This document shows positions 1 to 64,000 of a DNA stretch of 64,000 bases, in pieces. The stretch is from Octopus sinensis (taxonomy: Eukaryota), in the NCBI RefSeq assembly GCF_006345805.1, contig NC_043011.1, positions 12,970,464 through 13,034,463 on the forward strand. The letters are read 5' to 3'. The first letter of the stretch is position 1. Every line of letters begins with the position of its first letter. The notes below the pieces were generated by a model, which ran no database searches, was not told the DNA's origin, and saw only the letters and a program-made list of their open reading frames with translations. The position numbers and the translations under genes were made by a program.

Positions 1-9
1 TGCTTTTAT

Positions 10-241
10 CTTGTTTGTTCCTTCTCGAGCCATGCCTGGCTCATAAGGGCCGGTTTCCCGGTTTCTTGGCGTATTGGTTCCCCACCTGGACGGGACGCCA
101 GTCCGTCGCAGGTGAGCTGCAAGATGCAGGAGGAAAGAGTGGGAGAAAGTTGTGGCGAAATAGTCACCCGGTATGAGATTCGAACCCGCGATCTTTCGAC
201 CGCGAGCCCGCTGCTCTAACCACTAGACCATGTGCCTCCAC
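10..241 (-). mobile_element. tRNA-derived SINE, family D (head shared with family C, different 3' tail), internally deleted
   Basis: Reverse complement starts GTGGAGGCACATGGTCTAGTGGTTAGAGCAGC with A box and B box (GGTTCGAATC); the tail recurs at 654-800. Confidence 0.8.
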
Positions 242-653
242 AATGCAATTATCTGATCAGCTCGGGCCTCTCTAGAAATTACAAGCAGGGTTCGTCCGAA
301 ATCAACAACATTCGTTATACATGTCTCGACTATCAGGTCCTGCATTGTGACTCATTGTGACTCGTTCGTGACTCATTTTTGCTTCATTCTAATTCATCGC
401 ATTATATCTTTGCGTTTGAATGTGTTCTCGATGTTCCATGGTGGTTATTCATGCTGTGTTGTCTAGCTGTATCTTAACCAAGAAGTGTGCAGACACATTG
501 CTGCAGCAAGGGCAATATGCTACTTTTAGCGAAATTGAGAAAGCATGGAGTCAATAAGGAATGTCTTGCCCGTGCTACTAGAAGTATCAAAGAAAAAAAG
601 TTTCTTTTTTAGTCATTTTTATTTTTTCCATGATGTTATAACTTTGCCTCTAT

Positions 654-887
654 GTTGTTTGTTCCTTCTCGAGCCACGCCTGGCTTATAAGGGCCGGTTT
701 CTCGGTTTCCTTGGCGTATAGGATCCCCACCTGGACGGGACGCCGGTCCGTCGCAGGTGACCTGCATGATGCAGGAGGAAAAAGTGAGAGAAAGTTGTAG
801 CGAAAGAGTCAGCAGAAGTTCGCCATTACCTTCTGCCGGAGCCGAGTGGAGCTTAGGTGTTTTCGCTCATGAACACACACATCGCCA
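654..887 (-). mobile_element. SINE family D copy, 5'-truncated
   Basis: High similarity to 10-160; its middle matches the central region of family C (12357-12460). Confidence 0.8.
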
Positions 888-925
888 AACGATATCCAAC
901 ACATATCCAAACGATGTTGTTTGTC

Positions 926-1355
926 GGATCTTTTCTGTTTGAACGGCAGTTTTTAACATAATTTCTAGGTAACTAAAAAATGTTAAACTTCGTATACTCG
1001 TAGAATGTGTTTATAAAACATCTTTTTCTCTTGGCTTTATTGAGAAAATTCTATCGTTTGTAAGATATATGTTGTTTTTTTTTTCTTCAATTTCTGCAAT
1101 TTCAACCAATCAATGACGTCTATTGAGTTAAAAAGTATTCTGTACCGTATGAATATGTCTCTCGTTTAAGAAACAGATGAGGTTTATTTACATTTGTGAA
1201 GAAAAAAAGATACCCGTTCCTCACCCCTAACCCTGACCCTTACCCTAACCCTAAAAGAGATTGAAATGCAATAGATCGATTCTAGGGTCATCATTATGGG
1301 TGACAATTTCATATGACACCGCTAGAAAAAAATGCCGTTCAAACCGAAAAGATCC
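926..1355. mobile_element. Merlin-like MITE with internal (CCCTAA)n-like tract
   Basis: ~29-bp TIRs GGATCTTTTC(G/T)GTTTGAACGGCAGTTTTT; 8-bp TSD TGTTTGTC at 918-925 and 1356-1363; GG termini with 8-bp TSD fit the Merlin/IS1016 superfamily. Confidence 0.8.
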
Positions 1356-1439
1356 TGTTTGTCTTCTCTTACTTGATGCATACGTATCACAGTCGTTTGT
1401 GTCCTGTTATCAGCTACACGGGCCTGTGAAGTTCTTCAC

Positions 1440-1571
1440 CTTCTTCTGATCCCAGCAAAGGATGAGATAAAGTCGATCTCGGCGGAATTTGAACTCAGGA
1501 CGTAAAAACGGACAAAAATATTGCTAAGCATTTTCCCCGGCGTACAAACGATTCTGCCAGCTCGCCGCCTT
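1440..1571 (-). mobile_element. SINE family B 5' fragment
   Basis: Reverse complement matches head AAGGCGGCGAGCTGGCAGAATCG...GAGTTCAAATTCCGCCGAG found many times in the window. Confidence 0.7.
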
Positions 1572-1696
1572 GAATTCAGGTAATATTTACAGGTTTGGAT
1601 TTTTTTTTTACCTGTACGTGGGATTATGAATAACACTCGAAGCCTCGGCCAAAACTAAGATCCATTATGAAGATCATTCAAAGAGTTAGTAATTAC

Positions 1697-2095
1697 AACT
1701 CTTTTACTATGTTACTTGTTTCAGTCATTTGACTGCGGCCATGCTGGAGCATGGCCTTTAGTCGAGCAAGTCGACCCCAGGACTTATTCTTTGTAAGCCT
1801 AGTACTTATTCTATCGGTCTCTTTCGCCGAATCGCTAAGTTACGAGGATGTAAACACACCATCATCGGTTGTCAAACGATGTTGGGGGGACAAACACAGA
1901 CACACAAACATATGCACACACATACATATACATATATACAACGGGCTTCTTTCAGTTTCCGTCTACCAAATCCACTCACAAGGCTTTGGTCGGCCCGAGG
2001 CTATAGTAGAAGACACTTACCCAAAGTGCCATGCAGGGGAACTGAACCCGGAACCATGTGGTTGGTAAGCAAGCTACTTAACACACAGCCACTCC
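1697..2095 (-). mobile_element. tRNA-derived SINE family A with internal microsatellite
   Basis: Matches the family head GGAGTGGCTGTGTGGTAAG...GGTTCAGTCCC and (GTAAAAGA)n tail; more than 10 copies in the window. Confidence 0.85.
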
Positions 2096-2574
2096 CAATT
2101 TCTTCGAATTTTTTTTCCTTTGAAACGTTCATTTAGTTTTGCATACCTTAGCATGTATCAATAACTGTTTTAAAAATTGTATTCAGCATTCAAGATTTTC
2201 AACATCGCAGATATCGTTTGTGCAGAAAAAAATCCCATACCGTCATTCACTAAAACATATAATGTTTAATGTTTCAATAAGCTGGTTTTATTTTCTTTCT
2301 TTTTCTTCCTTTTTTTTATTTTTTGAAGTGGTTAAAAAAAATTACTAGGACGAAGCTTAACCTACTTCTTGTCTGAAAAATTGCTATTAGATAGTAATTT
2401 CTACTCGAACTCTTTAAAGCTAAAAAAAGGAAGGAACAATAAAAACAAATGTAAATAAACTACAGCTATAAAACTATCACTGACCTCTTTATCTCTCTCT
2501 CTCTCTCTCTCTCTTTCTCATTCCTCTCTATACACACACATGCACACACGCACACACACACATATATATATATG

Positions 2575-2621
<47 letters not shown>

Positions 2622-2719
2622 ACATATATATATATGAAAACATGAAAACACAAAGAGAAAACACAACGCGAGGACGTGGAACAAATATAGTATTATTGGA
2701 CGATCAGGAAAGAAGGAGG

Positions 2720-2754
2720 GTTTAACGTTTCGAGCGGAGCTCTTCATCAGAAAC
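2720..2754 (-). ncRNA. Minimal type I hammerhead ribozyme motif in a Penelope pseudo-LTR-like fragment (~2625-2830)
   Basis: Reverse complement: gttt CTGATGA a gagc-tcc-gctc GAAA cgtt a aac; palindromic stem III; fragment lies in TA microsatellite. Confidence 0.65.
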
Positions 2755-2956
2755 ATAGGAAAAGGAAAGATCCAAAGAAGGGAAGACGGAGGGAAAAAAA
2801 TCGCCAACGGTACACACGCGGTCACATTTTATATATAAATTGCGTTGTATCTCTCTATTTTTCAAAAATTTTCTTTTACAAATACGGAAAAGAAATTGGA
2901 TTTAAAAACATTACTGTTTAATATTTCGGAATAAATTCTCAATATGCTGATAAATA

Positions 2957-3251
2957 TTGGTTTCAAATTTTGGCACAAGGCCAGCAAGTTTGGAAGAGGG
3001 AGCAAGTCGATTACATCGACCCCTATGCTGAATTGGAACTTATTTTATCGACCTCGAAAGGATGAAAGGCAAAGGCAATCTCGATGACATTTGAACTTAA
3101 GACGTAAAAAGGGATGAAACACTGCTTAACATTTTGTCCGGCGTGCTAATGGTTCTGCCGGGTCACCGCCTTAATAATAATAATAATAGCAATAATAATA
3201 ATAACAACAATAATGATGATGATGATGATGATAATAATAATAATAATAATA

Positions 3252-3283
<32 letters not shown>

Positions 3284-3348
3284 GCCCTATGTGTATGGAA
3301 AACACTCGTCGAGAAACGGAAGAAAATTTGAAGAAAAAAGTAAAAAAC

Positions 3349-3406
<58 letters not shown>

Positions 3407-4197
3407 CAACAACAACGACGACGACGACGAGGAGGAGGAGGAGGAGGAGGAGGAGGCTCACCTTCTCTCCGAAAGGCAAATTGACCTAGACGGAATTTGA
3501 ACTTAGACGGACGAAATTTCGCTAAACATTTCCCCCGCTCACCGCTTTGAAGAGCTAAATATTGGTTTCGAATTTTGGCACAAGGCCAGCAAATTCAAGG
3601 GAGGGGGGGCTAGTTGATTACGTCGAACCCAGAGTTCAAATGGTATTTACCTTATCAACCCCGAAAGAATTTAAATTCAGAACGTAAAGATGGACGAAAT
3701 GCCGCTAAGTATTTTGCCCGGCCTCTTACGGTTCTGCCATCTCACCGCCTTGTGGAGCTAAATATTGATTTTAGATTTTTGCACAAGACCAGCAATGGTG
3801 GTGGGGAACGAAGTCGATTGCATCAATCCTAATACTCGAGTGCTACTTATTTTATCGACCCTAAAATGATGTAAGGCAAAGTTGAGCCCGGCAGCAGAAC
3901 GAAAAGACAGACGAAATACTGCTAAGCATTTCGCTCGGCATGCTAACGATTCTGCCGGCTCGCCGCCCATCTGGAGCTAAATATTCTTTTCTACTCTAGG
4001 TACAAAGCCCGAAATTTTGGCAGAAGGACCAGTCGATTAGCTCGACCCAGTACGCAACTGGTACTTAATCTATCGACTCCGAAAGGATGAAAGGCAAAGT
4101 CAACCTCGGCGGAATTTGTACTCAGAACCTAAAGACAGACGAAATGCCGCTAAGCATTTCGCCCGGCGTGCTAACGATTCTGCCAGCTCGCTGCCCT
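2957..4197 (-). mobile_element. Cluster of SINE family B copies (2957-3172, 3462-3547, 3563-3751, 3766-3968, 3985-4197) with (AAT)n-type trinucleotide tracts
   Basis: Repeated heads and central domain ATCGACCCCGAAAGGATGAAAGGCAAAGTC; last units separated by GGAGCTAAATAT. Confidence 0.8.
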
Positions 4198-4405
4198 TCT
4201 GGAGCTAAATATAAACAGATCAAATAAGACGCCAGCATCTGTTATTAGTTCCGATCCTGTATGCTCTAAGCCCAAATCCTGCCGTGGCCGACCTTACCGT
4301 CCATCCTTTCGGGGTCGATAATTTAAAGCTTCAAAAATTTGCAAACCTTGTTTAACTGTTGCTATAAGTATGGAGCAAGTGAAGACATTACTTTTGTGTA
4401 TACTC

Positions 4406-4618
4406 TTTACTTTTTTACTGGCTTCGGTCATTTGACTGCGGCCATGCTGGAGCACCGCCTTTATAGTCGAGCAAATCAACCCCAGAGCTTATTATTTGCA
4501 AGCCTGGTACTTATTCTATCGGTCTCTTTTGCCGAACCGCTAAGTTACGGGGACGTAAACACACCAACATCAGTTGTCAAGCGATGCTGGGGGGGACAAA
4601 CAGACACACAAACACACA

Positions 4619-4717
<99 letters not shown>

Positions 4718-4880
4718 TACAACGGGCTTCTTTCAGTTTCCGTCTACCAAATCCACTCACAAGGTTTGGTCGGCCGAGGCTATAGTAGAAGACACCTGCC
4801 CAAGGTGCCACGCTGTGGGACTGAACCCGGAGCCATGTGGTTGGTAAGCAAGCTACTTACCACACAGCCACTGCTGCGCC
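4406..4880 (-). mobile_element. SINE family A
   Basis: Full-length match to family A with expanded (CA)/(TA) tract. Confidence 0.85.
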
Positions 4881-5446
4881 TTCACAAAGAAATATCTAAC
4901 AGCAGTTACTAAAATAGAATCAATGCAGATAACAAATTGCAGTCATGTGTGTTAATTGGAGAAAAAGAAATGAAATATTCAATTCCAAGTTGAAATTTAT
5001 AAAAAAATAAAGAATAATACCGATTTCAGTTTCGATGTAAATTGATTGTCAATTGAGGCCCTTTATTTATACAATTATTGATGAAAATGAATTTTTATTG
5101 CAATATAATTCTTTGAAAATGACAAGTAATTTGTTTTGAAACAGCGTTTGGCAACTTATTTTGTCTTGAGTCTGTATTTCAACATGTTCTAGAAATTCTT
5201 TTAATTGTAGGAATTTACTAATCTATTTTTATTACTATTATCATCTTTTAACCAATGCTTGTTTCTCACAACCTTAAAGACAGTACAAGACGTGCGAAGT
5301 AAAAGCATTTCTTAATATGGTAAAGCTAAGGTGTGTTGTATATGGCAAATCGAAATAGAATCACATTAAATATTAAACCAAAATCTAAACGATTAGAAAG
5401 CATTAAATTGTGCAAAAGAATTCCAAGATCACAGTATTCATACGGA

Positions 5447-5848
5447 TGGCTTCCAGAGAAGAGTAGAAATTGACTCGTTTTCAGCTCTACAACAATGTCC
5501 AGCAACTACAGGTGGTAGTTACCCATATATTTGTACTTTGGTTGGATGACGCCTCCACGAGAGATTTTGAGCTCTCATAAGGAGGCGAGTGTAAGTTCCA
5601 TCCAACTGCCTCTCAAGCTTCTTTGATAACGTCCAGGTTTCTGAGCCATATAGTAGAATTTCTACTCTTCTCCACTGGAAGCCATCTACTCGCGATACCA
5701 GAGGGTGCACACTCTCCTACCCTGATGTAATCTCCAGGGATACAGGCATCCAGCAACAGGACCTCCGTAATGCTATGATGGACCGTGAAGTCTGGCGTAG
5801 CATAGTAAATTCCATTGTCTCGACCATGGTCGAACAATGATGATGATG
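5447..5848. mobile_element. RTE-clade LINE 3' fragment with 5' inversion
   Basis: Minus part encodes ILLYGSETWTLSKKLERQLDGTYTRLL; plus part ends in (TGA)n; 11-bp TSD ATTCATACGGA at 5436-5446 and 5849-5859. Confidence 0.85.
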
Positions 5849-6567
5849 ATTCATACGGAATTACAAACTGTAAATTAGCTTCTAGTGATGATATTTTTCG
5901 AAACGCTCCTTACATATACTCGATATTGGTAAAACTATTGTTCAATTGAAGAGTTATATTTTAAAAACTTTCCTGTATAAATATATGTAGCAGATACCGT
6001 TGAAAAGTAACTCTAACCATAAGTAATAAGCTGTTGTTAACCTTTAAGATAGTAAAATAGACAAAGTTGGAAAAATCCATTTCCGTACTGTATAAATAGG
6101 AAATGATCTATCAGACGTTAATTTATAAAATTACTGAACAAGCCAATCTAAAACATAATTTCCCTGTAACGCATAGCCAAAATAGTATTTTTCAGTTACC
6201 CTTGACATGTTTTAAGCAATTTCTAGAAAACCCACAAATACATTGAACAATAAGCAGAAAGGAAAATTGATGCATTGTAATACATATCGATGTAGGCCAC
6301 ACTTCACTAAACAGAAGAAAATGTGTTAAAATGTATTTCATTTTACAGCATTATTAATGGAATGTTCGTAACAGAATATTGCTTGAAATATCATTTTATA
6401 ATTTTATAGACGATGCGTCTTCATATTCAGGTTTAATTACTACATATAAAATGATTTAGATTTAGTGAGCTCATTAAAACGTCTAAAAACCAATGTCGTC
6501 ATTTTAAGATAAAAAGCATCTTTTTGCGGAAAAATATCTTAATCTGTTAACAATTTGGCAATCAGTT

Positions 6568-6730
6568 GGCGCAGGAGTGGCTGTGTGGTAAGTAGGTTGC
6601 TAACCAACCACATGGTTCCGGGTTCAGTCCCACTGCGTGGCACCTTGGGCAAGTGTCTTCTACTATAGCCTCGGGCCGACCAAAGCCTTGTGTGTGGATT
6701 TGGTAGACGGAAACTGAAAGAAGCCCGTCG

Positions 6731-6765
<35 letters not shown>

Positions 6766-6991
6766 ATGTTTGTGTGTCTGTATTAGTCCCCCTAGCATTG
6801 CTTGACAACCGATGATGGTGTGTTTATGTCCCCGTAACTTAGCGGTTCGGCAAATGAGACCGATAGAATAAGTACTGGGTTTACAAAGAATAAGTCCCGG
6901 GGTCGATTTGCTAGATTAAAGGCGGTGCTCCAGCATGGCCGCAGTCAAATGACGGAAACAAGTAAAAGAGTAAAAGATAGAAAGTTTTATC
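6568..6991 (+). mobile_element. SINE family A, full length
   Basis: Head at 6568; ~18-bp TSD ACAATTTG(G/A)CAATCAGTT at 6550-6567 and 6992-7009. Confidence 0.9.
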
Positions 6992-7691
6992 ACAATTTGA
7001 CAATCAGTTTTTAGTAAATATAGATTAATTAAAAAAACAAGCTGGCGTTAGAGGAACATAGTTTTGATCCAGAAATGAGCAATTTTATGACCATTCGTGG
7101 ATCCGTGTAGGCAAAGGAATAACTGAAAAAATATGAAGATTAATAATATAGAATGAGGTTTGATGAAATCAGTATTTAGCGGAGGAATGTAATGGTTATC
7201 CGAGTCGAAGTCAAAGTGACAATAAGCTCCGACATAAAAAGGATTTGCTAAATAGAAAATCATCCCAAAGTTACGTGGGAAAACCCGGGATACAAACTAA
7301 GAGATGCCTACACGTGGTCGATATACTTGCTAGAAGTAGCAGCCAAATTTCCTTCAAATCATACTGTTGTCTTAAAAAGCAAACGTAGGACTTACCGATT
7401 AAGACATTATGTTAGCACTATAATGTAATACAATGACCTATACTATGTTCTGTGTGCCATAATGTTGGACACTATATCTGATGGGATGATGACCATGATT
7501 AGAACGGTTGATCAAGGCTAGACAAAAGCAACAAGCAATATTTTTCATCGATTTGAGTTCAAATAGCAGTATTTAAAACTTAAATCATACGCTTGTTCGA
7601 TTTCAGTTTATGAAAAATATTTTCACCAACTCGAATTCGTTTCAATTTCCCATCCCTGAATTTTACTCAAGAGTTTGTATTACTCAAGGGT

Positions 7692-8099
7692 ATACTCTTT
7701 TTACTCTTTTTACTTGTTTCAGTCATTTGACTGCGGCCATGCTGGAGCACCGCCTTTAGTCTTATTCTTTGTAAGGACTTATTCTTTGTAAGCCTAGTAC
7801 TTATTTTATCATCTCTTTTGCCGAACCGCTAAGTGACGGGGACATAAACACACCAGCATCGGTTGTCAAGCAAAGCTAGGGGGAAAAACACAGACACACA
7901 AACACACACGCACACACACATATATATATATGCATATATACGACAGGCTTCTTTCAGTTTCCGTCTACCAAATCCACTCACAAGGCTTTGGTCGGCCCGA
8001 GGCTTTAGTAGAAGACACTTGCCCAAGATTCCACGCAGTGGGACTGAACCCGGAACCATGTGGTTGGTAAGCAAGCTACTTACCACACAGCCACTCCTG
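7692..8099 (-). mobile_element. SINE family A
   Basis: Full-length match to family A. Confidence 0.85.
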
Positions 8100-8199
8100 T
8101 ATACAAAAAATAACTGGAAAAATAACTGGCTAGAAAAAAAGGATTTAGGGAGCACAAAAAAAATGCACGAATTAATTTTTTCAAAGCGTGCGTGAGTGT

Positions 8200-9450
8200 T
8201 TTGCCCCTTCTCTCGGCAGATGAAAAAGCACAAAGAAGCTTATACATGAAAAATGAGTTGGACTTGTACTGAACGTTCTTAACATACAGTCCAACGTAAA
8301 TGAGAAAGCGATTGACAATCTGGTGCAGATTGCCAGGAACACAGTTCTTGGGAGCAGTAGAGCTATATGCAGTAGAGCTAGTTGCCTTCATGTGGTCAGC
8401 AGGTGCCATCCTCAAGAATTCAAGAATGTTACACTCATTCACCTGTACAAGAACAAGGATAACAGAGAGTCATGCGACAATAACAGAGGTGTTTACTTCT
8501 TTTCAACCATTGAATCGTCTCGTTCACCCTACTACCACTAACAATCACCTGCCTGAAAGCCAATGTTGATTCCGTTTTGAAAGGGGTTGTCCACCCGCGT
8601 TTGTGCATCGTGAAATTGGTGCACCATATACACAAACAGGTGAGTGGAAACATATATGTACAATATAAATCTCAGAGCGAGTTATAAACAGTAGCTGCAA
8701 CACATCGTGACGTATATTTGCCATTTAAATATGGCTAACCCCTAAGGGTGGATGCTACTGTAGTCTGTAGCCCCAGGAGGACACTTCCTCCAGCTGGCTA
8801 AGTGTGTCTATAGCCAGCTGGAAGAGGTGTCCTCCTGGGGCTACAAACTACAGTAGCATCCACCCTTAGGGGTTAGCCATATTTAAATAGCAAATATACG
8901 TCAGGATATATGTACAATATTCTGTCACAAATGCTGTAAAGCAAGGTGGCATCTTAACACCTGACCTTTTCAACATCATTTATTTTTTCTGTTAGAACAC
9001 TTCCACCTGAATTGACATTAAGCCGTGATATAACAGCAGAGTGCTTAATCTTCGCACACTGTAAGTAAAAACCAAATTTAAGCATTTAAATAACTGTGAA
9101 CTATTGTTTGTAGATGGTTACGGATTGCTTGCGTAATATTAGCCCCGTATCAGTTCCCAAAGGCCTGCAACAACCTTCGCCTCACTGCACTGCAATGCAC
9201 TGACGAAACAGAAGTATTGCATCAACCTGCCCTAAGACATACTTCTGGGAATAGATGTAAGACTGAACTAAAATATCTTAAATATCCTGGAAGTGCACAG
9301 TTCTCAAGTGCCTGCAGTGATGTTAAAATGTAATCTCATGTTAGAAAAGCGGTGCAGCTTTTGGACAATTTCGGCAGAGAATGTGGAACAACCGTGGTAT
9401 TCGTATTGATACTGAAATTGAAATATATAAGGTCATCATCCTTCCAGCTG
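8200..9450 (+). mobile_element. Old degraded RTE/BovB-like LINE reverse transcriptase fragment
   Basis: Broken peptides HLYKNKDNRESCDNNRGV, LPESQC, NAVKQGGILTP resemble RTE RT motifs. Confidence 0.65.
8708..8903. repeat. Near-perfect ~196-bp foldback palindrome inside a ~240-bp insertion
   Basis: ~92-bp arms; insertion 8667-8905 flanked by 15-bp direct repeat ATATATGTACAATAT (8652-8666, 8906-8920). Confidence 0.85.
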
Positions 9451-10229
9451 TGTGTGAGTGTCAGGGATGCAGATGTGTATGTGTGTGCCTTGTGCATACG
9501 TATGTGCACGGGTTCGCGTGTATTTATACGTGTGCATACATTAACACGTATATGTGGGGCATATGAATACCTGCCTGCCTGCCTACCTACATACATACTT
9601 ATGCATGCACACATACGACGTACATACATACATACATACATACATACATACATACATACATACATACATACATACATACATGGTGGCTGCTCCCTCGTTA
9701 TCGAGTATGGCCATTGCACGAAACTTAATCAATGTTGTTATCGTGCAATTCCTGTGCAAGAAGATTTTTTTTAAGTGAGGAAAGGTCAATCCCACTCACT
9801 AAGCAACAGCAGCCATAATCCGAAAAGAAGAAAAAGTCAACATCATCGGTAACCACTGAGCCGCAGATTTTATGTCGGAGTTATCCCAGTTACCTGAGTT
9901 ACCTTCTCCTAGAAGGATGCCCTAACATACATACAAGAGTGACATTGCAAAGCAAGGTTGTTGTAGGAAATGTTGGAGGGTAAAGAGAAATGAATAAATA
10001 GAACAAAATACAAATTATTAGTCCTCATATAACTGTTGCCTATATTGAATATTGTGATAGCATATCTTAATTAATATTACAAAAAATAAACAATTTATGT
10101 ATCTGTTATAATATATTTTTTATACATACAACAACAGCAGAATCTAAGAAGAAATTCTGGCTATAACGTATCGAATATTAAATTTAAGGTTTTATTCCAT
10201 CACTTAGAAACAAGTGGATTACGAATAAG

Positions 10230-10630
10230 TATTTTCCAATGAATTCATGAAACATTCAAGATTAGAAAAACACTTGAAAAACGTCCATGCTGACAAGACA
10301 AATAAGATCCATCTTATTTTGAAGCATTTCCAGGCTAATTTTGTAAACAGCTGACAATGTCAAGTGTGTTTTAATTCGTACCAGTGTCAAGATATTATGG
10401 TTATGCGCCTCTTACAAAATTTAATTAGTGATTGCGAAATCCAGAACGCCTAATGCTATTGGTGAAGAATTGGTCCTACCAGAAGTTAAGTACGGAGTCA
10501 TATAGTATGTTGCACATACCAGAAGCTAGCATAATCAATAAATTCCTTTGTGCAATGATATAACAGAATGGTATATTTTCGAAATAGGTAAAGGTGTGGA
10601 TGACACATCCTGCAATTTTTTGTGGACTGT
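10230..10630 (+). mobile_element. hAT (Charlie/Buster-like) transposase remnant
   Basis: Around 10405-10480 translates to ASYKI*LVIAKSRTPNAIGEELVLP, like the ASY..IAK..KPHTIGE.LI.P motif of Buster/ZBED5-type transposases. Confidence 0.6.
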
Positions 10631-10684
10631 CCCATTTTCATTGTAAATGCATGATCAAACTGTATTAAACCATCAAAAAATATA

Positions 10685-11082
10685 TCTTTATATATAAAAG
10701 TCAAGTTGTGTGTCTGTCTCCTACGATTTAGATTCCTAACTACTCCCACATTTTGCGGTGCAGTTTAACCAAAACCGGGTATCTTATAGTCGTGATTCAT
10801 ATCGAGCCCTTCTGGGTATTAGGGCGCGTCTACGATGAGTCTACGATTTTGAAAAAAATTTACCATCATTTTTTTCCATTTTAATGCATTTTTTTCGCTA
10901 TTATATAAGGGAAATAATTCTCTAAAAATGTCTACGATGAGTCAACGATTTAAAAAAAATTACCATCATTTTTTTTCCATTTTTAATGCAATTTTTTTGC
11001 TATTTTTTGGCTATAACTCTCTAAAAATTCTTATATAGTTATTTCCCTTACAAACCCGAGCAACGCCGGGCGATACTGCTAG
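10685..11082 (+). mobile_element. Non-autonomous Helitron
   Basis: 5' TC after host A; 3' hairpin CCCGAGCAACGCCGGG then CTAG before host T; no TSD; related copy at 53457-53849. Confidence 0.85.
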
Positions 11083-11099
11083 TTCACAATAAAATGATA

Positions 11100-11521
11100 C
11101 GAGGTGCGTTCAAAAAGTATCCGACTTTATTTTTTAACCCGCAAAAAGAAATGTCGCGTGGGTCATTTGGGTGGGAGGCAACGTCACCCTTCATACACTT
11201 GCAGAAGCAACTCCATAAGTAAATTGCTCATGACATGTTGGACAGTACAAATCACAACCCTGACTACATGAAGACCATCGTCACCGATGATTAGACACGG
11301 GGTTTATGGTCTCTGTTAGATGCATTCGGTTATCGTTCGTGAAATCGAAAATCCGACGAGGGCGCATAGAGTCTGTACTCTAGGCGTAACAACCGGGAAC
11401 TGACGCGGCCTAAATAGTTGAGCAGAAAGGGTGGCATCACCTCCCACGCAAAGGATTTTGCCCGTGCGGCATTTGTTTTAGCGGAGGAAAATAAAGTGGG
11501 GTTCTTTTTGAACGCATCTCG
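11100..11521. mobile_element. Internally deleted mariner element (MITE-like)
   Basis: TIRs CGAGGTGCGTTCAAAAAG / CTTTTTGAACGCATCTCG; TA on both sides; remnant MKTIVTDD resembling the I(V)TGDE motif. Confidence 0.8.
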
Positions 11522-12153
11522 TATCAATTATAACATTAGCCTAGTCACTGTGTAGGGATGCATATCACCAACAATAGGTACAGAGGAGCAGCGACTGTCA
11601 CGAGACCATGTCAACCACCAAACCTAGCAGGTGAACGGAAATATAGCTGAGAGCAGCGAGAATGCCATTTTACTTCTCATACGATCAACTACTGCATGTT
11701 GCAATACGTAATATCCTGCTCAACAAAGTGGAATCATAATATAGAAGAAGCGACGCAGTTAATCGAGAGAATCTACTGACGTATTACCTGCTTGATTACA
11801 CGTTGAAAGCCTGGCGAAAAAAAGCAAATTAAATAGCACTACTTTGCATCGGTTCTCTGTATGAGATCCATCATAGATTTTGCCAATGTTACTTGGCTCT
11901 AGTCACACTATAATAAATCACAACACACTTCAAGAACACAAGAACATAACACTTCGGAAAACTGGCTGAACCGATCACGGACTATCTCCATAATAACAAA
12001 AAGCATAAAACTAAAGGCGACCAGGACATGCAAGGGCACCTCTTTCCATTCCGCAAGTTGCTATCCACATGGTTCCTATACAATTACTTCCAAACATCCG
12101 GGAACATTTACTGTAACATAAACATAAGAACATTATTTTTCTGTTCAGTCCAT

Positions 12154-12538
12154 GGGAAGCACTCCGTCGGTTACGACGACGAGGGTTCCGGTTGATCCGA
12201 TCAACGGAACAGCCTGCTCGTGAAATTAATGTGTAAGTGGCTGAGCACTCCACAGACATGTGTACCCTTAACGTAGTTCTCGGGGATATTCAGCGTGACA
12301 CAGAGAGTGACAAGGCCGGCCCTTTGAAATACAGGCACAACAGAAACAGGAAGTAAGAGTGAGAGAAAGTTGTGGTGAAAGAGTACAGCAGGGATCACCA
12401 CTATCCCTGCCGGAGCCTCGTGGAGCTTTAGGTGTTTTCGCTCATTAAACACTCACAACGCCCGGTCTGGGAATCGAAACCGCGATCCTAAGACCGCGAG
12501 TCCGCTGCCCTAACCACTGGGCCATTGCGCCTCCACAC
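12154..12538 (-). mobile_element. tRNA-derived SINE family C, full length
   Basis: Reverse-complement head GTGGAGGCGCAATGGCCCAGTGGTTAGGGCAGC with A/B boxes; TSD TCAGTCCAT at 12145-12153 and 12539-12547. Confidence 0.88.
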
Positions 12539-13176
12539 TCAGTCCATAGAAATATATACACAAAAAAATAGTAACAGCATCATTAGTTTCTAAAACTATG
12601 ATGAAGAGAAGAGCAAATGCTTCGCTCTACCATTTCATCATATTCGCTTTTTCCAAAAGCTTCATCAGAATTTAGAAACACAAAAACTTACTGTGAAGGA
12701 AATATCATATGGTCAGATGAGAGGATGTAATAATATATCATACGTCAACTGGACGGAAGTGCTTTTCCAATATATTTGGAGCTTCTAGTTGTTAAACCGA
12801 CTGCTTCAGCAATAATAGTAACAAAGTAAATATTTCTCCTCTATTCTATTATAAATAAGCTCATTATTTCTTTGGAACTCTTTTAACAAGAATACAAATT
12901 GTTTCGGACAAAACTAAGAAAAATTGACATACTTATGTAAATAGTCAGACGCTAGTTATTACCAAAATTATTGTGATATCTTTGGTATTCCATTGTCAAA
13001 TATTTCTATTGACAATTAATTTCTGTGTTCATATTAACGAACACATATTTTACATTTTTACGATATAAATTATTAAAAGATTTGAGAGAAATTATTAACA
13101 GTTCACTATGTTGGAGAATGTCTATAGAGATTATAAAATAGGCTGTCACAGGTGTTTTCGTTGTTGACATGTTACT

Positions 13177-13643
13177 ATGATATGGTCATCAAATCTAAGT
13201 AGAGACTTCAAACTTGAAATCTTCAAAGCCACAGTCGAACCAATTCTACTATATGGCTCAGACACCTGGACGTTATCAAAGAAGCTTGAGAGGCGGTTGG
13301 ATGAAACCTACACTCACCTCCTTATGAGAGCTCAAAATCTCTCGTGGAAGCGCCATCCAACCAAAGTACAAATATATGGGAAACTACCACCTGTATCATC
13401 TCTTGTGAAAGGTAGGAGAGTCCAGTTTGCTGGACATTGTTGTAGAACTGAAAAAGAAATAATTTCTACTCTTCTCCTCTGGAAGCAATCTACTCGCGCA
13501 CATTCTCCTATCCTGATGTAATCTCCAGGGATACAGGCATCCAGCAACAGGACCTCCGTAATGCCATGATGGACCGTGAAGTCTGGCGTAGCATAGTAAA
13601 TTCCATTGTCTCGACCACGGTCGAACAATGATGATGATGATGA
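13177..13643 (+). mobile_element. RTE-clade LINE 3' end, 5'-truncated
   Basis: ORF 13177-13521 EPILLYGSDTWTLSKKLERRLD...RRVQFAGHC; (TGA)n tail; same family as 5447-5848. Confidence 0.85.
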
Positions 13644-14319
13644 TATAGCACCTTACTTTAGATCTTCATAGAGGCATTGATGTGAGCATCTATTATGATA
13701 AGAATATTGGTAGAGATCCTTTCAACAAATGCCCTCCCCATTCATGTCAGCATTCTGATACAAACGTTATATTAATCAACTGCATCAATCTCACAAACCT
13801 AGGAGGGCCTTCAAAGGTCATAAGCACTCTACGACCAAGATAATCCGACGCACTGTCCTCTAATATCAACAATTCTCATACGAAGAATAGTTCTCGCTAT
13901 TTGTTAATGTTCAACAAAAGCCATCATCGACAGAGGACTTTTCCAGAAATCTTAGGTCAGGATCAAGATAATGCAATTGAATGATAAAACCTTTCTTATT
14001 GATCATCTTTAGAGCTCGCTTGGCGTCGCTCTTCTATAATGACGCATCATATTTGCAATTTATACCAACAATTCTCCATTACCCATAATTAGCTACAACT
14101 TAGTTTCTCTCACTAATTCGCTCATCCAGTTTTTCTGTCTGATAACCAGTTTTCCACCGAACTCCTTATTGACCCCTAATTGTTTCCATCTGTCGCTAAT
14201 CTCCAAATTTTGAAGCACTACGATAAATACATTCCCCCTTATCTTCTCTCTCACAAGAGTTTCCACAGATTATCAACAATTTTCTTCCGACACATATATA
14301 GCAAGAACAATTAGAGTTT

Positions 14320-14538
14320 ACTCTTTCTCTTTTACTCTTTTACTTGTTTCAGTCATTTGACTGCGGCCATGCTGGAGCACCGCCTTTAGTCGAGCAACTC
14401 GACCCCGGGACTTATTCTTTTGTAAGCCCAGTACTTATTCTATCGGTCTCTTTTGCCGAACCGCTAAGTTACGGGGACATAAACACACCAGCATCGGTTG
14501 TCAAGCAATGCTAGGAGGACAAACACAGACACACAAAC

Positions 14539-14597
<59 letters not shown>

Positions 14598-14762
14598 TAC
14601 GACAGGCTTCTTTCAGTTTCCGTCTACGAAATCCACTCACAAGGCTTTGGTCGGCCCGAGGCTATAGTAGAAGACACTTGCCCAAGGTGCCACGCAGTGG
14701 GACTGAACCCGGAACCATGTAGTTGGTAAACAAGCAACTTACCACACAGCCACTCCTGCGCC
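14320..14762 (-). mobile_element. SINE family A
   Basis: Full-length match to family A. Confidence 0.85.
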
Positions 14763-15311
14763 CTGTTTCTTTTTTTTTTAATGGTATTTTCCCAACACAC
14801 AGACACCTCTTTGGAAAGCAGTATGTATTATTTAGTGTTTATATTTCAGCGCTCTGATAAAGAGATTACAGTTTTAAGCAGTTTTGCAATTTCTTGATAC
14901 AAAAATAGAAACCCGTTCATAAAATTCCTCTGGATATTCACCAGCATCCATCTGGAAAACAATAAAATCTACCAAACAGGAAAACACGACAAAACAAAAA
15001 AAAATATTATTTAAATTTTCACTTGGTAATTGCTTTGTGAGAAAGACTAAAATTTACTTCGCTGATGTCCATATGTTCGCTGCTTTCTCTTTATAAACAC
15101 TGAAAGCCATTAATTATTCAATATGTTTATGTAAAATATGATCTAAAATGTCATAATTTGAAATAGTCGATTACGAGGAAAGGAAATGATCAAGACGGAA
15201 ATCTAGGATGTTTGATATCTCGGAGTGTACCAATACGATACTGAGATCAAGTTGTCTCCCCAGAAAATTAGTTTTGGATAATCAGAGGTAAATTTTATAA
15301 GTAAAAGAAAA

Positions 15312-15486
15312 TTCTTTTCTACCCTAGGCACAAGGCCCTAAATTTTTGGGAAGGGGCCAGTCGATTAGATCGACCCCAGTACGCAACTAGTACTTAATTT
15401 ATCGACCCTGAAAGGATGAAAGGCTAAGTCAACCTCGGCGGAATTTGAACTCAGAACGTAAAGACAGACGAAATACCGCTAAGCAT
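15312..15486 (-). mobile_element. SINE family B, 5'-truncated
   Basis: Matches 3985-4160. Confidence 0.75.
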
Positions 15487-16005
15487 ATTATAAATTATAA
15501 TAAATTTTATTTTATCTATGAATAGACGATACATCGTCTATTCATAGATGACATGAGAATTTGTGTTGGCTTTCCTGAATTATGTTACTGAAAGCAGTCA
15601 CAGTCTACAATAAAGGAAAGTATTTAATAAATTTATAAACCAAATACTATTATAATTTCATTTTAATATTTTCTTACAGAGTACATAAGCACCTCTAATT
15701 TAAACTCTAGCATTCTAGCTATATTCCAACCTTTCCACTGATATTCTGGCTAAATCCTAATCAAACTCGCCAACTAAGCAATAATTATGGAAATATAGAA
15801 TAAGTTACGATCGTGGGATCTTTTCGGTTTGACCGGCAGTTTTTTAAAATAATTTGTTGAATTTTGAAGACCTGAACTATTATAGAATTGATTGTAGTAT
15901 AACGAAGTGTAGAATATTTAAACTTAGCGTTGTATTTTATTCCAATGCTTGAAATGGTTTCAATAGCTCCATGTTTCGAATATGAAATAGTTCATATCAC
16001 GATCA

Positions 16006-16415
16006 GGATCTTTTCGGTTTGAACGGCAGTTTTTTCTAGCGGTGTCATATGAAATTGTCACCCATAATTATGACCCTAGTATCGATCTATTTCATTTCAA
16101 TCTGTTTTAGGGTTAGGGGTGGGGGGAAGGGTATCTTTTTTTCTTCAGAAATGTAAATAAACCCAATCTGTTTCTTAAACGAGGGACATATTCATACGGC
16201 ACAGAATGTTTTCACCTCAATAGACGTCATTGATTGGTTGAAATTGCAGAAATTGAAAAAAAAAACCAACAAATATCTTACAAACTATAGAATTTTCTCA
16301 ATAAAGCCAAGAGAAAAAGATGTTTTATAAACACATTCTACCAGTATACGAAGTTTAAAAGTGTTTAGTTACGTGGAAATTATTTTAAAAACTGCCGGTC
16401 AAACCGAAAAGATCC
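16006..16415. mobile_element. Merlin-like MITE, with an extra inverted end at 15816-15855
   Basis: Both TIRs present, internal TTAGGG repeats, opposite orientation to 926-1355; flanks do not form a TSD. Confidence 0.85.
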
Positions 16416-17037
16416 CTTTCTCATAGAAATTATCACTGTAAAGCAGGCTTGAACTTCCCCCAACAATAAACAGATATTTTGAAAAACCCCGACAATGAGA
16501 AAAGAACAAATTAGTCTCATTCCCCAGCTCCAAAACTATGAAAAGCTATTTCTGCGTTAATTATAAATAGTTTACAACTTTCCCTCCAATCTCTGTATTA
16601 CAATCTCTGTTGACCTCTCATGATGACTCCACAACATCAAGGTTTATGATAGTAAATAGGATCAACACCTCGACCAACTACTAAAAATGTGCGTGTGTAT
16701 GTTTGTGTATGTATATCTGCGTGTATATGTGTGTGCGTTTGTGTGTGTTGTGTGTATTTTCTCATTTCGTATGTAAATATCCACAACTACAACCATTCAT
16801 ATACCGACGAACACTGTCTGTTTTTTTTTTCTCTCTCTCTCTCTCTTTCCTATTTTCACTACAACAGATCTCTGTCTACTCCACCTAAACACATTCATAT
16901 CACCGGACATTTCTTCACCCCTCTTCTCTTTTACCTTCATTTCATACTTTGTCAGGTCCGTTCCTTATCACGACTATAATCCCTTACAAGTCCTTGGTTT
17001 TACTTGTTTTGATTTATTTCCTCAACCCCCGCCTCCA

Positions 17038-17419
17038 ATGGAAGCACTCCGTCGGTTACGATGACGAGGGTTCCGGTTGATCCGATCAACAGAACAGCCT
17101 GCTCATGAAATTAACGTGTAAGTGGCTGAGCACTCCACAGACACGTGTACCCTTAACTTAGTTCTCGGGGATATTCAGCGTGGCACAGAGAGTGACAAGG
17201 CCGGCCCTTTGAAATACAGGTACAACAGAAACAGGAAGTAAGAGTGAGAGTAAGTTATGGTGAAAGAGTACAGCAGAGATCACCACCACCCCCTGCCAGA
17301 GCCTCATGGAGCTTTAGGTGTTTTCGCTCAATAAACACTCACAACGCCCGGTTTGGGAATCGAAACCGCGATCCTACGACCACGAGTCCGCTGCCCTAAC
17401 CACTGGGCCATTGCGCCTC
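17038..17419 (-). mobile_element. SINE family C, full length
   Basis: Matches 12154-12538; TSD CAACCCCC(G/A)CCTCCA on both sides. Confidence 0.88.
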
Positions 17420-17629
17420 CAACCCCCACCTCCATCTAATCAATGACCTGACACAGAAACAGAACATCAGGGTTTCCAAGTCATTTTTCACTCAAAGCCA
17501 CTCATCAGACACTCCTTTGCAGATTTCATGATAAATATCGAATTTTTTTAATTTTTTAAAAAAGAAATTTTCATTACATTCATATTTTTTGTGGCTTTTT
17601 CTTTCTCTCTATATATTCTGTTTTGTGTT

Positions 17630-17866
17630 TACTCTTTTACTCTTTTACTTGTTTCAGTTATTTACCAGCAGCCATGCTGGAGCACCGCCTTTAGTCGAGC
17701 AACTCGACCCCGGGACTTATTCTTTGTAAGCCTAGTACTTATTCTATCGGTCTCTTTTGCCGAACCGCTAAGTGATGAGGACACAAACACACCCGTATCG
17801 GTTGTCAAGCAATGCTAGGGGGGGCCAAACACAGACACGCACACACACGCACACACACACACACAC

Positions 17867-17910
<44 letters not shown>

Positions 17911-18557
17911 GACGGGCTTCTTTCAGTTTCCGTCTACCAAATCCATTCACAAGACTTTGGTCGGCCCGAGGCTATAGTAGAAGACACCTGCCCAAGGTGC
18001 CACGCAGTGGGACTTAACCCGGAACCATGTGGTTGGTAAGCAAGCTACTTACCACACAGCCACTCCTGCACCTATATTTACTTTTAATATACAAATTTAG
18101 ATTCTTTGAACATTAATAAACTGTGGGTGTGTGGTAAGAAGCTTGCTTCCCAACCACACGGTTCCAGATTCAGTCCTACTGCGTGGCACCTTGGGCAAGT
18201 ATCTTTTACTATAGCCTCGGGCTGACCAAAGTCTTGTGAGTGGACTTGGTAGACGGAAACTGAAAGAAGCCCGTCGTATATATATGTGTGTATGTGAGAG
18301 TGTGTGTGTGTGTGTGTGTGTGTGTCTTTGTGACTGTGTTTATCCCCACACCATCACTTGACAACCGATGTTTGTGTGTTTACACCCCCCCCCCCCCCAA
18401 TAACTTAAAGGTTCGGCAAAAGGGGGCCGATAGAATAAGTACTAGGCTTACAAAGTCCTGGGGTTGATTTCTTCGACTAAATAAACTTTGTGATGTGGTG
18501 CTCCAGCATAGCCGCAGTCAAATGACTGAAACAAGTAACAATATAAGAATAAAAGAA
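17630..18557. mobile_element. Two head-to-head SINE family A copies (17630-18072 minus; 18123-18557 plus)
   Basis: Both match family A; inverted arrangement about 50 bp apart. Confidence 0.8.
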
Positions 18558-19066
18558 TAATTAAGAAATATTAGCTCTTGCAAAGTTTAGCCTCTTGGGT
18601 TCTCATTTAGTTAACCCCTAACATGGGACGAATACATTAAATTTGAAACCTCATCGTTTCTCTTCAAATTCGCCAGGGGAAAACATTAACGCCACAAAAT
18701 CTTATTTCATCTCTCTCATAAATTCAGCCTCGTATAAACAAAAAACAGAAATCAGTATTTTGCACCAGTTATTAAGTCACCTCGAGGATCAATTATTATT
18801 ATTTTGTATAAGTTTTCTATTGATTTGGTACGAAAGACTTACATTTTAAGGGCAAGAACGGAAAGAAGCGTTGACCTCCATTTGGCGGGAGGATTAGGTG
18901 CATAACTGTTGTTGCATCAACTGATAATCAAAACTGGGTGGAGATTTTGATTAGGCACGACTTGACCTCTTGCTCGTCACACATTTATAAAAATATGATG
19001 TGAGGGTCCATGGCTTTCAATTGATATTAATGACGTAAAGAAAGCAGAACAGTGTCAGTGACACAC

Positions 19067-19174
<108 letters not shown>

Positions 19175-19285
19175 AGGCGGGTTCGAAGGATAGGCAGAAA
19201 GGAGTTTTACCTTTTACATTATTTCATGCTTATTCACACGCCTAGCGCACACCTGCATACACACACACACGCACACACACACACA

Positions 19286-19316
<31 letters not shown>

Positions 19317-20181
19317 CACAACACATGCACACATATACACATACGTACACTATCTATACATGAATGTTCCGTCACTTGCAATTAAAGTGTAAGAGACAGT
19401 ATTCCCAGACGCTTGTCATCGAAACATAATCCTTAAGAGTGTAATAAGGTAAGGTCCCCTCGCACTGAAGTCACAGTCCAGTATATAATAGAAGTATATG
19501 TGTGTGTGTGTGTATAGTGTGTGCTGCGCGTGTGTGTGTGTAACAATCGTGACTCAAAGACTAAGAGTTTCATCTCGAAGCAAAGTGCTCGGAACGAAAC
19601 TCTGGGTCTCTTGAGCGCTTCCGTCACTTATGCAGCTTTTTACTATAAATTACACACACAAGCACAGACGCACACATATATGTATATATGTATGTATATA
19701 TACATAAAAATACACACATTTATACATATACATAATATTTATATCTATATCTATGTATGTGTGTGTGTAAATGTGTGTATGTGTATGTGTATGTGTGTGT
19801 GCATGTATATGTGTATGTGTGTGTGTGTAAAATTAATATAAACAGCTAAGTGCAATATAATACCATAAAAGGAAAATTTTATCGTCACCTATATTGCAAG
19901 AAATAAGGGTTAAAATTTTTTAACGTTGTAAAAAGCGCGCGAAGTGCATATATACTGATAGGAGAGATAACCGCCCACATAAACGTCTCTAGGATCACTA
20001 GACTAGTTTTGCCTATCAATCATAGTTCGTCATTAATGACTGCTCAAACCGTCGATGGTTTGGCTAAATCGGGCTTTCGGTATATATGTTTTACCATAAA
20101 AATTTATGGCTTTCAAAACTAGAAATATTATTATTTCTAAATCTCTCTAAAGGAGAATACAGCAGTAGTACTGGGTATTAA

Positions 20182-20340
20182 CAGTTATCGCCAAGCTAAC
20201 ATAGCAGTCTAGAAAAATAGGACGAATCGACACAGGTTTGTGTGTCATATAGCTAGCTAGAGGCGATGGCCTCTTGGAGCTAATCAACGACAACATTCGT
20301 CCTATTTTTCTGGACTGCTGTGTTAGCTTGGCGATAGCTA
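20182..20340. mobile_element. Small MITE-like inverted repeat flanked by TTAA
   Basis: 46-bp arms 20182-20227 and 20295-20340; TTAA at 20178-20181 and 20341-20344. Confidence 0.6.
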
Positions 20341-21374
20341 TTAATTTCTGGTTGATTTTGCGAAATGCTAATGCGTATATCAAAAATTAATATAAACAGC
20401 TAGGCGCAGTATAATACCATAAAGGAAAAATGTTATCGTCACTGATTGTGACTGACGATGCCCAAGCAACTATATTGCTAGAAATAAGAGTTAAAAACTC
20501 TTAATGCTGTAAGAAGCGAGCAACATATATATACACTGACAGGGGAGATAACTGCCCCATGACCGTCTCTAGAATCACTAGACTACTTTCGCCGACACAC
20601 ACACACACACACAAGATGTATATAAGATTCGTAATATTAAGGACACCAAGTCAGGGTCGAATTCGTCACATACATATATATATATACCATACACAAATAC
20701 AACCCTACATATCCGTGCATATACGGGCATATTCATACACCCACATACTTATGTACATGTTCCCACAAATAAGCCCAAGGCTATAACTATGCATGTATAT
20801 ATATAATTATATACCGATGCACACAGGTATGCATGTTCTCGATCCAATGCAAGTTCCAGATCCGACAGAAATGGGTTAAGGTTCGTTTCAGCTGTTTCAA
20901 GAATATTTTTTATTGATGAATAATTCGATTACATCATGAAAAATATTTTCCTCGAGTGAATTGAAAATTTAAAATTTTGTTGGAGAAAAAAAATTACAAG
21001 AAGTGCACGCAGCCTCCCATTTAGGCATCATTGAAGAGGATTGTTATTTATGGATTAAAAAAATGCTTCTGAAACAGCTTCAGTTTGACTTTAACCTTTG
21101 TTAAAGAATTACAAAGCGAAGATATTACTTGTTTCTTATTATATCACGGTTGATGATTTGTAGCTTTTACTATACCTATGCCATAGGTGACTCCTTTCGA
21201 TTAAATTTAGTGCAGAATTTTGATATTGATACGGTATACAAATATCTCTTTTCAAAGATGCTATCATTTGTACTAAGCTACAATATCATACAATATCTTA
21301 ATAGCCAATTCTGCCAATCATCGGAAATGGCTGAAAGAATCATATATGAATATTTATGAGTATGTATGTATATA

Positions 21375-21426
<52 letters not shown>

Positions 21427-21447
21427 TATATGTATGTATGTATGTAT

Positions 21448-21539
<92 letters not shown>

Positions 21540-21871
21540 TATATATATATATATATTATATATATATGTATATATATATATATGTATGTATATATATATA
21601 TAATTTCAGCAACAGTTTAGATTCAAATGAATATGGTACTTAATTTAGATGCACCAGAATTTTGTATGGTGTTATCCATAAAATTTTACGGGGTGATTAT
21701 AATCAAAAATATAGCAGTTAGATACAACCATAGCTTGGTCAGTCAGTGGCTGGACTTCACAACCTCATATGTTCTTAAAATTTAAGTCTACATCTTTATC
21801 TGTATATCTGCCTTCTCTATAATGTTACTACTTGATTTGAAAGCTTTTGCATTATTGGAAAACCTATATAA

Positions 21872-21957
21872 TTGGCTGATGAGCACTCAGCATCTTAAAT
21901 CTGCTGTAATACTTACAACTTTTAATAAAATGATGTAGTGCGAAACAATTGTACCAA
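21872..21957 (+). ncRNA. Type I hammerhead ribozyme motif with long stem II insertion
   Basis: ttgg CTGATGA gcact...(~49 nt)...agtgc GAAA caattg TA ccaa; palindromic stem III ACAATTGT. Confidence 0.65.
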
Positions 21958-22044
21958 ATTACCGGAGTTATTCTTGTTGCTTATTTTTGATTATGTATAT
22001 AAATATATATACATATATATTTATACATATATACACATGTATAA

Positions 22045-22370
22045 CTGGCCCTCCATCGGTTACGACTACGAGGGTTCCAATTGATCCGATCGACGTATCA
22101 GCCTCCTCGTGAAATTAACGTGAAAATAGCCGAGTGCCCCGCAGACACGCGTACCCTTAACATAGTTCTCGAGGAGATTCAGTGTGACACAGAATACTAC
22201 TGGGATGGCCCTTCGAATTACTGGTACAACTCGTTTTTGGCAGCTAAGTTGACTGGAGCAACGTGAAATAAAATGTCTGCATTAAGGACACAACGCGCCG
22301 AGGGTTTTTCGAACTCACGCCCTTACGATCGCAAGCCGAATACCCTAACTACGAAATCACACCCCTTCGC
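22045..22370 (-). mobile_element. Diverged SINE related to family C
   Basis: Tail CATCGGTTACGACTACGAGGGTTCC and degenerate tRNA head. Confidence 0.65.
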
Positions 22371-22501
22371 ATGTATATAAGTGTATACACATACACACAC
22401 ACACACACAGATAGATAAATAAACAAAAATGCTTATATATACATGTGTATATATGTATATATATATTATATATATATATAATATGTATGTATGTATATAT
22501 A

Positions 22502-22574
<73 letters not shown>

Positions 22575-22676
22575 ATATATAATATATATATATATATACT
22601 TTAAAGCATATTACTCTACCACTGGTATTTGAGTACTTTTTTTTCCACTTGTTTCACATTTATGTGTTTACTCTCC

Positions 22677-22719
<43 letters not shown>

Positions 22720-22820
22720 ATTATATATATATATATATATATGTACATATATATAATATATATAATGTACATTATTGTACATATACACATGATATATATG
22801 TCTGTATGTATATGTATAGG

Positions 22821-22854
<34 letters not shown>

Positions 22855-22891
22855 GAGTGTGTGTGTGTACATATGTATATGTAGATATATA

Positions 22892-22928
<37 letters not shown>

Positions 22929-23297
22929 ATATATATATATATACACATGTAAGTACCTACATATATCCATACGCACATATAATAAGCAGGTTTGGGTATG
23001 TGAAAGTTTACAGGCATTTGTGAAGGTTTTTTTTTTTTTGTGTCGGTGCAAATATGTTTGTTATATGTATTGTAGTGAAATGAAAACTTCGTCCAAGCAA
23101 GCAATTACTAGAAAAAACGCTCCCTCTACAGATGCTTAAAGTCTAAAACCAACGAGCAAGGGTGATAATTACAGTAAGATCAAGTTGATCGAAGTTTTTG
23201 AACTCTGTGCGCAATGAATCTTTGTCTCTAAAGCCAACTGATGGGAACAGGTAACATGCTTAGGAGACCTTAATAACTGAAGCATAATATAGTCCTC

Positions 23298-23716
23298 GGA
23301 TCTTTTAGGTTTGAACGGCAGTTTTTTAAGATAATTTCCAGGTAACTAAACACTTTTAAACTTCGTATACTGGTAGAATGTGTTTATAAAACATCTTTTT
23401 CTCTTGGCTTTATTGAGAAAATTGTAAGATATTTGTCGGTTTTTTTCTTCAATTTCTGCAGTTTCAACCAATCACTGACGTCCGTTGAGGTAAAAAACAT
23501 TCTGTGCCTTATGAATATGTCCCTCGTTTAAGAAACAGATTGGATTTATTTACATTTCTGAAGGAAAAAAGATACCCTTCCCCCCACCCCTAACCCTAAC
23601 TAACCCTAACCCTAAAACAGATTGAAATGCAATAGATCGATACTAGGGTCATAATTACGGGGGACAATTTCATATGACACCGCTAGAAAAAACTGCCGTT
23701 CAAACCGAAACGATCC
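23298..23716. mobile_element. Merlin-like MITE
   Basis: TIRs; 8-bp TSD TAGTCCTC at 23290-23297 and 23717-23724; internal CCCTAA repeats. Confidence 0.88.
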
Positions 23717-25542
23717 TAGTCCTCGACTGAGTATATTCTATTTTAGTTGGCAAGACAAATAGTGACCAATACGTGTAGAAATAAAGGGCGCATAGCGACA
23801 CTGATTAAGGACATCAATAATATGAATGAATGGAGGAAATATCTGGTTTTTTTTTATTATTTGATATGCCTTCTGCATATGAAGTATAAATACGGTACGT
23901 AATATAGTGAGTTAAAAAAAAAAAACTTTGGGGTCAACTGAGGTCATCAAAGCAATCAGAGCACAAACTCTCCTTCTCGGGTGTTTAATAATCTATAAAA
24001 CACAACAAGCTCCTGAAATAACTGCAATAAATGCAGATTGTTCTTTGAGGCCAACAGGTGAAAGAAACGGACACGTTTCTGTCAAATTAGGTGTTCTCGT
24101 GGTTAAGACGCTACTGTTCACTAAATCCTATAAAAAAGACAAACCTAGGATCCTGATCCATTTACAACCAGCATTATTTTTTTATTGTTCAAGAATTTCG
24201 ATGAATTGATGTCATTGGAGTTATCTCCCTTGTCTATGGGGGGTTTTTTTCTAGATTTTAAATACTCGTTAAATGGGGGGGGGTTGTCAACTAATTGTTT
24301 TGATAATCTCAGTTTGATTAGAAACTCTTTTATACTTCTTAGAGTAAGGCAGAAAGCTCCCTGGGTAAATATTCTCCCACCCATGTTCGTAATTCGTATC
24401 ATCGTCTGAGAAATAGAAAGTGGAACTGTATATATGATGTGTGTGAGTGTGGGTTTACATGTGTGTGTGTGTGTGTGTGTGTACGTGACTGCGCGCGTGT
24501 GTGTGTGTGACTGCGAGTGTGTGCGTGACTGCGCAATTATGCGTTTATGTGCAGCAGACACTATTTATTTGTTTACATTGAAAGTTACAACGAATAATAC
24601 ATCGAGCACCTCCAGTAAATATATCTAATAATGATTTTTACATAGTGTTTTTTTAATTCCTTTTTCCTTTTTCCTCTGCTTGCGTATACATCAGAATATG
24701 ACGTCTTTATATTATTGTACAGCCAGTGTTCTAGATGTACAACAGGTGTGAATATGAAAATCTGTTGTATAGCATAACAAACCAAAGAATCAGTTCAACA
24801 AGTGTTGAAAGTACAGATGAAATATTTTCACAAGTTCGCTGTAAAAGCACTCAACAATCTTTACCTGACTACAAAATATAAACGAGCCCACAGATTTGCT
24901 ATACATCCGAATTTATTTTTATTGTTATTTATTTATACATCTTAGCAACACGTTAATTACAACCAGATGATAACGTAATTAAGGGTACAACCCCTTGAAA
25001 CAGTAAACAGTGATTACACTCTAATATTGCAATATTTATCAGCAAGCAGTATGAAGTTTGTTTATTTTAGTTGTCCACACATATCTAGTGCACTAAAATA
25101 AAGAGCTAATGTTTCATGTAGTACACAGCTGTCTGTTTGGATGAGTAAAAAAAAAAAAACCAGGTTGACTAGCTGTAAAGGATGTTGGTAATAAATTTCA
25201 GAGCTAGAGAGAAAGAGGAAAGTGTTAACATTTACTCTATTGGCTAGTGCCATCTGTCACCATTTGTCTACAACGACCATCTAGATCAGAGATGGGTACA
25301 GTGTCACCATCAACGACACATTGCTTATTCACACACACACACACACACATATAAACACACACACACACACACACACGTACATACACAAACACACACGCAC
25401 ACACACATGATTAGTTATAGTTGACGTCTCTGCCGTGGCAGTCTATTTCGGTAGAGTCGAAGAAAGAAGTATTTATAATAGTTTGATCGTAAGTTACTAA
25501 AACTTCACTACACAAACAACACTGATTCACTCTCTTTCCCTT

Positions 25543-25596
<54 letters not shown>

Positions 25597-26049
25597 ACAC
25601 ACGCTCACACGTATACATGCACACGTACACACATACGCACAAACAGATAAGTATAACGCACATACACGCTAGCATAAATACGCATATGCATAAACACACA
25701 CATACACATACTCACACATTCAAATACATATACAAGTACACTCAAATGCACATTATACACACAGAGACACAGACATGCATATACACACACAGCAACACAC
25801 ATACCCACACACATACATACATATATATATATATACATACACACAGATACTAACACACACACACTCACATACTCACACACACACATACTAACACACTCAT
25901 ACACACACATACACACATACTAATACACTCACACACACACACATACACATACTAACACACTCACTCACACTCACATACTAACACACTCACACACACACTC
26001 ACATACTCACACATACACACACACACACACATACACACACACACACACT

Positions 26050-26106
<57 letters not shown>

Positions 26107-26274
26107 GCACCGCACACTACACACAAGTATATTCTGTTCGGTTATAGTTGGACATGGTTGTAACAGAATTGAGAGCAGCGTAGAAATTGAAAGGAGCAGC
26201 GCTAAGCGATGTTGCTATGTCGATAAAAATAGTAGAAGCAGAGGATGAAAGAGGAGTAAAAATAATGTACTCAC

Positions 26275-26360
26275 CGAACATTGGCCAGGGTATGGCGCCG
26301 ATTCCTATTCATACGATGTAAGTGGAGTTCACTTATAGTTCCAATCTCTGCTTGAGACAT
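26275..26360 (-). CDS. First coding exon of an unidentified host gene (MSQAEIGTISELHLHRMNRNRRHTLANV[R]); phase-2 intron follows
   Basis: CAAC-ATG start at 26360, open non-repetitive frame, donor CG|GTGAGT at 26275/26274; too short for the ORF track. Confidence 0.7.
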
Positions 26361-26728
26361 GTTGCGAGTGTGACAAGGTGGGTAAAATACGCTGAAGCAG
26401 ACCAGCAAAGACCCAGTCAGATACGATCCTGCTGTTTATCCGAAAGACAAACGTCTAGATAGGGAAGAATAAACGACACACATAGACTGTGCGGAAAAGG
26501 ATAACACACACACACGCACACATATACACATGCATGGACACACACACACACTTCCAGAGCGCACGGAAGAGTGTGTAATTGCTGATTCCAGGAGGAGAGA
26601 GGAGATAGGTAAGCGCGGAGATGGTAAAGTTCGCGGTAAAAAGCTGTTGGGACACATACACATGCAACACACGAACACATATAGAAACGTACACACGTAT
26701 GTATATATATATATATACACTCGCTCGC

Positions 26729-26760
<32 letters not shown>

Positions 26761-26943
26761 GTGTGTATGTGTGTGTATGTGTATGTGTGTTGTGTGTTTT
26801 CCTCTCGAGAGATGAGAAAAAGGGAGTGAAATATGCAAGAAACAGACAATGGACAGCTGTTAAGTGTTGTGGTAGCAGAACTATAGCCTTTCGACCAACA
26901 ACAACAGCAGCAGCAGCAGTAACAGCAGCAACAGTAGTGGTAC

Positions 26944-26985
<42 letters not shown>

Positions 26986-27286
26986 CTGGGATGGTAGTTG
27001 TAGTAGTTTTAGTTGTTGGGATGGTGGTAATAGTAGCAGTAGTTGTTGTTATTGGTGGTGTTGTTATTGGTGTTATTGGTGTTGTGGTGGTGGTGGTGGT
27101 GATGGTGGTACTATTTACATGTTAGTGTATATTTATAAGACGGTAATAAGCGGAGATGACAGTTGACCAAAATGTTAAGAGATTCGCAGACTTAAAAATT
27201 TTATTTATTTTGGGATATATATATATATATATATATACGGATCATGTATTTATGTAAGTATGTATATACATGTATATATATATATA

Positions 27287-27324
27287 CTGTCTGATGAACG
27301 GCAACGAGAAACTCAGAGTAACAG
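27287..27324 (+). ncRNA. Type I hammerhead ribozyme motif (Penelope pseudo-LTR-like fragment 27286-27358)
   Basis: ctgt CTGATGA acg-gcaa-cga GAAA ctc-a-gag TA acag, then AATAAA; embedded in (TA)n. Confidence 0.75.
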
Positions 27325-27416
27325 ATTTTGTTGAATTTTCTGCTGCTTAAAATAAAGTATATATATATATATATATATATATATTTCACACATACATACA
27401 AAACAGCACGTACAGG

Positions 27417-27460
<44 letters not shown>

Positions 27461-27563
27461 CAACAAAGATACACGTGTACTTTATTGTGTATACATTCAT
27501 ACACATACACCGCTCTGGTTTTTCTCATGCACACTAATACACATACTCATACCCTCTCTCTTT

Positions 27564-27624
<61 letters not shown>

Positions 27625-27802
27625 GTTCGTTCTTTACCTCTATCTTTTTCTGTCACACATTTAGACACTCCCGCATCACACAAATACATATTTACACAGA
27701 CATGCTCTCACACTTTCTTACGCACACACACACAACACACACAGACACACACAGTCTCACATTCACTTCCTGTTTCTTTCTCTTACGTACACACTCTGTC
27801 GG

Positions 27803-27895
<93 letters not shown>

Positions 27896-27990
27896 CTCAC
27901 TCGCCTATATACAAACACACTTTCTTCTACACTCCCTTTCTCAAATTTCTCCGGCTCGCTCCTTCTGTGTCTCATTCTCTTTCTCTTTCT

Positions 27991-28062
<72 letters not shown>

Positions 28063-28149
28063 CTCCATCTTTCTGCCTCACGCTCATATACAACATCTAT
28101 ACATACTGCAATATAACAATTTAACAAGCGTGTTAGCGGAATATATACG

Positions 28150-28837
28150 TATATATGTATGTGTGTGTGTATGTATGTAATTATGTATGTGTGTGTGTAT
28201 GTATGTATGTATGTATGTATGTATATATGTATGTAGGTAGGTAGATAGGTATGTATGTATGTATGTATGTATGTATGTATGTATGTGTGTATGTATGTGT
28301 ATGTATGTATGTATGTTTGTATGTATGTATGTATGTATGTATGTATGTATGTATGTATGAATGTGTGTATGTATATATGTATGTGTGTGTATGTATGTAT
28401 GTATGTATGTATGTGTGTGTGTATGTATGTATATATGTATGTATGTGTGTGTGTATGTATGTGTGTATGTATGTGTGTGTATGTATGTATTTATGTGTGT
28501 ATGTGTGTATTTGTGCGTATGACGTAATCCTGTATGTACGGATCTGTATGTATGCCAGTGCATGTATATATATATATATGTTCGCTGTGATTTTTAATTC
28601 TTCAAAGTCTTCGAGATCGATGGAACTAACCTCTATCGTTCGAACTGAGATGACTTTTAGAAGAGTCCTCCGAGTTTCTATCGTTCTGCTTTCAAAATGA
28701 ATTTACAACATGCATGCATACATACATACATACATACATACATACATACATACATACATACATACATACATACTTACATACATACATACACACACATACA
28801 TACTTACATACATACATACATACACACACATACATAC

Positions 28838-28868
<31 letters not shown>

Positions 28869-29023
28869 CATACATACATACATACTTACATATATACATA
28901 CATACATACATACATACTTACATACATACTTACATACATACATACTTACTTACATACATACATACATACATACATACTTACAATACATACTTACATACAG
29001 ACATTACATACATACATACTTAC

Positions 29024-29054
<31 letters not shown>

Positions 29055-29075
29055 CCATACTTACATACATACAAC

Positions 29076-29106
<31 letters not shown>

Positions 29107-29580
29107 CTTACATACATACATACATACATACATACTTACATACAACATACATACATACATACATACATACATACATACCATACATACATACATCATACAT
29201 ACATACATACATACATACATACATACATACATACTTACATACATACATACTTACATACATACATACATACATACATATATACATACATACATACATACTT
29301 ACATACATACATACATACACACACACATACATACACACATACATACATACATACATACATACATACATACATACATTCATACATACATACATACATATAC
29401 ACACACACAAATACATACATACACACATATACATACATACATACATATATACATACACACATACACACATACAAACATTCATACATACATACATACTTAC
29501 ATACATACATACATTCATACATACATACATTCATACATACATAATTGCATACATACATACATACATACATACATACAACA

Positions 29581-29610
<30 letters not shown>
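28150..29610. repeat. Large (TATG)n and (CATA)n arrays in opposite orientation around a ~200-bp spacer
   Basis: Direct reading; source of the long HTYI/MYVC pseudo-ORFs. Confidence 0.95.
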
Positions 29611-29612
<2 letters not shown>

Positions 29613-31382
29613 CACATTCAGAGAGAGAAAGTGATGGACAAATAGAATGAGGGACCTATAAATAGATAAACACGCGTAGAGAGAGAAAGGGGAAGGGAGA
29701 GAAAGAGAGAGGGAGAGTTGTGGAAGGAGAGAAAGAGTTTTGTGGTTTACAGACAAGTAGATGCGTGGCTATACATACGAATGTGAAAGTAGATAGTGTG
29801 TTAGAGATTGTGAGATACGAAGGAAGTGTAAGTGGTTGAGGTTAACCGTGTTAATGTCACAGTAAGCTTTAACAGGGAATAAGTGACAGTGTGCATGAAT
29901 GCTGTGTGTGAAGGCAAATAGGACGGAAGACGAAGCCAAGTGTAACTGTCCCAGGACATCACGTTTACCTGGTTTTTATACTGTCAACGACCGCTCGGGA
30001 ACAAAAGTGGTTTTGGGGTTTGTTTGTTTTTTTTTTATTTTTATTTTTATTTTTGCTTTGTACACTTGTTAAAAGAAAATCAGTTTTATCATTCAACCTT
30101 GGTTATGGTCAACTTAAGAAATAATCGTTATCATAAAGAATGCTGGGGATTTTTGCAGTGTGTCCAGACGGCCTTAGTGTTCAGCCCTTATTGAGGATAC
30201 CTGTGCTTAAATAAGATCCAGCCGTGACCATAGCGTCCCTCTGAATATTGCTTGTAGCAGAACCGTGTTACCTAATGAGGTTTTCCCTTATCAAGATGGT
30301 CGGTGTGATAAGAGGGAAATCTGGCTGTTATTTCTAGCAATCCGAACAACCGCATAGAAACTCTCACTGTGGCATAGTTGCGTGTTATTCATGAGCTGTA
30401 GTGTGGTTTGAATTTCTTGAGATGTCTAGTGTCAGTGTTCTGATGTAATACGAGTAAATTGCCGAGTCACCAACAATACAGTGGTTTCGATGTTTGCTCA
30501 TAAAAAAATGTGATAGTCAGTGGAGAGGTTGTGTGTAAAGTGGTCTGAGGAAGAGGATCAAAGGATGTATAATACATTGGAGAAGGGACAATGAATAGAT
30601 CGTTGATGTAGAAGAGGAAGAAGTTTATTATTAGATAACCAAGCTCTGAAGTTGAGCAGAAATAATGGAGTGAAGATTGAATAGCAAGTGAATCAACCTT
30701 TCCATGTTAGGCTGAGCAAGGATAATAGGCTGTTAACAGGGGAGTCTAAAAGGAGATTTACCACGTGCGTTTGGAGTATAGCTGCAAGCAATGTGAACAG
30801 CAATTATCGGAGACTTTGCTGGAGGACGGCTGCAGTTTGGGTTGAGGGGAGTAGATAAGGGGATTCCTGAAAATTAGTTGAAATCTTTTTTTTTCCCCAA
30901 GTGATTAGAATGCATGGCTGGTATTGTGAAAGAGCGCCTGTTTCCAGTGTGTTGTGATACACTAACATATTCCTTGTTCGTTTAACGATCATCTTCCAAG
31001 TTTCGTTTAAAAACAAAATATTTTCTAATCGGTGACTTTACAGAATTTTCAGCAAAATATCTTTTCTTCTGCACGAACATCTGCAGTTCAACTTCTTGTG
31101 AAGTTTGCTGGATTATAGAATTTAAATGAGGCTTTTTACATTGAAGGATTCAGCTTGGAGGATAATGACAGTCAGTGACTTAACTATCTCTGTTGAATTG
31201 CACATAATACATATTTGCTTGATTACTGTTGATTTAAATTAAAACCAATTAGCTACCTTAGAGGACTAACGTGGATGCGGTACCGTCTTGCCTTATTGCG
31301 CAAAACAGTGTGTTTCGTAGAGAATTCACCTTGACAACTGCTGATCAAGTCAAGTAGGATGTGATGATTTTTAACAGTAATA

Positions 31383-31815
31383 GGATCTTTTCGGTTTGAA
31401 CGGCAGTTTTTTCTAGCGGTGTCATATGAAATTGTCACCCATAATTATGACCTTAGTATCGATCTATTGCATTTCAATCTGTTTTAGGGTTAGGGTTAGT
31501 TAGGGTTAGGGTTAGGGATGGGGGGGAAGGGTATCTTTTTTTCTTCACAAATGTAAATAAACCCATTCTGTTTCTTAAACGAGGGACATATTCATACGGC
31601 ACAGAATGTTTTTTACCTCAATAGACGTCACTGATTGGTTGAAATTGCAGAAATTGAAGAAAAAAAACAACAAATATCTTACAAACTATAGAATTTTCTC
31701 AATAAAGCCAAGAGAAAAAGATGTTTTATAAACACATTCTACCAGTATACGAAGTTTAAAATTTTTTAGTTACCTAGAAATTATGTTAAAAACTGCCGTT
31801 CAAACCGAAAAGATC
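31383..31815. mobile_element. Merlin-like MITE flanked by a ~173-bp direct duplication
   Basis: TIRs, (TTAGGG)n-like tract at ~31485-31517; 31210-31382 repeated at 31879-32051. Confidence 0.88.
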
Positions 31816-32363
31816 TCCATTAACTACTACCAAGCAACAACACTAAAACTATCAAGAATCACCATTAACATAATCAATCATATTTGCTTGATTACTGTTG
31901 ATTTAAATTAAAACCAATTAGCTACCTTAAAGGACTAACGTGGATGCGGTACCGTTTTGCCTTATTGCGCAAAACAGTGTGTTTCGTAGACAATTCACCT
32001 TGACAACCGCTGATCAAATCAAGTAGGATGTGATGATTTTTAACAGTAATATTTTGAGACTGAAGACTAAATCGAAAGGAGAAAGCAATTTGAAAGGCGA
32101 GGTATATAAGTCAGACAAACTGATTGATGAGTGCGCGTGTATCGCTGTTTATAAAGCAATTATTATTGAGTTGCTTATTGAGTTTATGATAGTTGACAAG
32201 TACAGCTCACCTAGTGTTTTTCCGATGTGAGTTGTTTTATGCTTCGGAGTGAAAGTAAATATTGAACATATGTGCGTGCGTGTGGAGGTCTGGCTGTGCA
32301 CTTTTGAGGACTGCACGCACGCATAGACACATATGCATCCACACTGATGCATTCTATGCATGT

Positions 32364-32394
<31 letters not shown>

Positions 32395-32551
32395 CACACA
32401 TAAATACATATCTGATACATTATATGCATGTACACACATATACACGCACACATATATACATATATAGATACATATAGACATATAATCATTATCACACACA
32501 CACACATGCACACACTCACGCACACCCATATATATAGATACATATAGACAT

Positions 32552-32846
32552 ACTCTTTTACTCTTTTACTTGTTTCAGTCATTTGACTGCGGCCATGCTG
32601 GAGCATCGCCTTTAGTCGACCCTGGGACTTATTCTTTGTAAGCCTAGTACTTATTCTATTGGTCTCTTTTGCCGAACCGCTAAGTTACGGGGACGTAAAC
32701 ACACCAGCATCGGTTGTCAAGCAATGCTAGGGGGACAAACACAGACACACAAACACACACACAAACATACACGCACATATATACGACAGGCTTCTTTCAG
32801 TTTCCGTCTACCAAATCCACGTCACCAAATCCACTACCAAATCCAC
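32552..32846 (-). mobile_element. SINE family A, 5'-truncated, joined to a ~118-bp copy of RTE sequence (32847-32964, like 34326-34443)
   Basis: Sequence identity to family A and to the nearby RTE. Confidence 0.8.
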
Positions 32847-33775
32847 TGCTTGAGATGATAGCAGCAGGGGACCCAGGACTCAGAGCCATGTAGGAGCATC
32901 ATGAGAACGACAGCCCTGTAGACGCTGACTTTTGTGCTGATCTTAGGATGCTTGTTGTTCCACATCTCAACTTTAGCATCACACCAAGATTCATAAGAAT
33001 TCCAGATAAACCACCTACCCCCGGGTATATCTCTGCAAAAAATAAATCTCTACACGAATGGGTCATGACTAATATGAAACGTCTTTAAATGTAGAGGGTT
33101 TGTAAGACACAGCGTGAGACGACTGTTGTTATCGTTAGGCCTAACTCATCGTAAAGTCAATACCACCATGACCGATATCCAATCTACAGTGGAGAAGGCT
33201 AGCCACTGGATTTGGTTAAAAAGAGACGATGAGCGATGGCTAGAAGTATATTGAGTTCTTCATAACCAGCTGATCTAGCAAGCGGGGCCTCATATCAGTG
33301 AGGGGGGCCGGTGCGCATTGATGCCGTCGAGAGGTAGGCCCCGAAACGGCGCGCATTCTCTCCTGATGACCCCATACACTTGCTAGCTTCCGATATACGG
33401 AGCTTTTAACTGGTAGAATTTGCATGTGCAAGTTGTTTGCAAGACACACACTCAAATATATATATATATACATATATATACATATAAACTTACTTGGAAA
33501 TGGATACGTCGCGTTCAATTAAAATAATATCATAGAAGGATCATCTTAGTGCGTAAGATATTTGGGGACAGATTTATATTTATAAGAAAAACAGATTTGC
33601 AATTGATCTCATGGATTTTCTGGGATTGTAATCAATGGCCTGTTTAACTTGTTGGATAAATTCAGCTGTTCTGATCATTCTGATCATTTCAGAGCGTTTA
33701 GAATGTTTTTTAATGATTTAATACTATTGATACGTTTCCATATTCAGTCTCTTTACGAACTTAGTAGACGAAAGA

Positions 33776-36700
33776 TCTCTTCTTGGCATCGTTTCACTGA
33801 AGAAGAAGGCTGTTGACCACGTTACCTGCACGCTCGTTCGTGGCTGATAAAGCCGATGTGGGGCCGACATATCCGATTGCGTTGATGACAGGGCTATGGT
33901 GGTTCAGGGTCTGATGATGCAACTGCTTTGCTTTTTCGCCTCTGACGTGTGTCTTCAAGGAAGGCATTGCGAGATATCTCAAAGGAGGAAACAACACCGC
34001 TGATGGTATGGTGCCAAGTGATGTGGTGAGCTGTCTGAGTGGCCCACTCACGATAATGTTACAAACGTTAAGAGGGTGCTTCAGGCAGTCCTTGTAACGC
34101 TTCCTGTTGCAGTGGCCAGTGGTGAGCTCACCATACATGATGATCTTGGGTAGTCGATGGTATTTCATCCTATCAACATACCTTGCCCAATGCAATTGTC
34201 TCTCAAGCAAAATGGCTTCCAGGCTGGTGACCTTTTCCGACTCGAGGACCTCAGAGGTGGTGATGTAGTCGCTCTAGTAAATGTTGAGGCTGATACGGAG
34301 GCAGCGTTGGTGAAAAAATTCAAGGAGCTTGAGATGATAGCGGCAGGGGACCCAGGACTCAGAGCCATGTAGGAGCATCATGAGAACGACGGCCCTGTAG
34401 ACGCTGACTTTTGTGCTGATCTTAGGATGCTTGTTGTTCCACACACGCTTGTACAGTCTGCCAAATGCTTTGTTTGTCTTTGTGAGTTTGTTGTCAATTT
34501 CTTTGTTGATACTCGCATCTGATGAGATGGTACATCCAAGGTAAGTGAACTGCTGTACCGACTTCAGTTATGTTTCAGCAACGGTGATGTGGGGCGGGTT
34601 GTGCTCTTCCCGAGAAGCTGGTTTATGTCGGACTTCAGTCTTTTTCAAGCTTACTTCCAAGCCCGAAGAACTGGGCGGCCTCTGCAAAGCAGGATGTAAT
34701 GCGATGCATGGCTCTTTCTATGTGTGCGACAAGTGCAGCATCATCTACAAAAAGGAAGTCCTGAATCAGTTACTCTTGGATCTCAGTGTGGGCCTGTAAG
34801 TGCCGGAGGCTGAAAAAACTGCAATCCAGACAGCACCTGATGTATATGTCGTCTTCAGCGTCGACGTCTGCAGTGGTTGCTTGAGCATCTTGCTGAAGAA
34901 GATGCTGAAGAGGGTTGGTGAGAGGACACAGCCCTGCTTCAAGCCGTTGTTAATGGGGAATGGCTCTGATATATCGCTATTCAGGCTGACTTGTCCTTGT
35001 TGGTCTTCGTGAAGCTGAATCACAATGGTTAGGAATTTGGTGGGGACATCCAAGTCGGTTTAAGATCTGCTACAGACCTTTCCTGCTCACAGTGTCGAAC
35101 GCTTTCGTCAGATCGACAAATGTTACATGAAGTAGTTTGTTTTGCTCCCGGCACTTTTCTTGAAGCTGTCTGAGAACGAAAACCATATCTGTTGTGTTCC
35201 TGGTGGCTCTGAAACCACATTGGTTCTCTGGAAGATAATTTTCGACGATGGACAGAACAAGTTTATTGAGTAATCTTGCTAGAACTTTTCCTGCAGTGGA
35301 AAGCAGCGTGATACGCCGTTAGTTTGAGCAGTCTGACTTTTTTCCCCTTTGTTTTTGTACAGTGTAATTCTGAATTTCACGGAGTTTGCGCTGCAGGAAA
35401 CTGCAGGCTTGGCGAAAGGCCACTTTCTTTTCTGAGCAGGACGGTTATGCCTGGTGTGCTCGGTGGGCAGACATCTTCTTCTTTAATAATTCCTGGATCA
35501 GTATATCGCTTTCGTCAAACCAATCCGTGTTCTTTTTCTTCGTAAACCCAAGGATTTCTGCAAAGGTCTGTAGGATGGCGGTTTTTAGTTGTTCCCATAG
35601 AATTTCTGGAGACGGACCTGAGGGGCAATTGGATTGATCAAGCTTTGCCTGTAGGCCTGTCTGGAAGTTTACTTTCACTTCGTTAGGTGCAGACCGCTAG
35701 TTTTGATTTTCTTGTTGTTGTTGTTGTTGGCCAGTCCTCTTTTTGGGGCTTGGTTTGGGATTGAAGTGGAGTTTGAGTTTGCAACAGACCAGCCGATGAT
35801 CAGTATGGCACGGTGTGCATGACATCAGACTGGTCTCGAATACGCACAAGGACGTTGTCAAGGAGGTGCCAGTGTTTTGATCGGGGGTGCATCCTGGTTG
35901 TTTTCAGACTGTCCTTTTGCTGGAATATGCTTTCCGAGGACTCTTTTCCAGGTTTCTGGATCTCAGCCCACTCTGGCATTGAAATCACCTAGGATTATGA
36001 CCTTATCATCAACGGGGATTCCCTGTAGGAGACTGCACAGGTCTGAGTCGAACTTTTCCTTGTCTGCTGGTTCTGCTTGGAGGGTCGGGGAGTAAACGCT
36101 GAAGATCGTGGACTGCTGCTCGTTTGAGGCGCATGGAGATGATGTGGTCAGAATGACCTGCTTGTAGGGTTTCAAGATTTCAGGCAATGGAGTTTCTTAT
36201 CATGAAACCGACACCTGAATGGCGTCTTTCTGGTGAGGGTTTGTCAGACCAATATAGAATGTATCCGGCACCATGTTCTTTCAAGCTGCTTTCTTCGGGA
36301 ACCGGACTTCGCTAAGGATTAGACAGTTCATGTGCAATGAGAGCGGGTCGGCGTCCTGGCGACCTCTGTCGCCTGAGTCAAGAATGGTCCGGACGTTCCA
36401 AAATTCGATCTTCAGAGTGTTGGCAACACTTAGAGCGTGTGTGGAGTCTTTCCTTTTTGAAATTGTACGTATTCGACCGTTTGAAGATGCCCGTTGACCG
36501 CGGTTTGCCAACTGGATGTGTATGAGATGAGCTCTCTTTAAGCCACCTTAGATTAGGCTGCTTGGTCGTTCGGGATGCTGCCATGTGATGTTGTCGTCTC
36601 CAGGTCAACACTAGATGACCAATGTCCCGAACCGCCAGCATACAGGTTGAGAGCTGCAGCTTCCAGTGACATCTTCCACCTTCCCATCGTTACAGGGCTT

Positions 36701-37095
36701 GGGGAGTTGTGATCGTGGTTGTGGACGTGTTCATGTCCTTCGGCCTGCGCGATGGAGTTTTAAAGGTGAAGTGCAGTCTGCACAGAAGTGACACCACCCT
36801 TTACACCCGGGGTTCATCTACTGTGGCCCAGTAAGCTAGGACGATGACAGAGAGATCCTCAGGTCCTAGGTTTTATATCGAGGTGTCTTTTTCCTAGACA
36901 GGCTGCCCATCATGGCTAACAAGCTCCATCTGCTCGGAGCAGCCTGGTTATACTGCGCCAGACACCCGCAGTCGTCCTCTCCTGTTGGTTTAGATCCAGG
37001 TAGTACCACGAGGCGGTCGAAGTAGGACTTGTGGTTTACGTCACTCTTTGGTAGTTTTAGGCCAGTATGGTGTCCACCCAACCATTATCCGGTGA
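33776..37095 (-). mobile_element. Near full-length, frameshifted RTE/BovB-like LINE (APE endonuclease + RT)
   Basis: Fragments WNVRTILD, SVYSPTL..ILGDFNARVG, MHPRSKHWHLLD, GLKQGCVLSPTLFSIFF, RLPKIIMYGEL..KRYKDCLK in the expected order. Confidence 0.92.
36974..37079 (-). ncRNA. Candidate HDV-like ribozyme at the RTE 5' end
   Basis: P1 GGGTGG/CTACCT with G1-U wobble; P2 GTCCT../..AGGAC; P3 ACC/GGT; L3 GCCTCGT; P1.1 GG; J4/2 CCAA; P4 degenerate. Confidence 0.55.
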
Positions 37096-37109
37096 CTATG
37101 TGGGGCCCC

Positions 37110-37323
37110 ATATACTATATACGAAATATCTAGCGACTTTTAAAAATCGAGATATTTCTAAATCGCTGTGCGCAGCCTTTATAGTCACGATAACAGTATG
37201 CCTCTTCATTTCTTGAGTAAACTGAGGGTCTGCCATTATTACTTTCTGATTACATAGGGTGAGCAAAAAATGCAGCAATGACCAAATAAAAATGTCCTCA
37301 AATCCCTTACGCACCCTGCAGTA
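37110..37323 (-). mobile_element. Tc1/mariner-superfamily 5' fragment
   Basis: HTH-like peptide EMKRHTVIVTIKAAHSDLEISRFLKVAR after a TA..CAGGGTG-type terminus. Confidence 0.5.
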
Positions 37324-38825
37324 CACAGAAATACCATCTTTTAGGAAGTTTCAACCATATTCAAAACATGTCATTGTACATCTTGGCTCTGATACTCACA
37401 AAAATCCTGTACAACGCATATCTCTATGATTACACGACTACATTGGTATCGTTCTAGCAAATCTTGAAACACCTTTTTACATCCTTATTTTCATACCAGA
37501 GTAAAATTCACATGCCTGAACTTGAACCCACAGCCCCACGGAACGAAGAACTGTAACTTCCTTATTGTGCCGTGAATTCTAAAGAAGAAGTTAAGAAGAA
37601 ATACAGTCATAGTTTTCAATATAACCACGAACTTTCCAGTGATGCAGCTGGTATTTACAATTTTTACTGAATTAACAAAGTGTGTGATGAATGTCAAGAG
37701 ATGTAATCAGAATTCATCCACGGCGTCAAATCTGCACTTTATGTTGCTTGGAATATATATAATTTGTTTTGAAATACATTTGAAATATATATAATTTGTA
37801 TTTAGTTCTATTTATTTTATGATACATGTTATCAACACTTTACACAATACATGTCTATATATTTGTGCGTGTGCATATATAATGCATGAGTGTGTATGAA
37901 TATATATGTATGTATGAATATGTGCATGTATACATACACACACACACACATACACTTACAAGCATACATATCCCTCATCAATTAGTCACAAACTTGTACG
38001 TCTATAAAATCCATGTAAAGAGGACTTGAATGTCTCAAACGTGACAAGTGGAAACCACTTATCTAATTATGATAAACTAGTCGAGCTAGTATGACTTAAA
38101 TGCGATAGACGAACAACAGAGCCTTGGATATAGCACCGTTTCAACCATTGTTGCTAAGGATTAATTTAGAACAACAGCAATCCCAACTAAGTTTGAAATC
38201 TCCATCACTACAACAACAACAACAAAAAACGTCAAACTGCAACAGTAACAAGAACCTCCAAAGCCGTAGCATTAATAACAAATGATCCGACTGTCAGAGC
38301 CATGATTGACAGGGCCACTCCTGTGACTATTTATAAATAAGCCAATGTCTGCACCTCCAGCTAAACGTCTTCCTTGGCCAACATAGAGGTTTTCCATACA
38401 AAGACGGTTCGGCCTTGGATGAAAGATTGCTGTTTTCGCTGCTGCTGCTGTTGTTTATTGCTAGGTCACCACATGACCTTCCCGATTTTTTTTCCAGCAG
38501 TTTTCAGATACCTCCACCTCTTTGGAGACATTAAAACTAGGTGCTTCAAAAGTTAAACATTTTCTCCGTTTCGTCTTGTAATGACTGGGATATATCTTGT
38601 TAGGATGGGAGAGATAGTGAGTGTGTAGAATAGTCATTTGCACCCAGAATGAGAGAATGTATTTATGATTTGCACCTAGAGTTCTCGGGCAGATATTGTT
38701 TACTTACCTGACACGCTTATTGTTCAAATATCTGATATTATCCTTGTTTAGTTAATCAACGTTGCCACTATTCAGATATCCGACAGGGCTACTGCTCAGT
38801 CACCCGATACTCATACTATATAGAT

Positions 38826-39044
38826 CAGTGCTTTTCAAACTTTTTGCTGGAGCGGAACCCCAAGGAAACATTCCACTAGCTCGAGGAACCCCTGTGCAAT
38901 AATTTAATAGTCTTATGCACACATATCTGCACAGGAGAATTAAAAATTACTGCCGATTTTAGCAGTTTTGTAACTTCTTGCGGAACCCCTGGACTGTACT
39001 GGCAGAACCCTAAGGTTCCGCGGAACCCTGGTTGAAAACCACTG
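38826..39044. mobile_element. hAT (Charlie-like) MITE
   Basis: TIRs CAGTG(C/G)TTTTCAA; 8-bp TSD ATATAGAT at 38818-38825 and 39045-39052. Confidence 0.9.
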
Positions 39045-41717
39045 ATATAGATACCCAACAGTACTCTTATTTAACAATGGCAGAGACCCAATGAACATTG
39101 TTAGTACTTGGTTGTCGTTGTTATTCAACTTCAACTCAGCTTTGATCCACCTAGACAACCCTGTCTTTCTTACTTTTCTTTTTCTTTTTTACTTTTCCCA
39201 AAATACATTCCGCATTTGGGACTTCATTAGACAATGGGTTCTTTTGTTCAAGACAATAGGGTATGATCTGAGGAAAATTTCGTTGCTGCTTCTAGTAGGA
39301 ATATTGGCCATGTGTATAGACCCCTTGTTGACTTATTGTGGTTGAGAAAACTGCAGACATGAATTCAAATTTTATTTTGTCGTGGTTTCCTTTCTTCCCC
39401 CTGGAGTCATAATTCATTTGAACGGTTTTGTCTTCTCTACAAAAAAAACTTTTCCTATACAAAATAAACTGTTAAATGATATCCGAGATGAGGAACTTAT
39501 GATGATTTATATGCATATTTATCCCATGCTTATTTGCTTATATTCTGGTTGATGTATAGCGTAACTAGAAATATTTTCAATCCTGTAAGTAAAGATGAGT
39601 ACAAACAAACTGGGAAATAGTTAAAACTTTGATCACAGAATGTTTTTTGTTGAAGTTGCCAGTCCCGACTAGAGTCCAGCGAAGCTTATCGAAAATAGAT
39701 ATTTTGTTACGTTAGATCCAAACAATTTGAACTACACAGTACAACTCATATCTCCTGACCCGTTGCGAGAGATTCTGCTGTGGGTGGCCTAATTTTGGTG
39801 GACTCTGATAAATATAAACTAAGTCATTTTTAGAGATGAAGCGATCTTTATATAGCAAGAACACGGGGGGGGGGGACTTTTCCCCTAAATTTGACATTGC
39901 ATAATAATCGACCGAACGCTTCCTTAATGAGAGAAAGGAAGATTGAAGGAGGGATACAATAGGAACAGTTTAAGAAGTGCTGTTGCACTGCTTTTTTATA
40001 AGAAGGGCTCCAACTTTTAGATGAGCCTATGAGGATTGAAAAAGAGGTGCACAAATAACCATGTCTGAAATAAACGAAAATTATTTTTTTTCTTTTTTAC
40101 ACTTCTAAAATTTGACCAGCACGAAGGGGAAGAAATATCAGTAAGATGCAAACTTTATTTCACTTTCTCATGAATAAAGAGATGAGGTGTAAAATATTTC
40201 AGTAGAGTCTGGTTGGAGGAAGCGGGAAGAAATTTTGTGGTGTTTTTCTTATTTCTGTGGAGTTCGTTTTGTTATTCCAACAGCCGAGAGGGAGCATTAA
40301 AAAAATTAAAAATTCGGAAAAAATATTTTTCAGAGATTTGGCTGCTATTTCTAGCATGTAGAACGACTACATTGAAACCTTCCGCATTTCGTCTGCATAT
40401 GGGAAAAGCTGTAGACGCATGCGCAAATGAGCAGACGAGTTTAACAACATCCGGAATGTTAATGGGTGGGGGTCGTGGTGGGGGTGAGTAGTTGAAAAGC
40501 TGGAGGATGGAGTCAAAAAAAAATTGAAATTTTGAATTTTTTTTCCTCCCCCCACAAATAGATCGTAATCTCTGGGATCACCAAAACATTTTTCCGAAAA
40601 AATGAAAAACAAAACGGAAAAAAAACGCCGGTGGAGGCGGGGTGAAATACAAATATTGAAAAGCTGGGGTGGGGGATTTTTTAAATTCTTTTTCCAAAAT
40701 CGTAGCCTCCGTTGTCGAAAACATAGAAACCCTAAATTTTTTTTCTTTTTCTTTTCTTTTCATAAATCTGAAGGTGCCATGCATATTCAACCCGTCCGTC
40801 AGTTTTTCATCCAATTCAAAACCTCAGTGGTATTTCTCTTTATATTACAGCTTTTGGTTCAACATTTTGTACACTACCGACAACAACAGCTATTCATTTC
40901 TCACCTATTAAACTGAGACACTACTGTTTACCTCGATGACATCATTGCTATAGTATCGAATGTAAATGAGTGACAGAATAGAAGATATAAGTTGAGTTTC
41001 TTTCTTATTTCTTTGTTTGTCTTGTTTTTGTCTTGCTTTTTTTTCTTTCCTATCCATGGATGAATGAATCAGAAAGGTTAACTACGTCAATCTGTGATTC
41101 ATTTTGCTGTAATAAGTTTGACATTTTAGTAGGTTCGCAGCTTAAGATGCCCATTCGTAGTCTGAGCCAACGATGTCGCCTATCAGCGCCCCGCCTACGT
41201 GCTAAAAATAGCTGTTAAATTTCCTTTCCATCACACTTTACTGTTTATAAGGTACACATTCTATAGTTCTAACTATACCAGCATGGGAAAAGAAAATAGA
41301 CGAGATTGCCTTGGTTAGAATGCTTTTGGCTATGAGGTTGAATGAACAGGCTGACCTGTGGCTAAGTAGCAACATGTTTAATGATTATTAGAAGAATATC
41401 GGGCGTTGCTCCAGGAATAAAAGAGAGGAGTTGGTGGACAATTCGAAGAATGAGAATTATCGTATATTCTGCATAAACTTATTTTTTCAAATACAATAGA
41501 TATATTGTTTGACGCAGATATTACACCTTACCTTTTAGCTTCTTAAAATAATATTCGCTTTTCAATAACACTCTGAGAAAGCTAAGAACTCAAGGACATT
41601 CCAGCCATGACAATCTGTATATTTTTACTAATGTATTGGAAAAGTATTTGGATATGCAATGTATGTGTGTATGTGTGTGTGTGCGTGTGTGTGTGTGTGT
41701 GTGTGTGGTGTGTGTGC

Positions 41718-41840
<123 letters not shown>

Positions 41841-42170
41841 CTTAATATCCTACTCAATGTGGATGTTTTGTTAGAACATAGAATTCTGCGGTATTGGTTC
41901 TGAGACAACATCTCATACAGATGTATGATGCTAAGAACACATGCATAACGTTAGCAGACGAAATTTGTCGGGTATGGGCACCGGAACTGCCAGATCACAT
42001 GATTTCAGCGAACCGCGTATCTCCAGTGATATATACGTATAATATATATATATATATATATATATACCGGAGTAAACACATAAATGTGAAACAAGGTGGA
42101 AAAAAGAGTACTCAAATACCAGTGGTAGAGTAATATGCTTTATTTAAAGCAGCAGAAAATTCAACAAAAG

Positions 42171-42208
42171 CTGTTACTCTGAGTTTCACGTTGCCGTTCA
42201 TCGGACAG
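42171..42208 (-). ncRNA. Hammerhead motif with U4C substitution in pseudo-LTR-like fragment 42063-42227
   Basis: Reverse complement: ctgt CCGATGA acg-gcaa-cgt GAAA ctcagag TA acag; same family as 27287 and 22598-22680. Confidence 0.65.
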
Positions 42209-42276
42209 TTTTTTCTAGCAAATAAAGTATATATATATATATACATACATATATATATATACATACATATATATAT

Positions 42277-42384
<108 letters not shown>

Positions 42385-42518
42385 AATATATTACGGAGAT
42401 GTACTTGCATAGCGAGTGACTTGATCTGAGATCGTGTGCTGGAACGAAAACAATTGCAGCGTGGAAGGTGTTTATAACACACAAAAACCGTTAGATTCCC
42501 TTCAACATTTAAATTTAA

Positions 42519-42569
42519 TTTGTCAAAATATTTTCGTCGTTTTGAGACCGCGACCTGTTCACTGACAAA
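42519..42569 (-). ncRNA. Hammerhead variant with G3-C8 core in repeat 42392-42575
   Basis: Reverse complement: tttgtca GTGAACA g gtcg..cgac GAA aatatt T tgacaaa. Confidence 0.6.
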
Positions 42570-42757
42570 ACTTCGTGTTGTATTTATATATGTATACATA
42601 TATATTCATAAGAGCGTTGCAGCTCGATTGAAGCATTGTAATATCAAAAAAGGTAGAAAGAGAGAAAATAGAAAGCTTCTGACAATTTCAGCATTGTCAG
42701 AAGTTTTCTGTTTTCTTTCGTTTTACTTTCTTCTTATAAATGTACGTATATATGTAC

Positions 42758-42789
<32 letters not shown>

Positions 42790-42905
42790 GTGCATGAATG
42801 TATGTATGTATGTGTGTATGTATGTATGTGTGCATGAATGTATGTATGTATGTATGTATGTATGTATGTATATATATGTATATATATATACATACATATA
42901 TATAT

Positions 42906-42957
<52 letters not shown>

Positions 42958-43099
42958 TATGTATGTGTGTATGTATGTATATATATATATATATAATTTT
43001 AATCCAAAAGGGAAACAAAAAAACAACAACAACAGGAACAATTACAGTATTATTATTAATAGGCGCTCAGGAGATGGAAGATACTTTTATTTTTTATTT

Positions 43100-45045
43100 G
43101 TTTCGGTCAAAACCCTGGGAACAACAATCAGGTGAAAGAAATGATTGCACATGCAATAGGGGCCAGTGTAAAAACCACCTTGAAGAACCACATAGTAAAG
43201 TTTAACAAGAAACTATACATGCAGGTTGAAGGTGCAGCCATCGGTGTCGCTGTAGCTGGAGATGTGGCTGGCCTCTTCAGGACCTGGTGGGACAGAAAAC
43301 TTAAACAAATGTTAGCAGAACAGTCCACAACTCTTCTTCTCTACAGTAGGTATGCAGATGACATTAACATCATAGTTAGAACCAACTCTAGTGACGGTAA
43401 TGTAGAGACTGAAAAGAACGTAATGGAGAGCATCCAGCAAATAGCTAACTCCATCCACCAAAGTATCAAGTTAACTATAGATTATCCCACAAAGCACCCC
43501 AACAATAGACTCCCTGTACTTGATACTGAACTTTGGTTAGAGACTGTGAACAACAGAGTGCAGCTCCTCCACTCCTATTACATGAAACCCATAGCTTCAA
43601 AATATGTTGTTCACAAGAACTCAGCTTTGTCACACAACATGAAAATTAACATAATGATAGCAGACTTAGTTAGGATAATGAACAATGTGTCCCCACTGTG
43701 CGAACCCTATGAAATGAAAGAATGTATACATAAATTCATGCACCGCGTACAGTTCTCTGGCTATGATCAGAAAGATAGGGTTCGAGTATACAGCGGGGCT
43801 AGAAAGAAATTAGATAACATTATACGTAATGATACCTGTGGTACCTGCCTTAGATATAGAAACAAAGAATGGAATAAGATACAAAGAACTTGTGACAAAG
43901 TAAGCCGGGCGAATACGTGGTTAATACCGACAAATATTAAGGAGTGATGTTTATAGAGGCCACAGCCCATGGAGAACTAGCCCGTAGATTTAGAAAAGCA
44001 CTGAAGGAGACCAAACTCAACATTAAGACTGCTGAAAAGCCAGAGAACTCCGTCGAATCACAACTATGTAGGGTGTACCCCTTTGAGAATACCATATGCA
44101 ACAATGATAACTGCATGGTATGTAGGATTGGCCCCGGCATTAACTGTACAACTAGAAATGTAGTTTACGGCATAAGACATCTAGGGGAGACATCTAGGAG
44201 CATTGCGGCAAGACTAAATGAACATCTGAGACAATATGACGACAAAAAACAGTCCTCCATACTCTACCAACATGCCAAAGACCAACATGGAGGCAACCTG
44301 GGTTAACTTGACACCCGCATCTTATCCAAGCACCCAAAAGCCCCAACACTCAGACAAATACATGAAACTTCTCTAATACTAAATAGGAAATATACATAGT
44401 AGATATCATACCCCGCTACCCAGTTTACACGGGTAGAGTAGAATAGTAAGTGGGCTGTTAGGTAGATACATGTATGTGTGTATGTGTGTATGTGTGGGTG
44501 TATGTATACATGTGTATATGCACATGTATGTAAGCATATGGATATGAAAATAAACAGATCAATATACAGACGGTTAGGTACATGGGTTATATGAACAGAC
44601 AATCAAGCATACGCAAATGGAGACTGAAACACATGACCATATATACACACACACACTTTACTTCACACAAGGACACATATGGAGACATGGGTCCACACAT
44701 ATAGAGATGCCCATCCATACATACAAACACGGTACACACTCAGATATGCACACATAAGGAGACAGAGGTGCATACATATACAAATACAGGCACACACACA
44801 CATACATAAAAAGCACACAAACACAGACACGTAAGCACATGAATATGCAGAATACATACATACAGATGCACACGCATACACACATATATATCTATGCATA
44901 CATACACATATAAACATACACAACACATGCATACATACATATATACCTATGCATACATGCACATATACACATACACACACAGGCATGCATACATACATAC
45001 ATACATACATACATACATGCATGCATGCATAGGCACACACACACA

Positions 45046-45093
<48 letters not shown>

Positions 45094-45740
45094 ACCCACA
45101 CAATGCTCACAAGCAGACAAAAGGGAACGCGGTGTAAATAACGGACAGAGTCAAAACTATTGAAAAGGTTGCATGACGCAACGAAAATTTTAGGACAATA
45201 AACATTTTTAAAAACGTGGAAATTTTACCGGTGAGTGTGTTACATAATAAGGCACAAAAAGAAAATTACTCTCCCCTCAGGCTGAGTAATAAGTAAGGAA
45301 CGTTTTGAAATGTGCACAAGCAATATATTAATTTGGTGTTCGGTGAAAGAAGAGAGTTATTAATGTTTCGAGTATAGCTCTTCGTCGAAAAGGAAAAAGT
45401 CCAAAGAGAAAGAAACAAAATAAAGTAAAAATCGCCAACAATCCACGTGGCGTTACATTTCTGAAGTGACAAGAAATATATATAATTCGTTTTTGGATTT
45501 GGTTTGCAAGATTCTTTACGTGAGTTCGTGTGTTGAAGCATATTCTATTGTGTCTGTGGAGAGTAATTTTCTTTTTGTGCTTTATAATTTAACACACTCA
45601 CCGGTAAAATTTCCGCTTATTTCTTATATATATTTTCCTAAAATTTTCGTTGCGTCATGCAACCTTTTCAATAGTCTGTCCGTTATTTACACTGCGTTCC
45701 TTGTGTGTGCATGTGTGTGTGAGAGTATGTGTGTGTGTGC

Positions 45741-45794
<54 letters not shown>

Positions 45795-46292
45795 TGTGTG
45801 TGTGTGTATTATGCAACAGAAAGCAGTCCTCCATACTCTACCAACATGCCAAAGACCACCATGGAGGTAACTTGGGTCAACTTGACATCCGCATCTTATC
45901 CAAGCACCCAAAAGACCCAACACTCAGACAAATACGGGAGTACGTCCTTATAAATGAAACCTCCCCAATACTAAATAGGGAATATACACAGTAAATACCA
46001 TACCTCCATACCCATGCATGTATAGGCACACACACATACTGACCCACTGACCCACACACATGCGCACAAACAAACAAAAGGGAACGCGGTGTAAATAACG
46101 GACCGAGTCAAAACTATTGAAAAGGTTGCATGACGCAACGAAAATTTTCGAACGATAAAAATTTTTAAAAACGTGGAAATTTTACTGGTGAGTGTGTTAT
46201 ATGATAAGGCACATGACTCTCCCCAGACACAATAGAATATGCTTCAACACACGAACTCATATAAAGAATTTTGAAAACCAAATCCAAAAACG

Positions 46293-46295
<3 letters not shown>
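43100..46295 (+). mobile_element. Penelope-like retroelement: 5'-truncated RT (43132-43947), GIY-YIG endonuclease (43944-~44400), direct and inverted pseudo-LTR copies
   Basis: QVEGAAIG, RYADD, LPVLD, YYMKP..NSAL; C..C..C..RNVVY..GETSRSIAARLNEH; endonuclease tail repeated at 45820-45992; pLTRs at 45118-45276, 45450-45700 (inverted), 46075-46295. Confidence 0.92.
45157..45193 (+). ncRNA. Hammerhead variant with U3-A8 core (other copies 45638-45674 minus, 46114-46150 plus)
   Basis: cta TTGAAAA g gttgc-atgac-gcaac GAA aatt T tag followed by AATAAA, inside the Penelope pLTR. Confidence 0.65.
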
Positions 46296-46343
<48 letters not shown>

Positions 46344-46351
46344 ATATTATA

Positions 46352-46387
<36 letters not shown>

Positions 46388-46395
46388 TATATATA

Positions 46396-46441
<46 letters not shown>

Positions 46442-46547
46442 TAGCTAGGAATCTAGGAAGCCATTAAGCCCTTATACATATATATATATATATATATATA
46501 TATGTATACATATATATATATACACACGCACATACATATGTATATAC

Positions 46548-46595
<48 letters not shown>

Positions 46596-47561
46596 GTGTG
46601 TGTGTGTCAGGCTGAGTAATTAAGTAAGCAACGTTTTGAAACATGAAATTCATCACAATATATTTCAACAATGCAGAAATTTTATTCTTCAAAGTAAGTA
46701 CCATTACAATCAACACATTTTTGCCAATGAGTTACAAGTTTGTTTATTCCGGTTACATACAAATCTGGAGTTCTGAAGCTGATGAACTCTTTGAACGCAC
46801 TTTCAGCATCGGTTTGATTTTTGAACTCCTTCTCTCGCAGGAAACCATCACGGTACTTGAAGAAGTGGTAGTCGATAGGAGAAAGGTCTGGGGAATAAGC
46901 TGGGTGGGAGATCACTTCGTAGCCAAGTTCCCTCAACTTCTGGAGCGTCATTAGTGAAACGTGTGGTCGAGAATTGTCATGAAGAATGACACGAGCATTG
47001 TCATGAAGAATAATTGGCCCTCTTCTGTTGACCAGTCTGGGACAGAGAAGTAGCAGTTTTTCGTTCATTTACGCAATTTCATGGCAATGTTTCTGCAGTA
47101 ATGGTTTTTCCGGGTTTTAAGAAGTTATAGTGGATGAGTCCAGCAGTACACTACCAAACAGTCACCATAACCTACATTTCAAAGAGCTCGGATTGAGAGG
47201 TTTTCGATGCTCCATTTTGGTCCAACCAGTGCGAAGAACATTTCTTATCTACAGAATCCACTTTTCATCGCAAGTTACAATACAGTCAAGAAATGGATCG
47301 GTCTAGTTACGGAGAAATGACGAGCAAATTTCATATCTGCGCATTTTCTGATTTTGATTCAAATCGTGTGGTACCCATTTGTCGAGTTTTTTGATTTTCC
47401 GATCGCATGCAAATGGTTGCAGGTAGTTTTCTGGCTAACTTGAAGTTCTTTTGCCAGTTCTCGAGTGGGTTTACGTGGGTCTTTCTCAATGACGTCCTTT
47501 TTTGAAGTTGCTCGAATATCGCGCTTTGACAGCGCCATTTCAGATGATTGTAACAGCGATT

Positions 47562-49605
47562 TCATTACCCACAAGGGGCTTAACACAGAGGTACGAATAC
47601 ACGTAAGGACCGTACAAAACAAACAGGACAGCATAAAGAAAAGACACAAAAGTGGGCTGAAAAAGCGAATGCAAAAAGATTGAGGTGCCACTCGCACCAC
47701 ACACCGAACGATGTCATTGAGTATTTTTCTCAGTCAATGTCATCGCATATATTTTCTGTTTCTCTTTTAGAAAAAAGTTTTTCACAATAACATTTCAGAC
47801 ATTTTTAAAAACCTTTACTATCTAAAAATCACTAGTACATTCGTGTTCAAATGACTGAGGGCAGTGAATCAATCACCACCTCCGACCCCAACGGATTCAC
47901 ATCCGCTCCAAATTCTCATTCAATTTTAGGTAATTTTCTTTATCCATTAGTACACACTTCAATTCAGGGGATGGGGTTCCCCTACCGGCAACTCACCTTT
48001 ATCGTTGATTTCAGTTTTTTAAATTTTTCTATGCAGTGCTGCATTTTTCCCCTTACATTCACCATGAATACTGTTTTATGGGGAGAAGGCCGTGAGGTTT
48101 GCGGCTTTTGACTGTCTGCAAATGAATATGAAGGTGCTGGGCCGGTGTCCGGAGGGGTGGAACTGGAAGTGGTGTCTGTTACGCAAGGTGTTAATGGTGG
48201 AGAGATGTCCTCTGTAAATGGGTTATAGGAGATGATCGTGTTAGATGCTTGTTCTTTGTGTGTGAAGTTATGAGATATTATTTTAGGGGGAGTATCTTTT
48301 GTATCCCCCTTTTTTTTTCTTGGTAGTTGGTTCTTCCTTGATGCTGCTTTCTTTCTCGCTGCTGATCTCGGTTGATTTTTTCTCCGGATGGGTTTCTTCC
48401 TTGGGGCTGTTTTCGGACTGCATTGTTGTGGTCTCGATTACGTTTTGCTTTTCTATTGGGATGGCTTGTATTGGGTTGGCAACAATGTTGGCTGGTTTCT
48501 TCTCCTGCCTTTTGTCTGTTAGGTTGGCGGGTTTTCCAGTACCGATGCTCATTGATTCTTCTGGTTGTAGTGGTGTGCTAGGAGCAGGGTATGCTTCGTG
48601 TTGCGAAACCTGAGGACACTTGGTCTTTAAGTGACCCATTTCCCCACATTTCTGACAACTTGGGCTTCTGCTCTCTACTCTAATTCTCAGTTTAGTGTCG
48701 TCTGGTAGGATAATTTGATCTGAGATCTCATCTAAGTCACTTGGGGTGGCTTGGATTGTTACATCCAGGCCATCGCCCCATCAATTTTGTTGTGTCTTAG
48801 TTGCTTTCAATATTTTTCCCGTCTTTTAAGTTCAACATTATTGCTGCTATCAACTACATCTCGTCAATTTCAGAAGGGACTTCCCCAATTTTAATTCTGG
48901 ATGTCCTTTTTCGGAGATAAGTCGGCAGTAACACCAGTTCTGCCGATGGCGCTATGGCCTGGATGTAACGATCCAAGCCACTTTGGTAGAGTGTTTTAAA
49001 GCTTCCTCTTCTGAAGCAAACCTCACCTCCACCGTACCAAGAGGCTTTGCTTTGTTTAAAATTTTCACCTCATTCCAAATTTGGCTTAGACATTTTTCGA
49101 CGGCATCCTCAGATGTCATCTCTAATTTTTCGTTGCCAGTAAACAGTCCGCTACCATACAGTTTTCCTCTTGGTACTCTCTCTAAACTCTTCTGGTGAGG
49201 GTGTGGGTTCAATCTCACATTCGTCCCCTCCTTCTGTAGTAATTCCATGTACTCTTTGAGTTTGTTCTGTCTGACACTCAGTCGCTTTTGACTTGGGCTG
49301 CTGATGCGTAACTGCCTCTTTTGGCCATGGTCACGTAACCACTTTCGGTGTTTTGAGCTTCCGTTAAGTCGCTCTCCAGTTCAGGCCAATGATCCATGAA
49401 GTTGCCCATACTCTACATAAAATACAAGTTTCGCCCCTAAATGGTGTAAAACCAGTAATAAACACAAGCCTGCAAACGCAGGCAGAGCGCCAAAAGATGC
49501 AAAATCAATAGCAAACAAAAGGCAATCCCAAAAGGGAAAGCCTACAACAATGTAAAACCAACAAGTACTTAGCTTCACAGTAGAAAAAAACGTCTTTTCA
49601 ACTCG
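47562..49605 (-). mobile_element. ORF1-only (HAL1-like) Tx1/L1-clade retroelement 1
   Basis: Broken gag-like ORF1 with zinc knuckle CQKCGEMGHLKTKC; no RT seen; bounded by AGATGATTGTAACA(G/A)CGATT repeats. Confidence 0.75.
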
Positions 49606-49625
49606 AGATGATTGTAACAACGATT

Positions 49626-51786
49626 TTTTATTGTCCACATGGTGCTTAACATAGAGTGACAGTACAAAGATGGACAAAAACACAGAAGTGGGGGAAAAGA
49701 TTAAACGAATGAGAAGGGTGGTATAAAAAATGAATGGATGAAATGAAGGCCACTCGGACCCCACAATCCAAGTGATCTCATTGAAACTTTTTAAAAAAGC
49801 AATTAAACACTTACTATGTCCGTGTTAATTTCTTTTAAAAGCTCATGATAGCTTACCGTTGACTGCACTCCTCTGGTATCAATTTCCTTTTGTGAGATAA
49901 TTCGTTCATTTATTGGCCACAAGGGCTAACAAAAATCAATTAAAACATAAAGGGACAAAACACAGGACGAAAGTTACAAAGGGTTTTGTCCGTTTGAAAA
50001 AAGTCCGTGTACAAAAGAAGGATAACAACAAAATGTAAGTAACAATTAAAACTCCCAATAGGAGGAAGCACTTCGAAAGTTTACTCGTGGAAAAACCCAT
50101 AAAAGCCACGGGAGCCTGGTCAAAAGGGGGGTAGAGAGCCCCTTTCTCTTTTTATATTTCCTTTTAATCTTTTTTTACAGGTGTATCCTCAGAATTGGTC
50201 CGTTCATACTGACCATTGTTGCGACATTCACCCACCTTTCAATAAACTTGCTACCAGACAGCACTTCCCTCTCTACTCTCATCTTCCTTTTCAAGTGAAA
50301 CTTGAAAAAGTTGATGAGATAATGACATTTCTCCCGTAATCCTCGCGTAATCTTTGTGAGTTCTTTCTCTCCATTAATACACATTTAACTTGCGAGGGCA
50401 CTCCCCCACATCCTTCAATATCGACTTTTATCAATTCGTCCACATTGTTTATTTCATCGCACAACTCATCAAGTGACTCATTGCAAAAGAAACAATACAA
50501 CTTTTTTCATAGGGTTGAAGTTGGGAAATTATGGGGCTCCTGCGTGTTTGTAGCTTTAGTATCAGTGTTTGGTGGGATAGGGTGAGGGTTGGTTTTCTTG
50601 CGGGGGGAGGATAAGGCAGAGTCTGGCGGAGTGGGGGTTGGATGTGTGGGGTAACATCAATATCCTGAGTTCTCTTTTTCCAGCTTACCGTCTTCCATTC
50701 TTCCCTTTTCTCTCCTCAATTTGTGTCTCCTTGCCGGGCTTCTCCACACTCCCTCCTGTACCACTTGTCATTGCAGGAGGTAGAGGGGCGATTTTCCTTC
50801 GGACCTGTAGTACTGCTGGTGTCTTTGTGATCGGTGGAGAGCATTCCCCTCTTATGTGGCCCTTCTGGCCACATTTATAATATCGGGGCTTCCTGCCCAC
50901 CACTATAACTCTTAATACCACCTCCTCACCCACCGTTATGGTGTCGACCATTCTTTCAAGGTCTTCCGGGGCAGCCCGCATGATTATCTTCAAGGTCTGC
51001 CCTTGCCAATTCTTCGGTGGCGTTCACGTTACTTGGAGGACCTCTATCTTCTGTTCTACATCCAGTAGTATTGCGGTCACCAGCCAGGCGACATTTACGT
51101 CCGCAGGAATCTCTTCCACCCTTACCCTGGAAGCAGCTTTCCATGATAAGTAAGCAAAAGTATTACCTCGTCCGTTTTCAAGAAGGCTACCGAATGTTGT
51201 CTGGCCTTTTCCTAGGATGCAAATTGGACCTCCACAGTTGCGTATTTCCTCCCTCTGGCAAGGTAGGTGACATCCTGCCAGATGGGTCTCAATGCTTTCT
51301 CAACTTGTGGTTTTTTTACTATCTCCATTCTCTTTGCATCCAGATTATACATTCTATACATAATTGCCTTTTTTGTGTGCCCTTTGTAACTTCACTAGGA
51401 GGGGTCACCTTTACTTTGTGCCCTTCTCTTCGCAGGATTTCTTTGTACTTGTTCAACTCCATCTTCTTAAAACAAATCTCTTTTCTTCTTTCACCAGCCG
51501 CAACTGCAAAATTCATTATTTTTTTTCCACCTTGATTTTTTTTCATCTTCTGGTCTGCAATATCCAAACTTCTCGGTAATTCTTTTTCAGACATCGTTAC
51601 GTCTGAAGAATCCAAATCTTCAGACATCATGAAGACACAATTTATGCGCTTCCTCCTTGAAACAAGGTGGACAACGTTAACAAAACTACCGTAAGGCAGC
51701 AATTAATAACAAAAATAATTCTAATTCAACAATGCTTCACTAACCTCTCTAACGACGCACAAACAACATCACGAACAAGCCGGTCC
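49626..51786 (-). mobile_element. ORF1-only Tx1/L1-clade retroelement 2, containing a 3' ORF2 fragment (~49906-50352)
   Basis: ORF1 homologous to element 1 with knuckle YKCGQKGHIRGEC; fragment REVLSGSKFIERW with its own GCCCTTGTGGCCAATAAA tail; same target repeat at both ends. Confidence 0.72.
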
Positions 51787-52001
51787 AGATGATTGTAATA
51801 ACGGTGAAAAGAAATCAATGTTAATTTATTGATGCATTTGAACAATTCTATGTCTGTATAATCAGTCAAGTGCAAAAACATTATTAAAAACATTTTTAAT
51901 TCTGCAAAACTCCATTACAATTTTTTTGTGGTTCAAAACGTTGCTTGCGTTTTACTCAACCTGATAGATAAATTCCTATATATATATATATATATATATC
52001 T

Positions 52002-52561
52002 TTTTACTTCAGTCATTAGACTGCGGCCATGCTGGGGCACCGCCTTGAAGAATCTTAGTCGAATGGGAATAAAAACCAGTACTTATTTTTAAAGCTACTG
52101 GTACTTATTCTATCGGACTCTTTTGCTGAACTGCTAGGCTCCGGGGACGTAAACACACCAACACCGGTTGTCAAGCGGTGAGGGGGTTCCGTCTACCAAA
52201 TCCACTCGCAAGGCTTTGGTTGGGCCGAGACTATAGCAGAGAACATGTGCCCTAGGTGGAACGCAGTGGGATTGAACCTTTTTTTCTTCACAAACGTAAA
52301 TAAACCCAATCTGTTTCTTAAACGAGGGACATATTCATACGGCTCAGAATGTTTTCACCTAAAATAGACGGTCATTGATTGGTTGAAATTGCAGAAATTG
52401 AAGAAAAAAAACAACAAATATCTTAAAAACTATAGAATTTTCTCAATAAAGCCAAGAGAAAAAGATGTTTTATAAACACATTCTACCAGTATACGAAGTT
52501 TAAAATCTTTTAGTTACGTGGAAATTATTTTTAAAAACTGCCGTTCAAACCGAAAAGATCC
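52002..52561. mobile_element. SINE family A fragment fused to a one-ended Merlin-like MITE (52279-52561)
   Basis: SINE breaks at GGGATTGAACC; MITE internal sequence and one TIR follow. Confidence 0.8.
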
Positions 52562-52650
52562 TTTTCTTCTCGTCTCCAGAAATAGTTTTTTTTTTTGTTA
52601 AGCATGCTTGCAACTCATCTACAGGTGTATCCAATGAAATAATGGTAGGA

Positions 52651-53036
52651 CTTACTCTCTTTACTTGTTTCAGTCATTTGACTGTGGCCATGCTGGAGCA
52701 CCACCTTTAGTCGAGCAAATCGACCCCGGGACTTATTCTTTGTAAGCCCAGTACTTATTCTATCGGTCTCTTTTGTCGAACCGCTAAGTGACGGGGACGT
52801 AAACACACCAGCATCGGTTGTCAAGCAATGCTAGGGGGACAAACACAGACACACAAACATATACACACACACTTATATATATACATATATACGACAGGCT
52901 TCTTTCAGTTTCCGTCTACCAAATCCACTCACAAGGCATTGGTCGGCCCGGGGCTATAGCAGAAGACACTTGCCCAAGATGCCACGCAGTGGGACTTAAC
53001 CCGGAACCATGCTTACCACACAGCCACTCCTGCGCC
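52651..53036 (-). mobile_element. SINE family A
   Basis: Near full-length match with small deletion in the head. Confidence 0.85.
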
Positions 53037-53423
53037 TTGTCTAAAATAATCAGAGAATAAGTGTGTGACCCCAGCCATGATGACAGTAAGGCTCAATTAA
53101 AAACTTCACATCATGTCTACGTGACATTTTAATTCTTTTATTCTTTCATTTGTTTCAGTCGTTTGACTGCGGCCATGCTGGAGCACCGCCTTTCGTTGAA
53201 GAAAGCGACCCCAGGACTTATTCTTTGTAAACCTAGTACTTACTCTATCGATCCCTTTTGCCGAACCGGTCATGTTACGGAGACGTAAACACACCAACAT
53301 CGGCTATCAAGCGATGGTGGGAGGACAAACACACATACACACACACATACATATATATATGTATGTGTGTCTGTGTGTGTATATGTATGTATATGTATGT
53401 ATATATATATATGTATGTATATA

Positions 53424-53456
<33 letters not shown>

Positions 53457-53849
53457 CTAGCAGTATCGCCCGGCGTTGCTCGGGTTTGTAAGGGAAATAA
53501 TTATATAAGCATTTTTAGAGATGTAAAGTATAATAGCCATTTCAATATGGCTAACCACAAAGGGGGAGGGGTGTTACTGTAGCTTTTTACGTTCTGAGAT
53601 TTAATAATAAATTTTAGAGAGTTACTTCCCTTATATATGTCAAAAATGGATTAAAAATGGGAAAATTGATGGTAAATTTTTTTTAAATCGTAGACTCATC
53701 GTAGACGCGCGCTAATACCCAGACGGTCTCGATATGAATCACGACTATAAGATACCCGGTTTTGGTTAAACTGCACCGCAAAATGTGGGAGTAGTTAGGA
53801 ATCTAAATCGTAGGAGACAGACACACAACCTCACTTTTATATATAAAGA
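53457..53849 (-). mobile_element. Non-autonomous Helitron inserted in a (TA)n tract next to a SINE A fragment (53132-53345)
   Basis: Reverse complement begins TC and ends hairpin + CTAG; same family as 10685-11082. Confidence 0.85.
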
Positions 53850-53947
53850 TTTCCTCTATTTACATAATATTGAGGTCTCTTTCTTTCTTTTGTTATCTTA
53901 CTGTTTTTACCAATATACATATATATATATTATAAATATATATATAG

Positions 53948-54268
53948 TTACAGAGATGTACTTGCATAGCAAGTGACTTGATCTGAGATCGTGTGCTGGA
54001 ACGAAAACAGTTGCAGCGTTGAAGGTGTTTATAAGCCATTTAAGAAACACACAAAAACCGTTAGATTCACTTCAACATTTAAATTTAATTTGTCAAAATA
54101 TTTTCGTCGCTTTGAGACCGCGACCTGTTAGCACGATATTTTTGTCAGTGAACAGGTCGCGGTCTCAAGCGACGAAAATATTTTGGCAAATTAAATTTAA
54201 ATGTTGAAGTGAATGTAACGGTTTTTGTGTGTTTCTTAAATGGCTTACAAACACCTTCCAGGCTGCAA
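53948..54268. mobile_element. Inverted pair of Penelope pseudo-LTR-like repeats; G3-C8 hammerhead at 54141-54190 (+)
   Basis: ~118-bp arms 54011-54129 and 54151-54268; same family as 42392-42575. Confidence 0.75.
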
Positions 54269-54632
54269 TATATATATACACACATATATATATATATGTA
54301 TGTATGTATGTGTGTGTATATGTGTATGCATGTATGTGTGTGTGTGTGCGTGTCTGTGCTTGTGATTGTCCTCCACCACTGCTTGACAACGAATGTTGGT
54401 TTGTTTACATCCCTGTCACCTAGTGGTTTGACAAAGGAAACAGATAGAATAAGTACAATGCTTACAAAAATAAAAGTGGAGTTGATTCATTAAACTACAA
54501 TCTTCAAGGCATTGCCCCAGCATGGCCACAGACCAATGGCTGGAAAAAGCAGAAGAATAAAAGAATACATTCTCTGCTTTGGTCTTATGTTCAAGGCATG
54601 AGAAAGCTTGAGCTTACATGAGAAGGCCTAAC

Positions 54633-55110
54633 AGACCTGGTAGAAACAGCAGCCAAATCTCCCTCAAATCACACCTTACTGTCTTATGTATGTATATATA
54701 TATGAGCCAATGAGGGGGACCTCTACATGGTAGCTAGACCTGGTAGAGAATAGCAGCCAAATTTCCCCCAAATCACACCTTACTGTCTTATCTATGTATA
54801 TATGTATGTATGAGCCTATGAGGGAGACCCCTACATGGCAGCTAGACCTGGTAGAAATAGCAGCCAAATTTCCCCCAAATCACACCTTACTGTCTTATCT
54901 ATGTATATATGTATGTATGAGCCTATGAGGGAAACCCCTACATGGCAGCTAGACCTGGTAGAAATAGCAGCCAAATTTCCCCCAAATCACACCTTACTGT
55001 TATCTATGTATATATGTATGTATGAGCCTATGAGGGAGACCCCTACATGGCAGCTAGACATGGTAGAAATAGCAGCCAAATCTCCCTCAAATCACACCTT
55101 ACTGTCTTAT
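54633..55110. repeat. Minisatellite, ~4.5 units of 103-108 bp
   Basis: Unit starts at 54633, 54736, 54844, 54951, 55056. Confidence 0.92.
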
Positions 55111-55621
55111 CTTCTGCTACTTGGATATAGGTGTTATATTCGTCGTAAAAAACTTTCCTGTCACACACTCACGCACACGCACACACACACACACACGCAC
55201 CCTCACACACCACACACACACCCCACACACACCCACTCACACACACGCACGTTAGCTTACAATTTTATTTATATATTTGCGTGTATGGTTGATGTGAGAA
55301 AGAGAAGTGGGAGGCAGAGTGAAAGAATTACTCACTACAGTAAGTCAATTACTTTCATTTTATTCGTTGCCCACTGTGTGTGTGCGTTTGCGTGTGGTGT
55401 AAACCAGACTAAGAAAAGCATTTGACACACACACCAGAATGTGAGTTTTCTGTAAATTTTGCTTAATTGGAGTTTAAATTTTAAAAACTGGACCTGGCAT
55501 GACGCGATGCATTGTACTCTTAAAATGCAAGGTAAATTGTAATTGAAGAAATGCTATATTGTAGATTTGTATAACTCCCAAAGGGAGGCAGATAAAATCT
55601 GCCTTTTATAATAAGAGATAT

Positions 55622-55736
<115 letters not shown>

Positions 55737-56457
55737 TGTATGTATGTATCTATAAAAAATACAAAATAGGACAAGAACGCAAAACATCCAGATAGACGAT
55801 ACAAAGAAAACAAGGACTTATCATTCAGAGTTTTCTTTCCTCAGTCGAGTTCCAATCTGGCCAGCCCCAAGGAAAACTAAGCTAAGAGTATTAGATTCCT
55901 TGGAAGAAAGCATCGAATGTATACGAAAACAAGGACGGGAAAAAATGGAGAAAGTTACACGAATACAAATAACAGGACATAACAACAAGTGTCTTTCGAC
56001 TAAGGACGAATTAAATTAAGCTGACGTGTATGGAAGTAAAGCTTTACGGTAGGGACACAAGATTTCACTGGCACAGAGAAGAATATAGATGTTGCACAGA
56101 CAGCAGCCGAACCAAGAAAGAAAGGTCAAGCTTGGCCGAACACCGGTCACGTGGGGAGAGAAGAGAGAGAGAGGTAGAGGCAGCGGGACAGAAGAAATAA
56201 GGAGGGGCGAGAAAAGATGACAGGGAGACAGTGAAGTGAAAAGAGGAGGGAAAGTGAGCATGAAGAGAAAGCAATGAAATGTGAGGGAGGGGCAACGAAA
56301 GAACGAAGAGTGGAATGAACGGAATTAGCGTGAAAAGGCTGATAGAAAGAAGGAAAGAATAAAAAAGGAAAGAATAAAAGAATAAAAGAATGGAGTCGTA
56401 CAAGATTTAGATAAATATTTACTTGCATATAAGAGACTAAAGTGTACATACGCCACT

Positions 56458-57137
56458 AGGCGCAGGAGTGGCTGTGTGGTAAGTAGCTTGCTTACCAACC
56501 ACATGGTTCCGGGTTCAGTCCCACTGCGTGACACCTTGGGCAAATATTTTCTACTATACATGCATACATGTACCAATGTGTATGCGTATGCGTGTGCGAT
56601 TGCAGTTGCGCGTTATTCGCTACTTTGTCTCAGTCACAAGAATTGTGCGTGTGAGCTTGTGTGTATGTGTCGGCGTGTGCGCATGTGTGCACTGGAGCGG
56701 CTGTGTGGTAAGTAGCTTGCTTACCAGCCACATGGTTCCGGGTTCATTCCCACTGCGTGGCACCTTGGACAAGCGTCTTCCATTATAGCCTCGGACCCAC
56801 CAAAGCCTTGTGAGTGGAATGGTGGACAGAAACTGAAAGAAGCCCGTTGTATATATGTATACATGTATGTGTGTGTCTGTATTTGTCACCCTACCGTCGC
56901 TTGACAACCGATGTTGATGTGATTACGTCCCTATAACTTAGCAGTTCGGCAAAAACACCGATAGAATAAGAACTAGGCTTACAAAGAATAAGTCCTGGGG
57001 TCGATACACACACACACATATACGACAGGCTTCTTTCAGTTTCCGTCTACCAAATCCATTCACAAGGGTTTGGTCGGCCCGAGGCTATAGTTTCTTTCAG
57101 GCTATAGTAGAAGAAACTTGCCCAAGGTCCCACGCAG
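56458..57137. mobile_element. Cluster of SINE family A pieces (56458-56556 +, 56693-57004 +, 57005-57137 -)
   Basis: Matches to family A head and body. Confidence 0.8.
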
Positions 57138-57469
57138 ATTGCAACAATTCCAGATGAGACTATTCTACAGCAATCTGCCTGAGTGAACGACACTTTGTTA
57201 AAATTAAGTCGGTCAAAATAGTTTTGACAGACCCACCACAAACAGAAGAAAAGACTATATTTTCTGAGTCAGGTGTCACCAATTGTTTGATTATAATATA
57301 TATGTTTTTAATAGCTATGAGTAATTCGTTTAGTGGGCATATTGTTCCAGTTTATTGAATGCTATAGCTTGTTGCCTTAAAAATCCACCGAGCGAGTTGG
57401 CAGTTCACACAGCTCAAGATCCTTGCCAACCATTGTTCAGTACTTTCAGGGCTTGGCTGTACATAACTC

Positions 57470-57521
<52 letters not shown>

Positions 57522-58043
57522 TGTGTATGTGTATACGAGTGTGTGTGTACGAGTGTGTGTACGAATGTGTGTACGAGTGTATATGTGTACTTGTGTATGC
57601 TTGTGTGTGTGTGTATGTGTGAGAGAGAGAAAGGCTTCCACACAGTTTTCGTCTATGAAATTCCACTTACAAGATATTGCTCAACTCGAGGCTACACCAG
57701 AACTTTCTCAATGCCCCACACAATAAGATAGAACCGGAAACCACGTGGTTACGAAGCCAACTTCTGAATCACAAGTCGGCATGCATTAGGCTAAGCCACA
57801 TCGGTTAACGTGCAAGTTTTGGTTCGTGCTTTTATTGATTTTTCTTCCTTCTAGCTTGTCTGCATAACTCAAAAGACACTCGTATATTCCACAACTTTGA
57901 TGTAGAACCATTGATTAGCAGTAAATTCCTGACCCGCTGAGTCCACCCTTTAGTTTCTGTCGCGACCAATTCACTTTATTTACGTTGTTAATCTTCTGAG
58001 AGAAAATCCCTCGTTAGAGAAAGCATAACAAGACGATAATACC

Positions 58044-58461
58044 TATTTCTTTACTATCCACAAGGGGCTAAACACAGAGAGGACAAACAAGGACAGACAA
58101 TCGGATTAAGTCGATTACATCGACCCCAGTGCGTAACTGGTACTTAATTTATCGAACCCGAAAGGATGAAAGGCAAAGTCAACCTCGGCGGAATTTGAAC
58201 TCAGATCGTAGCGGCAGACGAAATACCTATTTCTTTATTACCCACAAGGGGCTAAACACAGAGGGGACAAACAAGGACAGATATAGGTACTAAGTCGATT
58301 ACATCGACCCCAGTGCGGAACTGGTACTTAATTTATCGACCCCGAAAGGATGAAAGGCAAAGTCGACCTTAGCGGAATTTGAACTCAGAATGTAACGGCA
58401 GACGAAATACCGCTAGGCATTTCGTCCGGCGGTGCTAACGTTTCTGCCAGCTCACCGCCTT
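58044..58461 (-). mobile_element. SINE family B dimer with Tx1-like tail
   Basis: 16-bp TSD ACAAGACGATA(A/G)TACC at 58028-58043 and 58462-58477; internal junction at GGTATTTCGTC. Confidence 0.88.
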
Positions 58462-58857
58462 ACAAGACGATAGTACCAACAACCAAAATTTCTATTCTAA
58501 TTAATGCGGCTTAACCAATGGATACAGACACCTGTTTAAGACAGTCACTTCGCGACCCGTGGTATCGAGTTTGATACATCAACCATGGGAAAGTATCTTA
58601 TATCGTAGTTTCGGGTTCAACAATATCCTATTAGTGGAATCCTCCTCCAACAACTTGTATCAAAATTATCTCGGATTTATTTAACGGTGATTATAAACCA
58701 TAGATGTTTGTATTTTATACATTTGTTACTTTTCTGGGCAGTGTAATGGAGGAGACGTTCTAACATGATGGACTTTCTATATTGTTCAGTGAATGAGGCT
58801 GTCCATACTATTCATTCATCTTCCAACCGAAATCAATGTTAGATCTTTTTTTTTTTT

Positions 58858-59650
58858 AAGGCAGCGAGCTGGCAGAATCGTTATGCTTTACGTTCTGAGT
58901 TCAAATTCCACCGAGGTCGGCTTTGCCACTCATCCTTTCGGCGTCGATAAAATAAGCATCAGTTGAGTACTGGGGTCGATGTAACTGACTTACCGCTCCA
59001 CCGAAATTGTTGGCCACGTGACAAAAATTTGAAATCAGCATTATTATTATTAATTAGGAGCCGAAAGCGGCGAACTGGCAGAACCGTTAGCATACCGGGC
59101 GAAATGCTTAGCGATATTTCGTCTACCGTTACTTTCTGAGTTCAAATTCCGCCGAGGTCGACTTTGTCTTTCATCCTTTCGGGGTCGGTAAATTAAGTAC
59201 CAGTTTCACACTGAGGTCGATATAATCGACTTAATCCGTTTGTCTGTCCTTGTTTGTCCCCTTTGTGTTTAGCCCTTTGTGGGTAGTAAAGAAAGAGATA
59301 GGTATTTCGTCTGCTGCTACGTCCTGAGTTCAAATTCCGCCGAGGTCGACTTTGCCTTTCATCCTTTCGGGGTCGATTAAATAAGTACCAATTACGCACT
59401 AGAGTCGATATAATCGACTTAATCCGATTGTCTGTCCTTGTTTGTCCCCTCTGTGTTTAGCCCCTTGTGGGTAATAAAGAAATAGGTATTTCGTCCGTCT
59501 TTACGATCTGAGTTCAAATTCCGCCGAGGTCGACTTTGCCTTTCTTTCTTTCTTTCAGGGTTGATGAAATAAATATCAGTTGAGCACTGGGGTCGATGTA
59601 CTCGACTTACCCCTCCCCCGAAATAGCTGGGCTTGTGCCAAAATTTGAAC
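58858..59650 (+). mobile_element. SINE family B monomer (58858-59036) and nested trimer (59064-59650)
   Basis: Units restart at GGTATTTCGTC (59301, ~59485) straight after the AAAGAAA(GAG)ATA tail. Confidence 0.85.
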
Positions 59651-60030
59651 CCAATATTAGATCAGTTATTAGCGCTATCACTATATTTTACATCTCAACT
59701 TTGTTTCAGGTGTATCTGGTTGATTGTCTTGTAACAAATGAGATGAAATTTTCAGTTATTACTTATCACTAAAGAAGATTGGCTGAACCATTTAATAATA
59801 CTGGTCATAAATTTTTGATACTGCCATTGCTCTGAAGCTTAGAACAGTTTAGGGCTTTGTTTTGAGGGGAGGCGTGGGTGATCTTTCGTGTATCAACACT
59901 TTAATACTTTCATACATTATTTCCATTATAGAAAAATGATTAGAAATATTGAATTTCTAAATGTCTCAAAGAGACATGAGCGGTGGTGGAGCGATAGAGT
60001 GGTTGTATAAAGTCAACATAACGTGACAGT

Positions 60031-60349
60031 CCCGTAGAGGGAATTACACCACTCCTATATAGCCCTAGGAAGCATCGACGCTTCCTGTCGGCTTCGGCAC
60101 ATTTCCTATGTCCTTATATTTGCAAAGCGGGGAGGCTTGGCAAGTATCACCGCTAACGGGGACACGCTACCCTGGACTGATGACGGGCAAGACCCAGAAA
60201 CATGCATGTCTTCAAGGCTGCTAGTCCTAGCTGGAGGGGGTGCTTGCCTCCCCTTTGCGAATATAAGGACGCAGGAAATGTGTCAAAGCCAACAGGAAGC
60301 GTCGATGCTTCCTAAGGCTAAATAGCGGTGGTGTGATTCCCTCTACGGG
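60031..60349. mobile_element. Foldback element with ~105-bp inverted arms and a central hammerhead motif (60170-60217, +)
   Basis: Termini CCCGTAGAGGGAAT / ATTCCCTCTACGGG; centre ccctgga CTGATGA cggg-caaga-ccca GAAA catgcatg TC ttcaagg. Confidence 0.75.
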
Positions 60350-61699
60350 AAAAAATAATATTTTGCTCTTAAGTCCTTCCAGCTTGTCCTTCGTTTGGGG
60401 TGGTCATTTTGCATCGAACAGTTTATGAAATTGCCCTTTTTGAAAATATGGCATCTACATTTCGTCTTGATAATAATTTCATTTACTGTGTGTTTGGGTA
60501 TATGCGCGTGTTTGTGTGTGTGTGTGTGTGTGAATGTTTCATTGCAAAATTTTCTGTATATTGAAAACGGTTTTAATCCCTAACATATCCGTTATTCTTG
60601 GCATTTGATTAATCTCTAATGCTGTGTTTCAACGATAGTTATCTTTATGTATATAATAACTTGTCCACTTGAGCTAAGTATTTACATACGTATTTCTAAT
60701 ACAACCCTTACGTTTTCCCATCAATGTTTACAGTGATAAAGATCGTTTCCTACGCTTTTGTTTTTATTTTTATTTTGTTTTTGTGTTATTTTTGTTTTTG
60801 TTGTTTTTTTTAGTTTGTTTGTTTTTTTGTGTTTAACTTGTTCTATCTTCACTCTATCCTGAAATAGAATAATGGATCTTAACTTGAAAATTCTTTTGTC
60901 ACATGTGAAACACAGATGCAAATAACAAAGAAATTAATTTCTGAAGATGACTTTTGATTAATGGGGAAATGGAAATAATGAGAATGTAATGGTAGTTATA
61001 AGTATATAGAGAGGAGAGAAAAGAATGTATGCTAAAATGAGGAAAATGGTCAAAAGGAATAGGTGAGGAAAGAAAGAAAGAAAGAAAGAAAGAAAGAAAA
61101 TGAAAAAAGAGTGTTAGTTGGTGGTCAAGAAATTATGAGGGGTGGGAGAGGAGTAGGAGAGGGATAGGAAGAGTTAAGAATGTAAGGAATGAATATGTGT
61201 GAGGAGTGGGAGGTGGGGTGGTATGCTTGAAAGGCACTAAGGTGGAGGGATGGATACAGAAAATGGTACGGGGTGGTTACTAAAGTGAGTAGTAAACCTC
61301 AAAATGAAGAGAAGAATAATAAGATATAATGGTCAAGTTTCTAAAAATAGACAGAGGTATTTATTTTACTGGCTGAGAAATCAGAGAGAGAAAGAAGGAA
61401 GTGTATATTGATATACGCATGCGCGCACACACATAGATATATGTATGTATATGCACTATTATATAGGCCTGCATATTTATGTACTTAAACTCATACGCAT
61501 ATGTGCATATATACACACACACACACACACCTGTAGATATATGCATACACATACGTACATAAATATGTATACACATACACGCACACACACGCGCACACGC
61601 ATGCACACACACACGCACACACACACACACACACATGTCCATACACATGCACGCATACATGTATACATGTCCATATATGTATGTGGTTATTGAATATTT

Positions 61700-62520
61700 C
61701 CTCAGTGGATGAGAGATCAGATATATGAACTGAGATACCCATAATTATATTATCAAAGGGGGATTTGTGGTGATTGGAATTAATGTTTAAATACTTAAGG
61801 TATTTGTTAGGTTTGTGATATGAAGAGTAATGGGAGGTTTCTAAATTTAAAGTTACGTCTAAAAAATTAGTGGTTTAATGGGAATTTTCAAAAGTAATAG
61901 ATAGGTTGAGGTTAGAGAAAAGTTTGTGTAGATCTTTCCTAACTCGTTCAAAAGAAGATTTATTAACGCCCTTGGTGACTACCAAAGCGTCATCTCTGTA
62001 GAGGCCTCCCTTGATGTTAGGGAAATGTATTCGGAGCTGGCGGTGTATGTATAGTCCAACGTGGCCGTTGACTTGGGCGGAGTCGGATGATCCCATAGTA
62101 ATGTCAAATAATTTGCTATGGTTATTGTTATTGTTATAGTGGTTGGCTCGGCACCAAAGAAATAAGCGTTTTACGGGTATTAAGAATTATGTTAATTTTT
62201 AGTGGGGTTAGATTAGATTTCTAGCCAGAAGGAGAGCTTGATTAAGAAGTTTGGAATAAATAGAAAAATAGTAATTATTTATATAGAACTGTAGGAAAGA
62301 AAAGTTTTTGTTGTTTAAGAGATGGAACCATTTTATGACTTCGCCTGTACAGGACCATAAGTTGGCATTCAATTTCTCTTTGACGATTGGTATTATCCAG
62401 AATATTTTTGCTAATTCTTCTCACGTCGGATTTGGTAGGGCATATGAGGTAGGGCGTATAGATAGTTTGGTTATGAAGTCCTTTTTATGAAGTGTGGAGA
62501 TATAGGCAGTAGGGTTCTGT
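61700..62520 (-). mobile_element. Degraded Penelope-like RT fragment
   Basis: MGSSDSAQV, GLYRDDAL, NFLDVTLNL..YHKPN..SNH motifs. Confidence 0.8.
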
Positions 62521-62540
62521 GCGATATATATATATATATA

Positions 62541-63020
62541 TACAAGATAAGAAAATGGAGAAATACATCTAAATCAAATATCAATTATCAGATAATACTC
62601 AATCACATACTTTATTAAACCACCACATAAGAGACTGTAGGGTTAAACATAAAAAAGCAGAACAAATCAGGGTACATAAAGGAATGTACATAAAAAAGTG
62701 TACTACCATAATAGGCTAATATTGGTAAAATGAGACATACTTATCTACATGACCGAAACAGCTGTAAGATGTAATCTATACTTATATTTATATTTACTTA
62801 TATTTATATTCTCTTTTTTATATATATTCTACTTATTATACAACATTACTCTTTTATGTACACTTTTTTTTGTACATTCCTTTATGTACACTGATTTGTT
62901 TTGCTTTTTTATGTTTAACCCTACAGTCTCTTATGTGGTGGTTTAATAAAGTATGTGATTGAGTATTATCTGATAATTGATATTTGATTTAGATGTATTT
63001 CTCCATTTTCTTATCTTGTA
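62541..63020. repeat. Inverted Penelope pseudo-LTR-like pair (62541-62703 / 62858-63020) with half hammerhead at 62755-62771
   Basis: ~163-bp inverted arms; GAAACAGCTGTA with palindromic stem III but no CTGANGA. Confidence 0.7.
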
Positions 63021-63206
63021 TTAGTAATTTGTGGTAAATCATATTACATTTGCCCATATAATACAGTAAATGAATTGATTGCATCGCAATCCTTAACATT
63101 TATGTATTAACTTTGTTGGGTACTTCACTTGAAGTATATTGGATATATGTTATCCCATGGAGGGTTGCATTTACAACCCCTATCTCAATTTGTAACTATA
63201 TATATA

Positions 63207-63292
<86 letters not shown>

Positions 63293-63420
63293 TCCTTCAG
63301 TTCCGTCTACCAAATCCATTCACAAGACTTTGGTCAGCCCGAGGCTATAGTAGAAGGCATTCACCCAAGGTGCCACGCATTGAGACTGAACTCGATACTA
63401 TGTGGATGGGAAGCAAGCTT
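63293..63420 (-). mobile_element. Diverged SINE family A head
   Basis: TTCAGTTCCGTCTACCAAATCC...CCCAAGGTGCCACGC. Confidence 0.7.
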
Positions 63421-64000
63421 TTATCTGTCCTTAGCACATGTCTATGAAAAGATTTTGTCTCAGACAAGCCTTGTCTACACCAAGTCTTCTAACGGTCTAT
63501 ATACATTTAGTATATTACACTTGATGGTGATTTTAATTTAATGTTATTTCAGTTGTGTATATCAAGTTTTTCTAAAGCTCGGCAAGCTTCTGTGATACCA
63601 GTGAATTTTCTTTTTATTTACTGTTTCTTATATATCGAGTCACGATAATCGGGTGCCTGGCATTAACCAACCGCAACAAAGGCAAAACACGTCTCGTTCT
63701 CGTCAGTCATTGCAGCCATGATGTTCGTCTTGCTCCGTTATGTTTTGTGTATTTTTAACGCAAATCCACGAGAAGAATTTATCTCAGACAACAACTTAAC
63801 GTTAAGCTTTGGCACATTTAGTATGATATACAGATGGCAATATATATGCGCGCGCGTGTGCGTGCGTGTGTGTGTGTATTTATGTGTGTGCATTTATGTG
63901 TGTATTTATATATGTATATATTAATTTCTTTATTGCTCACAGGGCGGGCTAAACATAGAGGGGGCTAAACATAGGATCAAGTCGATATCATCGACCCCAG

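Follow-up and report, generated by a model that had tools for sequence, protein, structure and literature searches.

Probable ORF1-only LINE derivatives inserted in succession at a single site before the transposase start codon of an octopus mariner

The window analysed here, a stretch of 64,000 nucleotides of Octopus sinensis (NC_043011.1, positions 12,970,464 to 13,034,463), contains a mariner whose transposase gene is separated from the 5' end of the transposon by two elements, EA and EB. The question raised by this locus is whether these elements arrived by targeted retrotransposition, were carried as cargo of the mariner or are recent deletion products of a complete LINE. The features are as follows:

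46607..46640, minus strand: decayed 3' terminal inverted repeat (TIR) of the mariner; its flanking TA is lost, in a TG microsatellite
46682..47538, minus strand: mariner transposase remnant (ATG at 47538), interrupted by stops and frameshifts and lacking about 190 bp near its 5' end
47542..47558, minus strand: 17-bp target copy 3, three bases before the ATG (motif match)
47559..49605, minus strand: EB, 2047 bp, ORF1-only; ORF1 from about 49397, zinc knuckle at 48610-48660
49606..49622, minus strand: 17-bp target copy 2, between EB and EA (motif match and contigs of public runs)
49623..51786, minus strand: EA, 2164 bp, ORF1-only; ORF1 from about 51630, zinc knuckle at 50841-50879
49902..50314, minus strand: 5'-truncated LINE copy nested inside EA (ORF2 C-terminus), with a 9-bp duplication at 49893-49901 and 50315-50323
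51787..51803, minus strand: 17-bp target copy 1 (motif match)
51804..51964, minus strand: 5' region of the mariner, with TIR (from 51964 inward) and putative promoter; TA at 51965-51966

The initial annotation described two co-oriented elements of about 2 kb, delimited by three copies of a 20-mer and inserted a few bases before the transposase ATG, inside intact TIRs. This layout was confirmed, with some corrections: the motif is exact at 47542, 49606 and 51787, with no further match in the window at up to two mismatches (shuffled sequences yield a mean of 0.01 matches, and three matches were reached in 0 of 100 shuffles), the ATG at 47538 lies three bases past the last motif copy, and EA, EB and the transposase are all on the minus strand. 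The duplicated unit is 17 bp rather than 20, the extra letters being the common 3' end of the elements, and the TIRs, though still recognisable, have decayed (matching at about 29 of 34 positions with one gap, as read from the alignment), the mariner TA being present at the 5' end and absent at the 3' end (46607). EA includes a foreign insert of 413 bp, without which it measures about 1.75–1.76 kb, as in its other copies. This insert belongs to an abundant, dispersed and non-specific LINE with ATT-repeat tails, a third retroelement that the initial annotation had overlooked, as it had the decay of the mariner. The second and third Asp of the transposase are separated by 34 residues (DD34D) in the ORF 46682-47068, and the mariner copy L174 matches PF01359. 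Contigs from three public runs span the middle junction and two of these runs also span the transposase junction, which rules out an assembly artefact; the locus is also present on a duplicate scaffold.

The repeated 17-bp motif is native to the mariner family and is not part of the element termini: empty sites account for 29 of the 30 genomic copies sampled. Patterns of equal length retrieve 737 empty and 57 filled mariner junctions (about 7% filled), the 17-bp site is duplicated at every insertion, and the occupants belong to five families, four of them ORF1-only (EA, EB, C and D) and one a 4.7-kb LINE (family A). In searches with query sequences devoid of the target, ten of the 11 other EA loci are at the site (the 11th adjoins a mariner with the site deleted), as are five of six close relatives of EB; the copies thus have a common flank, not unrelated ones. 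For the 4.7-kb partner, the 3' UTR motif lies at the site in 8/11 cases and elsewhere in 3/11, and, among 19 independent non-query insertions detected with ORF2, 12 are exact, 14 are mariner-associated and five are elsewhere. All these proportions (10/11, 5/6, 8/11 and 12/19), with a fixed 17-bp duplication, exceed the preference for more than 20% of flanks that serves as specificity criterion in the accessible text of PMC4494074. Targeting is strong but not absolute: next to three partner copies inserted off target (L255, L275 and L207) come 4–8 bases identical to the start of the mariner target, and a T1 copy in L311 terminates in unrelated DNA. A pattern restricted to the tail is unfit for testing specificity because its 69,044 matches correspond to a SINE with the same terminal tail. 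None of the 64 tails found at the site is this SINE, whereas every tail displayed from 20 retrieved stretches belongs to the SINE and has unrelated flanks (one stretch, L199, has no match). Ten C18/C9019 copies were discarded as separate events, since they derive from one insertion amplified together with its flanks.

One or a few old insertions could have multiplied as cargo between the mariner TIRs without any retrotransposon targeting, a proposal that would fit the similar ages of inserts and mariner. As such a process would predict, two copies lying 24 kb from each other (L156 and L168) share 92% identity across the entire TIR-to-TIR span, insert included, but have unrelated flanks; gene conversion could also yield this pair. 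The initial suggestion of cargo transfer thus survives for one ambiguous pair and does not explain the family as a whole (a second candidate pair, L272/L274, is a segmental duplication). The site holds inserts truncated to many lengths (46, 68, 132, 318 and 1145 bp), each flanked by its own two target copies, the tandem order of the elements varies between loci, and the five families have ORF1 identities of 35–45%. Moreover, same-family copies lack common mariner variants (0.060 for inserts of the same family versus 0.055 for filled-empty pairs), and EA itself has subfamilies, while the mariner flanks are star-like. The insertions are thus read as independent events; transport as cargo, largely refuted already by the truncated inserts and the flank-variant comparison, is the least probable of the explanations considered, with hardly any weight left.

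As claimed initially, EA and EB encode homologous but diverged ORF1s (35–42% identity in the two best segments, both frameshifted) and do not encode any reverse transcriptase (RT), as judged from domain search and comparison with ORF2. A zinc knuckle (PF00098) passes the cut-off in EB (E 1e-4) and fails it in EA (E 0.017). EB ends with an AATAAA-type signal five bases ahead of the target, without poly(A). The ORF1-only structure extends across their families: neither EB nor any of the EA, C, D and T units gave an ORF2 match, save the nested insert of EA in the window and one weak stray match in L146. No homolog of ORF1 was found among longer proteins and no match in Atlas, which is no proof of novelty. 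It could be argued that EA and EB arose recently, by internal deletion of the autonomous LINE, and are not self-propagating families, all the more so as deleted family A copies do occur at the site (L126, L130, L147 and L163). However, EA (about 21 units), C (11), D (4) and EB (4–6) each keep a constant structure, their ORF1s are only 37–44% identical to that of family A and form their own clades (0.97 for EA, C, D and relatives), and they lack any ORF2 remnant apart from the nested insert. A 'FIERW' ORF2 remnant in EA, considered as a sign of deletion, belongs to that nested LINE, and genome searches revealed no autonomous element with an ORF1 more than 80% identical to that of EA or EB. Recent deletion is therefore very improbable. 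Differences at codon positions 1/2/3 amount to 0.34/0.31/0.59 between EA and C, and to about 0.21/0.21/0.28 within families, indicating that ORF1 of the ORF1-only families has been conserved by purifying selection. All copies are now dead; those of the elements differ by about 8–10% from the commonest letters of their family, and those of the mariner likewise.

A partner was found at the same site. L127, which spans 4697 bp between two target copies, encodes ORF1, an apurinic-like endonuclease (APE), an RT and a C-terminal domain. Family A is colinear with a 1155-aa ORF2, forms one RT clade (0.99) and matches PF00078 (E 6e-17) and zf-RVT (E 1e-5), the match of a fragment to PF03372 (E 0.004) failing the cut-off. 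Its closest named RT relatives are from Argonauta hians and Acanthosepion pharaonis. ORF2 of a close relative matches human L1 ORF2p (E 3e-50) better than R2 (E 4e-24), which would place the partner in the L1/Tx1 group, no finer. An ORF1 with a CCHC zinc knuckle is a feature of the Tx1 clade; the octopus elements have APE and RT in family A ORF2, and the knuckle in EB and, weakly, in EA. The L127-type LINE is the likely helper of the ORF1-only families. As ORF1 of EB is only about 37% identical to that of the partner, its helper is assigned solely by common tail and site.

The initial interpretation is supported in four respects: the specificity for a target, the ORF1-only structure, the presence of an autonomous partner at the site and the independence of the insertions. 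Taken as a whole, EA and EB can be viewed, with a probability of about 0.8, as ORF1-only non-autonomous LINE derivatives that inserted successively at one mariner site, likely through the machinery of the partner and likely in dependence on the promoter of the host transposon, since the site coincides with its predicted transcription start. Transcripts would begin in the 5' duplicate and run into the 3' duplicate. The passengers would make their own ORF1p and borrow ORF2p. The partner APE would make two nicks, one in the bottom strand at the site's 5' edge and one 17 bp further in the top strand. The first bases of the 3' duplicate in the transcript would pair with the nicked DNA, and the partner RT would carry out target-primed reverse transcription. 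As each insertion would regenerate the target, tandem arrays would form, and the transposase would be severed from its promoter.

Promoter borrowing from host transposons appears likely. The putative mariner promoter includes an AT-rich, TATA-like but non-canonical stretch about 28–30 bp upstream of the target. Sister families target two Tc1 families, Tc1-a and Tc1-b, 30–31 bases past a TATA box, which starts 31 bases upstream of the second base of the target in eight of ten empty Tc1-a copies and lies at equal spacing in Tc1-b (6 of 32 scoreable copies filled). They would thus insert at the base before the predicted initiator. Alternatively, the short motif alone might be targeted, its position at a transcription start being a by-product (the motif being an initiator), and the elements would carry full internal promoters. 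The Tc1-a and Tc1-b targets have their first seven bases identical, and the off-target partner copies mentioned above point the same way, as does the relative L380, which lies antisense within another transposase at a similar short motif with no promoter there and fits motif recognition without any promoter link. In addition, a DPE-like core is present at full-length 5' ends, as it is in LINE internal promoters (PMC4748587). Nevertheless, in most full-length copies the distance between this core and the start of the duplication, read by eye, is 31–32 bases, so that only a transcription start within the target would give the canonical spacing of +28 to +32. Likewise, although the Tc1 targets match that of the mariner at only about 5 of 13 positions, all of them are placed alike with respect to the ATG and the upstream AT-rich box, and three Tc1-a inserts carry a variant target copy at their own 5' end. 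Recognition of the motif alone is therefore rather unlikely. Specificity is incomplete at the Tc1 targets too, as only three of nine copies of the Tc1-b partner clade adjoin Tc1-b. Both ORF1-only lineages have switched targets. These data tentatively suggest, at slightly less than even odds, an octopod LINE radiation specialised on Tc1/mariner transposase start sites, in which three unrelated families would be struck just before +1, the promoter would be completed from the host (the target would contribute the TATA box and the initiator, the LINE the downstream element), the transposase would be silenced and two ORF1-only lineages would have hopped between helpers and targets.

The general principle is already known from Xenopus Tx1L, crocodilian Tx1-Mar with SINEU, and HAL1. 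HAL1 elements multiplied as a family in which selection maintained ORF1, and the octopus families likewise have ORF1 only and amplified with ORF1 under selection. Both are non-autonomous LINE derivatives. HAL1 (half-L1), which has ORF1p as its sole product and more than one origin, comes from mammalian L1 and is not described as target-specific in the accessible text (PMC5753468), whereas the ORF1 of the octopus elements bears a zinc knuckle and their site is fixed. Having no mammalian L1 origin, they work like HAL1 without being members. Novelty is lowered by a closer precedent, not cited by the initial annotation, namely the crocodilian Tx1-Mar LINEs and SINEU in Mariner-N4_AMi (Kojima 2015, PMC4494074). 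As far as the accessible text of that paper goes, both systems combine LINEs (of Tx1 type there, putatively so here) and non-autonomous passengers favouring a mariner, have tandem copies sandwiching a duplication (16 bp in Tx1-Mar, 17 bp here) and truncated copies that exclude hitchhiking, and transcription from the flanking mariner was proposed. Tx1-Mar uses a non-autonomous mariner in two regions (near 240 or 830), one of them antisense, and its quoted 16-bp site differs in sequence (PMC4494074), whereas the octopus elements use one base just before the ATG of a coding mariner (position about 163–180), always in sense. Hence mariner insertion is shared, the Mariner-N4_AMi target is not. Furthermore, SINEU are snRNA-headed SINEs (PMC4494074), while the octopus passengers are protein-coding, and only the octopus has, on the same text, sister families at the predicted start site of two Tc1 families. 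The Tx1L/Tx2L elements of Xenopus are also sequence-specific APE LINEs inside DNA transposons (Tx1D/Tx2D), but of piggyBac-type and non-autonomous, and the accessible text does not mention ORF1-only passengers (PMC1950540, PMC6719617, PMC4494074). HeT-A resembles EA and EB in being Gag-only, using the RT of TAHRE/TART and forming head-to-tail arrays at a defined place, but it is described in the available part of the source as a Jockey-clade element of telomeres without target-site duplication in a transposon (PMC6719617).

In the literature searched (Repbase reports and subscription papers, outside this scope, may already list these families), there is no report of site-specific, selection-maintained ORF1-only passengers, nor of a target that falls on the predicted transcription start of three transposon families. 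The octopus elements add a mollusc example to the LINEs known to inhabit DNA transposons. Closely related endonucleases that differ in target, together with target-changing passengers, provide a natural series on LINE specificity (endonuclease versus RNA 3' end). With 4–19% of transposon copies filled between promoter and ATG, these insertions may have dampened transposon bursts.

In the window, the motif described by the initial annotation does occur three times (47542, 49606 and 51787), and none of 100 shuffles gave three matches. Read on the minus strand, the mariner locus has the following layout:

Layout of the mariner locus (window coordinates)
51964-51804, minus strand: mariner TA, TIR and 5' region, start of the locus
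51786-49623, minus strand: EA, an ORF1-only LINE derivative with a target copy on either side
49605-47559, minus strand: EB, a second ORF1-only LINE derivative with a target copy on either side, the middle copy lying between EA and EB
47538, minus strand: ATG of a decayed DD34D transposase, three bases after the last target copy; the 3' TIR follows

The EA/EB junction is spanned by contigs from three public runs and the EB-transposase junction by contigs from two of the three. An unplaced scaffold (G000:C8347) matches the locus at 99.9% identity and is probably its haplotype duplicate. Immediately left of the mariner, a Penelope-like 3' region is found in direct and inverted copies (45103-45256 / 46060-46213 and 45476-45574 / 46206-46304). 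An open frame of 294 aa at 43063-43944 (plus strand), containing an RT-like YADD motif, is probably a Penelope-type remnant.

The motif is the target of insertion and is native to mariner rather than part of the elements: among its 195 exact matches in the 2.72-Gb genome, 29 of the first 30 are empty mariner sites, and in the other a truncated relative of EA occupies the same base. Of the 20-mer initially proposed, only a 17-bp part is duplicated, not the full 20 letters. With patterns of equal length and three mismatches allowed, 737 junctions in the genome are empty and 57 filled, one duplicate scaffold and a small number of tandem junctions being counted among the 57; about 7% of the mariner sites are filled. 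When all 58 tail-plus-target junctions were fetched, the transposase start came next in 48 and another element in 10.

Queries devoid of the target were also used. EA gave 57 matches, and the 30 loci fetched comprise the window and its duplicate (2), copies of a dispersed ATT-tailed LINE nested in EA (17) and EA loci (11). A target copy lies at an end of 10 of these 11, while the eleventh adjoins mariner DNA from which the site is deleted. EB gave 37 matches (30 fetched). Six close relatives extend to an end: five of these lie at the site, and the sixth has a four-mismatch target copy with no mariner around. For the autonomous partner LINE, family A, a 3' UTR motif gave 11 matches, 8 of them at the site. 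The end of its ORF2 gave 47, of which 30 were fetched. The site is occupied in 14, the query and one duplicated pair among them; 2 lie beside rearranged mariner, 10 represent one amplified off-target insertion and 4 are further off-target copies, so that the exact site was used in 12 of 19 independent non-query events. The amplified case (L254-L268; G000:C18:36.28-36.52 Mb and C9019) is a single insertion, antisense in the ORF1 of a relative, of which a tandem segmental cluster holds about 10 copies. The control was a SINE that has the same terminal tail (69,044 matches); simple arithmetic predicts about 0.01 SINE-tail copies on the target base by chance, and the 64 tails at the site include no SINE. 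With at least 69,044 copies, this SINE (L181-L200) matches these LINEs over the terminal ~40 nt and inserts without visible preference.

Clustering and trees distinguish 13 autonomous A units at the site and four ORF1-only families: EA (about 21), C (11), EB (4-6) and D (4). One A copy, L127, is 4697 bp long and flanked by two target copies; it has ORF1, APE, RT and a C-terminal domain, all broken, and is the likely autonomous partner that had been postulated. In the RT tree, A is a single clade (0.99); the wider group around it also contains Tc1-targeting families and leaves out the dispersed ATT-tailed LINE. The nearest named relatives of A come from Argonauta and a cuttlefish. No ORF2 remnant was found in the ORF1-only units, whose ORF1 shares 37-44% identity with that of A. 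The ORF1 tree places EA, C and D together with two Tc1-borne elements in a clade (0.97) whose sister is A, and EB stands beside another Tc1-borne family. Divergence between EA and C at codon positions 1, 2 and 3 (0.34, 0.31 and 0.59; within families about 0.2, 0.2 and 0.28; from tblastn alignments biased to conserved parts) indicates that ORF1 was maintained by selection after the loss of ORF2. On the whole, the initial observation is real, and its reading as ORF1-only elements that target a site in mariner is upheld.

Several data bear on whether the units inserted independently or moved as mariner cargo. Truncated inserts (46, 68, 132, 318 and 1145 bp) are each flanked by two target copies, and the order of elements in tandems differs among loci. 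At four loci (L133, L158, L159 and L161), a single mariner site holds three to five different family members arrayed head to tail, and deletions between units have fused some of them. The EA tree has supported subfamilies; in contrast, the mariner flanks show no excess of shared variants in same-family pairs (shared fraction of common variants among 59 copies: same-family filled pairs 0.060, filled-empty 0.055, empty-empty 0.068). For the cargo movement initially suggested, there is one candidate pair, L156 and L168 (G000:C17, 24 kb apart), with 92% identity from TIR to TIR, insert included, and unrelated flanks; it can be read as a cargo move or as gene conversion. As mariner copies diverge from the commonest letters by 7-8% and the inserts by 8-11%, the LINE invasion was of the same age as the mariner burst.

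Sister families target Tc1 transposons. More distant EB relatives lie inside Tc1-a (DD34E), 25 nt upstream of its ATG, and ORF2-bearing copies (L383, L390) occupy this site too. The ORF1-only and ORF2-bearing inserts (L217-L225, L383 and L390, e.g. G000:C1:135767277-135769335) lie at the base before the predicted initiator. Empty copies have a canonical TATA box; measured to the second base of the target, its start lies 31 bases upstream in 8 of 10 copies and 30 and 32 bases upstream in the other two. Junctions of one tail type number 120 empty and 5 filled. Tc1-b (DD34E, 26-bp TIR) is entered at the corresponding base, the TATA spacing being identical, by an autonomous sister family and ORF1-only elements (L321, L326, L331, L334, L337, L338, L341, L345, L346, L350, L372 and L398). 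Among 39 non-query matches to its coding region, 34 copies were fetched, and 6 of the 32 scoreable ones are filled. Related LINE families terminate at TC-repeat and TCTA-repeat microsatellites (L389, L392; L218:2879,4521), and Kibi-type Tx1 elements likewise end at microsatellites.

In a possible model, the element transcript would start in the 5' duplicate and read on into the 3' duplicate. The mariner has an AT-rich box, of non-canonical type, 28-30 bases upstream of the target. The four-letter DPE core, as described in PMC4748587, was seen by eye in most full-length 5' ends; its distance from the duplicate's first base is 31-32 bases (35 bases in three; missing or shifted in two). At the 3' duplicate, the initial base is altered, also by eye, in 9 of 64 rows (7 from one A subfamily), and the first bases of the target are often found just after off-target A copies. 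The DPE spacing, 3'-duplicate changes and off-target ends are hints that would fit such a transcript; against it count the Tc1-b partner clade, directly at Tc1-b in just 3 of 9 copies, and L380, which uses a similar motif in antisense within a transposase.

Transcription from the flank of the insertion was proposed by Kojima (2015, PMC4494074) for Tx1-Mar LINEs, which with their SINEU passengers occupy crocodilian mariner in tandem copies and were submitted to a hitchhiking test. Other precedents are Tx1L within Tx1D in Xenopus (cited in PMC1950540 and PMC6719617), HAL1 (cited in PMC5753468) and HeT-A (cited in PMC6719617). A 2026 repeat annotation of Octopus vulgaris includes L1-Tx1 families, its main-text passages mentioning neither nesting nor target (PMC13282606). 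A literature search, covering sources other than Repbase reports and subscription journals, found no publication describing site-specific passengers that carry ORF1 only, nor any on LINEs located at the start sites of Tc1/mariner. By the tests made, the octopus elements belong to neither Tx1-Mar nor HAL1, and their mode resembles the two in combination.
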